In this document: piece after piece, positions 1 to 64,000 of the stretch
Layout: every line of letters begins with the position of its first letter
How positions within the stretch are numbered: position 1 is the first letter of the stretch
IMG/VR virus record: IMGVR_UViG_3300021255_000114
Location: 103,942-167,941 of that record
Length of the DNA stretch: 64,000 nucleotides
Direction: 5' to 3' (one strand)
Origin: a virus
Taxonomy: Duplodnaviria > Heunggongvirae > Uroviricota > Caudoviricetes
Made by a program: the position numbers and the translations under genes
The notes under the pieces: model-generated
Told to the model about the DNA's origin: nothing
Database searches by the model: none
Seen by the model: only the letters and a program-made list of their open reading frames with translations

Positions 1-1
1 G

Positions 2-376
2 TTTATAACCAATAAAACAGCAAATGCTACATATGCAAAACGAATAAACAGTATAACATTTACGCCAGAATGTAATCATGTTTATGAAATTTGTGGCTTG
101 GGTGTTGATTATTCTCACAGCCAATATATGTATAAACTCCTCGGAAATGGGACGACAGATACAGAAGCAGAAACACAAGGCATAATACCACAAGGTGCAA
201 GTGTCACTACAATACAACCACAGACCGGTACAGAGGGTTATACAAGTTTGGCTGATTTGACATATTATAACCCAATTTCAGCAAGCAGCCTTGGGAATTA
301 TGTTAAGGCACGACCACGAACACAAACAGAGGACATGTCTTATTACCAAGTTGTCGAGGTTTGCCAAACCGCCTAA
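2..376 (+). CDS. 3' end of a gene starting before the window (likely virion/tail protein)
   Basis: Frame is open from base 2 to TAA at 376; Thr/Ser/Tyr-rich; sits upstream of repeat-domain structural genes. Confidence 0.6.
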   Translation, partial: FITNKTANATYAKRINSITFTPECNHVYEICGLGVDYSHSQYMYKLLGNGTTDTEAETQGIIPQGASVTTIQPQTGTEGYTSLADLTYYNPISASSLGNYVKARPRTQTEDMSYYQVVEVCQTA

Positions 377-408
377 TTATTATTAAGAAAAAAAAAACAC
401 AATACAAA

Positions 409-2907
409 ATGGATTGTTCATGGATTAAAATATATGATGCCCCCATAAACGGAAAACTTTTAGACCCTAATACTTTATATAGTAATGAGATAATATATGT
501 GGATATTAGTAAATTGCCTGAAGAATATGAATTCATTGCATGGAAAGATTTGCAAGGAAACATTCTTGACGATAGCATTATTGAAAAAGTGGACGATGGG
601 TGGTATAAAACAAGTGTTTCATGTGGTGGTGGATTTGTTGCTTATGTGAAAACAAAAGAAGAGAAAATTTGTTTAGTCGTTGTGGAGTGTGACACAAATA
701 GAGGGATTGTCCAACGTGGAGAAAAATACAACATGTGTAATGAAACCACTACAATAACGGCTATACCTAAATGCTGTTACGAATTTGAAAAATGGAGTGA
801 TGCGGATCCTGTTGAAAATTTGAAACCTGAGAGAAATATAACGGTATTGCAAGGGGTTAACACATATACAGCAACATTCATCGAGAAACAGTTTCCTATC
901 TCCGTTTCAGTGAACGACGATACTTTAGGCACGGCAACAATATCACCTAACACAGTTAAATGTGGGGAGTCTTTTACATTGACTGCCACTCCATCAAATA
1001 ATTGCGTATTCGATAGTTGGAAACCCGGTGGATATACAGAATCCACCTTGACCATTGAATACAAATGCAATGACCCACGCAGCTATGTAGCATACTTTAG
1101 CAAAATTCCACGATATACCATCACATACCATTACAATTCCCCTGACGGTCAGGATATCAAAATTGTTGATGAATTCTATAAGAATGATGAATTTGTCTAT
1201 AGAACAATAAGTGACTCCAATTATATTTTCTGTGGATGGTCGTTTGATCCAGAACTTCAGATATGTCCTGAAGACGAAGGTTGTGACTGTGTTGAGATTA
1301 AACCTAATACACCAGGAACATTCGATTATCCTGATAGTATTGACCTCTATGGAGTATGGAAGGCAAAAATTGAATATACGTTACGTTATTTTGGAACACC
1401 CATAGAACCCGATGCCCCATGGGGTGAAGAGTATTCCGTTGAATCATATGAAGGGGATTTAGTGACTTTAATGAGACCTAATGCACAGGAAGGCTATGAT
1501 TTCAAAGGTTGGATTGTAGTGAATAAAGATGAAGAACCCGATCGAACCAAACAAGCCATCACCGGTCAAATTCCTATGAAAGAAGGTGGTTTGGATGCAT
1601 ATTCGGTATGGACCAATGATACCACATACACCCTAGAATATTTCATCAACGATGGTATCGGAACAGTTGTATATATTAACAATATTACACAAGGGCAAGA
1701 ACTGAAAGTAAAATCACCAAATGAACTAGGATTCAATTTTACATGCATCATATTCGAAGCATGGACAGGAAGTGATGGGAATCGGTATACACCCGGCGAT
1801 GCAATTACCATCACGCAAAAACGTACAACTTTAAGTGCGAATTGGATTGAGGATAAGGTTAGGCTTGATTATGACACGTCAAGTGCTGATTCGGGTGTGG
1901 TAGCATCAGTTACAGAATGTAAAGGAAGTGAGGTCATTTTAAACGATGGTCGTGATATTTCTAAAACAGGATATACTTTTGGCGGATGGTCGACATTTGG
2001 CGGTACTCCATTAAACTCCCCCATTACCCTCAATTCAAATTTGATTGTTTATCCTATATGGAATAAAATACCTGAATACACGGTAAAATATATCACCAAT
2101 ACATGTGACCCGATTTCAGACACAGAAAAATACGAAAAAGGAGGCACCGTTATGGTTCAGGAATGCAAGTGTACATCCGAAACAGGCTGCAATTGCATTG
2201 GTTGGATAGACCAAAATGGTGAGAAACACTTAAACAGCACTTCATTCACCATAACACAGAATATGGTTCTCACTGAATATTTCGGTTGCTGTGTAACATT
2301 CCTTACAAACGAAGAGACCGCTGTCTTAACAATAAAGGGAGAAACAATTGAATGGGGTAAAAGTGCCAACATTGATGATGATTTCGTTTTTGATGTGACG
2401 GTTGAAGAAGGCTGTTGTTTTGAAGGCTGGTTTGATGTTGATAGTGGGTTATTTATATACCCATGTGCAGATGAAACTATTTCTGGTTATACTTACAAAC
2501 TCATTCCGGGTGCCTACGTAAAATTTATCAACAATGACAATGTAAAATTCTTCAACGATACTGGCTTCATCACACAGATTAATGAACGACATGAGACTTA
2601 TAACGATAAACCAATCATCTGTAACAGGGATACAGGTGAATATCGTCAAGTCATACCGAATTGTGAAAACGAAGCATACTCACTGCCATGCGGTAGAACT
2701 GTTGTGGCAGTTATCAATTGCGGCATGTTTCAGGAAACCATTGAACCCGGTCCTGATTATCACACATATGAAGGAAATTTCGACACCTTATATGATTTTC
2801 TGAACGAAAGGGAGGGTGAGGAAGAATTCTTTGAACACAATCTCGTTAGAATAAAAGGTGTACCACGATACTTTGATTATAGTAAGTGTAATAACGAACA
2901 GAATTAA
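409..2907 (+). CDS. Cys-rich protein with Listeria-Bacteroides (InlB B-repeat/Flg_new-like) repeats; putative virion surface protein
   Basis: Repeated GY.F.GW motifs (YIFCGWS, GYDFKGW, GYTFGGWS) followed by LY/VY.xW; ATG at 409 preferred to TTG at 361. Confidence 0.7.
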   Translation: MDCSWIKIYDAPINGKLLDPNTLYSNEIIYVDISKLPEEYEFIAWKDLQGNILDDSIIEKVDDGWYKTSVSCGGGFVAYVKTKEEKICLVVVECDTNRGIVQRGEKYNMCNETTTITAIPKCCYEFEKWSDADPVENLKPERNITVLQGVNTYTATFIEKQFPISVSVNDDTLGTATISPNTVKCGESFTLTATPSNNCVFDSWKPGGYTESTLTIEYKCNDPRSYVAYFSKIPRYTITYHYNSPDGQDIKIVDEFYKNDEFVYRTISDSNYIFCGWSFDPELQICPEDEGCDCVEIKPNTPGTFDYPDSIDLYGVWKAKIEYTLRYFGTPIEPDAPWGEEYSVESYEGDLVTLMRPNAQEGYDFKGWIVVNKDEEPDRTKQAITGQIPMKEGGLDAYSVWTNDTTYTLEYFINDGIGTVVYINNITQGQELKVKSPNELGFNFTCIIFEAWTGSDGNRYTPGDAITITQKRTTLSANWIEDKVRLDYDTSSADSGVVASVTECKGSEVILNDGRDISKTGYTFGGWSTFGGTPLNSPITLNSNLIVYPIWNKIPEYTVKYITNTCDPISDTEKYEKGGTVMVQECKCTSETGCNCIGWIDQNGEKHLNSTSFTITQNMVLTEYFGCCVTFLTNEETAVLTIKGETIEWGKSANIDDDFVFDVTVEEGCCFEGWFDVDSGLFIYPCADETISGYTYKLIPGAYVKFINNDNVKFFNDTGFITQINERHETYNDKPIICNRDTGEYRQVIPNCENEAYSLPCGRTVVAVINCGMFQETIEPGPDYHTYEGNFDTLYDFLNEREGEEEFFEHNLVRIKGVPRYFDYSKCNNEQN

Positions 2908-3890
2908 TGACACATACAATACAATATATTATTGAAACTGATGACGATGTAAGGCTTGAATATATCGAGTCCCCGTATGTTCCCTATTTTCAACCGGAAT
3001 GGATTGAGGGGGTTAATGATCTCAATAGTATAGATGATGCCGACCCCAATAATATCGACACGCCATATCTTATAAGGGTAAGCAGCAGTAGTGGTTATGC
3101 ATATTATACAAAAACACTCCGTCTATCGTGGAATACAGTTAATTTTAGGATTTTAATTCTAATTGACGGGGCTGAAGGGAGTAACAGTTTCGTTTATGAA
3201 GGTTATAATTCTTTCGTAAAAACAAAAAGGGTTGGTTCTGAAATATATGCCACTGTTCAGAAAAATAAACACTCGGAAAGCCGTGAAGCCATTATAAATA
3301 TAAGTTATTCTTCAGACGACACTATTAATACTACATTAAGAATATTGCAAGAACCGTGTGATATTCAATTAAAAATACTTACGTGTGAAATCAATAATGG
3401 AAATGATACTGTGGAGTATGCAGTTGCATCTGATACATTCGAATATGAATTTGACACATTAACTGACAAATCCGACATACAAAAACAAAGCCTTAGGTTT
3501 ACAATGGATGTTCATGGTATAACAAAACGTTTTTTTGTGAAAAGCATAAGGGAATATGTGGATGTTGGTGAGATTGATGAAACATACAAATACATCAACG
3601 GCAAATACTACAGAAGACAGCAGAGATATAGTGACGGTGATTTTGTAACCTATTACGCTGAAGCGGTGGTAATAGATAATATAGGTTACCAGATGAAGAA
3701 TTACGATAAAGCGTTCCACATTGAAACTCCCGACAATGCTACGCTCATACTCACCAATTACGGCAGAGTCTTCCTCGAGAATAATGCATTCTACATTCTC
3801 ACACTTGCGAACTATGATGATATCAATACAACATGTCAGATAAAAATAAAATATGCCAATAACCCGAGTAATTACTTATCAATCACATGA
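2907..3890 (+). CDS. BACON-like domain protein, putative structural
   Basis: TVQKN...REAIINIS...LRILQEP pattern; start overlaps upstream stop. Confidence 0.55.
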   Translation: MTHTIQYIIETDDDVRLEYIESPYVPYFQPEWIEGVNDLNSIDDADPNNIDTPYLIRVSSSSGYAYYTKTLRLSWNTVNFRILILIDGAEGSNSFVYEGYNSFVKTKRVGSEIYATVQKNKHSESREAIINISYSSDDTINTTLRILQEPCDIQLKILTCEINNGNDTVEYAVASDTFEYEFDTLTDKSDIQKQSLRFTMDVHGITKRFFVKSIREYVDVGEIDETYKYINGKYYRRQQRYSDGDFVTYYAEAVVIDNIGYQMKNYDKAFHIETPDNATLILTNYGRVFLENNAFYILTLANYDDINTTCQIKIKYANNPSNYLSIT

Positions 3891-4804
3891 AATCCGTAAA
3901 TTTTAAATATTTTGGTGGCAGCGAAAAGGTTTCAATGGCGACAACAGCATCCAACGTTTCTTATACAATTATACATCCAGAACATTGTGATTGGCTTAAA
4001 TATTCTATAGCTACCACATCACTAACAATTACAGTCGAAAAAAACATATCCTACATAAAGAGAAAATGCAGATTGACTGTTATTGACAGCAACAATAATT
4101 CTGATTATATAGACATATCTCAAGACGGATACACTAACCTTCTCATAGATTTATCGGCTTATGTGGTTATACCATATACCTACTATAGCCACAGTGAAAC
4201 GTATGACTTGCCAATCAGGGTATATGGTGGCAGTGGGGAATTCATAACTGACGTTGAAATATCGAACAAAATAGAACGGGTGTTCGACGACAGTAGTCTA
4301 TACAATGACTATATTTTCCATATCAGCAAAGAAACAAACGGAACATTTACATTTAGGCATGCGGACATGAATGAATACATAGACTATTGCAAACAGAATA
4401 ATATGCCATATGACGGTACAAAATTATTAAAGCGGATTGTTGTAAGGAATGTATCAAAAGAGGTGATGGATGGCTACACACAGTTTTCTTATCTCGGGCA
4501 AGAATACATCAATACCCTTCCACCAACCATTACAATAAGTCATAGCATACCGAGCACCATAACCGTAGATTATAGTTGCTTTTTTACAAAAGACATGAAT
4601 TTTATCGAAGTAACAGATTTTCTTGTGGACGCCCCCAAGGATTGGGTTAAGGCATTTTACGACAATATAAATAAAAAAATCTATCTGAAAGCCACTGCTA
4701 AAAATGCGCTAACAGATAGACGTGGTATGATTACCGTAAGAAACCCGTATAATCCGAGACAAACTTACTCAACAACCATTATACAAAAAACCTCAAAGGT
4801 TTAA
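3887..4804 (+). CDS. Protein with two BACON-like Ig domains, putative structural/adhesion
   Basis: DWL...ITVEKN...RKCRLTV...ISQ and DWV...ATAKN...RRGMITV...IIQ. Confidence 0.65.
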   Translation: MKSVNFKYFGGSEKVSMATTASNVSYTIIHPEHCDWLKYSIATTSLTITVEKNISYIKRKCRLTVIDSNNNSDYIDISQDGYTNLLIDLSAYVVIPYTYYSHSETYDLPIRVYGGSGEFITDVEISNKIERVFDDSSLYNDYIFHISKETNGTFTFRHADMNEYIDYCKQNNMPYDGTKLLKRIVVRNVSKEVMDGYTQFSYLGQEYINTLPPTITISHSIPSTITVDYSCFFTKDMNFIEVTDFLVDAPKDWVKAFYDNINKKIYLKATAKNALTDRRGMITVRNPYNPRQTYSTTIIQKTSKV

Positions 4805-5623
4805 CAACCGTTCAACATCATTGGCAACATCCTCGTAACTCTCAACGGTGAATTTGTACATACGGTAGTCATTCTCAACTTCTTTGAATTCATATGTCAT
4901 TTTATCCATATCCCAAAGTACGTAACCGTGGCCTGAAACATTTTCGCCAAGTTCTTTTTGGAAGACAGAACCGGAATATACAATCGGTACACCGTTTCTC
5001 CTCAATTCCTGCATCTTATGGATATGACCGGCCATAACACAATCACAATACATAAACAAATCGGTATCAATACCAGATTCCCCATAATGCCCAATATCAC
5101 TTACAGCGCCAACAATATCGCCGTGATACAGACCAACAATCTTTTTATCCGGATTATCGTTTCTTAGTTTCTCATCAATATTAGGTGATTTAAAATCATC
5201 AAACATAGAATAAAGAGCGAAAATGATATTGTCATCAATGACATACCCGCTTTTATAATCAAGTACTTTATCCAGGTAGGTAACATTGGGATACACTTTA
5301 TCAATGGAGAATGTAGTGCTGATAGAATCCAGTTTGGTTCTGTTATTTTGCAACATGTCGTGGTTTCCGGCAACAATATAGGTTGGACATATTTTGTTGA
5401 GATAGTTCAATAAATGGTGAAAACATTTCTTCGCCTCATTGCTTGCCTTAATCTTATTTTGATAGATGTCACCGACAATAACAATGCGTGTGCTATTTTT
5501 ACCCGTTTCTTTCACTTCCTTGGCAATGGCCTTGATAAGGTTGTTCAATTTTTCTTCCATGTGCATGTCAGAAACTGAATTAAAGATATGCACATCAGAT
5601 AAGTGTATTATATTTTTAATCAT
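4793..5623 (-). CDS. SbcD/Mre11 (gp47-like) metallophosphoesterase nuclease
   Basis: HLSDVH, GDIY, GNHD, GHIH motifs; SbcC partner at 8019. Confidence 0.85.
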   Translation of the reverse strand: MIKNIIHLSDVHIFNSVSDMHMEEKLNNLIKAIAKEVKETGKNSTRIVIVGDIYQNKIKASNEAKKCFHHLLNYLNKICPTYIVAGNHDMLQNNRTKLDSISTTFSIDKVYPNVTYLDKVLDYKSGYVIDDNIIFALYSMFDDFKSPNIDEKLRNDNPDKKIVGLYHGDIVGAVSDIGHYGESGIDTDLFMYCDCVMAGHIHKMQELRRNGVPIVYSGSVFQKELGENVSGHGYVLWDMDKMTYEFKEVENDYRMYKFTVESYEDVANDVERLLNL

Positions 5624-5766
5624 TTTTGTATGTATTTTGATTTGCGGCAGCAATTCCCGTGTGTTTTAAACGAGGGACGGAAGCCGTCATTATTTTTGCC
5701 AAATATATTACTTTTTTTTGAATTTTTACCATAGAGGACATATATTTTAATATAATTTTTACAAAA

Positions 5767-6579
5767 ATGATAAAGAAAAAAGAAGAAATAGTCGAACAGG
5801 ATCCAAGGGTTGTCCTTGGTTTAGACGTTAGTACAGCAACAATCGGAATCAGTCTTGTTGTTATAGACGATAATGGTGATATAAAACCCGTGGAGGTAAC
5901 ACACCTTCGCCTCAACACACCAACCAAAATAAAGGGTGCAAAGGCACTCTTCATGAAGAACGATATGTTTACGGAGAAATTGAAGGAATACGCCGACAAA
6001 TACATCATCGATACGGTGGTGATTGAAGAACCGCTTGTTTCATCCAACAACACCAATACAGTAAGCACACTTCTTAAATTCAACGGCATTGTATCATGGT
6101 CGGTTTACCACTCGCTTGGTGTCGTGCCCGAATACATTTCAAGTTACGATGCTCGTAAATATGGCATGCCTCAGTTGATGGCTGTAAGAAAATATGATAA
6201 AAAAGGTAACGAATACCCATACAAGAAAGTAAAGAGTGCAATTAATAAGGATGAATTGGTCCTCTTTGGGGAGTATAGTTTTGATATTGCAAAAAAGTTT
6301 GTTATATGGAACTATATTTCAGAGCGTTTCCCTGACATTAATTGGATTGAGGACAAGAAGGGTGATTTAAAAAAAGAGAACTTTGACGCTAGTGATAGTC
6401 TTATTTGTATATTGGGCTATCTGAACAAGCGCCAATATGGGGAGAGTGAACCTAAGGTTGTTTGCTGTTCTGAAGAGGAGGTCGAACACAACGGAGAAAA
6501 ATTCAAAATATTTGATTATGGGGTTGATTTCTGTGGACAAACATTTAGCAAACGGATTCAATTAACAATCAACGAATAA
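5767..6579 (+). CDS. RuvC-like Holliday junction resolvase
   Basis: LGLDVST, VIEEP, DASDS acidic triad layout. Confidence 0.75.
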   Translation: MIKKKEEIVEQDPRVVLGLDVSTATIGISLVVIDDNGDIKPVEVTHLRLNTPTKIKGAKALFMKNDMFTEKLKEYADKYIIDTVVIEEPLVSSNNTNTVSTLLKFNGIVSWSVYHSLGVVPEYISSYDARKYGMPQLMAVRKYDKKGNEYPYKKVKSAINKDELVLFGEYSFDIAKKFVIWNYISERFPDINWIEDKKGDLKKENFDASDSLICILGYLNKRQYGESEPKVVCCSEEEVEHNGEKFKIFDYGVDFCGQTFSKRIQLTINE

Positions 6580-6584
6580 CGAAT

Positions 6585-6609
6585 AAGCCACATTTTAGTG
6601 GCTTTTTTT
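6585..6609 (+). terminator. Intrinsic terminator
   Basis: AAGCCAC/GTGGCTT stem followed by T-run. Confidence 0.7.
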
Positions 6610-6637
6610 AATATTTTTATAGTATATTTGGTTCGAT

Positions 6638-7690
6638 ATGCAAATACAAGATGAAATAAAAGAATTGTTTGATACGGTATTGGGTGATCCGAGACGTGAA
6701 TATGCGGGTAGTGGCGGTTGGTATGAATATGACTGTCCGAGTTGTGCGGAAGAGAATTGTGGAATACCCGACGGCAAGTATAATCTCGCCGTAAATTATG
6801 AACTTGGCTCGGAGAATGGCATGTTCATGCATTGTTGGAAGTGTGGTTTTGCAGGTACGCTTTCAAGACTAATGCGGACTTATGGTAATCCCGAACTTTA
6901 CAGCAAGTACCGACGGTTAGTTAATGAATATAAAGAAGCACACATTTATGAAATACAGTCAGGTAAAATTGTCATCAGTGATGACATTATCGAAAAGGAG
7001 GAATTAAAGTTACCCGAAAAAACATCGTCTGTTTTTGACAACACACCTGATGGTAACAAGGCGTTGAACTATCTCCATAATAGAGGTGTTGATGATTTTA
7101 TAATAAAGAAACATAATATTAAATACGTTGGGAATGATTGGGGAAACAAATATAGGAATATGATAATCATTCCATCGTATGATACTTTTGGCGAACTGAA
7201 TTATTATTCCGGTCGTGATTTTACAGGTAAAGAGAAATACAATAAGCAAAACCCTGATATTGAGAAAACCGAAATTGTATTTAATGAAGAACTTATCAAT
7301 TGGTATGAACCCGTAACGATAGTGGAAGGACCGTTCGACCATATCGTAGTCCCGAACAGTCTCCCTTTGTTGGGAAAATCGCTTGATGACACATATTTGA
7401 TTTATAAAACCCTTATGCAAAAAGCAAAACACGTAGTCAATATCATGATGGATTCTGATGCCACGGCTACAGCACACAAGAATTACAACATACTTAACAC
7501 CGGTGAACTGAGGGATAGAGTCAGGATTATTTACTGTCCCGACGGTTATGATCCGTCTGACGTTTACAAGCATTTTGGCAAAAAAGGTATATTAAATCTA
7601 TTGGCATCAGCAAGAAAACTTGATGATTTTACATTATCCAAGTTAAATATGAATGTAAAAAAACAATTGGGAAATTTCAAAAAGAAATAG
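6638..7690 (+). CDS. DNA primase (Zn-finger + TOPRIM)
   Basis: CPSC...HCWKC zinc finger, SGR, EGPFD and DSD TOPRIM motifs. Confidence 0.85.
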   Translation: MQIQDEIKELFDTVLGDPRREYAGSGGWYEYDCPSCAEENCGIPDGKYNLAVNYELGSENGMFMHCWKCGFAGTLSRLMRTYGNPELYSKYRRLVNEYKEAHIYEIQSGKIVISDDIIEKEELKLPEKTSSVFDNTPDGNKALNYLHNRGVDDFIIKKHNIKYVGNDWGNKYRNMIIIPSYDTFGELNYYSGRDFTGKEKYNKQNPDIEKTEIVFNEELINWYEPVTIVEGPFDHIVVPNSLPLLGKSLDDTYLIYKTLMQKAKHVVNIMMDSDATATAHKNYNILNTGELRDRVRIIYCPDGYDPSDVYKHFGKKGILNLLASARKLDDFTLSKLNMNVKKQLGNFKKK

Positions 7691-7704
7691 TATATTTGTG
7701 CCAA

Positions 7705-8016
7705 ATGGATTTCGAAATAAGAATAGACAAACGTCTTTATGAGGACATAGAACAGTACTGTCAAGTCAATGGCTTAGACATTGGGAAGTATTGCACAGAT
7801 GTTTTAAGGAAACAATTAACGCTTGATAAGTATGGGGATTTAAATGAAAAATTCATCCCAAAAGAGAAACAAAGAGAAGATTATAAAACAAACATAATAG
7901 AGCCAAAACCCATCACAAAGCCCAAACCCAAGGAAATGCCTGAATCGGTAGTCGAGATACCACAGGAACTGCCGAATGAAAATAAACGCAAACATAGAAT
8001 AATTGAAACAAAGTAA
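7705..8016 (+). CDS. Hypothetical protein, possible ribbon-helix-helix N-terminus
   Basis: EIRIDKRLYEDIEQYC pattern; located between primase and SbcC. Confidence 0.55.
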   Translation: MDFEIRIDKRLYEDIEQYCQVNGLDIGKYCTDVLRKQLTLDKYGDLNEKFIPKEKQREDYKTNIIEPKPITKPKPKEMPESVVEIPQELPNENKRKHRIIETK

Positions 8017-8018
8017 AT

Positions 8019-10433
8019 ATGGTACAAGGAATTAAGCCTACAGATAAGTTAGTATTTGAGGTTCGTATGCCTCAAATTGACCGCAATGATGAAAAACTCG
8101 AAACCCTGCGAGCAGAGATTTCAAAAAAATATAATGTTCCACTAAAGAACGTTTTAGTGAAATTTGAGCCTGTCCTAGTTGATAAGAACGGGAAACAGAT
8201 TTCACTTGCGTCCGAAGTTATTGACAATATTCAAGATACAAATTTTTTCCTTGCACTATGTGGTGATTACTTAAAAGAAAAGGGTATTGTTGATGTTGAT
8301 TTCGAGGAAATTAAAAAAATAAACCAGAATGTTGAGCAGTATGTTGATTTTAATAGATACGCAAAACATAAAAAATATCGGTTCAAATATGTTAAGTGGT
8401 CTAACTATTTGTCATATGGCCCCGACAACTATTTTGATTTCACGAATCTTCATGGTCTTGTACTTTTAAATAGTCACCCTGGTAATCAGGGCGGCAAAAC
8501 AACCTTTGCCATCAATTTGCTTCGTTTTGCATTGTTCGGCAAATCCCCCAAATCCCCAAGCCTAAATGATGTCTTCAACATATATTTACCTGAAACGACC
8601 GAAGTTGTGGTAGAGGTTTGTCTTGAAATCGATGGGTGTGACTATGTAATCAAGCGTACGGTTACTCGTCCCGCTTTAAAGAAACGTACGGATAAAAGCA
8701 AGCCAAAACAGAGCGTCCAATACTACAAAGTCGTCGGTGATGATTTTGAGGAAATTGAGAATTGTGAAGGTGAAACAACTCAAGAAACAAACAACATTAT
8801 TAAAGAAACTATCGGTAATCCTGAAGATTTTGACCTGGTTATTTCCGCAACCAAAAAAACTGTTGATGACCTTTTTGAAAAGGGTAAGACTGAACAGGGC
8901 AGACTCTTTTCTCGGTGGCTTGGACTCGTCACTGTTGAACAGAAGGAGGAAATAGCAAAGGATTTGTGGAAAAAAAATATTGTACCCACATTGCAGTCGA
9001 ACAAATATAACCGTGGCACTCTTGAACTTGAGATTAAAGACTATCAAACTTGCAACAAGGAGAATGAGGCATCAATCGTTCAGGATAGTGCGAAACTTAA
9101 CGAAACCAACGAGAAAATCCTTAAACTCAACGAGGAAAAGGTTGATGTCCTTAAAAACCGGAAAGAAATTAAAGAAGATCTCAAAAAACTCGATGTTGCA
9201 ACAATCGAGAATTCAATCAGGGCAAAGAATAATGAACTTGAAATCAAGCGTGCTGATTTCAAAGAGAAAAAGGATGAATACAGCCAAATAAAGGATGCTG
9301 TATTTGATGAAGAGTTATATAAGCAAAAGAACTTAGATATCGAAAGAAAAACCAATGAAAAACAGCAACTGGAAGTTAAAAACGCCGAAATTCGCACTAA
9401 AATTGGTGCCATCAGGACTGAAATTGGACGTATTCAGAAACTTATAACAGAAGGTATTTGCCCGAATTGTAATCAAAAAATTGACATTTCGCAACAAAAT
9501 GATGCAATCGAGAAGCACGAACTTGAGGTAGAACGTCTTAAAACAAACGGCATACTAAATAAGAAAAAAATCACGTCGATTGAAGAAGACATAAAAGCCA
9601 TCAAGGAAGAAGTGCAGAAACTTGAATCCGACAGGAATAAAGTTAACCAACTGCAACGTCTTAAGCCTACGCTTACAGCAATTAAGGCAAACATAGATAC
9701 ACTTAAACTTGAAATTGAAAAACTACAGAATCAGAAAGCCGAAATTGAGACAAACAAAGACAACATTGCCTACAATAATGAAATTGACAATAAGATAAGA
9801 ATACTTGATGTTTCAATAACAGAGCAAACAAAGATTAAGGATCAGCATATTCGTAACATTGAGTCATACAATAATAATATCAAATTCAATGACAAATGCA
9901 TCAAGGAGCGTGAAGATATGATAGAAATTCTCAAAGGAGAGGAGAAAACAATACGTAATTGGGCAGTGTATCAGGAACTTGTTGGTAAAAACGGTGTTAT
10001 TAAGGTTGTGCTGAAACGTGCGCTTCCCATTATCAATAATGAGATTAAGCGTACTCTTGATGGAATATGTGATTTTGATATCGTACTTGAAGTCAATGAC
10101 AAGAACGAAGTCGAAATCAATATGGTTAACGATGGGGTCAAAAAGCCTATCGAAGTCGGAGGTTCCGGTTTCGAAACAACTTTTGCGGCTCTTGCCGTAA
10201 GGAATGCTTTGGCAACGATATCTTCATTTGCCAAGCCGTCATGTCTTGTGTTAGATGAATGCACATCTACCATCAATCCGGAGAATTACGATGTTCTTAC
10301 CGAACTCTACAAAAGGATACTATCCAATTATGATTATATAATTGATATTTGTCATACAAGTGAACTCGATGAAATTCATGATATGGTTGTCACAGTAGTT
10401 AAAGAAGGGCACTTATCAAGGATAGAAATTTAA
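8019..10433 (+). CDS. SbcC/Rad50 (gp46-like) SMC ATPase
   Basis: NYLSY, NQGGKTT Walker A, coiled coil with CPNC zinc hook, SGFE signature, LVLDE Walker B, H-switch. Confidence 0.9.
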   Translation: MVQGIKPTDKLVFEVRMPQIDRNDEKLETLRAEISKKYNVPLKNVLVKFEPVLVDKNGKQISLASEVIDNIQDTNFFLALCGDYLKEKGIVDVDFEEIKKINQNVEQYVDFNRYAKHKKYRFKYVKWSNYLSYGPDNYFDFTNLHGLVLLNSHPGNQGGKTTFAINLLRFALFGKSPKSPSLNDVFNIYLPETTEVVVEVCLEIDGCDYVIKRTVTRPALKKRTDKSKPKQSVQYYKVVGDDFEEIENCEGETTQETNNIIKETIGNPEDFDLVISATKKTVDDLFEKGKTEQGRLFSRWLGLVTVEQKEEIAKDLWKKNIVPTLQSNKYNRGTLELEIKDYQTCNKENEASIVQDSAKLNETNEKILKLNEEKVDVLKNRKEIKEDLKKLDVATIENSIRAKNNELEIKRADFKEKKDEYSQIKDAVFDEELYKQKNLDIERKTNEKQQLEVKNAEIRTKIGAIRTEIGRIQKLITEGICPNCNQKIDISQQNDAIEKHELEVERLKTNGILNKKKITSIEEDIKAIKEEVQKLESDRNKVNQLQRLKPTLTAIKANIDTLKLEIEKLQNQKAEIETNKDNIAYNNEIDNKIRILDVSITEQTKIKDQHIRNIESYNNNIKFNDKCIKEREDMIEILKGEEKTIRNWAVYQELVGKNGVIKVVLKRALPIINNEIKRTLDGICDFDIVLEVNDKNEVEINMVNDGVKKPIEVGGSGFETTFAALAVRNALATISSFAKPSCLVLDECTSTINPENYDVLTELYKRILSNYDYIIDICHTSELDEIHDMVVTVVKEGHLSRIEI

Positions 10434-10459
10434 TGCTTTTCCTTTTTATTTTTTTTTTT

Positions 10460-10488
10460 AACCACAAGAAAAATCTTGTGGTTTTTTT
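10460..10488 (+). terminator. Intrinsic terminator
   Basis: AACCACAAGA/TCTTGTGGTT stem plus T-run. Confidence 0.75.
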
Positions 10489-10552
10489 GTTTCTTTTACG
10501 AAAAAATAGTATATTTAATATAGAATAACTTAAGTTAATTTAACATAAATCC

Positions 10553-11257
10553 GTGGCACGTGATGATATAAAAAACATCGATAACCTGCAAACCTATTTT
10601 AAAGCCATAAAAAACTCTAAAGGCTTGACAAGGGAACAGGAAGCCGAACTTGGCAAAAGGATAAAATCCGGTGATAAGTCCGCAGTCACCGAATTAGTTG
10701 AGGCCAATTTACAGTTTGTTGTGAGAACAGCAAAACAATATGTAAATAGCGGGGTTCCATTAGATGATTTGATTTCTGAAGGAAATTTTGGCCTGTATAG
10801 AGCCGCAGAGAAATTCGATTACACAAAGGGTAAGAAGTTCATAACATATGCCGTATGGTGGATTAAATCATATATCCAAGATGCAATTAAGCAATACAAG
10901 GGTTGTTCCGACGAAGTTTCCCTTGAGGATTATATGAAATATGGGGATTATGGTGAGGAAACATACCAAGAGAGTGCGGAAATCGTAAATAACGAATACG
11001 AGCAAAAACTTACGGATATCCAAAGTCGCGGTATGGCAGTCGATGAACTTATGGGGTGTTTGCAAGAGCGTGAGAATAAAATATTATGCCTTTACTTTGG
11101 TTTGCATGGCAAAAAACAGATGAACCTCAAAGAAATAAGTGAAGAAATGAATATCTCATCGGAACGTGTTCGACAGATTGTCAATACCTCAATTACCAAA
11201 TTAAAGGCTAACGTACTCGGAGGTGAACATTTCGAAGAATTTCGTGATTTATATTAA
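10553..11257 (+). CDS. Sigma70-family RNA polymerase sigma factor
   Basis: LVEANLQFVV, DLISEGNFGL, KFITYAVWWI (region 2); ISSERVRQI (region 4 HTH). Confidence 0.92.
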   Translation: MARDDIKNIDNLQTYFKAIKNSKGLTREQEAELGKRIKSGDKSAVTELVEANLQFVVRTAKQYVNSGVPLDDLISEGNFGLYRAAEKFDYTKGKKFITYAVWWIKSYIQDAIKQYKGCSDEVSLEDYMKYGDYGEETYQESAEIVNNEYEQKLTDIQSRGMAVDELMGCLQERENKILCLYFGLHGKKQMNLKEISEEMNISSERVRQIVNTSITKLKANVLGGEHFEEFRDLY

Positions 11258-11469
11258 AGGATTATTTGTTTTTCCTCTTGCACCATATTTATTATATGAT
11301 TTTGGCTCTGGTCAAGAGAAAAATAAAAACACGGCCGGGACGGTCGAAATCGATGCCTGTGACAGGTAGGAAACTGCGATATCTGAAAAGTCAGTAGGTG
11401 AAATGGGAGTCCACAACTTTAGTCAGGAGCAGTTCAATAGTAATAATAATTTGTAAAAGCACTAACAAG

Positions 11470-11787
11470 ATGGCAAGCACAACAAAGAAAAATACAACAA
11501 AGAAAAATACAACATCCAAGTCAAAGAGGACTGAGGAATCCATTATCGACCCCTCTGTCAACGACATTATAATTGAAGCCTCGGAAGAGGAAAAGACTGA
11601 AGTAGAGACCTTGCCCCAAGACATTGTCCCTGAAATTGAAGAGGAAGACAACATCGTGGCAAGTCAAGAGAAAGACAATAGTGAGAAGATAGAAGAGGCT
11701 AAAGCGGAAGAACATGGAAACTCAAAAACCATAACCACAACCCAAGTTTATGGCTACAACCACATGGGTATGATTTACGAATGGTAA
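11470..11787 (+). CDS. Hypothetical protein (basic N-terminus, acidic body)
   Basis: ORF; ATG at 11470 follows a structured leader. Confidence 0.55.
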   Translation: MASTTKKNTTKKNTTSKSKRTEESIIDPSVNDIIIEASEEEKTEVETLPQDIVPEIEEEDNIVASQEKDNSEKIEEAKAEEHGNSKTITTTQVYGYNHMGMIYEW

Positions 11788-11813
11788 TCAATGAATTATA
11801 GACAAGTCAGACA

Positions 11814-12416
11814 ATGGTTAGAGATTATATTAGAGAAGACCTTAACAAACTCCGCGGAATGCTAAACGAAGGATTAGCAAATGAGGTGGAGGACATTATC
11901 TCTTCATTACAGGCAAATTCAAATATAGAGGATGAGCATGAGGTTGATATCCAAGCAGGTGACGACCTTGAAGACGATATAAAAAATCCTGACACCGGCA
12001 AGGATGCATTGGAAACAATTCCCTATAGCACTAACGATGAACTCCTATCATCCATCACACAGACTTGCAAGGAACGTTTTGGGGCAAATTTTACCAAGTC
12101 AAAAACCCCAATGCTATATTACCCAAAGGATGGTGATGTAACACTTACCGGCGAAATCAGTTCCCTCAATAATGCGGTTTTTCAATTCAGATACAAAGAT
12201 GCAACAGGTAATGGATGCTATGTGTGGATTGAACCGCTACATGTTTCGGATGAAACCATTAGAGTCTTAAGCGTCATTAATGGCATCTATAAGAATTGGA
12301 AAAACGAACTTGCCACCTCAGAAGACATTAAACCAATGTCAATGCGTAACGAAGGTGTACTCGGGGGCGAACCTGAACCTGCTGATGATGTTACACCTGG
12401 TGATGATTTGGATTGA
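11814..12416 (+). CDS. Hypothetical acidic protein, possible virion component
   Basis: 200-aa ORF with LNE-type N-terminal motif. Confidence 0.6.
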   Translation: MVRDYIREDLNKLRGMLNEGLANEVEDIISSLQANSNIEDEHEVDIQAGDDLEDDIKNPDTGKDALETIPYSTNDELLSSITQTCKERFGANFTKSKTPMLYYPKDGDVTLTGEISSLNNAVFQFRYKDATGNGCYVWIEPLHVSDETIRVLSVINGIYKNWKNELATSEDIKPMSMRNEGVLGGEPEPADDVTPGDDLD

Positions 12417-12524
12417 GGAGAGTCTAATACAATATGCTCAATCACGACAAGCGGCTAAATCCATGTGATTGGCCGCTTATTTGTTTCAAGACCAAACTAT
12501 TTATAAGAAACGGTAATTTAGATT

Positions 12525-12752
12525 ATGCAATTTTCCCCTATTATAAACGAAGAAGAAATCAAAAATATTCTTCATGAAGAACTTACAAAAGGTGAAGTCC
12601 GTGCAATGATTAGCAGTGAACTTGACGACTTCACAAAAAACGAAAAACTAAAAAAGACAATAAAGAACCTTACCGCAGATGTTTTGGAAGATTTTCTTGA
12701 CTCTTTATGGAGAAGAAAGGCATTTTGGAAGGGCACTATTAAAAGGAGTTAA
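12525..12752 (+). CDS. Hypothetical protein with shared N-terminal INEEEIKNILHE motif
   Basis: ORF preceded by TATTTATA motif at 12498. Confidence 0.6.
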   Translation: MQFSPIINEEEIKNILHEELTKGEVRAMISSELDDFTKNEKLKKTIKNLTADVLEDFLDSLWRRKAFWKGTIKRS

Positions 12753-12754
12753 AC

Positions 12755-14830
12755 GTGGGAAATACATTTATTATAAACGAGGATGTTTTAAACGAGGTTG
12801 CCAATATAATGAAACCGACGGAATCGCAGTTTAATTCAAACGTGCGTTATTTCCTTCATCAGTTAATCGACGACCCTGTACATGCTGAAATCCCGACTTG
12901 CATAAAAATGGCTAATATTTCGCGTTCAAGGTTTATTAAAATGTTGATTGACCGAGGAATCCTAGTACGAAATGAACGCTTGAACGACACAGATAAGGAT
13001 GGGAATCACAAAACTCCGACAATGGCGGTTAAATATACCATTGTTAACAAAATCCCTGACGAATTGGAATATAAAGTTTCTAAAACGGATTTTGATAGAA
13101 GGATAGAAAAACTCCGCAGGAGCATATTTGAAAAAAATCTTCCCCAAAAGAAATTTAACAACCCATTGGGTGATAAAGTTGCAAATGCAAAGAACACTCC
13201 AATGACAATGGGATTTATTGCCCCCGGGGAGAAGAAAAACAATGACTTGAATGAAGAAGGTGGTGATGGGGGCGCAACAAGTGCTGACACATCAGGTGCG
13301 TTTGTGCAACCATTGTTTAAAAAAATAGTCAGGAGACAAATAAAGGAAATACTTGAACGCTTAACACCTGATACCGAAATAAGTAGCAGATACCGTAATC
13401 TTGGAGGTGGATTCGATGTCAAACTCGAAGACGGAACGTTTGAGAAAAGCCTTGTCACCATACAGAACAAATCCACTAAAACACTCTATCACATATGTTT
13501 TGACGGGGCTACATTCAACGTATTCAGAGATATGGGAGACGGAACACCTTGTACACACATGAGTTATGTTTTTGATAAACTCATTAACGCAATGAATCAG
13601 GATGGATACGTGAACGTCAACGAATCAGCCATGAGCAACGGGCGAGTCTTTAGAATAAGCGAAGAACAATACAAACAGATAGAGGAAACCACTTCAACAA
13701 TGAATGTTGGTGGGCCGAAAACGGATTATCAATATACAATTCCGTTCCTTGTAGATGGCAATGACGAAACAATGCAACGCCACAATGGAGAAGGGAATTC
13801 GATTTCAATAAATCACATTCGAGAATCAAAAAACCATGTCAATATGGATGTTGATATCAGGGATGGCGGTAGACATGCCGTCAAGATGACGGTGGATGAA
13901 TTCAAACAGGAAATGATACATGCCTATCATATGTATGCCATGGAACAGGAAAGTAAGTACAAATTCGATTTGCGATTAACTCCAAGCCCAGGTGATTTTG
14001 TATATAAATTGTGTTATAAAAATAAGGAAAATGAGAAATCGAAATATGCAGCCAAAATCTATAAGGATATATGGGGTGGAAAATACAAGTTCGATTCAGA
14101 GAATGTAGATGACTGTGGTGGTATAAAGATGTCAAGCAAAGGTTTTCCGTATATCATGTGTTGTGCCGGGGGTGATTGGGAATGTCCTGTATGTTTCTTC
14201 GTGTATTTCGACGGAAGCCATTTCAGGGGATATATACCATTAAAAGGCAATGCAATCAATAGAAACAACAATACAGCGTTTCAGGGAAACGGTGATGAGG
14301 AAGAGGCTAAATTCATTGCCAAGGAAAATGACATTGACTATGAGAAAGCAAAGGGTTTGACTGGTGACATTAAATTCAACGAGGATGCTTGTTTGAAGGA
14401 TTTCCTTTCAAGGGTTGAGGTAAAGGGAATCTATAAGAAACGTGACTATACGAAGGACGAACAAAGATTCAAGGAATATCGTAAGGAAAAAATCGCCGAC
14501 GAAAAGAAAAGGAGTGAGGAAGCCGAAAGAAGAAGACAGATGAATACACAAGAAAATAATGGCGAACCAGATGGCGGTAAAGACTTGAATGAGAATGAAG
14601 AAAAAGAAAATTTCTTTCAAAAACACGGTATAAAGGAAGTTTCCTGTGGTCTTGGATATTCCGAGAAGGAAGAGAAATGGTATGGTTGGAGCCATAGAGC
14701 AATTCATGGTTTCGGGATAGGTGATAAATGTGTAGAGTGTTATCCCACAGGTACTAAAGAAGGTAAAATAATTAAAACAATGGAACAGGCGAAGGAAGCA
14801 GCAAAGAAATTTGCAGACTCCGTCTCATAA
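12755..14830 (+). CDS. Multidomain hypothetical protein, possible internal-virion polyprotein
   Basis: 691 aa; unrelated-looking segments separated by LNE/VNE/IEE/IRE motifs. Confidence 0.65.
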   Translation: MGNTFIINEDVLNEVANIMKPTESQFNSNVRYFLHQLIDDPVHAEIPTCIKMANISRSRFIKMLIDRGILVRNERLNDTDKDGNHKTPTMAVKYTIVNKIPDELEYKVSKTDFDRRIEKLRRSIFEKNLPQKKFNNPLGDKVANAKNTPMTMGFIAPGEKKNNDLNEEGGDGGATSADTSGAFVQPLFKKIVRRQIKEILERLTPDTEISSRYRNLGGGFDVKLEDGTFEKSLVTIQNKSTKTLYHICFDGATFNVFRDMGDGTPCTHMSYVFDKLINAMNQDGYVNVNESAMSNGRVFRISEEQYKQIEETTSTMNVGGPKTDYQYTIPFLVDGNDETMQRHNGEGNSISINHIRESKNHVNMDVDIRDGGRHAVKMTVDEFKQEMIHAYHMYAMEQESKYKFDLRLTPSPGDFVYKLCYKNKENEKSKYAAKIYKDIWGGKYKFDSENVDDCGGIKMSSKGFPYIMCCAGGDWECPVCFFVYFDGSHFRGYIPLKGNAINRNNNTAFQGNGDEEEAKFIAKENDIDYEKAKGLTGDIKFNEDACLKDFLSRVEVKGIYKKRDYTKDEQRFKEYRKEKIADEKKRSEEAERRRQMNTQENNGEPDGGKDLNENEEKENFFQKHGIKEVSCGLGYSEKEEKWYGWSHRAIHGFGIGDKCVECYPTGTKEGKIIKTMEQAKEAAKKFADSVS

Positions 14831-14838
14831 TTTTCGTT

Positions 14839-15033
14839 ATGTTAGATATTTATAATACAAATACAGGGTTCAATCCAAACGACGTTCTTTCAGAAATGGC
14901 GCAGATAGACCAAGAGATTGAAGACGAACGCTCAAAAGACGATAGTGAGTACGATAGGGAGAAAGAATTCAAACTTTTGTACAAACAATTCGTGACAGGA
15001 TTGAAACTTAACACTGGAGTAAGATTATATTAA
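14839..15033 (+). CDS. Hypothetical protein
   Basis: 64-aa ORF filling an operon gap. Confidence 0.55.
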   Translation: MLDIYNTNTGFNPNDVLSEMAQIDQEIEDERSKDDSEYDREKEFKLLYKQFVTGLKLNTGVRLY

Positions 15034-15052
15034 AAGTAATATTATATAACAA

Positions 15053-16291
15053 ATGATTAAAGAAGGCAAATATACAATCAGCGAATTGCGTGCTGCCCTA
15101 CAGGAAAGCGACACCAAAAACGAATTCAAGCCGGTGCTTGGTAATGGTGTTGAGAAGGACAACAGGAAAAACAACGGAGAGGCTGTGAAGGATATTACCA
15201 AGGAAGTTGGAAAATACAACGGCGAGAAGATGGTTCACACCGTAGTAACTCCCGTTGACAGAAATAAAACCACCCTCGATGTTGTTTGGAATGAACTTGA
15301 ACCTGGCAAGGAATGGAAAGACAGGGTTGATGCACAGGTAGAGGGTTATCCGTCAGTGGATAACAAGAAGAACACCGATGCCAAAGACAACGGAGGACTT
15401 GACTACAAAGGAAACGAAGAATTCCTAAAAAATCGCGAGAAATTGCAAAAGGACTGGAAAGGAACCGTAAAAGATGATATGGATGCCGGTCTTAAGGGTC
15501 GCGAATTAAAAAAATACAATGTGGTTAATGAGAATTTCGACCCGGAAGATGATTATATGACCACACCCGATATTGTGGCTAAGGATTTCATTCGTTGGGC
15601 TACAACCGAAGCCGATCGCGGGCACAATTATCCAATTAATGCTATGCAGATGATTTATGACGCTTACGTCAATAAAGACCAAGAGGCTCTTGAAGATGTG
15701 GCAACTGCTTACTTTGAGGCTAAATATACTGACATGGCACAATGGGAAACTGTTATGAAAGGTGTTGAAAAAGCAGTTAATGCCTATGGTTATTACAATG
15801 ATTTAGAACATAATAACGCAATAGAAGATAATAACGATACCGATGGTAATGAATCCGTCGATATGACAATTAATAATAATGAGCCGGTGGATGACAAGCC
15901 AGAACCATTGGACGAGAATAAGACAAATAAAACAAAAAAGAATATGAAACGTCTTCACTATAAAAAAACCACATTCCTTACAGAAGCACAGATGCTCAAG
16001 ACTATTCCGGAAGAATTCAAAACAAACGGAAATAAATTTTATGTTAAAGACGCAAGCGGCACAGAGTATCTTGTTGAGTGCACCGTCGACGAAAAATTTG
16101 ATTTTCCGACATTGTCAGTTGTGAGCAAATTGAATGAGAGTAAGACCAACAGCGAGATTAATCGTATGAAACAACTTTTCGGTTACGAAAGCTCACAGTT
16201 CAACACTAAGGTCGATAAAAAGTCAGAAACACTTCAAAGTCTTCATGAGGATATTGAGAAGGTCAAAGGATTGGAGAAACTTAAAGATTAA
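15053..16291 (+). CDS. Hypothetical protein, possible virion component
   Basis: 412 aa; LQE/VNE/LDE/LTE/LNE motifs. Confidence 0.65.
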   Translation: MIKEGKYTISELRAALQESDTKNEFKPVLGNGVEKDNRKNNGEAVKDITKEVGKYNGEKMVHTVVTPVDRNKTTLDVVWNELEPGKEWKDRVDAQVEGYPSVDNKKNTDAKDNGGLDYKGNEEFLKNREKLQKDWKGTVKDDMDAGLKGRELKKYNVVNENFDPEDDYMTTPDIVAKDFIRWATTEADRGHNYPINAMQMIYDAYVNKDQEALEDVATAYFEAKYTDMAQWETVMKGVEKAVNAYGYYNDLEHNNAIEDNNDTDGNESVDMTINNNEPVDDKPEPLDENKTNKTKKNMKRLHYKKTTFLTEAQMLKTIPEEFKTNGNKFYVKDASGTEYLVECTVDEKFDFPTLSVVSKLNESKTNSEINRMKQLFGYESSQFNTKVDKKSETLQSLHEDIEKVKGLEKLKD

Positions 16292-16337
16292 GTCAATTAA
16301 CCAAAAATAAAGTCTTAATTCTCTTAAATCACTGAAA

Positions 16338-17045
16338 ATGGCTAAAACAACAAAAACGGACGCCGAAGAGGGATTTGGTTCACTTGAGAAAATGTTAAAA
16401 CTTCTCTCCAAATATGGAGCGTGGAATATCATAAAGGCCATTATACTTATTGTGGCATTCTTTGTGGTAATATGGACAACCACTCATATTGACACTATAT
16501 TCGAAAACGTTATCGTTAAACAGAATGAGCAGAAGATTGAACAACATGAGACTGTTCTCAAACGAAGGAATGAGATAAAGCCAAAAATCGACCTTCTTCT
16601 TAAGAACACAATGGAAGAATTAGACGCCGACCGTGTATTTGTTATTGAAATGCATAATGGAACAAATAGCCTGTCCGGACTACCATTCGTATATTGTGAA
16701 ATGACTTATGAAACATGCAAAAAAGGAATTATGCGTGTTGATGATGAATATGGGTCAGTTGTCATGTCAAGGTACACATTACCATACTATATGACAGAGA
16801 ATCAAGTTTATGCCGGTAGTGTTGATGAACTGGAGGAACTTGACCCAAAACTTGCGCATCGTATGCGTGATAACGGTACTTATTATATATGTGTGGCTAA
16901 TATGTACAGTTTTGACAGTTATATTGGTTACGTTGGAATTGGATATGCTGAAGGAAGCACACCTGCTGACGTGGATAAATTAAAGGCAGAGGTATTTAAA
17001 CTTTCACAGAGAGTTTCAATTCTTCTTGATCCGGCACAAATGTAA
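16338..17045 (+). CDS. Putative T4 T-like holin (single TM + GAF-like domain)
   Basis: One TM helix (IIKAIILIVAFFVVIW), then LDADRVFVIEMHNG GAF-like pattern. Confidence 0.6.
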   Translation: MAKTTKTDAEEGFGSLEKMLKLLSKYGAWNIIKAIILIVAFFVVIWTTTHIDTIFENVIVKQNEQKIEQHETVLKRRNEIKPKIDLLLKNTMEELDADRVFVIEMHNGTNSLSGLPFVYCEMTYETCKKGIMRVDDEYGSVVMSRYTLPYYMTENQVYAGSVDELEELDPKLAHRMRDNGTYYICVANMYSFDSYIGYVGIGYAEGSTPADVDKLKAEVFKLSQRVSILLDPAQM

Positions 17046-17050
17046 TAACA

Positions 17051-17311
17051 ATGGAAAATCATGAGAAAAAGATACACATGGTAATCGAAATCATGCAATG
17101 GGTTCTGATAATCTTTGCGTTGTTTGCTTGCCTTTTTATATCCCCAAATATGAAACGGCACTTTGAGAATGACAAAGAGGAGAAACTATATAAGCAGATA
17201 AATGCAGATCAAAAAATAGAGCGTCTTAACAGAGAGAACATTATACTTATTGATTCACTGGCCAATCTGAAACGCGATACAGTCTATATCTACTCAACCA
17301 AAAAGAAATAG
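17051..17311 (+). CDS. Small membrane protein with coiled coil (lysis/spanin-like)
   Basis: N-terminal TM plus coiled coil; directly after holin. Confidence 0.5.
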   Translation: MENHEKKIHMVIEIMQWVLIIFALFACLFISPNMKRHFENDKEEKLYKQINADQKIERLNRENIILIDSLANLKRDTVYIYSTKKK

Positions 17312-17403
17312 GATAAAACAACGATACTATCGGAAAAAGTGCACTGAATTTGTTTTTGGTGTGCTTTTTTTATTATATTTGCATAAAAGAAAATTTGTTT
17401 ATC

Positions 17404-17580
17404 ATGAAATTTGTAATGGTTTTTATTCTTATAATGTCGATTATGTACACCATTAAAGAGGCATTCAACATATTCAAGACTTTTAGAAAAGGAGAGGAAT
17501 TTAAGCAACCTTGGTATAAAACATTATTATCGTTTGTTTCAGTTTCTTATATAATAACCATATTAATTTTCGGCATCTAA
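17404..17580 (+). CDS. Small two-TM membrane protein
   Basis: Two hydrophobic segments. Confidence 0.55.
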   Translation: MKFVMVFILIMSIMYTIKEAFNIFKTFRKGEEFKQPWYKTLLSFVSVSYIITILIFGI

Positions 17581-18206
17581 TGGGGTCTGAAATGAACAGG
17601 ATGATGAACTATATCAAATATGGTTTGTCTCTCAAGACAACCAGTGCGGACGGTCATGAATATTTCCTTGTTGGTATCAATTTCAATAAGAAGTGGCAAA
17701 TTGTGGAACCATCTCCGGAGACCGGTGTTTCATGTGTTGCTGGTAACGACGGAGAAAGTGAATTTTATTATTTCGCTCCGATTGAGTGTGGTGTAAATGC
17801 CATCTTCGATTGTATTGATGACACCATCCATTACAATGAAGATGTTGAGAAAAAAATTACATTACTTCGCGAGAAAGTTGCTGAATTACAAGAATTGTTC
17901 GCGGAGAAACCGTATGAATGGTTGTTAAACCTCCAATTTGTATACAAACCGGCTAAAAAAGAAAGGGTGAAAAAATCCACCGAACCAAGGAACATTAAAG
18001 AAACCAAACGCATTAATGAGAAATTGCAAAACAACGACCTTGATGAAAAGATGATGGATGTTGCGCGTCACGCTTCAAATTTGGACACGTTTACTGACCC
18101 TAAAGAAGAGTTTGTCGGTTCGGAGAAAACTGTAGAAACCGGAAATAATATCGAGGAGGCGAATGAAATTGATACAAAGATTGCCGCCGCCCTTGAAAAA
18201 CGTTAA
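17580..18206 (+). CDS. Hypothetical protein
   Basis: 208-aa ORF, start overlaps upstream stop. Confidence 0.6.
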   Translation: MGSEMNRMMNYIKYGLSLKTTSADGHEYFLVGINFNKKWQIVEPSPETGVSCVAGNDGESEFYYFAPIECGVNAIFDCIDDTIHYNEDVEKKITLLREKVAELQELFAEKPYEWLLNLQFVYKPAKKERVKKSTEPRNIKETKRINEKLQNNDLDEKMMDVARHASNLDTFTDPKEEFVGSEKTVETGNNIEEANEIDTKIAAALEKR

Positions 18207-18218
18207 ATAGTATAATTT

Positions 18219-18632
18219 ATGGTTGCACTTAAGATATTCGCATATATATTTTATGCATATGGCCTAACTACAATTATGGTATATGGCAGAGGCCCGTTCG
18301 GAATTTGTGAAAGTGTAAGGAAACTTGCCGCAAAAATATCGGACGGACTTGGTGAATTGTTCAGTTGCCCATTGTGTTTTTCAACTTGGGTTGGAATCCT
18401 GACCTCACTTATAGACATTTTGTTTTTAAAGACGGTTGCCCTGACTCCATTTAACATTATTATGGGGTCAATAACGGGCTTTTGGGGAGCAAGTCTTGTG
18501 GTTTTGCTCGACGCGTTTTCTACGGCGGGCTTTGTGTGGCTATTGCATCAATTCGAGGAAGCATTGGAACGTCATGGAACATATTATACGGACGAATTCA
18601 TAGAGGAGGATGAGTTAAATGGCAAACAATAG
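18219..18632 (+). CDS. DUF1360-like membrane protein
   Basis: GELFSCPLCFSTWVG motif between TM helices. Confidence 0.6.
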   Translation: MVALKIFAYIFYAYGLTTIMVYGRGPFGICESVRKLAAKISDGLGELFSCPLCFSTWVGILTSLIDILFLKTVALTPFNIIMGSITGFWGASLVVLLDAFSTAGFVWLLHQFEEALERHGTYYTDEFIEEDELNGKQ

Positions 18633-18849
18633 AATGTTACAGACTGAACTGGATAAAAATAGTCTTGACAAGGCTATCATTGAGGCTGAATTGGAAAATA
18701 TGAAAAGGAGATTTGCGGAAGATATGGCTGATATACCATACAGGACACTTGCAGCAAAGCCAAAGAAATATAAACGTCCTTTGAAATTCAAAATAAGAGA
18801 ACAATTTACAGTATTCAAAGAGCAACTTAAGACATTCCTAGGCCTATGA
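18619..18849 (+). CDS. Hypothetical protein
   Basis: Overlapping-operon ORF. Confidence 0.55.
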   Translation: MANNRMLQTELDKNSLDKAIIEAELENMKRRFAEDMADIPYRTLAAKPKKYKRPLKFKIREQFTVFKEQLKTFLGL

Positions 18850-19094
18850 AATTAAATGACGTATACAAAATAGTGAAGGCAATTGAGGACACGTTGCCTG
18901 ATATTGCCAAAGAGAATAACGGACAAAACATCCGCTCCAATATTCAAGTGCTTTTAAACGTAAGCCCAAAGGAATTGAATGACATCAATAAGGAACTTTA
19001 CCAGCAAGTAAACAAACCTCTCTATGAATATGAAGAGCCTGATGAGGTGATAGTCGAAGTTTTTGGTATTAAGGTCAACATCAAGAAACAATAG
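18846..19094 (+). CDS. Hypothetical protein
   Basis: ATGA-coupled ORF. Confidence 0.55.
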   Translation: MKLNDVYKIVKAIEDTLPDIAKENNGQNIRSNIQVLLNVSPKELNDINKELYQQVNKPLYEYEEPDEVIVEVFGIKVNIKKQ

Positions 19095-20070
19095 GCTTGC
19101 ACTTTTTGATAGTTTCTTCCGTCCATCCTGTTTTCTCGGCCATTTTCTCAATCCAATTATGAACAGAACCTTTACTCAAATTTCCGGTAAAGTAGAGGTT
19201 TTCTATTTCGGACAGTCTATCATATAATATATTGTATAGCCTTGTTGCTTCCGATGGTGCTTTTGTCAGGACGAACGTGAAATCGTCATCATTTTCTATA
19301 AATAAATATGATTTCCAAACGAAGATACGGCAAATACTGTGTTTTTCAATATATTTCATTATGACATTATCAATAATGAATTTTGCGTCTTTTCTATCAT
19401 ATTTTGGATGATACCCGTACAGATAGAAAAGTTCCTCTATATACCAATCATCCTTTGCAATTATTCGCCATTGGGGGTCATCTGTCTTCACAGTCACAGA
19501 CTCTCCCAAGTCGTTTCTGAATACCGATTCATTGTCTTCTAACTCCGGATCAATTTTTTTCTTAAGTAGTATTTCGTATTTAACGGGCTGTTCCCCACTT
19601 TTTATTGTGCGTTTTTCGTAAAACATGGGGCATATGGTGTTTTTATGGTTCATTTCGACGAGTTTGTTGTATTTCTCGACAGAACCAAATTTCCAAATAT
19701 ACCAAGCAAACGTCTTGTCGTATTCCTTGTTTTTTGTGAAGAATATTATAAAGCGTCCCTGCTCATCACCCTTATGTATCCTTCTGCGTACAAACGGCCT
19801 TCTATGATGCCTTATGTAATAGCGATGGTTAATCCTTTTGCGCCTTTTTTTCTTGTTTTCCTTTTCCCAATTGTAATGTAGGCGTTTTAGGTGAAATTCC
19901 TGCATTTCAATCTTGCGCTTTTCCCTCCTTTTTTGGACACGCTTAGCCAATGCAGCCTCACGGCGCTCTTGTTTTTTCTTCGCGTCTTTTAAGGCTTTTT
20001 CTTCAGCCTTTTTCTCGTTTTGCTTTCGCCTATATATCCCAACAAGGGCTTGTATACGTTCTGATTTCAA
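19081..20070 (-). CDS. Hypothetical protein with very basic N-terminal third
   Basis: 329-aa ORF; TATTTATA motif upstream on minus strand (20092-20099). Confidence 0.6.
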   Translation of the reverse strand: MKSERIQALVGIYRRKQNEKKAEEKALKDAKKKQERREAALAKRVQKRREKRKIEMQEFHLKRLHYNWEKENKKKRRKRINHRYYIRHHRRPFVRRRIHKGDEQGRFIIFFTKNKEYDKTFAWYIWKFGSVEKYNKLVEMNHKNTICPMFYEKRTIKSGEQPVKYEILLKKKIDPELEDNESVFRNDLGESVTVKTDDPQWRIIAKDDWYIEELFYLYGYHPKYDRKDAKFIIDNVIMKYIEKHSICRIFVWKSYLFIENDDDFTFVLTKAPSEATRLYNILYDRLSEIENLYFTGNLSKGSVHNWIEKMAEKTGWTEETIKKCKPIVS

Positions 20071-20203
20071 GGGTGAAAAATTCTTTCAAAATATAAATAG
20101 TCTGCCGTTCAGAGAAAAAGTTGTCCCAAAAGTGAAAAAGTTTTGGAAAATATAGTATATTTGGATTAGAATTCAATTTAAGTTTAATTTAAACAATTTA
20201 AAA

Positions 20204-20686
20204 ATGGCAAAATTAGAAAAAGCAAGCGATGCTATCATCGATTTTATCACTGAAATTATTCAAGAGCACGATCTTGATGCATTCGCAGAGTTCAGATTTT
20301 TTGAACTTCCAAAACAGAAGGAACTCATTAAGGTAAGCAAGGCAAACGCGACAACTGAGTACTTTGCGAAGACAAGCGACATGGTCACTGTTTTTATAAA
20401 CCCCAAAATTTGGGAAATGATGGAGGATTCACAACGTAAGATGCTTACCGAGAACGCGCTTAACGGTGTCTATTTTGATGAAAAGGATGATGGCACTGGC
20501 AAACTTGTCGTTGAACAGCCGAATCTAGCCATTTCTGCGGAATGTTATGCCAAGTATGGCAAAGAACTTGTTGACGCAGCCGAAGTTGCGGTGCATGCAC
20601 TCCGTCAGATTAAGGAAAAAGAAAAACAAGAGAAAGAGGCGAAAAAGGCCGCAAAGGACAAAAAGTTTGACCCTTATGGCAACTGA
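20204..20686 (+). CDS. Hypothetical protein (weak resemblance to phage metallopeptidase-like proteins, no HExxH)
   Basis: ORF after TAGTATATTTG motif at 20153. Confidence 0.55.
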   Translation: MAKLEKASDAIIDFITEIIQEHDLDAFAEFRFFELPKQKELIKVSKANATTEYFAKTSDMVTVFINPKIWEMMEDSQRKMLTENALNGVYFDEKDDGTGKLVVEQPNLAISAECYAKYGKELVDAAEVAVHALRQIKEKEKQEKEAKKAAKDKKFDPYGN

Positions 20687-20819
20687 TGAAGAAATCGATA
20701 AAGTATTGGAAGAAATTGTCAAAAACCCCGATGATTTCTTCCCTACTTTTTCTGAAGAAATGGCTGAAAAAGCAAGGCAGGAATTATTGAAGATTTTTAA
20801 AGAAAAACCACGAAACTAA
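20676..20819 (+). CDS. Small hypothetical protein
   Basis: MATDEE start overlaps upstream gene. Confidence 0.45.
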   Translation: MATDEEIDKVLEEIVKNPDDFFPTFSEEMAEKARQELLKIFKEKPRN

Positions 20820-21052
20820 CGAGTTGCACGTCGAATAATTCTACGTGTTATCCTTTGGTTATTGGTGCTTGAAGGTGTATTGTTGTTTGTGGTAGGTGCT
20901 TTTATGATTTTCACACCACTGTTACCGGTTTTCTTTTTAGTGCAGTTACATCCCATAAATCAATTCTATAATTTTCGCTTTATTATCAGGTCTTTTAACA
21001 GTTTTAGTAGGCTGTTTTATAGTGTTTTTTCTTTTACAATTGCAAGACATGT

Positions 21053-21457
21053 CTAACTCTCCATTTTATAATCGGAAACTTTATCAAAAGTCGCAAGAAA
21101 TGCATCTTTTGCCATATCACCTTTGAAATCGTCAATAAGTGAAACAATATTAGATAGTTTCCCGTTATCTTCACATTTACCCCTGAATTCATCAAGCATT
21201 TCAGAAATAATCTTGCAGAGTTGACCAAGGTCGTTGGTTTTGTTTATACTTTGTTCAAATGAGAAATCGGAGAATGACGGCTTACCGGAATATCCGAAAT
21301 ATTGCTCGGCAAGGTCATCAGTAAAATCCAATATGTCATCACGGATAATGTCACAAAGTTCGTGCGCATGATTTTTATCGGTGCTATAGTGCACCATCTT
21401 GGTAATATCAGCGTACATGTAGAGTTTCATAATTATATCACAAACTTCCTGTTGCAT
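21053..21457 (-). CDS. Ferritin/Dps-like four-helix bundle protein
   Basis: H..H..D...D.LAE pattern (HYSTDKNHAHELCD...DDLAEQ). Confidence 0.65.
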   Translation of the reverse strand: MQQEVCDIIMKLYMYADITKMVHYSTDKNHAHELCDIIRDDILDFTDDLAEQYFGYSGKPSFSDFSFEQSINKTNDLGQLCKIISEMLDEFRGKCEDNGKLSNIVSLIDDFKGDMAKDAFLATFDKVSDYKMES

Positions 21458-21555
21458 TGCAAAATGTATTTTGACTATAAATATCTTCAACTTTAAGAAA
21501 ATTTAACGTTTTATTATAGGAATTATCAACGATTTAATAGTATTTTTGTGGCGAA

Positions 21556-21714
21556 ATGGAGACAACAGAATTTATTTCGGAATGGCATCCTATTATTTTA
21601 CCAGGATGCCCCTTGGTACAAACGAAGGACGGATTTAAAACTTTCGATGAACTTGAGCGCGAAGAAATAGAATCAATATTCGGATGGCTAATTGAGGAAG
21701 AAGATGGAAATTAA
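21556..21714 (+). CDS. Small hypothetical protein (52 aa, not in ORF track)
   Basis: Hand-translated METTEFISEW...EEEDGN*; follows a TAGTATTTTTG motif and overlaps the next start. Confidence 0.45.
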   Translation: METTEFISEWHPIILPGCPLVQTKDGFKTFDELEREEIESIFGWLIEEEDGN

Positions 21715-22201
21715 GAAATATATAGGATCGCTTTTAGATAGCAAAGCGCAGATACTTGTACATCAAGTCAATTGTACAGGTAGAATGGCAAGTGGAATAG
21801 CGAAAACAATTCGTGAAACTTATCCTGTCGTATATGATGAATATATGGAATATTGTAAAACAATTCCAAATCCTAAAATGCGGCTCGGTGATATCAATAT
21901 TGTAAAAATATCAAGAAAACAGGCTGTATGCAATCTATTCGGGCAGTTGAATTATGGTTATGATGGAAAACGGTATACTTCATACGATGCACTTGCAGAC
22001 GGATTTGAAAAACTTCGTGATTTCTGTCTTGAAAAAGGAGTCAAAAGCATAGCAATACCAAAGAATCTTGGATGTGGTCTGGGTGGTGGAAAATGGGGAA
22101 TTGTTTCAATGATTATATACGAAACATTTGAAAAAACAAATTTAGAAATAGAAACATGGGAATACAATGGAACAGAAGGACAAGAAGAAATTTCTCGTTG
22201 A
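21704..22201 (+). CDS. Macro-domain protein (ADP-ribose processing)
   Basis: HQVNCTGRMASGIA and IPKNLGCGLGGGKW macrodomain motifs. Confidence 0.85.
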   Translation: MEIKKYIGSLLDSKAQILVHQVNCTGRMASGIAKTIRETYPVVYDEYMEYCKTIPNPKMRLGDINIVKISRKQAVCNLFGQLNYGYDGKRYTSYDALADGFEKLRDFCLEKGVKSIAIPKNLGCGLGGGKWGIVSMIIYETFEKTNLEIETWEYNGTEGQEEISR

Positions 22202-22763
22202 CGTTGATGATGTTTTGCGTAGTCTAGTACCGAATATGGTCAGGATTTACAATGAAGAATTCAATGAAAATATGACTTACGATGATGTAATGATATATTA
22301 TGTCGACAAATCATTCCCTAAAGTAAAAGAAAGATTTGGCAATGTTCCGCATTGGTTCTTCCAAGTACACGGCCATGAATTGTTCTATGAGAGTGAACCA
22401 ATTAAAGGTGCTGTTGAGGCGGTAAATAAGTTACATGAATATGGTACTGTTGAAATTGTAACCAAGCAACGCAGCACGCAGAATAAGGTAGACACTCTTG
22501 TGTGGCTTGATAGGGTTGGGGTTAAATATGACAGTGTTTCATTTGTAACGCACAAATCGATTGTTTGTTGTGACTATTTCATAGATGATTTCCATGAAAA
22601 TTTCATAGGATGTGGCTCTGAAGGCGCAATAGGGATACTAATTAATGCCCCATATAATAGAAACATTGATTTGAATGAACTCAAACCACGCACCGGTTTC
22701 TCCATGATATTGAGGTACAATAGTCTTGCGGACTTTATTAAAGATATTGATAATATCATTTAA
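22167..22763 (+). CDS. HAD 5'(3')-deoxyribonucleotidase
   Basis: DVDDVL motif I; FIDD...N; APYN. Confidence 0.8.
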   Translation: MEQKDKKKFLVDVDDVLRSLVPNMVRIYNEEFNENMTYDDVMIYYVDKSFPKVKERFGNVPHWFFQVHGHELFYESEPIKGAVEAVNKLHEYGTVEIVTKQRSTQNKVDTLVWLDRVGVKYDSVSFVTHKSIVCCDYFIDDFHENFIGCGSEGAIGILINAPYNRNIDLNELKPRTGFSMILRYNSLADFIKDIDNII

Positions 22764-22766
22764 AAC

Positions 22767-24899
22767 ATGAATACAAACACAATAATTTTAGAAAACGAAG
22801 AAATCAAACACAAAAAAGAACTTCTAAAAAACGCAGAGAAGGTCTTGAAGGAAGAACTTATAGGTATTGACAATGTCATTGACGATACTTTACTTAACAT
22901 ACGTCCTTGGTATCTATATCCTGAACTACAGGACAGACCGTTGGTCATCACCCTTGTTGGACTTACGGGAACTGGAAAAACCCAAATCGTCAGACGTTTG
23001 GCTGAATTACTTGATATTACTGGCGATATGGTTTATTTCAATTTTGCCGAAATCGGTGAAATGAAGTCTTGGGAAATCGAAGACACTTTTGAGGAATCAA
23101 TTGACAACGGCACACCAAACAAGATGTTTGTTTATGATGAATTCCAGTATGCTGCAACCATCGACGAGAACGGAGGTGAAAAGGATAATAAAACCGGTTT
23201 AAAACCATTCTGGGAATTGATGGATAGCGGTGTATTGCACAGGCGTATTTCCACCTATGAGATTCATTGCTTACGAAAGTTACTGGATTACGCATACCGT
23301 ATAAACAAAAATTGTAGGATTAATCTCGAAAATGGACGTTGGGTAAACGCCGAAGAATGTTTATCCTCGTTTTCTGCATATGATAGGGATAAATTTGAGC
23401 AGGTATTCAATGTTCCACGCAAGAAAAGAGACGATGAACCGGAAAATACGGATAACACGAAACAGTATCAAGCAACACCGGTATATAACGAAGATTTGAA
23501 TGTTTTATCATATGATGACGGAGATGCCGATATATTTATCAGGAATGGATATATAAATAAACTCTCCGATATGTATGCACGGGTTTATAAATCCATTGAT
23601 AACATTGACTTCCATAATATGTTATGTAAATTTGATTTCCTTGAACTCTGTGCATTTATTGAGGATTTAATAAAGAAGGGTGGTAAGGGTTATGACATGA
23701 ACTTCAGTAAGTCAGTCATATTTGTCTTGATGAATCTTGACGAAGCATATGAAATGAGTTTTAATGTCAACCCCGACATGTTACCGGATCAATTCCATAA
23801 GATAACCAAGAAGCTCACCATAGTTGATATCAAGGAAGCCTTGAGGAAACGTTTTAGAAATGAGCAAATTGGACGTCTTGGTAATCTATTTATGATTTAC
23901 CCATCATTCTCTGAAAAGTCATTCAGGGAAATTATCAATCTTCTGTTGGCAAAATATTCAGCAACAGTCAAGGATAAATGGCAAATCGACCTTGAATTCG
24001 ATGACAGTGTGAAGGAGATTATCTATAAGGATTCCGTATTCCCTACACATGGAACAAGACCGATTATTTCGTCCGTCCATGAAATCATTAAAACAAAACT
24101 TCCATTGGTTGTTGATAGTCTCGGGGAGAATAACGTTGAATCTGTAGATAAGATGGTATATTCATTTGACGGAACGAGCATTAAAGTTGTTTCATACCTC
24201 AATGATAAAGTGATTGGTGAAGTGAAAATCAAACAGAGTCTTCGTGTTGACAATCATAGGAAACTCGAGGATAAGGAACAACAGGCACTTATTGCCGCAC
24301 ATGAAAGTGGGCATTTTGTTATGTACGCCAAATTACACGGAAAACTTCCGGAAAAAGTTTGTTCGGCTACCATTCAAAAGGATACTGGTGGATTTATGCT
24401 ACGCGACAATGATGACGCAGATAGAATTTACAGTAAGGAGGATTGTCTTAATGACATCAAGGTAACACTCGGTGGTTATGTTGCAGAGAAAATGATATTC
24501 GGTGATATCAAACGTACAAGTGGAGCGTCAGATGATTTAAAGAAGGCAACAGTAATGGCGTCTGCAATGGTAAGGAGTTATGGTCTTGGAAACAGACCTG
24601 AGGTCACAACATATATGACAGGAGAACATGGAACAAGTGATGGAATGTTGATAAATGATGACTCGAAGTCCCCGGTGAATGCTGAAATACGCAATATAAT
24701 AACGGCTTGTATGACTGAGGTTGAAAATACATTCAATCAAGTGCATTGGAAAAAAATGTTGAAGGATTCGGCTATCTATCTGTCAGAACATACCAACATG
24801 AATAAAGAGAAAATGGAGGAATTATATAATGAGGTTCCTGAAAATATAAGGCTTGTTATTGACAATAATTTCTACAGGAACGCCATCCAAAATTTTTAA
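22767..24899 (+). CDS. AAA+ ATPase fused to an FtsH-type (M41) zinc peptidase, soluble
   Basis: GLTGTGKT, YDEFQ, FRNEQIGRL, HGTRP; C-terminal HESGH, LGGYVAE, GASDDLKKAT; no TM. Confidence 0.8.
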   Translation: MNTNTIILENEEIKHKKELLKNAEKVLKEELIGIDNVIDDTLLNIRPWYLYPELQDRPLVITLVGLTGTGKTQIVRRLAELLDITGDMVYFNFAEIGEMKSWEIEDTFEESIDNGTPNKMFVYDEFQYAATIDENGGEKDNKTGLKPFWELMDSGVLHRRISTYEIHCLRKLLDYAYRINKNCRINLENGRWVNAEECLSSFSAYDRDKFEQVFNVPRKKRDDEPENTDNTKQYQATPVYNEDLNVLSYDDGDADIFIRNGYINKLSDMYARVYKSIDNIDFHNMLCKFDFLELCAFIEDLIKKGGKGYDMNFSKSVIFVLMNLDEAYEMSFNVNPDMLPDQFHKITKKLTIVDIKEALRKRFRNEQIGRLGNLFMIYPSFSEKSFREIINLLLAKYSATVKDKWQIDLEFDDSVKEIIYKDSVFPTHGTRPIISSVHEIIKTKLPLVVDSLGENNVESVDKMVYSFDGTSIKVVSYLNDKVIGEVKIKQSLRVDNHRKLEDKEQQALIAAHESGHFVMYAKLHGKLPEKVCSATIQKDTGGFMLRDNDDADRIYSKEDCLNDIKVTLGGYVAEKMIFGDIKRTSGASDDLKKATVMASAMVRSYGLGNRPEVTTYMTGEHGTSDGMLINDDSKSPVNAEIRNIITACMTEVENTFNQVHWKKMLKDSAIYLSEHTNMNKEKMEELYNEVPENIRLVIDNNFYRNAIQNF

Positions 24900-24973
24900 C
24901 ATTTTTTAAGAAAAAACATTCAATGGGGTAAAGATATTTTGTTATCTTTGCCCTGTTGTAATAAATTAAAAAA

Positions 24974-25378
24974 ATGAGAGATATAATTTTTCGAGGTAAA
25001 CGTATTGATATTTCTGAATGGGTTTATGGAGATTTAGTAAGGGACAATATAGGTGGGGTTTATGTATTTCCTAATGATGCCAAAGGCCTTTATCCAGAAT
25101 ATAAAGTAAACCCCGAAACTGTCGGGCAATATATTGGTCTTACCGACATGAACGGCAACAAGATTTTTGAAGGGGATATAATTGCCTTTAATGCACGTTG
25201 TTTTGCCAATAGTAGGGTGTTCTATTACACTCGTTGTTCCGGATTTTATTTAACGAAATCAATGAATGAACCTAAACCATGTGACATCAAACCGTTTTTT
25301 TCGGATGATTGTTATAGATATGAGGTTATCGGCAACGTTTTTGACAACCCCGAACTCTTGAAAGGAGGTGAGGAATGA
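24974..25378 (+). CDS. YopX family protein
   Basis: IIFRGKR...WVYGDL...TVGQYIGLTD.NG.KIFEGDI...EVIGNVFDNPELL. Confidence 0.85.
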   Translation: MRDIIFRGKRIDISEWVYGDLVRDNIGGVYVFPNDAKGLYPEYKVNPETVGQYIGLTDMNGNKIFEGDIIAFNARCFANSRVFYYTRCSGFYLTKSMNEPKPCDIKPFFSDDCYRYEVIGNVFDNPELLKGGEE

Positions 25379-25656
25379 GAATAACGAAAATTTCAAATGA
25401 ACTCATATGGAAAAATTTTGAAAAAATAGAGCGTATGACACGGCGCAAACGATACCCAGACTCAATGGCTGCTTTCCATCAAGGATGGAACGCGGCAATT
25501 CGTTTCGCGAAAAGGGTGGAAGACGCTCAGGCTGTATGTGAACAATGCGGAAAACTTATTCTGAATAACGATGACCTGCATTTTGATGCAGCATATATTC
25601 CTTTCTGTGCAAAGTGCCATAACAAACTGTTCTCGAAAGGAGGCAACAATGCATGA
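25375..25656 (+). CDS. Hypothetical protein with CxxC pair
   Basis: ATGA-coupled; CEQC...CAKC. Confidence 0.55.
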   Translation: MRITKISNELIWKNFEKIERMTRRKRYPDSMAAFHQGWNAAIRFAKRVEDAQAVCEQCGKLILNNDDLHFDAAYIPFCAKCHNKLFSKGGNNA

Positions 25657-26095
25657 GATACTTTTCCGAGGCAAACGCACAGACAATGGGAAATGGGTGT
25701 ATGGTGACTTATACCACAGAAAGATATGTGGTGTAATCTCGCCTACCATCCATAATATGGATTATACCGGAGGAAGTGTTATCCCTGCTACTATCGGCCA
25801 GTATACTGGTCTTAAAGACAAGAACGGCACTAAGATTTTTGAAGGTGATATCATTGAATATACCAGATATAATCTAAAAACAGGATATGACAGAAACGAA
25901 ATGGACATCAAAGAGGTTGGCTGTATATTTTGGAATGATAGTAAACACGCTTTTTATTACCGGGCAAAACTTGATTGCGGTGCCGTAAGTGGGCTTTTAA
26001 TTTTTGACGATGATAGATGTGATGGATTTGATATCAAAATAATCGGAAACGAATACGATGATCCAGAACTAATAAAAGTTGACAAAGACCCCTGA
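25649..26095 (+). CDS. YopX family protein (second copy)
   Basis: ILFRGKR...WVYGDL...TIGQYTGLKDKNG.KIFEGDI. Confidence 0.85.
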   Translation: MHEILFRGKRTDNGKWVYGDLYHRKICGVISPTIHNMDYTGGSVIPATIGQYTGLKDKNGTKIFEGDIIEYTRYNLKTGYDRNEMDIKEVGCIFWNDSKHAFYYRAKLDCGAVSGLLIFDDDRCDGFDIKIIGNEYDDPELIKVDKDP

Positions 26096-26179
26096 CAATT
26101 TGTCAGTTTGTCAGTTTTGGCATGGATTTTGTTTATATAATGTAGGAAATAATTTAATGTAAAATAAAATATAATAGAA

Positions 26180-28096
26180 ATGTCTAAAAAAGCAATTGGA
26201 ATTGACCTCGGGTCAACATTTAGTGAAGTATGTGTAATGGAGCACGGTAAACCGGTCGTTGCATTTAATGAGGAAGGTGCTAATATGACACCCTCTGTAG
26301 TATCGTTTGTAAACGACGAACGCAAGGTTGGTGGTCCCGCCAAACGTAAAATGATAGTTAACCCAAAGGAATGTGTGAACCTTATTAAGCGTTTCATGGG
26401 GGCAACTTATGCCGAATCAAACGAGGCCATTAAGCATGTTCTATATGATGTGGTGGACAAAGATGGTCAACCACGTGTTAAAATTAACAATAAACTTTAT
26501 TCACCTGAGGAAATTTCCGCTATGATCATCGGAGCGTTAAAGAAAAACGCTGAGGATTATCTCGGTGAGAAGGTTACGGATGCTGTTATTACGGTTCCGG
26601 CTTTCTTCTCAGATAATGCCCGTGCCGCCACCAAGAAGGCGGGTGAAATGGCCGGTTTAAATGTACTTCGTATTATTGCTGAGCCTACTGCCGCAATTCT
26701 ATCATCCAACATTGATATGAAGGAAGGCGGAAAATTTATGGTTGTTGACTTTGGAGGTTCAACTCTTGATGATTCTGTGGCCGATATTTCCGATGGTGTT
26801 GTTGAAATTTTGAGTACTAACGGTGATGTGTACCTTGGTGGTAGTGATCTCGATAAAGCCGTTGCCAATCACATCGTTCAAGAGTATAAAGATAACTCCG
26901 GTATTGATATCACGACCGATGCACAGGCAATGTCCCGTGTTATGGAAGCCGCAGAGAAGGCAAAGATTGAATTAAGTGCATCCGCAATGGCAGAGATTAA
27001 CATCCCTTACATCACAGTTAAGGATGGAACACCTCAACACCTCACCACACAGATATCACGCAGTAAGTTCGAGCAAATTATTGAGCCATTTATTAATAGA
27101 CTTATTAATTGTGCCAAGAACGCAGTCAAGTCCGCTAATATTAGTAATTCTGAACTTAATGGAATTTTGCTTGTCGGTGGTTCTTGTCGTATTCCATATG
27201 TTCAGGATCGCTTGACTAAGGAATTCGGCGTACAACTCATTAAATCGAGTAATCTTGACCTTGCTGTAGCCGAGGGCGCTGCAATTCAGGCTAACACACT
27301 CGTTGGTGGTGAAGGTGCAAGTGATATCCTCCTGCTCGATGTAACCCCTATGAACTATAGTATTGAGACCGAAGGTGGTGTTGCCACCACCATTATTGAG
27401 GCGAATACGACCATTCCGTGTAAGAAATCACAGATTTTCAGTACGGCGGTTGACAATCAGCTGGCAGTTACCATTCATGTTCTTAATGGCCTTCGTCCGA
27501 TGGCAAAGGACAACAAGACAGTTGGTATGTTTACACTTGACGGTATCATGCCCGCTCGTCGTGGAATCCCGCAAATTGAAGTAACCTTTGATATCGATAG
27601 TAATAGTATTCTTACAGTCACGGCTGTTGATAAGGGCACTAACAAGGAACAACACATCACCATTGACAACAAGGGTAAATTGTCTGATGAGGAAGTTGAA
27701 CGTTTCAAGGCCGAGGCCAAAGAGCATGAGGAGGAGGACAAACGCAATAAGGAGGCCGCAGAGAAGGCTAATCGTTGTGAGTCCCTTATTTATCAGACCG
27801 AGCAGCAGATTGAGAACTTCAAGGATAATGAGAAGTTCACTGAGGACGACAAGACTTACTTCACAGGTAAAATCGATGAACTCAAGAAAATCAAAGATGC
27901 TAATGACTATAGTAAGTTTGAGGAACTTGAAAAGGAAATTCAGTCCAAGTGGTTTGAAATCAGTGCAAAAATGTATGCTGCACCTAATGGCGATAATGCC
28001 AATGCCATGGAGGATGTGATGAAGAATGCTGGTTTTGGTGCACAAGCACAGCAGCAGCCCACGGAGGAGGATCTGAATCAACAGGAAGTTGGTTAA
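26180..28096 (+). CDS. dnaK: Hsp70 chaperone DnaK (divergent)
   Basis: IGIDLGST, DAVITVPA, IIAEPTAA, LLLDVTP, GIPQIEVTFDID. Confidence 0.95.
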   Translation: MSKKAIGIDLGSTFSEVCVMEHGKPVVAFNEEGANMTPSVVSFVNDERKVGGPAKRKMIVNPKECVNLIKRFMGATYAESNEAIKHVLYDVVDKDGQPRVKINNKLYSPEEISAMIIGALKKNAEDYLGEKVTDAVITVPAFFSDNARAATKKAGEMAGLNVLRIIAEPTAAILSSNIDMKEGGKFMVVDFGGSTLDDSVADISDGVVEILSTNGDVYLGGSDLDKAVANHIVQEYKDNSGIDITTDAQAMSRVMEAAEKAKIELSASAMAEINIPYITVKDGTPQHLTTQISRSKFEQIIEPFINRLINCAKNAVKSANISNSELNGILLVGGSCRIPYVQDRLTKEFGVQLIKSSNLDLAVAEGAAIQANTLVGGEGASDILLLDVTPMNYSIETEGGVATTIIEANTTIPCKKSQIFSTAVDNQLAVTIHVLNGLRPMAKDNKTVGMFTLDGIMPARRGIPQIEVTFDIDSNSILTVTAVDKGTNKEQHITIDNKGKLSDEEVERFKAEAKEHEEEDKRNKEAAEKANRCESLIYQTEQQIENFKDNEKFTEDDKTYFTGKIDELKKIKDANDYSKFEELEKEIQSKWFEISAKMYAAPNGDNANAMEDVMKNAGFGAQAQQQPTEEDLNQQEVG

Positions 28097-28116
28097 TCCA
28101 GCCAACAACATAAATG

Positions 28117-28146
28117 AACGGCGGTTGAAATATACCGCCGTTTTTA
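28117..28146 (+). terminator. Intrinsic terminator after dnaK
   Basis: AACGGCGGT/ACCGCCGTT stem plus T-run. Confidence 0.8.
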
Positions 28147-28219
28147 AAACTTTTTAACAAACTGGAATACAAAGGCTACAATAACTTAAGTATCTTTGCC
28201 TTGTTGAAAAAACATTACA

Positions 28220-29377
28220 ATGCCACAAAAAGATTATTATAAAATTTTAGGTTTAACCGAGGAGGACAAAAAACTCCAAGGTGAAGAACTCAAGTCGAAA
28301 ATCAAAGAGAACTATAGGAAATTGGCAAAAAAATTCCATCCTGACAAATTTGCCAACAAATCTGATGCGGAAAAGAAGGAAGCCGAGGAAAAATTCAAGG
28401 AAATAACCGAAGCCTATGATGTATTGACTGACCCCAAGAAAAGGCAGCAATATGAGCAGTTTGGGACAAATAGCGGTTTCACTTTTGAAGGATTCGGAAA
28501 TACGGGTATGGACGACATTGATGAAATGTTGAACCGTTTCCGTGGGGCTGGATTTGGTAATCCGTTTGGTGGTTTTGAATTCGATATGGGTGGAATGGGT
28601 GGTTTCGGATTCAAACAACAGAATCAAACAGGCCCGCGTAAGCCACAGCCATTGAAACTCAAACTTCACGTGTCGATTGAGGATATATACAACGGAACCT
28701 CTAAAAAAATACGTTACAAAAGGATGATTCCTTGTGCACATTGTGACGGGAACGGATACGAATCCGGTGGACATATTGAAACCTGCCCGGTTTGCGGAGG
28801 TCTTGGACAGGTCATGCATACCGAGCGTAACGGTAACATGATGTTTCAAGAGACAGTTCCGTGTAACCATTGTGGTGGTACCGGTAGTGTTGTCATCAAT
28901 CCTTGCAAAGATTGTGGAGGAAGTGGCAGGGTTGTCACAAGTGAGGAATTGGATATTCAGATTCCGGCCGGTGCCATTGATGGAGCCACATTTGCAATTG
29001 CGGGTAAAGGTAACTACGCTGAACGCAGCAAAAATGTAGTTGGTGATATGCTTATCTTTTTGGTTGTTGATCCACACGAACGTTTCGCAATTGCCAACCA
29101 GTATGACTTGTACACCGCGATCGATGTCCCTATCTTGGATTGTCTTACTGGATGCAAAGCAGAAATAGCCTTGTTTGGCGGAAAGAAAATTTCGGTTGAC
29201 ATTCCCAAATTCACCAAGGAAGGCAAAATATTAAGACTTAATGGACTTGGAATGCCGATTGGCAACGGAAATAGGGGTTCTCTGCTTATTGAAGTGAAAC
29301 AGAAGTATCCGAAGGACATCAGTCGTTCAGAGGAGAAACTAATAAAAGAACTGAAAGATTCCAAAAACTTTAAATAA
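28220..29377 (+). CDS. dnaJ: DnaJ co-chaperone
   Basis: J-domain with HPD, G/F-rich linker, four CxxCxGxG repeats. Confidence 0.95.
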   Translation: MPQKDYYKILGLTEEDKKLQGEELKSKIKENYRKLAKKFHPDKFANKSDAEKKEAEEKFKEITEAYDVLTDPKKRQQYEQFGTNSGFTFEGFGNTGMDDIDEMLNRFRGAGFGNPFGGFEFDMGGMGGFGFKQQNQTGPRKPQPLKLKLHVSIEDIYNGTSKKIRYKRMIPCAHCDGNGYESGGHIETCPVCGGLGQVMHTERNGNMMFQETVPCNHCGGTGSVVINPCKDCGGSGRVVTSEELDIQIPAGAIDGATFAIAGKGNYAERSKNVVGDMLIFLVVDPHERFAIANQYDLYTAIDVPILDCLTGCKAEIALFGGKKISVDIPKFTKEGKILRLNGLGMPIGNGNRGSLLIEVKQKYPKDISRSEEKLIKELKDSKNFK

Positions 29378-29378
29378 C

Positions 29379-29582
29379 ATGTCTGTTATTGTTGAAGGAA
29401 CGAAGAAATTCAAATGTAAAGTGTGCGGCTGTAAGTTCACGTTGAACAATGATTATACATATACCGAAAAGACTGAGCGTAGATGGCCGTTCTTGGGTGA
29501 TGATTATATATTACATTACCTTTTCGTTAAATGCCCACAATGCGGAAATTTAGTAAAAGTCAACGAATATAAAACAAAGTGA
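29379..29582 (+). CDS. Small zinc-ribbon protein
   Basis: CKVC...CPQC. Confidence 0.55.
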   Translation: MSVIVEGTKKFKCKVCGCKFTLNNDYTYTEKTERRWPFLGDDYILHYLFVKCPQCGNLVKVNEYKTK

Positions 29583-30034
29583 AACATAGTGCAGGAATTA
29601 TTCCGTTTAGAGTAACGGATGACAAATATGAGTTTTTTGTGGGCCACCCGGGTGGTCCGTTTTGGAAGAAGAAATCCTATTGGGCACTCCTTAAAGGGGG
29701 TATTCAGGATGGAGAAGATGAACTTATGGCTGCAATAAGGGAGTTTAATGAGGAATCTGGTATAAAATTACCACAGGATGTTGAGGAACACCTTGTGAAA
29801 ATTACAACAGTCAAACAAAATCCAAAAAAGAAGGTTACAGCATTTGCCGTGAAGTATGGGAATATTGACCCAAAGGTGTGTTTTTCCAATATGGCCGATA
29901 ATTGTGATTGGCCCGAAATTGACAAATATGCGTGGGTTGAATACTCCGAACTTGTTAAAGTAACCAATGCAACCAATGTGGTTTTTTATGATGAAATCAT
30001 TAAAATGGATAGGGAGGGTGCATTTAAATGCTGA
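29579..30034 (+). CDS. NUDIX hydrolase
   Basis: KGG....EDELMAAIREFNEESG Nudix box; HPGGPFW. Confidence 0.85.
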   Translation: MKHSAGIIPFRVTDDKYEFFVGHPGGPFWKKKSYWALLKGGIQDGEDELMAAIREFNEESGIKLPQDVEEHLVKITTVKQNPKKKVTAFAVKYGNIDPKVCFSNMADNCDWPEIDKYAWVEYSELVKVTNATNVVFYDEIIKMDREGAFKC

Positions 30035-30498
30035 CCATATTGAATGGATTTAAAATCATTAACGAAGTCCATAAATTCGATGTTGTTATGTTTGGGACTA
30101 ACATTTACGGTGAAACTGTAGGCGGTTTTCAGAAGGAGATTGTAGAGAAGTATCCGTATGTTAGGGACGAAAACATAAAGCAGCCGTATGGTGATATGCG
30201 AAGGTTGGGGACAAGGCTCACCATTCATAAAGGTTCCGACCCAATTATAACACTATTGTATATTTGCGCTAAAGCCAAGGGCAATCGAATGAATGGCTTT
30301 TATCGTGATTCACTCATTCACGCGCTGCAAACCGCGAATAATGAATTCAAGGGTATGCGGGTCACTTGTCCCATAATAGGAACCTCCAATTGGGATGGCA
30401 AACAGGATAAGACGGATATGATGCGACTTATTGATGACAATACACCTGATCTCAATCTATTTATATTTGAAAACACGAAAAACAGGCCTAAACGCTAA
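30028..30498 (+). CDS. Degenerate macro-domain-like protein
   Basis: GGFQKEIVEKYP, PIIGT pattern resembling a macrodomain. Confidence 0.45.
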   Translation: MLTILNGFKIINEVHKFDVVMFGTNIYGETVGGFQKEIVEKYPYVRDENIKQPYGDMRRLGTRLTIHKGSDPIITLLYICAKAKGNRMNGFYRDSLIHALQTANNEFKGMRVTCPIIGTSNWDGKQDKTDMMRLIDDNTPDLNLFIFENTKNRPKR

Positions 30499-30567
30499 CA
30501 CATGCCAAAAAGAAACTGAATGTGAAAAAGGCAAAAGGCATAGATAGAAAGTGGTACAATAAACAGC

Positions 30568-31110
30568 ATGAACAAAAGACAAGGAAAACAAAAAAACGAA
30601 ATCAAGGAACCGCGTATCAATGATGAATTGTATGGTAACTATGAAGTAAGATTGGTATACACCGGCGACGACGGCGAGATAGTGAACAGAATATGCAGTC
30701 TTAAAGATGCAAAACATACGGCCAACAAAATGGACTTGGATCTGATTGAAATAAATCCAAATGCCAAGCCACCCGTAATGAAATTGGCTAACTATTCAAA
30801 GTATCTTTATGAACTGAAAAAACAAACCAAGGCCAAAAAACAGAACAGGGTTGAATTGAAGGAAATATCACTATCAGTCAATATCTCAAGCCACGACCTT
30901 CAAATTAAAGCAAATAAAGCAAAGGAATTCATTACCAAAGGAGACAAGGTAAAAGTAACCTTGATAATGAAGAAACGCGAACTATTGAGAAGGGAGGAAA
31001 GCAAAAAGGCTATTTTGGAATTCATAGTCCTCATGTCCGATGTTGCAACCCCGGAATCCCTGCCAAAGGATGAAGGAAACAAATCCATTGTCATACTTAA
31101 AAAGAAATAA
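30568..31110 (+). CDS. infC: Translation initiation factor IF-3
   Basis: RINDE, VRLV, LDLIEINPNAKPPVMKLANYSKYLYE, GDKVKV. Confidence 0.92.
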   Translation: MNKRQGKQKNEIKEPRINDELYGNYEVRLVYTGDDGEIVNRICSLKDAKHTANKMDLDLIEINPNAKPPVMKLANYSKYLYELKKQTKAKKQNRVELKEISLSVNISSHDLQIKANKAKEFITKGDKVKVTLIMKKRELLRREESKKAILEFIVLMSDVATPESLPKDEGNKSIVILKKK

Positions 31111-31113
31111 ATA

Positions 31114-32007
31114 ATGTTACTTGTTAATTGTAAATCAAGAAGCCTGTCCCTTGATGGTAACGAAATGGCTCACAGATATTTTTCCGATATTCGTAAGTTT
31201 AAAAAATTAACAAACGAGGAGCAAAAAGAACTGATGATGTCCGTAAAACACGGTACCAAAAGTGAATCTGAATCCGCAAGGCGTAAATTGATTGAATGCA
31301 ATCAACGTTTTGTCGCTTCACTCGCCAAACACCTCACAAACGGGGACAATTTCAATGATCTTATTTCAGAAGGAACAATTGGACTTAACAAGGCAATCGA
31401 TAAATTCGACATAGATTTTAAACAAAATTTTATAACCTATGCAGTATTTTGGATAAACAAATACATGATCGATTATCTCATCGGTGACTATAAACTAATC
31501 ACGCCAAAAAACGCCAATAAGGCATACACTTACGTGGCCACCGCCAACAATAAGTTTTTTCTCGAGAATTGCCGTTACCCAACACTTGAGGAACTTCAGG
31601 ATATCCTTTTGGAGCAGGGTGTTGTCTTTTCCAATAAAGATGATTTAATGTCACCTACATTAATTTCGATTGATGAAATTGATCCGGATTATTGTGACAA
31701 CGATGCCTCCGCTTTCTTCAAGGTTACACTGGCACATGAATATGACCAAAATACAAAAAACAACAATATCGAGGATGAACTCAATAAAGAACATGATAAA
31801 ACGGTAGCGGAAAAACTATTGAAATGTCTCACCAATAAACAAGAGTTCATTCTTAAGCACTATTATGGCATAGGTTGTGAAGCGGAAACCTTTCAAATGA
31901 TAGCTAACAAACTTGGTATTGAGACAAGAAGCGTCTCAAGAGAGTACAATAATGCGATACGCAAAATTCAGAAAAAACTTGGCTTGAAATTTGCGCCTGA
32001 AAAATAG
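31114..32007 (+). CDS. Sigma70-family sigma factor (second)
   Basis: NQRFVASLA, DLISEGTIGL.KAIDKFD, FITYAVFWI, PTLEEL, region 4. Confidence 0.9.
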   Translation: MLLVNCKSRSLSLDGNEMAHRYFSDIRKFKKLTNEEQKELMMSVKHGTKSESESARRKLIECNQRFVASLAKHLTNGDNFNDLISEGTIGLNKAIDKFDIDFKQNFITYAVFWINKYMIDYLIGDYKLITPKNANKAYTYVATANNKFFLENCRYPTLEELQDILLEQGVVFSNKDDLMSPTLISIDEIDPDYCDNDASAFFKVTLAHEYDQNTKNNNIEDELNKEHDKTVAEKLLKCLTNKQEFILKHYYGIGCEAETFQMIANKLGIETRSVSREYNNAIRKIQKKLGLKFAPEK

Positions 32008-32035
32008 TATATTTTTTAGAAAAACAACATAGAAT

Positions 32036-32557
32036 ATGGCAAGACTTAAAATTCAATTTACAGAGGATCAGATTAAACTAATTAAAAACCTTCGTTTCAC
32101 TCAGATTGAACCGAATTTTTCAGTAACCCCATGCCACGAGGATGTGAGTGTTAAGGACGTCGGTAATGGGCGATATAATATTTCAAACATCGTCAGAATT
32201 GACGGTAAACCGGTGGCTGAATCAATTGCACCTATCGAGGTTCTAAACAATTCTGATTTTGGGGATAATCTATACGGCATTGATACCTACAACCTTTGGG
32301 GCGGAACATATATCTATGAAGACATTGCCTACATCATAGGTAAGATGGACAAAGTTATTGAAGGCACTCTTGAGGATCCGGCCGGACCGAAATTCGACGA
32401 GGAAACAACACAGTACATGGATGAACTTGCTTCCTTTATTATAGACAATCTTACAAACATCGAGGAAATCCTCCATCAGTTCTGTACGGAAGGAATTCAG
32501 GCCGGTGTGGTATATACCTGCAAGCCAAACGAACATCTATGGTCAAAGGGAGAATAA
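32036..32557 (+). CDS. Hypothetical protein
   Basis: 173-aa ORF after TAGTATATTT motif at 32005. Confidence 0.6.
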   Translation: MARLKIQFTEDQIKLIKNLRFTQIEPNFSVTPCHEDVSVKDVGNGRYNISNIVRIDGKPVAESIAPIEVLNNSDFGDNLYGIDTYNLWGGTYIYEDIAYIIGKMDKVIEGTLEDPAGPKFDEETTQYMDELASFIIDNLTNIEEILHQFCTEGIQAGVVYTCKPNEHLWSKGE

Positions 32558-32585
32558 TCGGAAGGAAAAATATACAAGAAAAATG

Positions 32586-32619
32586 AACGGAAGGTTAAAT
32601 GGCCTTCCGTTTCTTTTTT
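32586..32619 (+). terminator. Terminator between convergent genes
   Basis: AACGGAAGG/CCTTCCGTT stem with A-rich and T-rich flanks. Confidence 0.7.
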
Positions 32620-32632
32620 ATGTGTGATTTTT

Positions 32633-33010
32633 TTAAACACCTGCATTATGAATCATGTCAATAGCTGTGTTGGCTTCACGCGTTGATAGCGGGTCTTCTC
32701 CGGTCAACTGATCCTGGAAAATATGCCTAGCGGAGTCATGATCAACACCTGGATGCAAGGCATATGCAATCTGCGATTTTTTAATCATTGGGTTGTTATC
32801 AAGGATATTTTTCAACTGGCCACGGGCGGTGTCTGTTGCACCAACGGTATCTTTTTCCTTATCATCATCTTTTTTTCCGCCTTCAAACACCCCTTCGTTG
32901 TACATTTTTCGAAGTTCATTTTTAACAATCTCACGGATTGCCTGACGTTCAACATCCTCTCTAATAACTTGACGGACGCTTTCTTTTATATATTTCTTGA
33001 TGGTATTCAT
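32633..33010 (-). CDS. Hypothetical protein with shared IKE..RQVIRE N-terminal motif
   Basis: ORF with TATTTATA motif upstream on minus strand (33041). Confidence 0.6.
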   Translation of the reverse strand: MNTIKKYIKESVRQVIREDVERQAIREIVKNELRKMYNEGVFEGGKKDDDKEKDTVGATDTARGQLKNILDNNPMIKKSQIAYALHPGVDHDSARHIFQDQLTGEDPLSTREANTAIDMIHNAGV

Positions 33011-33094
33011 ATTTTTCAGAAAAAAGTATTTTTATTTGTCTATAAATAGTCTGAAAATAGTATATTTGTAAAAAAAGAAATATAAATATAAATT

Positions 33095-33607
33095 ATGGAA
33101 TATAGAATGTATTGCCTTGCTGAGAGGCATTTATCAATTGCACAAAAAACGATTCAAGCAGCACACGCCATTGTAGAGTATTCACTTAAATTCGGTGATA
33201 CTGAGGAATACAAACATTGGGCTAACTATGATAAAACCATCATTGTATTGGATGGAGGGAATACGTCTGATATAAAGAGTGATATTGTCAAATTGACTGA
33301 TATTGGGCACAATTATGAAATATTTATGGAGCCTGATATGGACAATTTTGTAACATGTATTGCATTTCTCGCCGACGAACGCGTTTTTGATTATGACAAA
33401 TACGGAAGGAATTTCGAGGAATGGAGAAATTTAAAAATTTTGGAGAGTAATAGGCAACAAACCTATACAGATCCAGAAACCGGCATTACAAGAATAAATG
33501 CCGTGTACATTATGCCACCAACTTATCCGGAGTGGATGGAATTGATTGGCGGTGAAAAACAGGAAAAATTAAAAGAAATAATTTCAGCCAAACGACTTGC
33601 TCAATGA
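33095..33607 (+). CDS. Peptidyl-tRNA hydrolase, Pth2-like
   Basis: QAAHA, IIVL, EPD...TCIA motifs. Confidence 0.65.
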   Translation: MEYRMYCLAERHLSIAQKTIQAAHAIVEYSLKFGDTEEYKHWANYDKTIIVLDGGNTSDIKSDIVKLTDIGHNYEIFMEPDMDNFVTCIAFLADERVFDYDKYGRNFEEWRNLKILESNRQQTYTDPETGITRINAVYIMPPTYPEWMELIGGEKQEKLKEIISAKRLAQ

Positions 33608-33629
33608 AAATTGAAGAATTTTTTGAAAA

Positions 33630-34403
33630 ATGTTGGAAACGAATAAAATCTATAATTTGAATTGTCTTGATGGGTTGGATCAATTGGATGACCAATCTAT
33701 TGATTTGGTGGTTACTTCACCCCCTTATGACTACATGCGCCAATACTCAGGTGCGATTTCAGCGTGGAATTGGGATGTGTTTTGCCAAACGGTTGAAAAA
33801 CTATATCGCGTTATGAAGGGTGGTGGCGTAGTTGTGTGGGTGATAGGTGATCAAACAAAAAATGGTTCAGAAAGCGGTACATCATTTAGACAAGTGATTT
33901 ATTTTATGGAAGTTGGGTTCAATCTTAACGACACAATGATTTACAAGAAAAAGAATCCAATGCCGATGGTTCAACAGCCGAGATATAACCAGGAATTTGA
34001 GTATATGTTCGTATTCTCAAAAGGTAAACCGAAAACATTCAATCCAATAATGATTCCAACCAAATGTGGTGGACAGATATATGATTCAACTTGTAAAAAC
34101 ATTGACGGTGAATCAGGGCGCACACACAAAACCTTCAAGATAAACGCGGAAAAGGTTCACGGTAATATATTTGAAATTGCAGTTGCAAGAAATCGAAGTG
34201 CGCATCCGGCTGTTTTTCCGGAAGAACTTGCGAAAATCCACATTCAAACTTGGAGCAATGAAGGTGATTTGGTTCTTGACCCGTTTGTTGGAAGCGGAAC
34301 GACAGCGAAAGTTGCAAGGGATATGAATCGACACTACATAGGTTTCGATGTTTCAGAAGAATATTGTAAAATCGCGGAAGAGAGATTGAATTATGTTATT
34401 TGA
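33630..34403 (+). CDS. Beta-class amino (N4-C/N6-A) DNA methyltransferase
   Basis: TSPPY precedes HPAVFP and DPFVGSGTT. Confidence 0.9.
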   Translation: MLETNKIYNLNCLDGLDQLDDQSIDLVVTSPPYDYMRQYSGAISAWNWDVFCQTVEKLYRVMKGGGVVVWVIGDQTKNGSESGTSFRQVIYFMEVGFNLNDTMIYKKKNPMPMVQQPRYNQEFEYMFVFSKGKPKTFNPIMIPTKCGGQIYDSTCKNIDGESGRTHKTFKINAEKVHGNIFEIAVARNRSAHPAVFPEELAKIHIQTWSNEGDLVLDPFVGSGTTAKVARDMNRHYIGFDVSEEYCKIAEERLNYVI

Positions 34404-35298
34404 TGACATTGACACAAACATTCAAGAAATTATCACAAAGGGTGATTTCGCAAAGAAGCAATCAAACAAACTTCCTGAGTTCTCAGGATTGTGGAGAAAT
34501 GAATTTGCCCCATCGAACCATATAGGACATACCAACAAGCTGTTGCACAAGTACAGGATAGTTTATGTATACGGTGATTTCAACCATAAATTGTGTGAAT
34601 TCATTAAAGATTATCTTGATGATCCGGATCCTACATTCAATTACAACAAATATACGGGTTCGTGGAAACATGGAAGGAGTGTTAAACAGATTGAATGTAT
34701 AGCAAATCACATTTCAAGGCGTTGTAATGAAGAAAAAATCACATTTTCCGACGGCATGGAAAATGACATTGAGAAATTAATGTGTCTTATCATCAATCAT
34801 GCCTGTACTGAAACATTGGCCGGAAAATATGGGGAAATGATTGTTGAAGAGTATTTCAAATCATTTGGTTTGGAACGTAGAAACGAAACTGATAATGTTC
34901 CGGATTCCTTGTGGGACAGCAACGGTGTAGATATACTTTTATATAAGGGAAATAAAATATTCAGGTTTGTACAAGTTAAGCCCATATCATTTATGGTAGG
35001 TAATAAACCTGATTTAGTAACAGACAGAAAGAAATGCACTGAGCAAAACCAACAGTTTGTTGATGATTACCTTCAAACGCATTATCTTGAGGCACACGAG
35101 AAAATAAGGCCTGAGATTATCTACTGTTTCTATGACGGGAAATACCGTTTTATCAATTTCAAGGGAAATGCGAGTGACGATGGTGTATTCGTAACATATA
35201 ATGATTTTGCGAACGGAGATGGCAAGGCAAAATATACATTATCACAAATTTCGAAGTTCCCGAAGGTTTATTTAACAAATTTTAAGAAAAAAGATTAA
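34393..35298 (+). CDS. Putative PD-(D/E)xK restriction-type endonuclease
   Basis: GE...E, GVDILL...VQVKP; lies between two methylases. Confidence 0.55.
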   Translation: MLFDDIDTNIQEIITKGDFAKKQSNKLPEFSGLWRNEFAPSNHIGHTNKLLHKYRIVYVYGDFNHKLCEFIKDYLDDPDPTFNYNKYTGSWKHGRSVKQIECIANHISRRCNEEKITFSDGMENDIEKLMCLIINHACTETLAGKYGEMIVEEYFKSFGLERRNETDNVPDSLWDSNGVDILLYKGNKIFRFVQVKPISFMVGNKPDLVTDRKKCTEQNQQFVDDYLQTHYLEAHEKIRPEIIYCFYDGKYRFINFKGNASDDGVFVTYNDFANGDGKAKYTLSQISKFPKVYLTNFKKKD

Positions 35299-35356
35299 GC
35301 AATACATATTTTTTTTAAGTATCTTTGCTATGTTGAAAAATAAAAAATAAGAATTT

Positions 35357-36112
35357 ATGCGATATCAAGGAAGCAAAGCAAGATTAGCAAAACACATTAT
35401 TCCTTTTATCTCCGAACATCTTACAGAGGGAAAACTCTTTATTGATTTGTTCGCTGGTGGAATGAATTTGGTGGATAAAATAGAACATGAGAATAAGATT
35501 GCACTTGACATAAATTACTATGTCATATCTTTATGGAAGGAGATACAGAAGAACGGTATGAAGAACATTCCGTCAAATGTAACCGAGGATATGTACTACA
35601 GAGTCAAGGATGCATTCATTAACGGCAAACAGGATTACGAGGATTATATCACGGGTTATGTGGCCACATGCTGCTCATATGGTGGTGGGTGGTTCAATGG
35701 ATATGCCCACTTCAATCCGAAGAAGAATGAGGATCATATCAAAGAAGCCTATAACGGTATCAAAAAACAGGCTGACAGTTTCAAGTATCTTGATAAAACG
35801 GTATTTGAACATGGGGATTACCGTGATATAGAGGATTATGTTGATTTGAGAAAGGCCGTTATATATGCGGACCCTCCTTACGAATCGAAGAAAAAATACA
35901 TCGAAGACTTCGACAATTTCGCGTTTTGGCTTTGGGTTAGGCAAATAAATGAAAAATACGGGACTCCGATATATGTATCCGAATATGATGCCCCGTCAGA
36001 CTTCAAATGTGTGTGGCAGAAAAGTGTCCCTGATGGCATGGGGACTACCAAAACGGGCACGAAACAGAAACGTAAAATAGAGAAATTGTTTATATACAAT
36101 GGCGAGAGCTGA
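35357..36112 (+). CDS. Dam/D12-class DNA adenine methyltransferase
   Basis: YQGSK, DLFAGG, DPPY. Confidence 0.9.
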   Translation: MRYQGSKARLAKHIIPFISEHLTEGKLFIDLFAGGMNLVDKIEHENKIALDINYYVISLWKEIQKNGMKNIPSNVTEDMYYRVKDAFINGKQDYEDYITGYVATCCSYGGGWFNGYAHFNPKKNEDHIKEAYNGIKKQADSFKYLDKTVFEHGDYRDIEDYVDLRKAVIYADPPYESKKKYIEDFDNFAFWLWVRQINEKYGTPIYVSEYDAPSDFKCVWQKSVPDGMGTTKTGTKQKRKIEKLFIYNGES

Positions 36113-36497
36113 GCGAATATGCAAGACGGAGAACGACATGCTTGGTGAGAATGTGTTTGATGTTTCAAGACCCAACACGCTTTCAAACCCATTCACACAT
36201 ATCAAAGATAAAAAGACTTTGGCCAAAAGAGTAGTCAAGGATAGGGAAACTGCAATAAGACTTTACAAGGAATACTTCGACGAAATGGTCAAAAGGGAGA
36301 ATTCCGAATTCAAGAAGGAATTTGACCGAATGTACGAAGCATATTTGAAGTATGATACAATATACATTAAATGCTACTGTAAATTAGATGAATCATGCCA
36401 TGGAGACTATATTATAAAGAAACTCAATCAAAGGTTAGTAAAAAGTAAAATCGATGAAGTTTTAAACAAACGCACTAACGAGGAAGCGAACGATTGA
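36099..36497 (+). CDS. DUF4326-like protein
   Basis: RP..LSNPF, CYC...CHGD. Confidence 0.7.
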   Translation: MARAERICKTENDMLGENVFDVSRPNTLSNPFTHIKDKKTLAKRVVKDRETAIRLYKEYFDEMVKRENSEFKKEFDRMYEAYLKYDTIYIKCYCKLDESCHGDYIIKKLNQRLVKSKIDEVLNKRTNEEAND

Positions 36498-36798
36498 AAT
36501 AAGGATTTTCCATAAGGATATCAACAGTTCTCTGTGTTTCCTCGCAAATGTTTTTGAAATTGAGAATTTCGTCCGTGGATAAACTGAACCATTCGCCATG
36601 TTCGCGTTCTGAACAAAATTTTGTGTGAAGCAATTTCTCCAGTTTGAATGGATACTGTGACTTAAACCAAGAGACGATATGTAGTTCAGTACCGTTTCCT
36701 GTCTGAAGTTTCTTTATACGTTTCTCAATCGAACCGGTTGTAACGCCTATTTTATAATACTCGTTTTTAGGTTCACAAATTAAATATACATAACCCAT
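36475..36798 (-). CDS. GIY-YIG (T5orf172-like) domain protein
   Basis: GYVYLI...YKIGVT...RIKKLQTGN...E..LH...GEWF. Confidence 0.8.
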   Translation of the reverse strand: MGYVYLICEPKNEYYKIGVTTGSIEKRIKKLQTGNGTELHIVSWFKSQYPFKLEKLLHTKFCSEREHGEWFSLSTDEILNFKNICEETQRTVDILMENPYFNRSLPR

Positions 36799-36817
36799 AT
36801 CAACAATAAATACCAAT

Positions 36818-37018
36818 ATGATTACCAAAAACATTTGCCCGGCACATCATTTCAGATATACCGGTAATCGTTGCCCTATCTGCGAAAAAGAAAGAATCAA
36901 CAATATGGTTAAACGTTATACTCAAAAGGAAGAACCCATTGTCGAAGAAAAAAAATCCGAATACAAAAACCTCGATTGGAACGACCTTTCTGAAAAATTC
37001 AAAATTAGTGCTTTATGA
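36818..37018 (+). CDS. Small hypothetical protein (CxxH/CxxC)
   Basis: ORF coupled to the next gene. Confidence 0.5.
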   Translation: MITKNICPAHHFRYTGNRCPICEKERINNMVKRYTQKEEPIVEEKKSEYKNLDWNDLSEKFKISAL

Positions 37019-37269
37019 TAGTAGTCAACGATACTTTAATGATTAACCCATATAACGTGGCTTATATCAGAAAAGATAATGTATGTGGAGGGCGATTTCG
37101 TGTTTCGTTGTATGGATTAGGACCAACCGGTAGAATCGATATCGGGGACGCGTTCTTTCAAAACGAATGCGAAGCGGAATTATTCATGGATTACTGCTGC
37201 GAGGAGATTGACAAGGCCAATGGCGTTTATCAAAAAACAGAAGAACTAAACGAGGAAAATATATGTTAA
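37015..37269 (+). CDS. Hypothetical protein
   Basis: ATGA-coupled ORF. Confidence 0.5.
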   Translation: MIVVNDTLMINPYNVAYIRKDNVCGGRFRVSLYGLGPTGRIDIGDAFFQNECEAELFMDYCCEEIDKANGVYQKTEELNEENIC

Positions 37270-37478
37270 TTAATATTAAAACAAACGGTGGAACTCTTTT
37301 CCTGGACATAGATGGTATTGATGCTATGTATTTTGATGCTATTTCTGATAAACTATGTGTTTATAGGAAAGGTCAAAGCGATGCGCTTTCTTATTACATG
37401 AATAAATTGAATAGAGACGAAGCCATCAAACAGATAATCAAAGTAATTAATAACGAACCCAAATCAAATCTTGAATAA
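37263..37478 (+). CDS. Hypothetical protein
   Basis: Overlapping-operon ORF. Confidence 0.5.
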   Translation: MLINIKTNGGTLFLDIDGIDAMYFDAISDKLCVYRKGQSDALSYYMNKLNRDEAIKQIIKVINNEPKSNLE

Positions 37479-37479
37479 C

Positions 37480-38724
37480 ATGAAAAAATATACATTTGAA
37501 GATATCGAGAAGAACGGACTGTTGTTATATAGATATTACAGAGGTTCGCATACGTACGGGACCAATGTAGTTGATGAGAACGGTAATGATTTATCCGATT
37601 GGGATGAAGGAGGAGTTTATATTGAACCGATCAATCAAGTACTTGGCCTTGGGTATGATTTTCAAGATGAAATTGCCGATGAAAAACATGATAAAGTATG
37701 GTATGGCCTTAAAAAGTATATGAATCTATTGTGTACTTCAAACCCCAATATACTTGAAAGTTTGTTCGTTGATGATGAATTTGTTATTTACGAACATCCA
37801 ATTATCACCGAAATTAAAAAACATCGTCAGGAGTTTGTTACCAAAGAGTGTTTCAAATCGTTTTTAGGGTATTCGTATCAACAAATAAAAAAAGCCACTG
37901 GTTATAATAAAATGTGTATTCAACCCATTGAAACGCGTAAATGGCCACTTGATTTTTGTTACACCACCTACAAGCAAGGTACGGCCAATATGTGTGAATG
38001 GCTTAAGAATCGTGGCCTTGAACAGCGTTTTTGTGGATTAGTTTCATTGAACAATATGCCTATGTGTTACGGTGTATTCTATGATTGGGGTGCGCATAAC
38101 TCAGAGAAATACAATACTTACGAAGAATTTCTAAAAGATGCACCTTATTATAGTTTTGTTGTGGGATGTATTTGCAAAGGTATTTACGATGTGCAGCAAA
38201 AAATGAAGGCATGGTTTGAAAACACACAAACTCCAATTGGATATCGTGGCATTGTTCGTGATGACGGTAACAGTGATGATATCCGTTGCAGTTCAGTCGA
38301 AAAAGATATCCTCCCCATCTGTACCATGTGTTACAACAAGAACGGGTTCGAAACACATTGCCGTAAGTATAAGGAATATCAGATTTGGGTGGAAAAAAGA
38401 AATCCACAACGTTATCAAGATAATCTTGGGCACAATTTTGATGCAAAAAACGTAAGCCATTGTTTTAGACTGCTTTACATGGGTCTTGAGATTGCTAAAA
38501 CAGGCGAAGTTCATGTTAACAGGCGTGATATAGACGCTGAATTTCTTCGTGACATTCGTAATCACAAGTACGATTATGATACACTCATGAAACAACTTGT
38601 TGGCAAGAAGGAAGAACTTGAGGAAGCGATAGCCAACTCAACAATTCCTGATAGTATTAATCGTGAACATATAAACAATTTACTTCTTGATATTCGTCGA
38701 AAGTATCAATTAAATAGCATTTAG
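37480..38724 (+). CDS. Pol-beta superfamily nucleotidyltransferase, RlaP/YcgL-like
   Basis: RGSHTYG...SDWD, NPNILESL, FDAKNVSHCFRLL. Confidence 0.75.
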   Translation: MKKYTFEDIEKNGLLLYRYYRGSHTYGTNVVDENGNDLSDWDEGGVYIEPINQVLGLGYDFQDEIADEKHDKVWYGLKKYMNLLCTSNPNILESLFVDDEFVIYEHPIITEIKKHRQEFVTKECFKSFLGYSYQQIKKATGYNKMCIQPIETRKWPLDFCYTTYKQGTANMCEWLKNRGLEQRFCGLVSLNNMPMCYGVFYDWGAHNSEKYNTYEEFLKDAPYYSFVVGCICKGIYDVQQKMKAWFENTQTPIGYRGIVRDDGNSDDIRCSSVEKDILPICTMCYNKNGFETHCRKYKEYQIWVEKRNPQRYQDNLGHNFDAKNVSHCFRLLYMGLEIAKTGEVHVNRRDIDAEFLRDIRNHKYDYDTLMKQLVGKKEELEEAIANSTIPDSINREHINNLLLDIRRKYQLNSI

Positions 38725-38725
38725 T

Positions 38726-39721
38726 ATGTTAAGAAAAGAAATCCTATATACTCTTGATGATGTTGCAATTCAACCGGCAACGGTTTCTGACATAAACCAT
38801 AGGAAAGAATGCAATCCGTACATAGACGGTTTTCTACCGATTTTTACGTCACCGATGCCTAATGTTGTGGATAAGAACACATTCAAGAGATATTTGAATG
38901 CGAAGATAAATCCTATTCTGCCTCGCAATACAGGAAGTCTATCTGAAAAAATAAAACTGGCGTTCGAAAATGACATCTTTGCGGCATATTCCTTGGATGA
39001 GGCGGAAGAAATTGCAAAGGGAATAACAATGCCTCATGGCACCATAAAACTCCTTATAGATATCGCAAATGGAAACATGAGGAAATTGTTTCATACGATT
39101 GGTTCCATCAAGTCTAAATACCCCAACGCAATCCTAATGGCCGGTAACATTGCCAACCCGGAGACATATAGACATTTGTATGAAAATGGGGCTGACTATG
39201 TCAGACTTTCCATAGGAACAGGTTCGGCATGCAACACTTCAACATATACAGGTGTCTATTATCCAATGGCTTCTTTGATTGACAAATGTGCTTCAATGGA
39301 TTTGCCTTGCAAGATTATCGCCGATGGTGGCATTTCAAACTATCGCAATGCAATAAAGGCACTTGCACTTGGTGCCAACTATGTAATGATGGGTGGCGCA
39401 TTGAATAAACTGAAAGATTCGGCGGGGTTTGTATTTGATAAACTTGACAATGATGGTTTCAGGGAATATAAATTATATTATGGTATGGCTTCGGAACGTG
39501 GCCAAGAGGACTTGAAAGGGAATTTTACTTCTGCACCGGAAGGGAAAGTCATAAGAACCCCAATGAGCAAGTTGACAATTGCTGATTTTGCAAAGGAATT
39601 CGAGTCATATTTGAAGTCCTCAATGTCTTATTGCGGATTTAATAATATCAGTGATTTTTCAGCATACACTGTTTTGAATGTAATTTCGGATTCAGCACAA
39701 AAACAGTTCAACAAGGATTAA
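38726..39721 (+). CDS. GMP reductase/IMP dehydrogenase family
   Basis: IDIANG, MAGNIA, IGTGSACNT catalytic Cys loop, IIADGGI, YGMAS. Confidence 0.85.
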   Translation: MLRKEILYTLDDVAIQPATVSDINHRKECNPYIDGFLPIFTSPMPNVVDKNTFKRYLNAKINPILPRNTGSLSEKIKLAFENDIFAAYSLDEAEEIAKGITMPHGTIKLLIDIANGNMRKLFHTIGSIKSKYPNAILMAGNIANPETYRHLYENGADYVRLSIGTGSACNTSTYTGVYYPMASLIDKCASMDLPCKIIADGGISNYRNAIKALALGANYVMMGGALNKLKDSAGFVFDKLDNDGFREYKLYYGMASERGQEDLKGNFTSAPEGKVIRTPMSKLTIADFAKEFESYLKSSMSYCGFNNISDFSAYTVLNVISDSAQKQFNKD

Positions 39722-40337
39722 CCTCTTGGTTTTCTTCGTATAAGGGTTTTGTTGAATAGATGCTTCTTATAACATCGCAACTTTTATCCTTCGGTTCTGT
39801 TACTGCACCAAGACTTAATAACCAAGCATCGGCACCATAGGTTTGTTTTATGGCTTCTCTTGCTTGGTTATATGTAAGCCCACTATCAATTACGTTGTCG
39901 ATAAGTATCACGTTGCTGGCGGTTCTTATTTGTTGCATAACGGATTCGTCATAATATGCACTGAAATTGAGATTTAGATTACTAATGCCACGCATTTTCT
40001 GCATATATAAAGTGGTGTCGCGTTTTGCCATTGACAATACATCAATAACTCTTGCCTTTGATAATTGTGCTATGCGCTTGGCAAGTTTAAGGGTGTATTC
40101 TGCCTGACCGGTGTGTTGCGGTATTGGAATAAGTACAGAACGAGGAGGAACATATTTGTACATTAACAGGGCGGCACGGTCAATGGCATCTGGGTCACCG
40201 GCTTTAACATCATGTGCCAAATGCCGTACTTCACCATAAGATGCACCAAGGCAAGCGCTTGTTTCATAAAGTTCGTGAAGCACTTCCTTGATGATGTTAC
40301 GTATATGCTCTTCTGTTAAATATACCACTTTCTGCAT
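39708..40337 (-). CDS. Type I phosphoribosyltransferase (ComF-like) with shared N-terminal leader motif
   Basis: LIPIP, VILIDNVIDSGLT PRPP-binding loop; N-terminus LTEEHIRNIIKEVLHE. Confidence 0.75.
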   Translation of the reverse strand: MQKVVYLTEEHIRNIIKEVLHELYETSACLGASYGEVRHLAHDVKAGDPDAIDRAALLMYKYVPPRSVLIPIPQHTGQAEYTLKLAKRIAQLSKARVIDVLSMAKRDTTLYMQKMRGISNLNLNFSAYYDESVMQQIRTASNVILIDNVIDSGLTYNQAREAIKQTYGADAWLLSLGAVTEPKDKSCDVIRSIYSTKPLYEENQEVNPC

Positions 40338-40445
40338 GACATATATAAATATGCTTTAAGAAAGTTTAATATTCCGGTATTAGCATATTCTTTTGATTTT
40401 GCTATCTTTATTTGTTGAATATTAAGAAAAATTAAAAATAAGAAG

Positions 40446-41864
40446 ATGACAATTAAAAAATTTAAAGAAATTGTTACTTGGCTCAGTGAAGTAATTAAAG
40501 GTAGCCTTTGGGAAACGCATATCTTCGTTGTCGGAGGTGCTGTGCGTGATTTTGTTATGAATGAGCCGATTAAAGATATCGACATTGTTGTGGACATACC
40601 TAACGGTGGCATTAATTTTGCTAAGTGGATGGAGGAAAATGGATATACCAAGGGTTCGGTTGTAACTTATCCTACATACGGAACTGCTATGTTCCGGCTG
40701 GCCAAGTTCCCTGACATCGAACTTGAGTGTGTTCAGACAAGGGGAGAGCAATATCACAACAAGAACAGTAGAAACCCCGAAACACACTATGCCTCCATTG
40801 AGGAAGATGCGTTTAGAAGAGACTTCACATGTAATGCATTGTATCTCAACGTATTAACAGGTGAAGTGCTCGATGTGACGGGAAAAGGCAGGGAGGACAT
40901 TGATAAACATATTATTCGTGTTACCAATGACAATCCGGATATTGTGTTCAATGATGATCCTTTACGTCTGATGCGTGGTGTAAGAATGGCCTCCCGATTC
41001 GGATGGGACATTGACGATGCAACGTTCGATTCCATGTGTAGAAATGCACACAGACTTGAAATAGTATCCAAGGAACGTATCCAAGACGAGTTCATGAAAA
41101 TACTCTTGTCGAAGAATCCCGTTGGTGGCATGAGAATGTTGAGAAACACCGGGCTGCTTGACCATTTTATCCCCGAATTTGCCCCAACATATAATATGAA
41201 CCAGAACATATACCACGACTATTGTACAGTGTGGCAGCACACCCTGAAAGTCATACAGCATGCCTCTGAAATAGATGATGTAGACAAAAGGTTATTGATG
41301 CTCGGGGCTGTATTTCATGATATTGGAAAAGTGAAAACTTATTCTGAACAAAACGGGAAGGTGCATTTCTATCATCATGAGTTGGAGAGTGAAAAAATGA
41401 CAAGGGAAATTCTTAAAAGGCTGAAATTTCCGAATCACATTATTGACGGAGTGGCATTTATCGTTAAAAATCACATGCGTTTCAAGGGAATTGGGGATAA
41501 CACACCCAAGGATAAATCCATCAGAAAATTCCAATACGAATGTGTGACAAGCGAATGTTTCAGATTGGCCATATCTTTGATACATGCCGACAATCTATCG
41601 CATGGAATAAAATATTGCCTGCCCCAACAAGGCCTAAAAATATTGGAAAGATCGGCTGAACTTGTCGCGGACCGTAATGACATGTTCAACTACAAACTCC
41701 CTATAAGTGGGGATGAAATCATGGAGTTCAAAGGAATTAATCCTGGCCCGGAGATAAAAAAATACAAAGAATATCTACTGAAAATGGCATTCAATAATGC
41801 AAAGGAATTAACCAAAGACATGTGCTTTAAATATATCAAAAACATAGATATATCTAAGATTTAG
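40446..41864 (+). CDS. cca: tRNA nucleotidyltransferase (CCA-adding enzyme) with HD domain
   Basis: VGGAVRD, DID, EDAFRRDFTCNAL, DDPLRLMR, ERI..E, FHDIGK. Confidence 0.88.
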   Translation: MTIKKFKEIVTWLSEVIKGSLWETHIFVVGGAVRDFVMNEPIKDIDIVVDIPNGGINFAKWMEENGYTKGSVVTYPTYGTAMFRLAKFPDIELECVQTRGEQYHNKNSRNPETHYASIEEDAFRRDFTCNALYLNVLTGEVLDVTGKGREDIDKHIIRVTNDNPDIVFNDDPLRLMRGVRMASRFGWDIDDATFDSMCRNAHRLEIVSKERIQDEFMKILLSKNPVGGMRMLRNTGLLDHFIPEFAPTYNMNQNIYHDYCTVWQHTLKVIQHASEIDDVDKRLLMLGAVFHDIGKVKTYSEQNGKVHFYHHELESEKMTREILKRLKFPNHIIDGVAFIVKNHMRFKGIGDNTPKDKSIRKFQYECVTSECFRLAISLIHADNLSHGIKYCLPQQGLKILERSAELVADRNDMFNYKLPISGDEIMEFKGINPGPEIKKYKEYLLKMAFNNAKELTKDMCFKYIKNIDISKI

Positions 41865-41890
41865 ACTATTTATAGTAAAATGATTTATAT

Positions 41891-42652
41891 ATGCAGAAGG
41901 TAATAAGGCTTAACGAAACAGATATTAAGGAAATGATAAAAGAAGTCCTACATGAGGCAAGTATAAATGCCAAAAAACGCAATGTTGATAATATTAGGGG
42001 TGCATTTGAAAAAGGTAAAGGCGGATACAATGCAATTAAAACTTTTGCTGTATTTACTGCTGAGAATCCCGATTCGCAAGATGCAGGGCGTGCGCGTAAC
42101 CGTCGTTTTAACAAAAGTCTGATTGGTGATTTGAAAAACGGTGGCTATATTGTGGTACCGGCCAAAGGTAAATTTGGCAATCTTGAGCATTCTTTCATGG
42201 TACTTAATATTGATTTGGGAACTTGCAAGTATCTCTGCGGAAAATATCAACAGACATCGTTTGTTTATCATGTGCTTGAAAACGGACGGGTATTATCACA
42301 ATACTGGGAAAAAGCCGATACGAATGCTCCATATCATCCGGAATCAAATGATTACGTTAAAAAGGACAGTGAAGTAAAATATGTTGATGAATCCGATGCG
42401 GACGACTTTTACACATCAGTCGGTAGTAATCTTGGCAAGGAATTCAAATATTCGATACCGTTTTCCATTTTCAATGAAATGAACGAAAAAATAAATGAGA
42501 ACCTTAAACTTATAATAGAGAATAGGGTCAAAAACGGTTTTAAGGATACGGCAGAGGATATATTCGAGTATGCACACAAACTGAATAATAAAAGCGCGGG
42601 TAATGGGATGTACCGTATGGCCATGCGCAAAGCCATAAACAGGTTGGATTAG
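41891..42652 (+). CDS. Hypothetical protein with shared N-terminal leader motif
   Basis: RLNETDIKEMIKEVLHE; TAENP; TATTTATA motif at 41867. Confidence 0.65.
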   Translation: MQKVIRLNETDIKEMIKEVLHEASINAKKRNVDNIRGAFEKGKGGYNAIKTFAVFTAENPDSQDAGRARNRRFNKSLIGDLKNGGYIVVPAKGKFGNLEHSFMVLNIDLGTCKYLCGKYQQTSFVYHVLENGRVLSQYWEKADTNAPYHPESNDYVKKDSEVKYVDESDADDFYTSVGSNLGKEFKYSIPFSIFNEMNEKINENLKLIIENRVKNGFKDTAEDIFEYAHKLNNKSAGNGMYRMAMRKAINRLD

Positions 42653-43279
42653 ATGCTTGACATAAGGAAATTAAAATTTATCAATCAATATAACCCAAAG
42701 AAAGGTGGTTCATTGTACGAGGCTATTGAGCGATGGCCGATGCGTATGTGGAACGGATATGTTGTTTTGGAACATGATTCAAGTGCACGTATAACAAATG
42801 GTGTTATTAATCATACGGGACATCAACAGAATGCCTATTCCAAGAATTCTGACCTTGGAAACTATTTTTGGGCTTCAGAACCCGGTACAGACCAATCAAA
42901 CGGCGGCTCATACAAGTACTATTGTCTTGTTAAACCTGAGTTGATATACAATATAGACGAAGACCCAAAAGGTTATGGTTCGACACCTGAGGCTTTGGAA
43001 CACGAGCAATATGTCGCTGGCCAGTGGAGGGATGGCGCAATTGCCGTTATGACTTTGCACCCGACACCAATATCCTTTATAGAACATCACGATATGTATG
43101 GAGATGGCGGCGGAATCTATGATGCCAAATGGCATATGTTGAGGTCAGCATCACTATCCTATTATAAACGCAAAAACATGGAAAACGCAAGGAAAATTAA
43201 ACGTTACCAAAATGTAGAAGTACCTGATTTTCTTGGTGGATATGATTATAATCAACTTATATCGGCGCCGGGTTATTAA
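42653..43279 (+). CDS. Hypothetical protein, possible ART-like fold
   Basis: LEHDSS...GNYFWAS weakly resembles ART H-x-S / G-x-Y motifs. Confidence 0.5.
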   Translation: MLDIRKLKFINQYNPKKGGSLYEAIERWPMRMWNGYVVLEHDSSARITNGVINHTGHQQNAYSKNSDLGNYFWASEPGTDQSNGGSYKYYCLVKPELIYNIDEDPKGYGSTPEALEHEQYVAGQWRDGAIAVMTLHPTPISFIEHHDMYGDGGGIYDAKWHMLRSASLSYYKRKNMENARKIKRYQNVEVPDFLGGYDYNQLISAPGY

Positions 43280-43403
43280 AACAAATTTTAATTATTCGGT
43301 TTGGCAACATTTAATGAAACTATAGTATATTTGAAGAAGAACAAAAGAGGTTGATTTATTGAAATTGCTGCCTCTTTAATAATAACGCTAAAATTCTAAT
43401 AAC

Positions 43404-44576
43404 ATGTATAAAAGAACAATCGTCAGTGAGTGTGTCACCAATGGGCACCCTGACAAAATCGCGGATCGTATTGCGGACAACATCCTTAATGAATTCAACA
43501 AAGTTGATGCAAATGTCCGTGCAGGAATTGAAGTTATGGTTAAGGACAACATTGTCGTGTTGGGTGGAGAAATCGGTTCAACTGGTACAGTCAATTACGA
43601 TGCTATTGTAAGGGACGTGTATAGTGACTTAAGTTTTCCGGTAAACCATGGACTTACTCCAGATAACATAAAAATCATAAACCTTATCGGTAAGCAGTCC
43701 CCTGAAATCCATAATGGTGTTGATGGGGGTATGGATATTGGTGCAGGTGATCAGGGCTTTGTTTGTGGTTATGCCACCAACGAGACACCGGCATACCTTG
43801 GTCTTGGCCACTACATTGCAAAATGCATATGCAAATTTATTGAGGGAAGCATATCTATGGGACCTGACGCAAAATCACAGGTAATTGTTGATTATGATGA
43901 GGATGGAAATGCGCACCTAAATTCAATTCTCGTATCAACAATGCACAATGACGCATTGGAGAATCTTGAGGATGTACGAGCCCGCATTGAGGAATACATC
44001 AGAAAAAACTTCATTGGGGTTAGTCAGAATATTTTCAACAACCACATTAACCAGCCGGGATGGAAACTCGACATCAACCCATGCGGTGCATGGCATATTG
44101 GTGGCCCTGTTTCCGATTGCGGTGTAACAGGCCGTAAAATCGTAGTGGACCAATATGGCGGTTATTGCAAAGTTGGAGGCGGGGCATTTTCTGGTAAGGA
44201 TATGACAAAGGTCGACCGTTCAGGCGCGTATATGGCCCGCTATCTTGCAAAGAATATTGTTGCATCAGGAGTATGTGACTCTGCCAAGGTTGAATTGTCT
44301 TATATGATTGGAGTCCCTGAACCTTCATCAATGTATGTATGGATGAACCGTAATCGCGAACTTGAAGATAAGGTGATTAAGAGTATCAAGGAAAATGTGA
44401 GCCTTACCCCAAGTGGCATAATCAAACGTTTTGGTGTTAGTGACAAACGTTATAGTGCCATTGGTAAATTCGGGCATTTCGGGGTTCCTGAAATATATTT
44501 CTATGGCAATAGTTCTGTGTATGACATATACCCTTGGGAAAAAACCGATATTAAAAACATTTTTGAAATATGTTAG
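43404..44576 (+). CDS. metK: S-adenosylmethionine synthetase
   Basis: GHPDKIAD, GAGDQG, DCGVTGRKI, GGGAFSGKD.TKVDRS. Confidence 0.95.
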   Translation: MYKRTIVSECVTNGHPDKIADRIADNILNEFNKVDANVRAGIEVMVKDNIVVLGGEIGSTGTVNYDAIVRDVYSDLSFPVNHGLTPDNIKIINLIGKQSPEIHNGVDGGMDIGAGDQGFVCGYATNETPAYLGLGHYIAKCICKFIEGSISMGPDAKSQVIVDYDEDGNAHLNSILVSTMHNDALENLEDVRARIEEYIRKNFIGVSQNIFNNHINQPGWKLDINPCGAWHIGGPVSDCGVTGRKIVVDQYGGYCKVGGGAFSGKDMTKVDRSGAYMARYLAKNIVASGVCDSAKVELSYMIGVPEPSSMYVWMNRNRELEDKVIKSIKENVSLTPSGIIKRFGVSDKRYSAIGKFGHFGVPEIYFYGNSSVYDIYPWEKTDIKNIFEIC

Positions 44577-44860
44577 CAAAAACACCTTTGACCGTAGAAT
44601 ATTTGGAAGAACATGGATACATCCATGATGTCGAACTTGAAGAATGCTATCAAGAACACGGTAGATGTGGATATCTTATTCTTAGTTCCAACGATAATCG
44701 GATTATATTGCGGAATAAAGCGAACCTTCCATCAACTTATGAATATCCCGCATGGAATATTCATCTTGACAACGAGGACATGGAGACCATTGCCAGTTTC
44801 GATGTGAACAGCCTTGAAGATGCAAATACAATACTTGGAGTGTATAATTTAAAAATTTAA
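44570..44860 (+). CDS. Hypothetical protein
   Basis: Overlapping-operon ORF. Confidence 0.55.
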   Translation: MLAKTPLTVEYLEEHGYIHDVELEECYQEHGRCGYLILSSNDNRIILRNKANLPSTYEYPAWNIHLDNEDMETIASFDVNSLEDANTILGVYNLKI

Positions 44861-44865
44861 AGAAT

Positions 44866-45300
44866 ATGTTGAAAAACGAAATTGATGCGTTAATCCAAAA
44901 CGCAATGAAAACTGGAGATGAAACAAGGTTGAATACGCTTAGAATGATCAAGAGTGCAATGCTTGTTCTTGAGAAATCGGGCGAAACATATACCGAAGCC
45001 TCTGAAATGAAGATGCTTATAAAAATGAAATCCTCAGTTGAGGATTCCATTAAGCAATTCACTGATGGAGGTCGTCTTGATCTTGCCGAAAAAGAGAAAA
45101 ACGGATTAAAGATTCTTTCAGAATTTCTTCCAAAAGAAGCAAGCGAAGATGATATTAAGGATTATACCAACGAAATAATCAACGGTCTTGATCACCAGGT
45201 TTCTATGAAGGACATGAAGAATATCCTCTCCGAGGTGCAGAAAAAGTACCCCACCGCAAACGGTAAAATTGTTTCAGAAGTAGTCAGAAATAGGTTATAA
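44866..45300 (+). CDS. GatB/YqeY domain protein
   Basis: AMK.GD..RL.TLRMIKS...F..GGR.DLAEKE...FLP...MKDM. Confidence 0.85.
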   Translation: MLKNEIDALIQNAMKTGDETRLNTLRMIKSAMLVLEKSGETYTEASEMKMLIKMKSSVEDSIKQFTDGGRLDLAEKEKNGLKILSEFLPKEASEDDIKDYTNEIINGLDHQVSMKDMKNILSEVQKKYPTANGKIVSEVVRNRL

Positions 45301-45385
45301 AAAATAAAACTCAAGGCAAAAATATATATAGAAATAGTATATTTGCCTTGAGTTTGAATTTAAATAATAAAAAAAATTAAGAAAA

Positions 45386-45598
45386 ATGAATTACCCTTAT
45401 TTAGGATTTAAGGTTGTGAATGACAAAAACAATGTTGTCTTTTTCACAGGAGAAAATGAAGGTGTTGTCGTGCTTGACGAGACCATGGTAGATGGAATGA
45501 CCTTTGGAACCAACGGAGAATTTAACGAAGATGAATATGATTTCTTGCCTGACAATGATGGAAATGGAAACGAACTTTGTGTAAGATTATCTAACTAA
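45386..45598 (+). CDS. Hypothetical protein
   Basis: ORF after TAGTATATTTG motif at 45335. Confidence 0.55.
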   Translation: MNYPYLGFKVVNDKNNVVFFTGENEGVVVLDETMVDGMTFGTNGEFNEDEYDFLPDNDGNGNELCVRLSN

Positions 45599-45610
45599 AT
45601 ACTATAACAC

Positions 45611-45913
45611 ATGAATATTAACGAATATAACGAACTTGTCAAGAGTAATCCATTGACAATTACAAAATTGGGTGCAGAATGGTGTGCACCTTGCAAGGTT
45701 TTGGAACAAAAGATAGAGGGTTTAAAGTCTCAGTTGTCTGATGTGAATTTTATAATGGTGGATGTTGAGGATGAACCGGAAATTGCAAGTTATCTTCGCG
45801 TAAGAAACGTACCCGTGTTACTTTACTATAAAGACGGTGAATTGAAGGACAAGACTGTTGGTTTGGTAAGTGAAAGCACTATTCTCGAGAAAATTGAGGC
45901 ACTGAAGGGATAA
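45611..45913 (+). CDS. Thioredoxin
   Basis: WCAPC active site, cis-Pro NVP. Confidence 0.9.
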   Translation: MNINEYNELVKSNPLTITKLGAEWCAPCKVLEQKIEGLKSQLSDVNFIMVDVEDEPEIASYLRVRNVPVLLYYKDGELKDKTVGLVSESTILEKIEALKG

Positions 45914-45917
45914 TAGA

Positions 45918-46874
45918 ATGGGTAAAAAGGATATAATAAAAAGCATTTCGTACAATCAGCATAAGATAATTAAAGACATTGCTGATTTATACAATGATGG
46001 TGAGACTGAGTTTGACCTTGATATCACCTATTCAGAAGGTAAATTTTATGGCGGACATAACTATGTTAATGAGAATGGCGAAAAAGAAACGCTTTTAATC
46101 AAACAACCGAAATACAAATGCGATGTAGCACCTCAATTTGATGACGTGATTGCCATAGATCCTTGGGGTAGTTTGCCGTTTGATGATGCTTCAATTCAGA
46201 CAATATTTTTCGACCCTCCATTTATTATTTCACCTAGGACATGCCCAAGCCTTTTGGAGGATACGAATAACAATTGTAAGACATTCCGTAGATTTAGCGG
46301 GTACTATCCTGTAAATGAACTTTTGGATTCATATAAGCATTGGATGGAAGAGTGCTTTAGAATACTCAAGCATGATGGCTATATGTTTTTCAAATGTCAG
46401 CCTACCGTTACCGGTTCTAAAGAACTCAATTCACACCATTGGATATGGTTTGTTGCAGAGTCTTTGGGTTTTGACCTTTTGGATGAGTTTGTCCTTTTAA
46501 CAAAGCAACGCCTGATATCGGGTAAAGTGGATAAACAACAACATGCGAGGAAATTCCATAGTTATTTCTATGTTTTAAAAAAGTCCACAAAAAAGAAAAT
46601 ACCATATCTCAATTTCATGAAAAATGAAGAGATTACTGTGTTTGTTAATTCTTTTATTGAGAACAATAAAGGTAGAAAAAACGGTGAAAACTTGAAATAT
46701 CGGAATGAGATAAAGCCGCAGACCCATGTTATGACAAGAAATGAGAAAGAAAAGTATTTCTGTGGCAAAGAGAATGAGGAAACGGATGGTGGCAATGATT
46801 TCCCTGATTATACACCGCCATTGAGCATCATGGAAAATGCCTCTGAAGAATTATTGAAAGAAGATAATTTTTAA
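45918..46874 (+). CDS. Putative amino-methyltransferase
   Basis: DITYSEGKFY SAM loop, FDPPF, ECFRILK. Confidence 0.7.
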   Translation: MGKKDIIKSISYNQHKIIKDIADLYNDGETEFDLDITYSEGKFYGGHNYVNENGEKETLLIKQPKYKCDVAPQFDDVIAIDPWGSLPFDDASIQTIFFDPPFIISPRTCPSLLEDTNNNCKTFRRFSGYYPVNELLDSYKHWMEECFRILKHDGYMFFKCQPTVTGSKELNSHHWIWFVAESLGFDLLDEFVLLTKQRLISGKVDKQQHARKFHSYFYVLKKSTKKKIPYLNFMKNEEITVFVNSFIENNKGRKNGENLKYRNEIKPQTHVMTRNEKEKYFCGKENEETDGGNDFPDYTPPLSIMENASEELLKEDNF

Positions 46875-46887
46875 AAAATAACGTAAC

Positions 46888-47106
46888 ATGAGCACATACA
46901 GAAGATTTAGACTTGTTCAGGATTACACATGCGAATGCGGAACCTTGATGGCCGGCAGCGATATTGATGTCCTTGGAGACAGAATTATGTTCAATGGGGG
47001 AATGATAGAACCTCAATATTATGATATTCTTAGGAACTTGATCACTGACCCGGAACTCAGCAAGAAATATGTCAGAGAAGTGCCAGTTCCATATAACAAA
47101 ATTTAA
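46888..47106 (+). CDS. Hypothetical protein
   Basis: Operon ORF. Confidence 0.55.
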   Translation: MSTYRRFRLVQDYTCECGTLMAGSDIDVLGDRIMFNGGMIEPQYYDILRNLITDPELSKKYVREVPVPYNKI

Positions 47107-47117
47107 AAAAATTAAAG

Positions 47118-47468
47118 ATGAAAAATATTGAAGAACGCATTAATGAATTCATGAAGTATCCCAAAAAAGCGCTTGCAGTACTTCTTGCAATTTCCGACAT
47201 TGAAAAAGAAACATTGGAGGATGATAATACTGTAACCGAGTTTTTCAAAGAGGAATTACGAGGGCAGCATGCATTAACGAATGGCCAATATTATGATTGC
47301 TCTGATTGGAGCCATTGCGGTAATCCACACATGGATTGCATTAATTGCCCGTTGAGATACAAACCCGGTAACTACAGTATTAATACCAAAGGAACCTTTT
47401 CTAATACAACATATAAGGAAGGGGACGGACAATTTGCCGGTATTGATCAGTATCAATTTACTTGTTGA
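47118..47468 (+). CDS. Hypothetical protein with Cys cluster
   Basis: C...HC.NP..DCINCP. Confidence 0.55.
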   Translation: MKNIEERINEFMKYPKKALAVLLAISDIEKETLEDDNTVTEFFKEELRGQHALTNGQYYDCSDWSHCGNPHMDCINCPLRYKPGNYSINTKGTFSNTTYKEGDGQFAGIDQYQFTC

Positions 47469-47471
47469 CTT

Positions 47472-48113
47472 ATGGGCAAACAGGAACCACAACACCATTT
47501 CAGTGATGGGTCAAAAGTATATCTGACAAGCGATCATCATTTTAATCATGGGAACATAATGAAGTTTTGTAAGCGTCCGTTCAACTCCGTTGAGGAAATG
47601 AACGAGGCGCTTATTGCCAATTGGAACAATAAGGTTCCTGAGGACGGGGTTGTTTTTCACCTTGGTGACTTTGCTTGGGGGCCGATTAGCCAATGGCGCC
47701 CGATTGTGGAACGGCTTAATGGCAAAATCATATTGATTAAAGGCAACCATGACACCAGTCAACTTAAAAGTCAGGCGCAGTTTGATGAATTGTTTGAATA
47801 CAGTACAATGCAGATGTTAATAGAGGTTGAGAAACGCAAATGCTACCTTAACCATTACCCTTTTCTTTGTTATGCGGGTACATATCGACCTGATGATCAG
47901 TTGGTATATTCGGCATTTGGACACGTTCATATGCGCCCTAATGACACAAGCGCGGATGCCCCAAGACTTAAAATGCTGTTTCCAACCCAATATGATGTCG
48001 GTGTGGATAATAACAACTACACCCCGATTTCATGGTATGAATTTGATGCAATTATAAAAAAACAAATCGAAAATAATAAAATAGAATATAAAGGGATACA
48101 CGATGACCAATAA
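47472..48113 (+). CDS. Calcineurin-like metallophosphoesterase
   Basis: SDHHF, LGDF, GNHD, GHVH, DVGVD. Confidence 0.85.
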   Translation: MGKQEPQHHFSDGSKVYLTSDHHFNHGNIMKFCKRPFNSVEEMNEALIANWNNKVPEDGVVFHLGDFAWGPISQWRPIVERLNGKIILIKGNHDTSQLKSQAQFDELFEYSTMQMLIEVEKRKCYLNHYPFLCYAGTYRPDDQLVYSAFGHVHMRPNDTSADAPRLKMLFPTQYDVGVDNNNYTPISWYEFDAIIKKQIENNKIEYKGIHDDQ

Positions 48114-48855
48114 ACAATTATTAGAAAAGCGATTCTATCCTGCAATAGAGGAAATGTACACTAAAGCACAGACGGTTTTTCCAAAAGATGAACTGCCTGA
48201 AGGTTTCAAATTTACATTTGAAAATTTAGTGAAATACGCACCCTATATAAATGGGAAAGATGGACAAAGACAATTTCCTTTGGAATTCTTCTATCTTCCC
48301 ATGGAAGAATATGATAAAATAGTAAAGAAAGCAACAAGGGGTTTACGTTGGTATTATGTATTTCCATATCGTTCAGAAATCGTTTATTCGGATGAAGAGA
48401 TAGAGGAAATGAAAAAAAAGATAGAGGAATATAAAAAGGAACCTGATAAGAATTATTGGGCATTATATAACCTTAAGGAAAAAGTAACACAGAATGACGA
48501 ATATAAGCGTAGGAATGCGCTTTGGCATGAATACTATGGTAAATTAAAAACAATACAAGAGAAACTTGATAGTGGTGAGATAGACAGGAAAATCTACAAG
48601 AACGAAACAAAGGCGCTTTATACTGAATATGGGTGTATAAAAAAATCCAGAGATGTTGAGAAATTGACTTTTGAGTTTTTTGATTACGGCCCTAATTCAT
48701 CAGAAGAATTTTTCAATACAATCAAAAGTGCATACAGCGATAAAGATTTTGAATGTAAAGAACGTAATAGAGCTACTAGTGCTGTCCGTATGGCGCATGA
48801 CTTTGTGAATAATATTAAAAACGATACGCCAACAAGCAATGGAAAATCCTATTAA
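48103..48855 (+). CDS. Hypothetical protein
   Basis: 250-aa overlapping-operon ORF. Confidence 0.6.
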   Translation: MTNKQLLEKRFYPAIEEMYTKAQTVFPKDELPEGFKFTFENLVKYAPYINGKDGQRQFPLEFFYLPMEEYDKIVKKATRGLRWYYVFPYRSEIVYSDEEIEEMKKKIEEYKKEPDKNYWALYNLKEKVTQNDEYKRRNALWHEYYGKLKTIQEKLDSGEIDRKIYKNETKALYTEYGCIKKSRDVEKLTFEFFDYGPNSSEEFFNTIKSAYSDKDFECKERNRATSAVRMAHDFVNNIKNDTPTSNGKSY

Positions 48856-49267
48856 GCAATCAAGAAATGAACTGAAGTTGAATTTTCAACAAGTTGTGCA
48901 TGATTATATGTTGGAGTGGTGTAAAAAGCATGAGTACTTTTATGAACCGGATACGTGGGTTGGTGATGATGTTGGTGGAATATGTGCAATAGGCGATTTG
49001 TTCGTCAATTTCGATGATGTTCGGTTTGACATTGACAATGATATACCTGAACCTTTGTTTGAGGAATGGTATTGGTATCGTCTTGAAATTTCGGAATTAG
49101 GTTGTGAGAGAGATGTTAACCTAAAAAGTTACTCAATGGGTTGCCGGCCATATACTGAAGAACAACTTGAGAACATCAGGCAAGCGAAGAAAAACGTTCA
49201 AAAAGCACAGGAAATATTGGAAGATTTAATTAAAAATACGAAGGCAAATGGCGAAGTCAGTAATTAA
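48839..49267 (+). CDS. Hypothetical protein
   Basis: Overlapping-operon ORF. Confidence 0.6.
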   Translation: MENPIKQSRNELKLNFQQVVHDYMLEWCKKHEYFYEPDTWVGDDVGGICAIGDLFVNFDDVRFDIDNDIPEPLFEEWYWYRLEISELGCERDVNLKSYSMGCRPYTEEQLENIRQAKKNVQKAQEILEDLIKNTKANGEVSN

Positions 49268-50042
49268 ACGATTGTTGGTCATCGGAGAACACCCGGATGA
49301 GAAATGCTCAATGTATTCAGCTGATACGGTGGTTGAACCGTATGTGCGTTTTAAATACAGTGACAGGACAAAACTGAGGGATAACCAAATAAAGGCACTT
49401 GAGGGAATACTTAACTCTCCCACCATTAAACTATCTGAGGTACAGAAGGAAATATACAGAAATCTCTATCTTGACACTAAGGAAATGGACGATGATGAAT
49501 TCTATGAGGTTGCAACCGAAGGCCTGAAAGTGGATAATGAAACCGGTGATGCTTGGAGTACAGAGAATCCTAAAGCAAAGTACAAATATCAAAAATGCTA
49601 CGATGCACGACTGAAAGATACTGGAGAGGAGAGTGATTTCATTGATCCGTTTAAACTGAAGGACGGTTCAAAGGCCTATTCAGCAAGGAACGGAGAAATA
49701 GATTGGACAAAGAATCATATGGCGAATACTGAAATATACAAGGCCGCTTGGGAATTGTGCGTTGATGGAAGAGAACCGGAGAATGAAACCGAGGAAACCA
49801 TCAAGAAAAACATGCAGAACAGAAAACAGTATTTTGCTAATTTCAAAAATATGGATGAATATATTAAACACAGTTGCTGTTTTTGGACGAATTGTGTAAT
49901 CACCGAGGACGGAAAATATCACGAACTGGATTACACCATTTCAGATAAAAAATGGATATCTGAATATTTCGATAAATTTATAAAGGGACTCTCTGATGAT
50001 ACACTGCTTACACTTTACGAGGTACGAAGCCTAAATGATTAA
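49248..50042 (+). CDS. Hypothetical protein
   Basis: 264-aa overlapping-operon ORF. Confidence 0.6.
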   Translation: MAKSVIKRLLVIGEHPDEKCSMYSADTVVEPYVRFKYSDRTKLRDNQIKALEGILNSPTIKLSEVQKEIYRNLYLDTKEMDDDEFYEVATEGLKVDNETGDAWSTENPKAKYKYQKCYDARLKDTGEESDFIDPFKLKDGSKAYSARNGEIDWTKNHMANTEIYKAAWELCVDGREPENETEETIKKNMQNRKQYFANFKNMDEYIKHSCCFWTNCVITEDGKYHELDYTISDKKWISEYFDKFIKGLSDDTLLTLYEVRSLND

Positions 50043-50123
50043 CATCTTTTAACAAAAAAAGTTGATGGTATTCGTTATATTTTAGTATCTTTACGTTGTT
50101 GAAAAATTAAAAGGGAAAAAACT

Positions 50124-51278
50124 ATGCGAATACATGATATATTACATGATGATGGGCGTCTTAATTGGGGTGTGATAACGACTATCCCTGAATTCAGGGC
50201 GCTTGAAAATACCCCACAGTCGAAAGAGTGGCATTCAGAGGGAAATGTATGGGAGCACACAAGACTTGTTGTCCATCAAATGGAGCGGATTTTAAAAGAA
50301 GGCGCCCCATTCAGAAACGCTCCTACAGAAGAAGCATTCAAGAAGTATCCTATTAATGAGACAGCCTTACTTGTGGCGGCATTATGCCACGATCTTGGAA
50401 AGGCTACCACAACCAAATGGGATGATGGTTTGAAGGAATATAAAACCAAGAATCACGGTCTTGAGGGTGAGCGCATTACACGTAAACTTTTCTTCAATGA
50501 ACCGGATATCAACCTTCGCGAACGCATATGTTGGCTTGTAAGACAGCATATGGCGTTACATCATATATTCGATATTGATAGCAAGGTTTATGAACGCATG
50601 ATGCGTCTTTATTTTGACCGTGGGAATATCCTTGAATTGTGTTACCTAAATTACGCAGATTCCATGGGTTCAATCAACGATGAATCCCGTAATGGCGATG
50701 ATTTCATAAACAACCGTATTGAACGCGTTTTGACAAGCGATTTCTCCGCCTCCTTGACCCGTTTCGACCTTGAACATCACTATTATGGTGCGATAAATGG
50801 TTCAACAGCCATTTCACCTAAAGTATATGTGATGTTGGGAATTGCCGGCAGCGGTAAAAGTACTTGGATTCAGGAGAACCATCCCGAACTTCCTGTCATT
50901 TCGAGAGACATTATTCGCGAGGAACTTGGGTATGTGAAACACGGTGAGAAGGCAAAATTAGGTAAAAAAGAAGAATCAAAGGTATCTGAAGTGTTTATCC
51001 AGAAAGCCATCAAACACCTTGAGAATGGCGAAGATATTATCATAGATAACCTAAACCTTACCAAGCGCTATCGTGATGCCTATCATAAGGAGTTCCTTCG
51101 CTTTGCCCCGTATTATGAATACGTTTACGTTGAGGCTCCTACAATTGAGGATAATGTGGCCAGAAGGAATGGGCAAATCCCCAAGTCCGAAATCTACAGA
51201 ATGTTGGATAATATGGAATTCCCTGAGCCACATGAATACAATGTCATTCGCTTTATCAAACAGACCGGAGAAAAATAA
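50124..51278 (+). CDS. HD phosphohydrolase + P-loop polynucleotide kinase-like protein (RNA end healing)
   Basis: WH.EG.VWEHT, CHDLGK, HM; GIAGSGKST, SRD.IR, IDN.NL...R. Confidence 0.8.
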   Translation: MRIHDILHDDGRLNWGVITTIPEFRALENTPQSKEWHSEGNVWEHTRLVVHQMERILKEGAPFRNAPTEEAFKKYPINETALLVAALCHDLGKATTTKWDDGLKEYKTKNHGLEGERITRKLFFNEPDINLRERICWLVRQHMALHHIFDIDSKVYERMMRLYFDRGNILELCYLNYADSMGSINDESRNGDDFINNRIERVLTSDFSASLTRFDLEHHYYGAINGSTAISPKVYVMLGIAGSGKSTWIQENHPELPVISRDIIREELGYVKHGEKAKLGKKEESKVSEVFIQKAIKHLENGEDIIIDNLNLTKRYRDAYHKEFLRFAPYYEYVYVEAPTIEDNVARRNGQIPKSEIYRMLDNMEFPEPHEYNVIRFIKQTGEK

Positions 51279-51297
51279 TGGAGAAAATATAAAAAAC

Positions 51298-51534
51298 ATG
51301 TTTAAAACAATTTTAGAGTGTCAGGGTGGAACCGATGATTTGCTTACGGTTTCCCCGGACGGTACGATGAAATGCGCAAATGTTGTTTACCTGGGGGATA
51401 ACCCTATGGATCCTGACAGCGAAGTGTTTCATATTTCAATTACATCATGCGCCATGAATGGTGAACACGAGGTATTCGACAAATTACTCAACAAACAAAT
51501 TAAAGTCATTATCCAATTAAACGAGGAGGATTAA
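51298..51534 (+). CDS. Hypothetical protein
   Basis: ATG at 51298 within ORF 51073-51534. Confidence 0.5.
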   Translation: MFKTILECQGGTDDLLTVSPDGTMKCANVVYLGDNPMDPDSEVFHISITSCAMNGEHEVFDKLLNKQIKVIIQLNEED

Positions 51535-51767
51535 ACATGGGAACACTGATTCTTATTGCCATCGTCGGTGCAGCCGGTTATTACATTGGCAAAAACAACA
51601 AGAAGTAATGGAAGAGAAATGTGCGTACAGAATGGAGCACTTTGGAGTCAAGAACGACGCGATTTGTTGGCTCAAATCAAAAAAGTTAAATAAACCGGTC
51701 AAAACTAACTGCAAGTGCTCCAGATTTAAAAAAGGAAACCTAAACATTTTAACCGGAGAAATATTCT

Positions 51768-52583
51768 ATGGAAATCATTAAAACAGAACACGAAAACCTA
51801 TGCTTCGTTGGGGATATTCATGGGGATTTCACCGGCATATCCGGTATGATGAAATTCTCCAAAATGGAGGATGTTGCCTATGTATTTTGCGGGGATTGTG
51901 GTTTTGGATTTGAATCAATTGAATACTACAATCAAATTTTTAATAAAATAGGGAGAACCGCAAACAAAGTTAACGCTACCTGTTTTTTTGTCCGTGGAAA
52001 TCATGAATCCAAAGAATACTACGATTTTAACTTAATTAATAGGAAACGTTTTAAAACGGTAAAAGACTATACGGTCATCCAAACACATGGTCATAACATA
52101 CTTTGTGTTGGAGGCGCCATGTCCATTGACCGTGTAGAACGTATGGAATACAATGCGGCTTATGTAAGAAAGTATATGCGTTACCATCAGGTTTCTGAAG
52201 AAGAGGCTATACTGAAGGCAAAGAAATGCTATTGGATGGATGAAGCCCCGGTTTATGATGAAGCATCTTTGGACGAACTCAAAGAAAAAGGAATTCAGAT
52301 TGATATCGTGGCAACACACACGTGCCCATCATTCGCGCAGCCATTGGCCAAAAAAAGTATTGAGAATTGGATAAAACGTGATCCGATGCTGGATAACGAT
52401 ATAAATTACGAACGGCTCGTGATGACAAATATATACAACAAATTGCTGTCTGACGGGCATCCACTTCAAAAATGGATATATGGGCACTATCACCATCACA
52501 ACAGCGAATATATTGGTGACGTTAACTTTGTGATGCTTGACAAGGTTAGAAACGGAAAAATGGATGTATTGCAAGTGTATTGA
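51768..52583 (+). CDS. Calcineurin-like metallophosphoesterase
   Basis: GDIHG, GDCG, GNHE, THTCP, GHYH. Confidence 0.85.
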   Translation: MEIIKTEHENLCFVGDIHGDFTGISGMMKFSKMEDVAYVFCGDCGFGFESIEYYNQIFNKIGRTANKVNATCFFVRGNHESKEYYDFNLINRKRFKTVKDYTVIQTHGHNILCVGGAMSIDRVERMEYNAAYVRKYMRYHQVSEEEAILKAKKCYWMDEAPVYDEASLDELKEKGIQIDIVATHTCPSFAQPLAKKSIENWIKRDPMLDNDINYERLVMTNIYNKLLSDGHPLQKWIYGHYHHHNSEYIGDVNFVMLDKVRNGKMDVLQVY

Positions 52584-52611
52584 AAAAAATAAAACGTAAA
52601 AAGCAAAACAT

Positions 52612-53421
52612 ATGCCGAAGAAAAAAGAACTAATCCATTTGTCCACGGGTGATTTAAAGGATATAATCAGGGAAGTCTTGGATGAATATTATATACCAAT
52701 AGCAACGGAAAATTTAAAGATAGATGCTGAAATTAACCTTGAAGAACCGATACAGGCATTTAAAGGCCAATATTACAAAACATTAAAAGAGGGACTTATC
52801 CAAACATATGGGATAGAAAAAACGAAGGATATTATTGTAAGAAGATTTGGTCTAAACGATAAACAGTTTAAAGTACAAATAACTAACAATGATGGGTTAG
52901 AGAGACGAGTACCAATCATAGTTCTTCCAAAAGGAGTGAACAATAGGATTATAGGTAATATAAAAAACCTGATGAATACTTGTGGCTATTCCATGACATC
53001 TAAGCAATATAGAAGAGATTTGGTTTTGCTGGTGTTTGAGGGCAAATTTGGCGAAGATGTAACCGATATTGTTAGAGAAAGATACAAATATCTATATCAT
53101 TTAACGCCACAAAAACATTTGGAGAAAATATTGAAAATGGGGTTATCGCCTAGATCAGATAATGTCATATACAAACATCCTGATAGAGTATATTTTATGA
53201 ACGGAGTTTTAGATGATAATTTAACAGATAATCAGATAGAGGTTTTTAACAACATAATTAACTCCAAACAAAGTAACGATGAATATTTCGTTTTAAAATT
53301 GTCAATTGATAAAATACCGGATAATGTCGCTTTTTATGCTGATCCTCTTACGGATGAGGGAACATACACATATGATAACATCCCACCAAATACAATTATA
53401 ACATACAAACAATTTCGATAA
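52612..53421 (+). CDS. Protein with shared N-terminal leader motif and C-terminal ART/Tpt1-like domain
   Basis: LSTGDLKDIIREVLDE; YLYHLT...I...GL.P...RVYF...NIPP. Confidence 0.6.
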   Translation: MPKKKELIHLSTGDLKDIIREVLDEYYIPIATENLKIDAEINLEEPIQAFKGQYYKTLKEGLIQTYGIEKTKDIIVRRFGLNDKQFKVQITNNDGLERRVPIIVLPKGVNNRIIGNIKNLMNTCGYSMTSKQYRRDLVLLVFEGKFGEDVTDIVRERYKYLYHLTPQKHLEKILKMGLSPRSDNVIYKHPDRVYFMNGVLDDNLTDNQIEVFNNIINSKQSNDEYFVLKLSIDKIPDNVAFYADPLTDEGTYTYDNIPPNTIITYKQFR

Positions 53422-53422
53422 A

Positions 53423-55009
53423 ATGTCAAAAAATACAAAACCTATTTTCACCGCGAGTGAAAATATGAAAAATGAATACTGCGCCAAGATTGTGCGCATT
53501 GGGGAAATGAAGGACATTGAAGGATCTGATTTCCTTGTGCAGACCATCGTTGATGGTAATAGCATCGTTATTTCCAAGGGAATGTTCGAGACCGGTGAAC
53601 CTGTCATCTATTGTATGAACGAAACCCAACTGAACAAGGAATTCCTATCAGTCAACAATCAGTTTGAAATTGGTTCTCTTGAACTAAACAAGAACGCCAA
53701 GGAGGTACTTGCCCTTATGGGTGAAGGAAAAAACGACGAGGCAAAGAAACTTGTAGGTTTTTTTAACAAACACGGTCGTGTTAAACTGATCCGCCTTCGT
53801 GGTTGCCCTTCTTACGGCTGCATATTCAAGAAGGAATCACTTGTCAATTGGGATAAGAAACTCGAGGGTGTAAACCTTGAGGATTACTTCACCGTTGATG
53901 AAAATGGATATGAGCATCCATTTGAATTCGACACAGTGGACGGCAAACTATTCATTGAGGCATATGTCCCCCCAATGCCTGAAGTTCGCCATGGACGGAC
54001 CGATAAACTTTTCCGCAAGCGTATGAAAAAACTTCAGCGTTTCAATCGTATGGTTCCGGGGCAATTTGCATACCATTATTCAACTTCACAATTGCAGGCA
54101 AATATGTGGAGATTAACCCCTATAACAGTTGTTACTATTTCAACCAAGTGTCATGGAACCAGTTCGATTAATGCTAACATTCTTACTCGTATCCCTATCA
54201 AGTTGTCAATGGTTCAGCGCCATAACAATAAGGTTATCAATCGCGAACTGAAGATGGTTGGCCGTAAGGAACAGCGTTTCTATTGGCAGCGTGAAATCGT
54301 GAAGAATCGAATCAAGTCCCTCAAGGGTAAGTATATTCAGGATTATCGTGTTGATTATGGTCCTGTTTATTCAAGCCGTGGTGTCATCAAGAATCAGTAC
54401 ATCAACAAGAATGTTACACCGGGGTTTTATGGTGTTGATATTTGGAGTGAGTACGGAGAACTTCTGAAGCCTTTTATCCCTAAGGGAATTACCGTGTACA
54501 GCGAAATCTGCGGTTATATTACCAACTCTGATAAAATGATTCAGAAGAAGTACGATTACGGGTGCAAACGCGGTGAGAACTTTATAATGCCATACCGTAT
54601 CACCTTTACCGATCCTGATGGGAATAAGACCGAATGGAACGTTAACGAGGTTTATGGTTGGACCATCAATTTAATAAAGGAACATCCTGAACTTGCGCCC
54701 CGTGTGAAGCCCATCAACATCCTTTACCACGGTACACTTGGTGATCTTTATCCCGAAATCAGTACAACTGAACATTGGCAGGAGAATGTACTTCAGGCCA
54801 TGAAGGCTGATAAAGAACACTTCGGAATGGAACTTGACGAACCACTTTGTATTAATAAAGTTCCTCGTGAGGGAATCGTCATTCGTATTGACGATGACGA
54901 AAAGACTGAAGCGTTCAAACTGAAGACGGATAAATTTTATTTTGCTGAAGGTGAAGCGGTTAGTCGTGGAGAGGTTGATATAGAAATGATGGATGGCTAC
55001 GGAAAATAA
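53423..55009 (+). CDS. ATP-dependent RNA ligase, Rnl2/DRB0094-like
   Basis: N-terminal OB-like region, KCHGTS (motif I), SEICG, REGIVIR, FKLK. Confidence 0.75.
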   Translation: MSKNTKPIFTASENMKNEYCAKIVRIGEMKDIEGSDFLVQTIVDGNSIVISKGMFETGEPVIYCMNETQLNKEFLSVNNQFEIGSLELNKNAKEVLALMGEGKNDEAKKLVGFFNKHGRVKLIRLRGCPSYGCIFKKESLVNWDKKLEGVNLEDYFTVDENGYEHPFEFDTVDGKLFIEAYVPPMPEVRHGRTDKLFRKRMKKLQRFNRMVPGQFAYHYSTSQLQANMWRLTPITVVTISTKCHGTSSINANILTRIPIKLSMVQRHNNKVINRELKMVGRKEQRFYWQREIVKNRIKSLKGKYIQDYRVDYGPVYSSRGVIKNQYINKNVTPGFYGVDIWSEYGELLKPFIPKGITVYSEICGYITNSDKMIQKKYDYGCKRGENFIMPYRITFTDPDGNKTEWNVNEVYGWTINLIKEHPELAPRVKPINILYHGTLGDLYPEISTTEHWQENVLQAMKADKEHFGMELDEPLCINKVPREGIVIRIDDDEKTEAFKLKTDKFYFAEGEAVSRGEVDIEMMDGYGK

Positions 55010-55082
55010 AATATTTTAGTTTGTTTTCCATTATGGAATTGTGTTATATTTATTTAATAATAATGTAACACAATTCTTTTTT

Positions 55083-56111
55083 ATGGCACATCCAATAACA
55101 ATAGATTATGATTTAATTAAAAATCAGTTAGACAATGGTTTATATGAGAGTTATATAAATCGGGAAATATCAACTAAAAAACTTGAAGAAATTTTAAATG
55201 TTTCAAATTCTGTACTTATGAAAGCGTTTCGTATGTTTGGATTTAAAACTAAAACAGAGTACAGGCATTCTAAAATTAAAAATGACTATTTTAAAGACAT
55301 ACACACTGAAGAACAGGCTTATATATTGGGGTTTTATTTAGCTGATGGTTCTTTAAGCAAAAAATATAATAGGCTATCTTTTTCAGTGACTAAAGATGAT
55401 GATGAAGTTCTAAAAATTATACAGTCAGCAATTGCACCCGATGAAAAAATTTTATACTCTAAAGAGAGTATGAACAAAGAAGGGTATATATCAAAACCTA
55501 TGGCTATACTTGGGTTTACCTCTAAATCTATTACGTTTGATTTAGAACGGTATGGTATAGGTAATAATAAGACATATAAAACGGATATAGACATTTCTTT
55601 TATTCCGGAAAAACTTATGATACATTTCATTAGGGGTTATTTTGACGGTGATGGTACGGTATATGCTGGTTCGGTAACGAGAAAAGTTAATGGAAAAGAT
55701 TATTTGACGGAAAATTGTAATTGGTCAATAATAAGCCATTGCAAAACACATTTACTTCAAATAAAAGATTTTCTCGAAAAAGAATATAACATTAAAGCCA
55801 ATGTATTTGACGATAGTAGGGGTAATTCACTTGTTGCTATCACAAACAAGGAAGACTTTTTGAAATTTAGAGAAATTTTATATAAAGATGCTAATTTTTT
55901 TCTAAAAAGAAAAAAAGAAAAATATTTTTCATATGAATTTCACTTGAAAAAGGTTGACAAAAAAGTGAAAGTCTTTTACAATGATGAATGGATTGAATTC
56001 AATAACCAAGCAGATGCCGGAAAATTTTTGGGGGTTACAGGAACATCAATAAGAAATTGGATTAAAAAAGGTAATAAAGCCCCATATTTAATCGTTAATG
56101 TTGATAATTAA
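55083..56111 (+). CDS. Free-standing LAGLIDADG homing endonuclease
   Basis: YILGFYLADGS and FIRGYFDGDGT; C-terminal HTH; lower GC than neighbours. Confidence 0.88.
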   Translation: MAHPITIDYDLIKNQLDNGLYESYINREISTKKLEEILNVSNSVLMKAFRMFGFKTKTEYRHSKIKNDYFKDIHTEEQAYILGFYLADGSLSKKYNRLSFSVTKDDDEVLKIIQSAIAPDEKILYSKESMNKEGYISKPMAILGFTSKSITFDLERYGIGNNKTYKTDIDISFIPEKLMIHFIRGYFDGDGTVYAGSVTRKVNGKDYLTENCNWSIISHCKTHLLQIKDFLEKEYNIKANVFDDSRGNSLVAITNKEDFLKFREILYKDANFFLKRKKEKYFSYEFHLKKVDKKVKVFYNDEWIEFNNQADAGKFLGVTGTSIRNWIKKGNKAPYLIVNVDN

Positions 56112-56285
56112 CAAACTTTAAGAATCTGGGCGTACATTATGTGCGCCTTTTTTATTATCTTTGTATCGTTGAATTAAAAAAAAAATAATATGACGATTAA
56201 AGAACACGAAAAACAATTAATTAGTGTTAATGGGCGAGAAATAAAATAGGTATAAACATCTTAAATATTATAGATAGAAATATAA

Positions 56286-56666
56286 ATGGAAGCGCAAGAA
56301 TATAAAGAAAAATTGCATGAATTGAATAATAAATTAGTACAAAAACGCTCTGAATATCTTGATGCTAAGTCTAATGTACGCGCCCTAAAGAAGGAGTACT
56401 CTTATGAAATTGTTAAAAAATACGAGCAATATATAGGTAAAAAAGTCATTATTTTTTATAAAAACTCTTTTGGGCAAGAAGTTAAAACTAACATCGGTTA
56501 TTTAAAAGAGTTCAGATGGTATGATAAGAATATGTACGTGAATGATGGTCTTTACCCGTTCCTCACCAAACCGAAGAAAGACGGTTCAAAATCCAATGCC
56601 CTATATCCAGAATGCGACAACACAAAGGCTAACGTAATAGACATAACAAGAATCGAGGTTTTATAA
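56286..56666 (+). CDS. Hypothetical protein
   Basis: 126-aa ORF. Confidence 0.55.
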   Translation: MEAQEYKEKLHELNNKLVQKRSEYLDAKSNVRALKKEYSYEIVKKYEQYIGKKVIIFYKNSFGQEVKTNIGYLKEFRWYDKNMYVNDGLYPFLTKPKKDGSKSNALYPECDNTKANVIDITRIEVL

Positions 56667-56678
56667 AAAACTGAATAT

Positions 56679-57365
56679 ATGGAAACAAATACCAAATACC
56701 CAAGGACATATCATCTGCCATTTTCACCGGGAACAAGTAGCGATGATAGGAAACTAACTCAGGAACAATTTGAAGAGTGGTTTCTTAACACACCATTGGT
56801 GGTTTCTGAAAAGATGGATGGTGAAGGGGTTATGTTTTCAAACTTAGACGTTTACAGTCGTTCACACGCTGCGCCGACAAGACACCCGTGGAGCAGAAAC
56901 CTTTGGGATAAGGATGGTTTGCTATGGAAGGTCAAGGAAAAGATAGGCCAGGATGAATATGTATATGGCGAGAATCTGTATGGGGAACATTCCATCCATT
57001 ATGATCATCTTACCTCCTATTTTTATATGTTTGCCGCAAGGGACAACGATAATTGGTATAGCTGGAGGGATGTGGAACTTATGGCTGAAATCCTCAACGT
57101 GTCCACAGTTCCGGTTCTGTTTGAAGGAACAATAAACACCGAAAAGGAATTGAGGGAACTTATTGATGATATAATGTCCAAACCGTCGACATTCGGAACG
57201 GAAAAAGAAGGTGTTGTTATCAGACATGTTGAAGCATTCCCTGTGGAATTAAATGGAGAATCCGTATTCCATAAAAACGTTTGCAAGTGGGTAAGACCGC
57301 ATCACGTACAGACAGATTCCCATTGGACAAGACATTGGAAAAAGGCAGAACTTAAACGTTATTGA
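56679..57365 (+). CDS. ATP-dependent RNA ligase family protein
   Basis: KYPRTYHLP, EKMDGE (motif I), GEN, EGVVIR, KWVR. Confidence 0.85.
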   Translation: METNTKYPRTYHLPFSPGTSSDDRKLTQEQFEEWFLNTPLVVSEKMDGEGVMFSNLDVYSRSHAAPTRHPWSRNLWDKDGLLWKVKEKIGQDEYVYGENLYGEHSIHYDHLTSYFYMFAARDNDNWYSWRDVELMAEILNVSTVPVLFEGTINTEKELRELIDDIMSKPSTFGTEKEGVVIRHVEAFPVELNGESVFHKNVCKWVRPHHVQTDSHWTRHWKKAELKRY

Positions 57366-57366
57366 T

Positions 57367-57921
57367 ATGTTAGACATAATATTTGTAAACACATTGCCTG
57401 ATATTGAGTTATTCAGGGTTATATTTAATGGTTTTGAAGACATAAACGTACTTGAAAACCCGACACACGATGATGTAACCGAACTACTCCAAGCATCAAC
57501 AAATCCGTTAATGGTCATCGGACACGGGGATCAGAACGGAGTATATGAAACAATTGTTTCGGATGACGAAAATTGTACAAGATGGTGCGGATACTGCCTT
57601 GACGGAGAACATGCTGATTTACTAAGGCAACGTATAGTAATAGGGTTATGGTGTTTTGCCGGTGAATTTGGTGACAGATATGATTTGCATGGCTTTTTCA
57701 CATCGATGTTCATTTCAAACGCAAGAGAAGCCACTCAATTCTGCATTGAAACCACGGATGAAGAAATTAACCATTATACATCGGAATTTGCTTTACAACT
57801 ACGTTCATTCCTAACGGAATCAATACCAGTGCATGAGTGGGTCGATAGATTGCAGTCGAATTGCAACAAAAACATTCCATTGGTACGTTTTAACTACGAA
57901 GCACTTGCATATTATGAGTGA
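57367..57921 (+). CDS. Hypothetical protein (GHG...WC, caspase/gingipain-like dyad pattern)
   Basis: VIGHGD...GLWCFA. Confidence 0.55.
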   Translation: MLDIIFVNTLPDIELFRVIFNGFEDINVLENPTHDDVTELLQASTNPLMVIGHGDQNGVYETIVSDDENCTRWCGYCLDGEHADLLRQRIVIGLWCFAGEFGDRYDLHGFFTSMFISNAREATQFCIETTDEEINHYTSEFALQLRSFLTESIPVHEWVDRLQSNCNKNIPLVRFNYEALAYYE

Positions 57922-58234
57922 AAATGATTTGGAATATTTCACACTGAAATCTGTTGATTCTATGACTTTTATAGAATCAGATGAAGGACAGCAAAAAATT
58001 GAAGCAATTTTTGATAAACCATTCAGGAATGTTCTTGAAGAAACATACCATATTGTTTTACATGAAACTAAACCAAATCCTCATGATGTTTATAAATTTT
58101 ACACATCATCAATTTTATATAAACTGAAAGAACCTGAATGCCCGTACGAATTACTTACTATAACGTCTGGGAATTGTGGTTTATTCCATCTTCATTGTCT
58201 CAAGAAAAAATATATTTCTGAAAATATTGAATAA
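57914..58234 (+). CDS. Hypothetical protein
   Basis: Start overlaps upstream stop. Confidence 0.5.
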   Translation: MSENDLEYFTLKSVDSMTFIESDEGQQKIEAIFDKPFRNVLEETYHIVLHETKPNPHDVYKFYTSSILYKLKEPECPYELLTITSGNCGLFHLHCLKKKYISENIE

Positions 58235-58261
58235 ACGTCAACTATCCATCATTTAATTTTT

Positions 58262-59410
58262 ATGAAAAAGATTCTTTTTTTACAGTTCGCAAATTCCTTT
58301 TATCTTCGTCATGATTCATGTGACAGATACTGGGATGCCTTCTATGACAGAAACCGTGATTTCGGATATTACAGGACAAAACACGTCTTTGAAATACCAA
58401 AGTGGATTGCTGAGATATCTTATTTCACAAAGGGATACGAGAAGAAAGTCTTCTATATAGAACATTCGATAAATGAGGCATTGAATGAAATTGAGAAAGG
58501 AGTATACGACTACGTCCTTTTCTCACTCATGAACGCAAATCAGAGTTTCATTGAGGATATAGTTATCAGATGCCCTCAACAGAAATTCATCATCGGAGGT
58601 TATAACGAAGAATATCTTCAGAATCTAAAAACAAGGTACAATAATGTTATCGTAACAGAAACGACAAAGGAAGTCGCCAATATACTAAATGTACCCTATT
58701 CATTTGGAACAGACTATACACTATTCAAAGGTGACACTGTCTTGCCTAGGCTAACAATGTCATACGGATGCCTTAACCGTTGCAAATTCTGCATAGTGCC
58801 GCATGGAAAGATAACCGATGTCGAAAGAAGATATATCGAGCAACAGGTGGATTCCTTCAAAGACCTTGAATATAAACTTATATATGTCGACGACAAGACA
58901 TTCGGACAAGCCAAAAATTGGCAAATAACATCAGAATTGACAGAACGCATCAATAACCCGAATTTCAATGGTTTCGTTGTGCAGACGACAAGCGGGATGG
59001 TGGTGAGAAATGCACCTGATTTCGTTAAACACAATGTATCGGTTGTCGAGATAGGGCTTGAAACCTATAACGATGATATATTGAAGGCATACACAAAACC
59101 GAGTTCAAATAAATTGGTTGACGAAGCCATAAAACGTGCTAACGACAATGGTTTGAAATTGATTGCGAACATTATTGTGGGTTTACCGGAAGAAAACGAT
59201 GAGACATATAAGCGTACATTCGACTATGTCATGCCGTTATTGGAGGACCAAAAGATTATTGGACTGAATCCTGCAATATACACGGACTACAACGACAACG
59301 AGAATCTCGGTGAAATAGACTTCAAACAAACGGATAAAACCGATATCCATAGGGAATGGTGGAACAAGTTCAACGAAACAGCAAGCGACATTTTAGACAA
59401 ACTAAATTAA
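58262..59410 (+). CDS. Radical SAM protein with B12-binding-like N-terminal domain
   Basis: GCLNRCKFC CxxxCxxC, IIGG, IGLET, IIVGLP.E. Confidence 0.85.
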   Translation: MKKILFLQFANSFYLRHDSCDRYWDAFYDRNRDFGYYRTKHVFEIPKWIAEISYFTKGYEKKVFYIEHSINEALNEIEKGVYDYVLFSLMNANQSFIEDIVIRCPQQKFIIGGYNEEYLQNLKTRYNNVIVTETTKEVANILNVPYSFGTDYTLFKGDTVLPRLTMSYGCLNRCKFCIVPHGKITDVERRYIEQQVDSFKDLEYKLIYVDDKTFGQAKNWQITSELTERINNPNFNGFVVQTTSGMVVRNAPDFVKHNVSVVEIGLETYNDDILKAYTKPSSNKLVDEAIKRANDNGLKLIANIIVGLPEENDETYKRTFDYVMPLLEDQKIIGLNPAIYTDYNDNENLGEIDFKQTDKTDIHREWWNKFNETASDILDKLN

Positions 59411-59417
59411 CAATACA

Positions 59418-59735
59418 ATGACAGCAGAAGAAGCAAGAAGCATCACCAAGGCCGCACTAGTCAATTATGCGCTACTCGCGAAGATAGATAAGGAAATTGA
59501 GAAGGCCGCAAGTCAAGGAAAATATCAATTAACATACGACTTCACAGATTCGTACGGATATAAGAAAACAATATCCAAGGAACAATACACCACCCTTTGT
59601 GATAGATACGAAAAATTGGGTTTCAATGTAACAAGAGGACTAATCCGGGAAGAAAACCCGTCACTGCAACTCTCATGGTACGATGACCCGAGATTCGAAA
59701 CAAACCTAAACAATACAGAAACAAACATAGATTAA
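59418..59735 (+). CDS. Hypothetical phage protein
   Basis: MTAEEAR...IEKAA..G...LGF.V...SW pattern. Confidence 0.6.
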   Translation: MTAEEARSITKAALVNYALLAKIDKEIEKAASQGKYQLTYDFTDSYGYKKTISKEQYTTLCDRYEKLGFNVTRGLIREENPSLQLSWYDDPRFETNLNNTETNID

Positions 59736-59890
59736 GGTCAAAAAACATAAAAATATAGGATAACAGATTTTTTTTACTGAATTTGCAAAAGTTTGAATTT
59801 AGCCCTATATTTATAATTAAAATATGTATTGTTGTATATACTATTTAATACGGTATTAACAATTAATTAAAATAATTCGCGCTTTACAGA

Positions 59891-60007
59891 ATGATGAACA
59901 CATACAAACATAATACAATTAATAACGGACAACCAAGTCTCTTATCATATGAACCAGGGCTTGATTGGTATCCGTATATGTGTCCGTCAGGAAATAAGCG
60001 GGGTTAA
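59891..60007 (+). CDS. Putative 38-aa leader peptide of the tRNA/ncRNA operon
   Basis: Hand-translated MMNTYKHNTINNGQPSLLSYEPGLDWYPYMCPSGNKRG*; its 3' end is complementary to the downstream terminator arm. Confidence 0.55.
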   Translation: MMNTYKHNTINNGQPSLLSYEPGLDWYPYMCPSGNKRG

Positions 60008-60055
60008 AAAGAAAAACAATTTTCCTCAATATATATTCCCCTATTTTAAGTAGAA

Positions 60056-60092
60056 GAAGCCTGACGGAGCCAACAAAACCTTCAGGTTTTTT
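60056..60092 (+). terminator. Attenuator-type intrinsic terminator
   Basis: GAAGCCTGA(C)GG / CC(T)TCAGGTTTT stem running into a T-tract. Confidence 0.7.
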
Positions 60093-60204
60093 CGTTTAAG
60101 GTGGATGTGGTTGGAAAAAAAGAGTTCTTTAACATATTTTAAGAATTAAAATGGTGGAAGTTCGAAAAAATTAAGTATCTTTGCACTGTTGAAACAAAAA
60201 ACAC

Positions 60205-60275
60205 AGGTCCATGGTGAAATGGTATCATGGCGGTCTCCAAAACCGTTGTTCCTCGTTCGAGTCGGGGTGGGCCTG
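60205..60275 (+). tRNA. tRNA-Trp(CCA)
   Basis: AGGTCCA/TGGGCCT acceptor, GCGGT-CTCCAAA-ACCGT, TTCGAGT T-loop; no encoded CCA end. Confidence 0.92.
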
Positions 60276-60419
60276 CAAGAAAAAAAGAGTTCTTTAACAT
60301 AATTTAAGAAATATTTTTGCAAAGTTTCAGAAATAAACAGTATCTTTGCAATGTTGAAATAAAACAAGTGTTGTAATTCTAATTTTAGATTGCATGAACA
60401 ACCATGAACAACAGATAAT

Positions 60420-60529
60420 GTTAGGGCGAGGGAGTGGCACGGAGGCCTAAAGAAGCCGATAAAAACTATAACCGTCAATACGTGAGCAAACGGTGATAGC
60501 ACGTTCGACTCGTGTTCTCGCGGACTAAC
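60420..60529 (+). ncRNA. tRNA-like RNA without a canonical anticodon arm
   Basis: GCACG-TTCGACT-CGTGT T-arm, GCGAGG/TCTCGC stem, outer GTTAG/CTAAC pairing. Confidence 0.5.
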
Positions 60530-60534
60530 AAAAT

Positions 60535-60617
60535 TGGGAGGTGGCCGAGTGGTTAAAGGTGACAGACTGTAAATCTGTTCTCTTCGGAGTTCGGGGGTTC
60601 GAATCCCTCCCTCCCAA
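60535..60617 (+). tRNA. tRNA-Tyr(GTA)
   Basis: TGGGAGG/CCTCCCA acceptor, ACAGA-CTGTAAA-TCTGT, variable arm. Confidence 0.93.
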
Positions 60618-60704
60618 CAAAAAAAGTTCTTTAACATATTTTAAGAATTAAAATTTGGCCAATCCAAAAAGATTAGGTATCTTTGCATTGTTGTAAAGAG
60701 AAAA

Positions 60705-60835
60705 TGTTTTGTACGCAAGTGGCTGAAGCAGGAGGTCGTTAAGGATGCGTCCCTAAAACCGCCAGAGTTTTTCCGACAAGTAGATTCGGAATTAAAAAAG
60801 TTACTCTCACGTTGGTTCGAATCCAACCAAAACAG
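60705..60835 (+). tRNA. Atypical tRNA-like gene with expanded anticodon loop and variable arm; identity unclear
   Basis: TGTTTTG/CAAAACA acceptor, D-loop AAGTGG, GTTGG-TTCGAAT-CCAAC T-arm; 131 nt. Confidence 0.6.
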
Positions 60836-60907
60836 CAAAATAAAAAAAGTTCTTTGAAAGTTGCAAAAATAGATATACAAATAGTATATTTGAATTGTAA
60901 AAAATAT

Positions 60908-61059
60908 TGCGGGGTGGAGCAGTGGTAGCTCGCAAGGCTCATCTACGGAGAAAACCGATTATAAATCACAGTTTCTGCGTCAGGAAGAGTGACAAAGTGG
61001 TTCAATGTCCACGGCAGAGACCAACCTTGAGGTCGGCGGTTCGAATCCGTCCCCCGCTA
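60908..61059 (+). tRNA. Initiator tRNA-fMet(CAT) interrupted by an 80-nt insertion (60943-61022)
   Basis: TGCGGGG/CCCCGCT acceptor with 1:72 mismatch; CAAGG-CTCAT[insert]AA-CCTTG; AGGTC; GGCGG-TTCGAAT-CCGTC. Confidence 0.88.
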
Positions 61060-61377
61060 CAAAAAAATCAACGAAAAAGTTGATAGAGTACTTTGACATA
61101 TTGGATTAAGGTAGATAAGACTTTAAACCACCATCAGTGGATGGTATGGAGAAGTCAAAAAGAAAATTGGCTATTGGTCTAACTTAATAAGACGTATCTT
61201 GATGAAGAACGAGCACACAACATCATTGTGCCACCTTGCACCAAGAAAATTTCCGAGAATGACGGAGATAGCCAACAAAACGGTAAACCGGTAAGTTCCA
61301 CCTGCCGATGCAGCAGAGCCATAAACCGTAAGGCTACTGCAACGCAAGGATAGATAGTTTAGAACCGGAGCCGTCAT

Positions 61378-61467
61378 GAGAGCCATACAGCAAACTTTAT
61401 TCAAAAACATTTTTTCATAATTGATAAAGTTTAGTGAAAAGTGGTGGAAACTATGCATAGGCTCTTG
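61378..61467 (+). ncRNA. ACAGCAA-motif RNA, copy 1
   Basis: GAGAGCC-ATACAGCAAA...GGCTCTT-G. Confidence 0.6.
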
Positions 61468-61547
61468 AAAGCACATTGGACCCAACGAAGGTGAGTAGCC
61501 TTGAGCGAAATTAAAACATCTGAGCCTTGCAGTCGGTTCCATTGTAT

Positions 61548-61639
61548 GGAAGGTTAAGCCTAATTGGTAAGGCAGTGGTCTTGAAAACCACTAGTAGGCG
61601 TGTTACAGCGCCGTATCGGTTCGAGTCCGATACCTTCCT
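61548..61639 (+). tRNA. tRNA-Ser(TGA)
   Basis: GGAAGGT/ACCTTCC acceptor, GTGGT-CTTGAAA-ACCAC, long variable arm. Confidence 0.92.
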
Positions 61640-61785
61640 CAAAAACGAGTTACAAGTTTTTCTTAAAAAAAAAACTACAGGCTTTATCAACACGAAATTC
61701 CCTGCCCGGCATGCTTCAGTCGACATTATATGCCAAGGGGCCGGCCTAAAAATAGGTTGATATCCAATTGGAAGTCTGTAGAACT

Positions 61786-61904
61786 ATACTTCGTCGGGGC
61801 ATCGACGAATTGGGAAGTGGCAGTAAGACCGGTGCAACCACGGTTGCAGGGCAGTCACGTTATACTCAAGAATCCCGCGTGTTTTAAGCGTGGGAGTATG
61901 TCAA
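61786..61904 (+). mobile_element. IS200/IS605-type right end / TnpB omega-RNA-like remnant, no transposase or tnpB
   Basis: CAAGAA-TCCCGCG-loop-CGTGGGA-GTATGTCAA terminal hairpin; upstream TTCGTCG/CGACGAA, GTAAGACC and TGCAACC/GGTTGCA. Confidence 0.6.
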
Positions 61905-61936
61905 GGCATACCCCGGTTCGAGTCCGGGACGGCACT
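61905..61936 (+). pseudogene. tRNA 3' half (T-arm + acceptor strand) with no clear 5' half
   Basis: CCCGG-TTCGAGT-CCGGG-ACGGCAC-T. Confidence 0.55.
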
Positions 61937-61940
61937 CTAT

Positions 61941-62030
61941 GGAAGGCGCACAGCAAAATATTTTTGGTTAATACAATTGAAATGGAATCAAGCGTTAGAT
62001 GGTTCGAACCCATCAAAGAAATGCCTTCTG
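61941..62030 (+). ncRNA. ACAGCAA-motif RNA, copy 2 (has T-arm and anticodon-like arm)
   Basis: GGAAGGCG-CACAGCAAAA...TTGA-AATGGAA-TCAA...GATGG-TTCGAAC-CCATC...TGCCTTCT-G. Confidence 0.65.
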
Positions 62031-62277
62031 AAAAATAGCGGCTTAGATGAGTTTCCCGCTTTATAAAAAGAACTCTTTTCGAAAAGAAAAATAAACAACT
62101 TCTCAAGTTAGGACCGGCTATAGCATACTCCATCGCGTAATAACGGTGGTTGCGTTGGAGGAAGGCCGGGGAATATGGATAAGGGGATTGGTCTCGCCAA
62201 AGTCCGGTGGAAATGGTACCGGGATTTCCCGAAACCTGTGACTACGGAAATCAGGTTGAAGTTGTTTTAACTATAAT

Positions 62278-62336
62278 GGAAGAGGTACAGCAAACAATTA
62301 AGCATCAATCTTTTAAATTGAAACCGCTCTCTTCTG
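62278..62336 (+). ncRNA. ACAGCAA-motif RNA, copy 3 (Lys-type anticodon stem-loop)
   Basis: GGAAGAGG-TACAGCAAA...TCAAT-CTTTTAA-ATTGA...TCTCTTCT-G. Confidence 0.65.
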
Positions 62337-62342
62337 AATTTT

Positions 62343-62483
62343 GCCACCATAGCACAGCTGGTAGTGCGGCTCACTTGTCTACAGGGTAAGGTCCTGCGAG
62401 AGCCTTTAAATCGAGGGTATTGTTTCAGTGATGAATATTTACCCACAATGAGCAGGTCGGCGGTTCGAACCCGTCTGGTGGCT
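62343..62483 (+). tRNA. tRNA-Thr(TGT) interrupted by a 68-nt insertion (62379-62446)
   Basis: GCCACCA/TGGTGGC acceptor; GCTCA-CTTGT[insert]AA-TGAGC; AGGTC; GGCGG-TTCGAAC-CCGTC. Confidence 0.88.
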
Positions 62484-62626
62484 CTGATTTCCATAACCGT
62501 CTTTTGCTGTTTCGGCAATTAGCATAGTAGACATGGATTCCATATCGAGTACGGAAGAGATATGGACGTTAGCCAACAACGTATCCGCTTGCCGCCGGTC
62601 GAGGATGGTTGGTTACCGGCAAATTT

Positions 62627-62697
62627 GCGAGTATCGTTCAATGGTAGGATGAGGCCCCTCCAAGGCTTAGATGTGAGTTCGATTCTCATTACTCGCT
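62627..62697 (+). tRNA. tRNA-Gly(TCC)
   Basis: GCGAGTA/TACTCGC acceptor, AGGCC-CCTCCAA-GGCTT (C33 in place of U33). Confidence 0.88.
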
Positions 62698-62835
62698 CAG
62701 ATGAAACAACACCGTCTGCAATGTATAGGATCCACGCATTGCGGAAGAAATTACCGAATAAGCGGAGAGTCAATAATAGAATAGGCCGGGTCGGTATTCA
62801 AGGTCTGATCAACTGTTGGAATGTTGGAGTAGTTT

Positions 62836-62903
62836 AGTTATGTGGTGTAATAGGTTAGCACGCTGCCGCAAGCGGAGGTCAGGTTCGAGTCCTTGCGTAA
62901 CAA
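62836..62903 (+). pseudogene. tRNA-like element with shortened anticodon arm
   Basis: GTGT-AATAGGTTA-GCAC D-arm, CTGC-CGCAA-GCGG 5-nt loop, TTCGAGT T-loop, GTTATG/CGTAAC. Confidence 0.5.
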
Positions 62904-62912
62904 CTAAGATAC

Positions 62913-62972
62913 GGAACCCGTACAGCAAAACAATTTTAAGAACTTTTTGAAATCATTCTCAAAATGGGTTCT
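62913..62972 (+). ncRNA. ACAGCAA-motif RNA, copy 4
   Basis: GGAACCCG-TACAGCAAAA...TGGGTTCT. Confidence 0.6.
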
Positions 62973-63447
62973 AACTAATATACTGTGTGGAAGTGGCAAT
63001 TTGCCCGCCTAAGGGAGGAACCGGTCCGCTATATGGATTAAGCCCTCAAACACATAGTCAACTAATGTGGAGTTATCTAATTCCTTCTCAACTCCGAGAG
63101 TTGGAATAAAACGAGAAGGGAATTGATTATAATTTCATTATTGGAGGGTCGCTCCCTCCCCGAGACTCATTTTCGGAACAGTTTGGTGAGAATCGGTCTG
63201 TAGGTTACAAACTCCCCTGTATGCAGTCCTAATAACGCGGTGCTGTAATAAGGTGAAACGTAATACGAAGGTATAGCCTTACCGAACGTGCTCGACGGAA
63301 CGTTGTGGTTTTGACTCTGTAGGTATTTGGCCGTCTTGTAAATATAACAAACCTAATCAGATAGGACATGCACCGGAAGATACGGATGAAGGAGACTCCG
63401 AAACATTTATAGAGTGTGCGGTAAGCCGTAGTAAGACGCACAAATTT

Positions 63448-63519
63448 GGGAACATAGCTCAATGGTAGAGCAATTGGCTGTTAACCAATAGGTTATAGGT
63501 TCGAGTCCTATTGTTCCCG
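63448..63519 (+). tRNA. tRNA-Asn(GTT)
   Basis: GGGAACA/TGTTCCC acceptor, ATTGG-CTGTTAA-CCAAT. Confidence 0.94.
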
Positions 63520-63526
63520 CAAAATA

Positions 63527-63750
63527 AAATCTTGGGAGGTAGGCTTGAGAGTAGCCATCCTTTAAAGAGTGACAGACTGTAACGGAGGGTCAAAATCCTG
63601 TCATAATATAGGTCTTAAAAGACAGGATTCCTTATCGGCAGCAAGTAAACGTGAAACGTGACGTGAAGTCTATGGTAACTACATTATCGTTTTGAAAATG
63701 CTTATCCATAGTTAGTAGGCGGTCTTTGGTGTAATAGCACACCAAGATTT
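63527..63750 (+). ncRNA. ncRNA mimicking the 23S rRNA L11-binding domain (H42-H44) with a ~158-nt insertion
   Basis: GGAGGTAGGCTTGAGAGTAGCCATCCTTTAAAGA ... GGTGTAATAGCACAC closed by AAATCTTGG/CCAAGATTT. Confidence 0.75.
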
Positions 63751-63756
63751 TAATAT

Positions 63757-63827
63757 GGCCCTTTAGTTTAGCGGTAGAACGAATGGTTTTCAGCCATTAG
63801 AGGGGGTTTCGACTACCCCATGGGCTA
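63757..63827 (+). tRNA. tRNA-Glu(TTC)
   Basis: GGCCCTT/ATGGGCT acceptor, AATGG-TTTTCAG-CCATT, GGGGT-TTCGACT-ACCCC. Confidence 0.85.
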
Positions 63828-63901
63828 CTTAGGATATTACTCTTTAACTTGTTTTTTAAGTTCGAATATCGTTATATTTATAATATATAAACGTTATAAA
63901 T

Positions 63902-64000
63902 ATGTCCGGTATTAAGAAAGTAATAGACTATAATTTGATTCTATCAGACGAAACAAAACAAGCAATGATACATGATTATGTTGAGAATTTTTTAACAATT
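63902..64000 (+). CDS. 5' end of a gene running off the window
   Basis: MSGIKKVIDYNLILSDETKQAMIHDYVENFLTI...; upstream GTTATATTTAT matches the motif before the LAGLIDADG gene. Confidence 0.5.
   Translation, partial: MSGIKKVIDYNLILSDETKQAMIHDYVENFLTI

What the first reader, a model, noticed from the sequence alone, without database searches (positions are those of the whole stretch)
60943..61022. Candidate new class of short tRNA intron: 80-nt insert at 36/37 of tRNA-fMet
Seen: an intact initiator tRNA split right after the anticodon, CAT|CTAC...GACC|AA. Insert layout: CTA, hairpin CGG-AGAAAA-CCG, linker with TATAAATC, then an 8-bp stem GTTTCTGC/GCAGAGAC ending one base before the 3' junction and enclosing GTCA/TGAC and GTGG-TTCAATGT-CCAC hairpins (a mini tRNA-like junction). 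Established: bacterial tRNA introns are group I (typically about 200 nt or more, ending in G) or group II; archaeal/eukaryal ones sit mostly at 37/38. This fits none. The Thr insert shares position and consensus. Inference: an undescribed ribozyme or protein-spliced intron that may hide the anticodon loop from nucleases or make tRNA supply conditional.
Basis: partly seen in the sequence, partly recalled or inferred. Interest (0 to 1): 0.92.

Follow-up and report, generated by a model that had tools for sequence, protein, structure and literature searches.

The report
Knotted tRNA-shaped intron in phage tRNA
A giant phage's only detected initiator-tRNA gene is split beside the anticodon by an 80-base insert predicted to fold into a small RNA knot followed by a miniature tRNA; the same build interrupts tRNA genes of many other phages, and it is likely cut out by tRNA-trimming enzymes and likely rejoined by a phage RNA ligase, which would explain puzzling phage tRNA introns first noticed in 2019.

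Summary
In detail: tRNA-fMet (60908-61059) is split at 36/37 by 80 nt, and tRNA-Thr by 68 nt. A third insert lies in tRNA-Arg outside the window. The window is part of a complete 373-kb phage. The insert is not group I, II or III, not BHB-type, not a MITE, and has no Rfam match. But the class is not undescribed: it belongs to the 'enigmatic' Lak-megaphage tRNA introns (Devoto 2019), which have no published mechanism in my 10 searches. I collected 40 distinct inserts of 66-141 nt in 11 anticodons. Shared build: N-U-A, a hairpin whose loop pairs with an A-rich linker (pseudoknot, covariation-supported), then a tRNA top half whose T-loop lies 13 nt before a terminal C. Best guess (0.45): tRNA mimicry recruits host RNase P and RNase Z, the knot marks the 5' cut, and a phage ATP-dependent ligase seals. 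An Rnl5-type ligase is in 7 of 7 near-complete carriers versus 4 of 15 controls. No spliced RNA was seen in 8 runs. A self-splicing ribozyme remains possible (0.2). This scan found the family before on other DNA (e1-10450109, e1-5959538, e1-5369779).

The parts
60908..60942 (+). tRNA-fMet 5' exon (positions 1-36, anticodon CAT at 60940-60942)
60943..61022 (+). 80-nt intron of the Lak type
   Evidence: 78 of 80 nt identical in phage G001
60943..60945 (+). N-U-A start (U+2, A+3 conserved in the family)
   Evidence: 21 of 25 inserts in a scan that did not constrain the 5' end
60946..60970 (+). 5' module: hairpin P1 (60946-60957) and A-rich linker; predicted pseudoknot pairs G60950-C60967 and A60951-U60966
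   Evidence: loop-linker covariation in the family; in this copy only 2 bp
60971..61021 (+). mini-tRNA: acceptor-like stem (60971-60978/61014-61021), D-like hairpin with GG (60979-60993), T-like arm (60997-61012)
61022..61022 (+). terminal unpaired C, 13 nt after the T-like loop
   Evidence: C in 13 of 13 inserts not found by a pattern
61023..61059 (+). tRNA-fMet 3' exon (positions 37-73)
62343..62483 (+). tRNA-Thr(TGT) gene with a 68-nt intron of the same family at 62379-62446 (T-arm-less form capped by a GUGA loop; 5-bp pseudoknot)
53423..55009 (+). 528-aa Rnl5-type ATP-dependent RNA ligase (OB fold plus nucleotidyltransferase); candidate sealing enzyme, link inferred
   Evidence: phrog_968 E 2e-32; model matches Naegleria Rnl5 ligase E 8e-14
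56679..57365 (+). 228-aa RNA ligase (PF09414), one of three such hits in the genome; alternative sealing enzyme
50124..51278 (+). HD plus polynucleotide-kinase-like protein; candidate end-healing enzyme (metallophosphoesterases at 47472-48113 and 51768-52583)

Best explanation
The 80-nt insert is a phage tRNA intron of the Lak type, built from a predicted small pseudoknot followed by a miniature tRNA, and it is likely removed by protein nucleases and the exons likely rejoined by a phage ATP-dependent RNA ligase. Shown: the split gene, the family, the conserved ends, the covarying stems, the fixed T-loop-to-end distance, and ligase and end-healing genes 1-10 kb upstream of the tRNA cluster. Inferred steps: (1) host RNase P cuts in front of the mini-tRNA; (2) host RNase Z cuts after the unpaired terminal C, leaving a 5'-phosphate on exon 2; (3) the pseudoknot presents the single-stranded N-U-A so that an endonuclease, with RNase E (U at +2) the best-fitting known one, cuts at the 5' splice site, leaving a 3'-OH; (4) a phage ligase joins 3'-OH to 5'-phosphate. 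The confidence given is for protein cutting guided by tRNA mimicry plus a phage ligase; the exact set of enzymes is less sure (about 0.2).
For: Removal restores a normal tRNA in 20 of 21 parsed genes. A natural intronless allele (Lak C1 Thr) differs from Lak A1 by exactly the insert. The fMet exons of G000 and G001 differ at 7 of 72 positions, almost all in compensating stem pairs. At default settings ARAGORN finds no uninterrupted Met, Thr or Arg tRNA among 19 tRNAs in G000. tRNA mimicry: 16 of 21 have a 7-nt TTCR loop exactly 13 nt before the last C, 2 an 8-nt loop at that distance, 3 a GUGA loop 14 nt before; 15 of 18 keep a D-loop-like GG. The acceptor-like stem varies freely in sequence but stays paired. 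One related insert is a bare 44-nt mini-tRNA with no 5' module (L392). tRNase Z cuts after the discriminator even in substrates lacking D and anticodon arms (PMC9141469, passages; human enzyme). RNase E consensus RN|WUU (PMC5222698, passages): U+2 in 21 of 21, W+1 in 18 of 21, R-2 in 15 of 21. Full-length Rnl5-type ligase in 4 of 4 new carriers at least 90% complete versus 4 of 15 such controls (Fisher p 0.018), and in G000, G001 and Lak A1. No RtcB in these 7. B. thetaiotaomicron, a control genome, has RNase E/G and RNase P RNA hits.
Against: No spliced junction of this phage's tRNAs in 8 of 13 listed runs that I laid; all were contigs and none covered the junctions with this phage's sequence, so splicing itself is unshown. 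U+3 of the RNase E consensus is met by 0 of 21 (A in all). The invariant U-A, the terminal C and a conserved pseudoknot are more than a ruler nuclease needs. Human tRNase Z is strongly inhibited by 5' leaders over 8 nt (PMC9141469), so the order of cuts matters. Rnl5 ligases seal nicks in duplexes (abstracts of PMC5397189, PMC1807946), not loop junctions. The ligase is common in large phages (194 stretches); none of the 80 loci fetched around it showed a family intron. Carriers are partly related, controls were not checked genome-wide for introns, and one partial carrier (G018) has RtcB. Three inserts lack the T arm. The host is not identified.
Confidence: 0.45

Rival explanations
1. The insert is a new, very small self-splicing ribozyme. 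The pseudoknot, U+2, A+3 and the terminal C meet at the three-way junction on the anticodon stem and form the active site; the mini-tRNA is a scaffold.
For: Pseudoknot covariation (score 196 against a permutation mean of 143; 0 of 10000 permutations reach it). A few invariant nucleotides lie at both splice sites. The site moves with the intron (35/36 or 36/37), so the information is in the intron. T-arm-less forms exist. No dedicated nuclease was found among proteins shared by carriers.
Against: Only about 5-7 conserved nucleotides, few for two cuts and a ligation (comparison with known ribozymes recalled). No exon-pairing guide: nearly the same 5' module (26 of 28 nt) serves fMet and Thr exons. 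No match to any Rfam ribozyme. Ligase enrichment in carriers. Strict tRNA-elbow features point to protein recognition.
Confidence: 0.2
2. Mixed or dedicated route: the pseudoknot self-cleaves at the 5' splice site, or an unrecognised phage endonuclease makes both cuts, giving cyclic-phosphate and 5'-OH ends that are healed by the phage kinase/phosphatases and ligated, or joined directly by host RtcB.
For: HD-kinase, two metallophosphoesterases, RlaP and a CCA enzyme lie in the window. RtcB is present in the B. thetaiotaomicron control. A+3 is invariant although RNase E prefers U there.
Against: No archaeal-type splicing endonuclease, RNase Z-like, RNase E or RNase P gene in the carriers searched. 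The one small shared unknown protein is absent from 4 of 4 complete new carriers and has no fold match. End-healing enzymes are common in jumbo phages for anticodon-nuclease repair (PMC7824862, passages).
Confidence: 0.2
3. The insert is never removed to give a working tRNA. The gene is a decoy or a precursor of a small tRNA-shaped RNA, or the insert is a selfish insertion that inactivates a dispensable phage tRNA.
For: No spliced product seen. Phage tRNAs are often dispensable (recalled). The genome has other tRNA-shaped RNAs with loop inserts that do not restore a normal loop.
Against: Exact restoration of a 7-nt loop with an anticodon fitting the body across 11 anticodons. Compensatory exon changes. 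An exact intronless allele. No target-site repeat or terminal inverted repeat, and no second copy in G000 (no extra 16-mer).
Confidence: 0.12

Closest known systems
'Enigmatic' tRNA introns of Lak megaphages (Devoto et al. 2019, PMC6784885; passages and Table S6 read)
   Same: Anticodon-loop position, N-U-A start, hairpin from +4, A-rich linker, nested tRNA-like domain with T-loop 13 nt before a terminal C, large phage host. Devoto noted that one intron encodes a possible tRNA.
   Different: Here in the initiator tRNA of a 373-kb, standard-code, non-Lak phage; more reduced (80 and 68 nt; 8-nt T-like loop, or no T arm). In what I read the paper gives no shared consensus, pseudoknot, 13-nt rule or mechanism, and it calls the introns I read as Asn(GTT) 35/36 'Tyr(GTA)'.
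Bacterial group I tRNA introns (e.g. Leu-UAA, fMet, Ile, Arg)
   Same: Sit in the anticodon loop of tRNAs, including initiator tRNA (recalled); removal restores the tRNA.
   Different: Much shorter (66-141 nt); 0 of 40 end in G; 13 of 40 lack U before the 5' site; no S-element match; no Rfam hit.
Archaeal/eukaryal tRNA introns (EndA/TSEN with RtcB or Trl1)
   Same: Short, probably protein-spliced introns near the anticodon that appear in many isotypes.
   Different: Sites 35/36 and 36/37 rather than mainly 37/38; a three-way junction rather than bulge-helix-bulge; no PF01974 endonuclease and no RtcB in G000.
RNase P / RNase Z processing of tRNA-like elements, and phage anticodon repair by Pnkp plus RNA ligase
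   Same: What the best model says it works like: a tRNA-shaped cassette is excised by maturation enzymes, and broken anticodon loops are resealed by a phage ligase (PMC7824862 passages; tRNA-like cassettes recalled).
   Different: Neither is known to me as a splicing route; here both would be combined, with a pseudoknot marking the 5' cut.

Membership tests
Lak-type phage tRNA intron | Insert in the anticodon loop of a phage tRNA whose removal restores the tRNA | tested here: met
Lak-type phage tRNA intron | Nested tRNA-like domain at the 3' end | tested here: met
   acceptor-like, D-like and T-like arms in the fMet insert; degenerate in the Thr insert
Lak-type phage tRNA intron | Same ends and 5' module as the Lak introns (N-U-A, P1, A-rich linker, terminal C); my definition, drawn from Table S6 | tested here: met
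   5 of 5 distinct Lak introns and both window inserts
Lak-type phage tRNA intron | Actual excision in RNA | tested here: inconclusive
   8 runs laid, contigs only, no coverage of the junctions by this phage's sequence
Group I intron | Terminal G and U before the 5' splice site | tested here: not met
   0 of 40 end in G; U at -1 in 27 of 40, including this one
Group I intron | P3-P7 catalytic core, about 200 nt or more | tested here: not met
   66-141 nt, no S motif, no Rfam match
Group II / III intron | 5' GUGYG (II) or NUNNG (III) and domain V/VI (consensus recalled) | tested here: not met
   0 of 40 start GUGYG; G at +5 in 7 of 40; no Rfam match
Archaeal BHB intron | Bulge-helix-bulge at the junctions and an EndA endonuclease | tested here: not met
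   predicted fold gives a three-way junction; PF01974 absent from G000
MITE / miniature transposon | Terminal inverted repeats, target duplication, several copies | tested here: not met
Known small ribozymes (hammerhead, HDV/theta, twister, pistol, hairpin) | Catalytic consensus or Rfam model | tested here: not met
   no Rfam hit at E<=5; hammerhead CUGANGA in 0 of 40
Self-splicing RNA of any kind | Protein-free cleavage and ligation | not testable with these tools
   needs an in vitro assay
RNase Z substrate | Acceptor plus T helix of 12 bp or more ending in one unpaired base | tested here: met
   13-nt rule; geometry only, cleavage untested; the long 5' leader would inhibit the human enzyme

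The most novel reading that the evidence does not exclude
These 66-141-nt inserts are a new class of self-splicing ribozyme, far smaller than group I or II introns, in which a small pseudoknot and the terminal C form the active site on the anticodon stem, and which moves between tRNA isotypes and unrelated giant phages.
Probability: 0.2. Interest if true: 0.96.

Novelty: new variant of a known kind. Interest (0 to 1): 0.72.

Why it matters
Bacteria and their viruses are thought to splice tRNAs only with group I or II ribozymes. Phage tRNA introns were reported in 2019 and again in 262 jumbo-phage genomes in 2026 (PMC13037316, passage) without a mechanism. A defined consensus (N-U-A, pseudoknot, 13-nt ruler, terminal C), exact splice sites and 66-80-nt members make the question directly testable in a tube. 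Either outcome would be new: splicing assembled from tRNA-maturation enzymes and a phage ligase, or the smallest self-splicing intron. It also matters for annotation: these genes are missed or mis-typed by standard tRNA finders, so phage tRNA sets, including initiator tRNAs, are undercounted.

Tried and rejected
Rfam on the window, the tRNA cluster and the rest of the cluster outside the window: no match to the inserts. BLAST of both window genes against 50,697 phage records hit exons only. The first loose pattern gave mostly chance hits: 2 family members among 120 loci. A covariance model from a MAFFT alignment had no base pairs, found the two window inserts, missed the Arg insert and gave no credible free-standing copy. 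A scan of 185,579 prokaryote genomes with the 35/36-type pattern gave 47 hits, none a member; the 36/37 type was not scanned there. Relatives of the 228-aa ligase were not found. Candidate nucleases: RtcB, Rnl1, EndA, RNase Z-like, RNase E/G and RNase P RNA were absent from the carriers searched (the Rnl1 control rang nowhere, so that blank is weak). Of shared unknown proteins, the 240-aa one looks primase-like, the 451-aa one is an RNA-binding PHROG, and the 101-aa one was rejected. An exon-pairing internal guide was looked for by eye and not found. Ten literature searches (seven of them aimed at phage tRNA introns) found no mechanistic paper; the library lacks most subscription journals. Not seen: the Supplementary Information PDF of PMC6784885 and Additional file 1 of PMC13037316, which may discuss the introns.

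Full report
Setting. The window is G000:C1:103942-167941 of a complete 372,793-base virus record with direct terminal repeats. It reads in the standard code and carries sigma factors, IF3, chaperones and List-Bact repeats. Near-identical RNA contigs occur in animal gut metatranscriptomes. A Bacteroidales host is my inference from these features and from database names of ligase relatives; it was not tested.

The observation. Exon 1 (60908-60942) ends in CAT, the 80-nt insert is 60943-61022, and exon 2 (61023-61059) starts AA. Deleting the insert gives a tRNA-Met(CAT) with initiator marks, and the junction cannot slide. The fold is as described (-21 kcal/mol, 4 of 200 shuffles as good). tRNA-Thr (62343-62483) has a 68-nt insert at the same site, and a tRNA-Arg outside the window has a 71-nt insert at 35/36. 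Among the 19 tRNAs ARAGORN finds at default settings there is no uninterrupted Met, Thr or Arg. Both window genes recur letter for letter in another metagenome contig. Rfam has no model for the inserts.

The family. Pattern scans and whole-record reading gave 21 parsed introns, and a later scan added 19, for 40 distinct sequences of 66-141 nt in 11 anticodons, 22 at 36/37 and 18 at 35/36; some are close relatives. Five are Lak megaphage introns, matching Table S6 of Devoto et al. 2019 (PMC6784885). That paper calls them enigmatic, notes that one encodes a possible tRNA, and offers no mechanism in the passages I read. Later papers only mention them (PMC8346664 and PMC13037316, one passage each).

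Conserved ends, with controls for circularity. My first patterns demanded TAC, AAATY and a final C. Among the 13 introns found without a pattern, U+2, A+3 and the terminal C hold in 13 of 13, though I chose the 35/36 or 36/37 register by eye there. A blind test followed: a scan anchored only on the 3' end gave 123 matches in 122 loci; in 28, some deletion ending at the C produced a valid tRNA; of 25 distinct inserts, 21 begin N-U-A. The other four are a 44-nt bare mini-tRNA (L392) and three that look like chance. The splice site is fixed independently by Lak C1, whose Thr gene lacks exactly the insert of Lak A1.

The 3' domain is a tRNA top half. Of 21, 16 have a 7-nt TTCR loop closed by 4-6 pairs exactly 13 nt before the last C; the two fMet copies have an 8-nt loop at that distance; three (including the window's Thr and the Arg) have a GUGA tetraloop 14 nt before it. 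A D-loop-like GG is kept in 15 of 18. The acceptor-like stem changes sequence freely and stays paired. Longer members contain an almost complete tRNA, so the window's insert is a reduced form.

The 5' domain is a pseudoknot. The loop of the first hairpin is complementary to the A-rich linker. With one pair per loop sequence (n=23) the pairing score is 196 against a permutation mean of 143, and 0 of 10000 permutations reach it; for runs of 4 bp or more, 12 against 8, with 98 of 10000. With all 34 distinct pairs the figures are 1 and 300 of 10000. Three of 40 introns were not parsed and two were mis-parsed by the script. In the 20 introns with a six-base A-rich loop, G at loop position 2 goes with C in the linker (13) and A with U (7), with no exception by my reading; six of the seven A-U cases are Lak-like, so this counts as few events. 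In the window's fMet copy the knot is only 2 bp (GA/UC) and rests on the family evidence.

Selection and mobility. Phage G001 differs in size, code and gene content, yet its fMet intron is 78 of 80 identical while its exons differ at 7 of 72 positions, nearly all in compensating pairs. A Thr intron of G002 shares 26 of the first 28 nt with the fMet intron. The elements therefore appear to move between phages and isotypes; how is unknown. There is no terminal repeat, target duplication or second copy.

Candidate enzymes. The window encodes a CCA enzyme, RlaP, an HD-kinase, two metallophosphoesterases and two ligases upstream of the tRNA cluster. The 528-aa ligase folds like the Rnl5 ligase of Naegleria and is one of few proteins shared by G000, G001, G002 and Lak A1. 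Full-length matches occur in 4 of 4 further carriers at least 90% complete and 4 of 15 such controls (3 of 37 handles not held; p 0.018, or 0.002 with the first three carriers, uncorrected for kinship). Among incomplete carriers 2 of 9 have a full-length match. The ligase is widespread, and none of 80 loci around it showed a family intron, so it is at most necessary. Rnl5 enzymes seal duplex nicks (abstracts), which fits an anticodon loop poorly; the three PF09414 ligases are alternatives. No phage RtcB, EndA, RNase Z-like, RNase E or RNase P gene was found in the first carriers, and the one small shared unknown protein fails.

Mechanism. The simplest reading of a kept T-loop, D-loop GG and fixed arm length is recognition by enzymes that read the tRNA elbow. 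tRNase Z cuts after the discriminator, even without D and anticodon arms, but the human enzyme is inhibited by long leaders (PMC9141469), so RNase P would cut first. The bare mini-tRNA insert L392 would need only these two enzymes and a ligase. In the knotted form a further cut is needed at the 5' site; U+2 fits the RNase E rule (PMC5222698), A+3 does not. That these enzymes leave 3'-OH and 5'-phosphate ends is recalled knowledge; such ends suit ATP-dependent ligases. I put this route at 0.45, full self-splicing at 0.2, a mixed or dedicated-nuclease route at 0.2, and no splicing at 0.12.

RNA evidence. Eight of 13 listed runs were laid. Neighbouring non-coding RNAs are covered by near-identical contigs, but neither intron junction is covered by this phage's sequence. 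Uninterrupted fMet forms with the CAT-AA junction differ in the D or T arm and belong to other genomes. Splicing is therefore not shown.

Novelty. A new, reduced variant of a reported but unexplained kind. Earlier notes of this scan describe the same family on other DNA. Those read pointed to the nested mini-tRNA and to trimming enzymes plus ligase; I reached the pseudoknot before reading e1-10450109. These notes are not independent support. Interest 0.72.

Noticed in passing
L366:4492-4832 (G000:C1:171492-171832): tRNA-Leu(TAA) split by a 257-nt insert that ends in G and carries group I-like core motifs, apparently at the unusual position 31/32; Rfam did not match it.
   Followed up: partly
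L366:6398-6842; window about 61941-62034, 62281-62340, 62905-62975; also L232, L248, L282, L317: A second family: tRNA-shaped or free RNAs carrying an ACAGCAA motif with a short flanking stem, often inside the anticodon loop; removal does not obviously restore a normal loop; no Rfam match.
   Followed up: no
window 62699-62901: One RNA contig (run X2, depth 2.9) joins 62901 back to 62699, the base after tRNA-Gly: a possible circular RNA ending in a tRNA-like element. Single contig, may be an artefact.
   Followed up: no
window about 61290-61490, 61720-62000, 62050-62330, 63020-63430, 63540-63730: Structured-looking spacers between tRNAs, covered by near-identical contigs in gut RNA runs of several studies, with no Rfam match.
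   Followed up: partly
window 60705-60836: A tRNA-shaped element with an enlarged anticodon and variable region; ARAGORN calls it Leu with a 38-nt intron; it does not follow the family rules.
   Followed up: no
L392 (IMG/VR contig of 340 kb): tRNA-Lys split at 36/37 by a 44-nt bare mini-tRNA without the pseudoknot module.
   Followed up: partly
L127:12209-12372, L314:268-482: The Lak 'Tyr(GTA)' intron genes read better as Asn(GTT) with the intron at 35/36: short variable arm, G73, family ends.
   Followed up: yes
L174:15337-17892; window 55041-56111: In G001 the Rnl5-type ligase gene is split by a LAGLIDADG gene; in G000 a related LAGLIDADG gene follows the intact ligase.
   Followed up: no
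L366:3783-4124 (G000:C1:170783-171124): Permuted tmRNA in the tRNA cluster.
   Followed up: no
window 12755-14830: 691-aa protein with a C-terminal Tad6 (Thoeris inhibitor) domain.
   Followed up: no
window 60905-61086: A related phage contig in run X13 keeps the flanking cluster but has 119 other bases in place of this 182-base slot, so the fMet gene is variable in the lineage.
   Followed up: no
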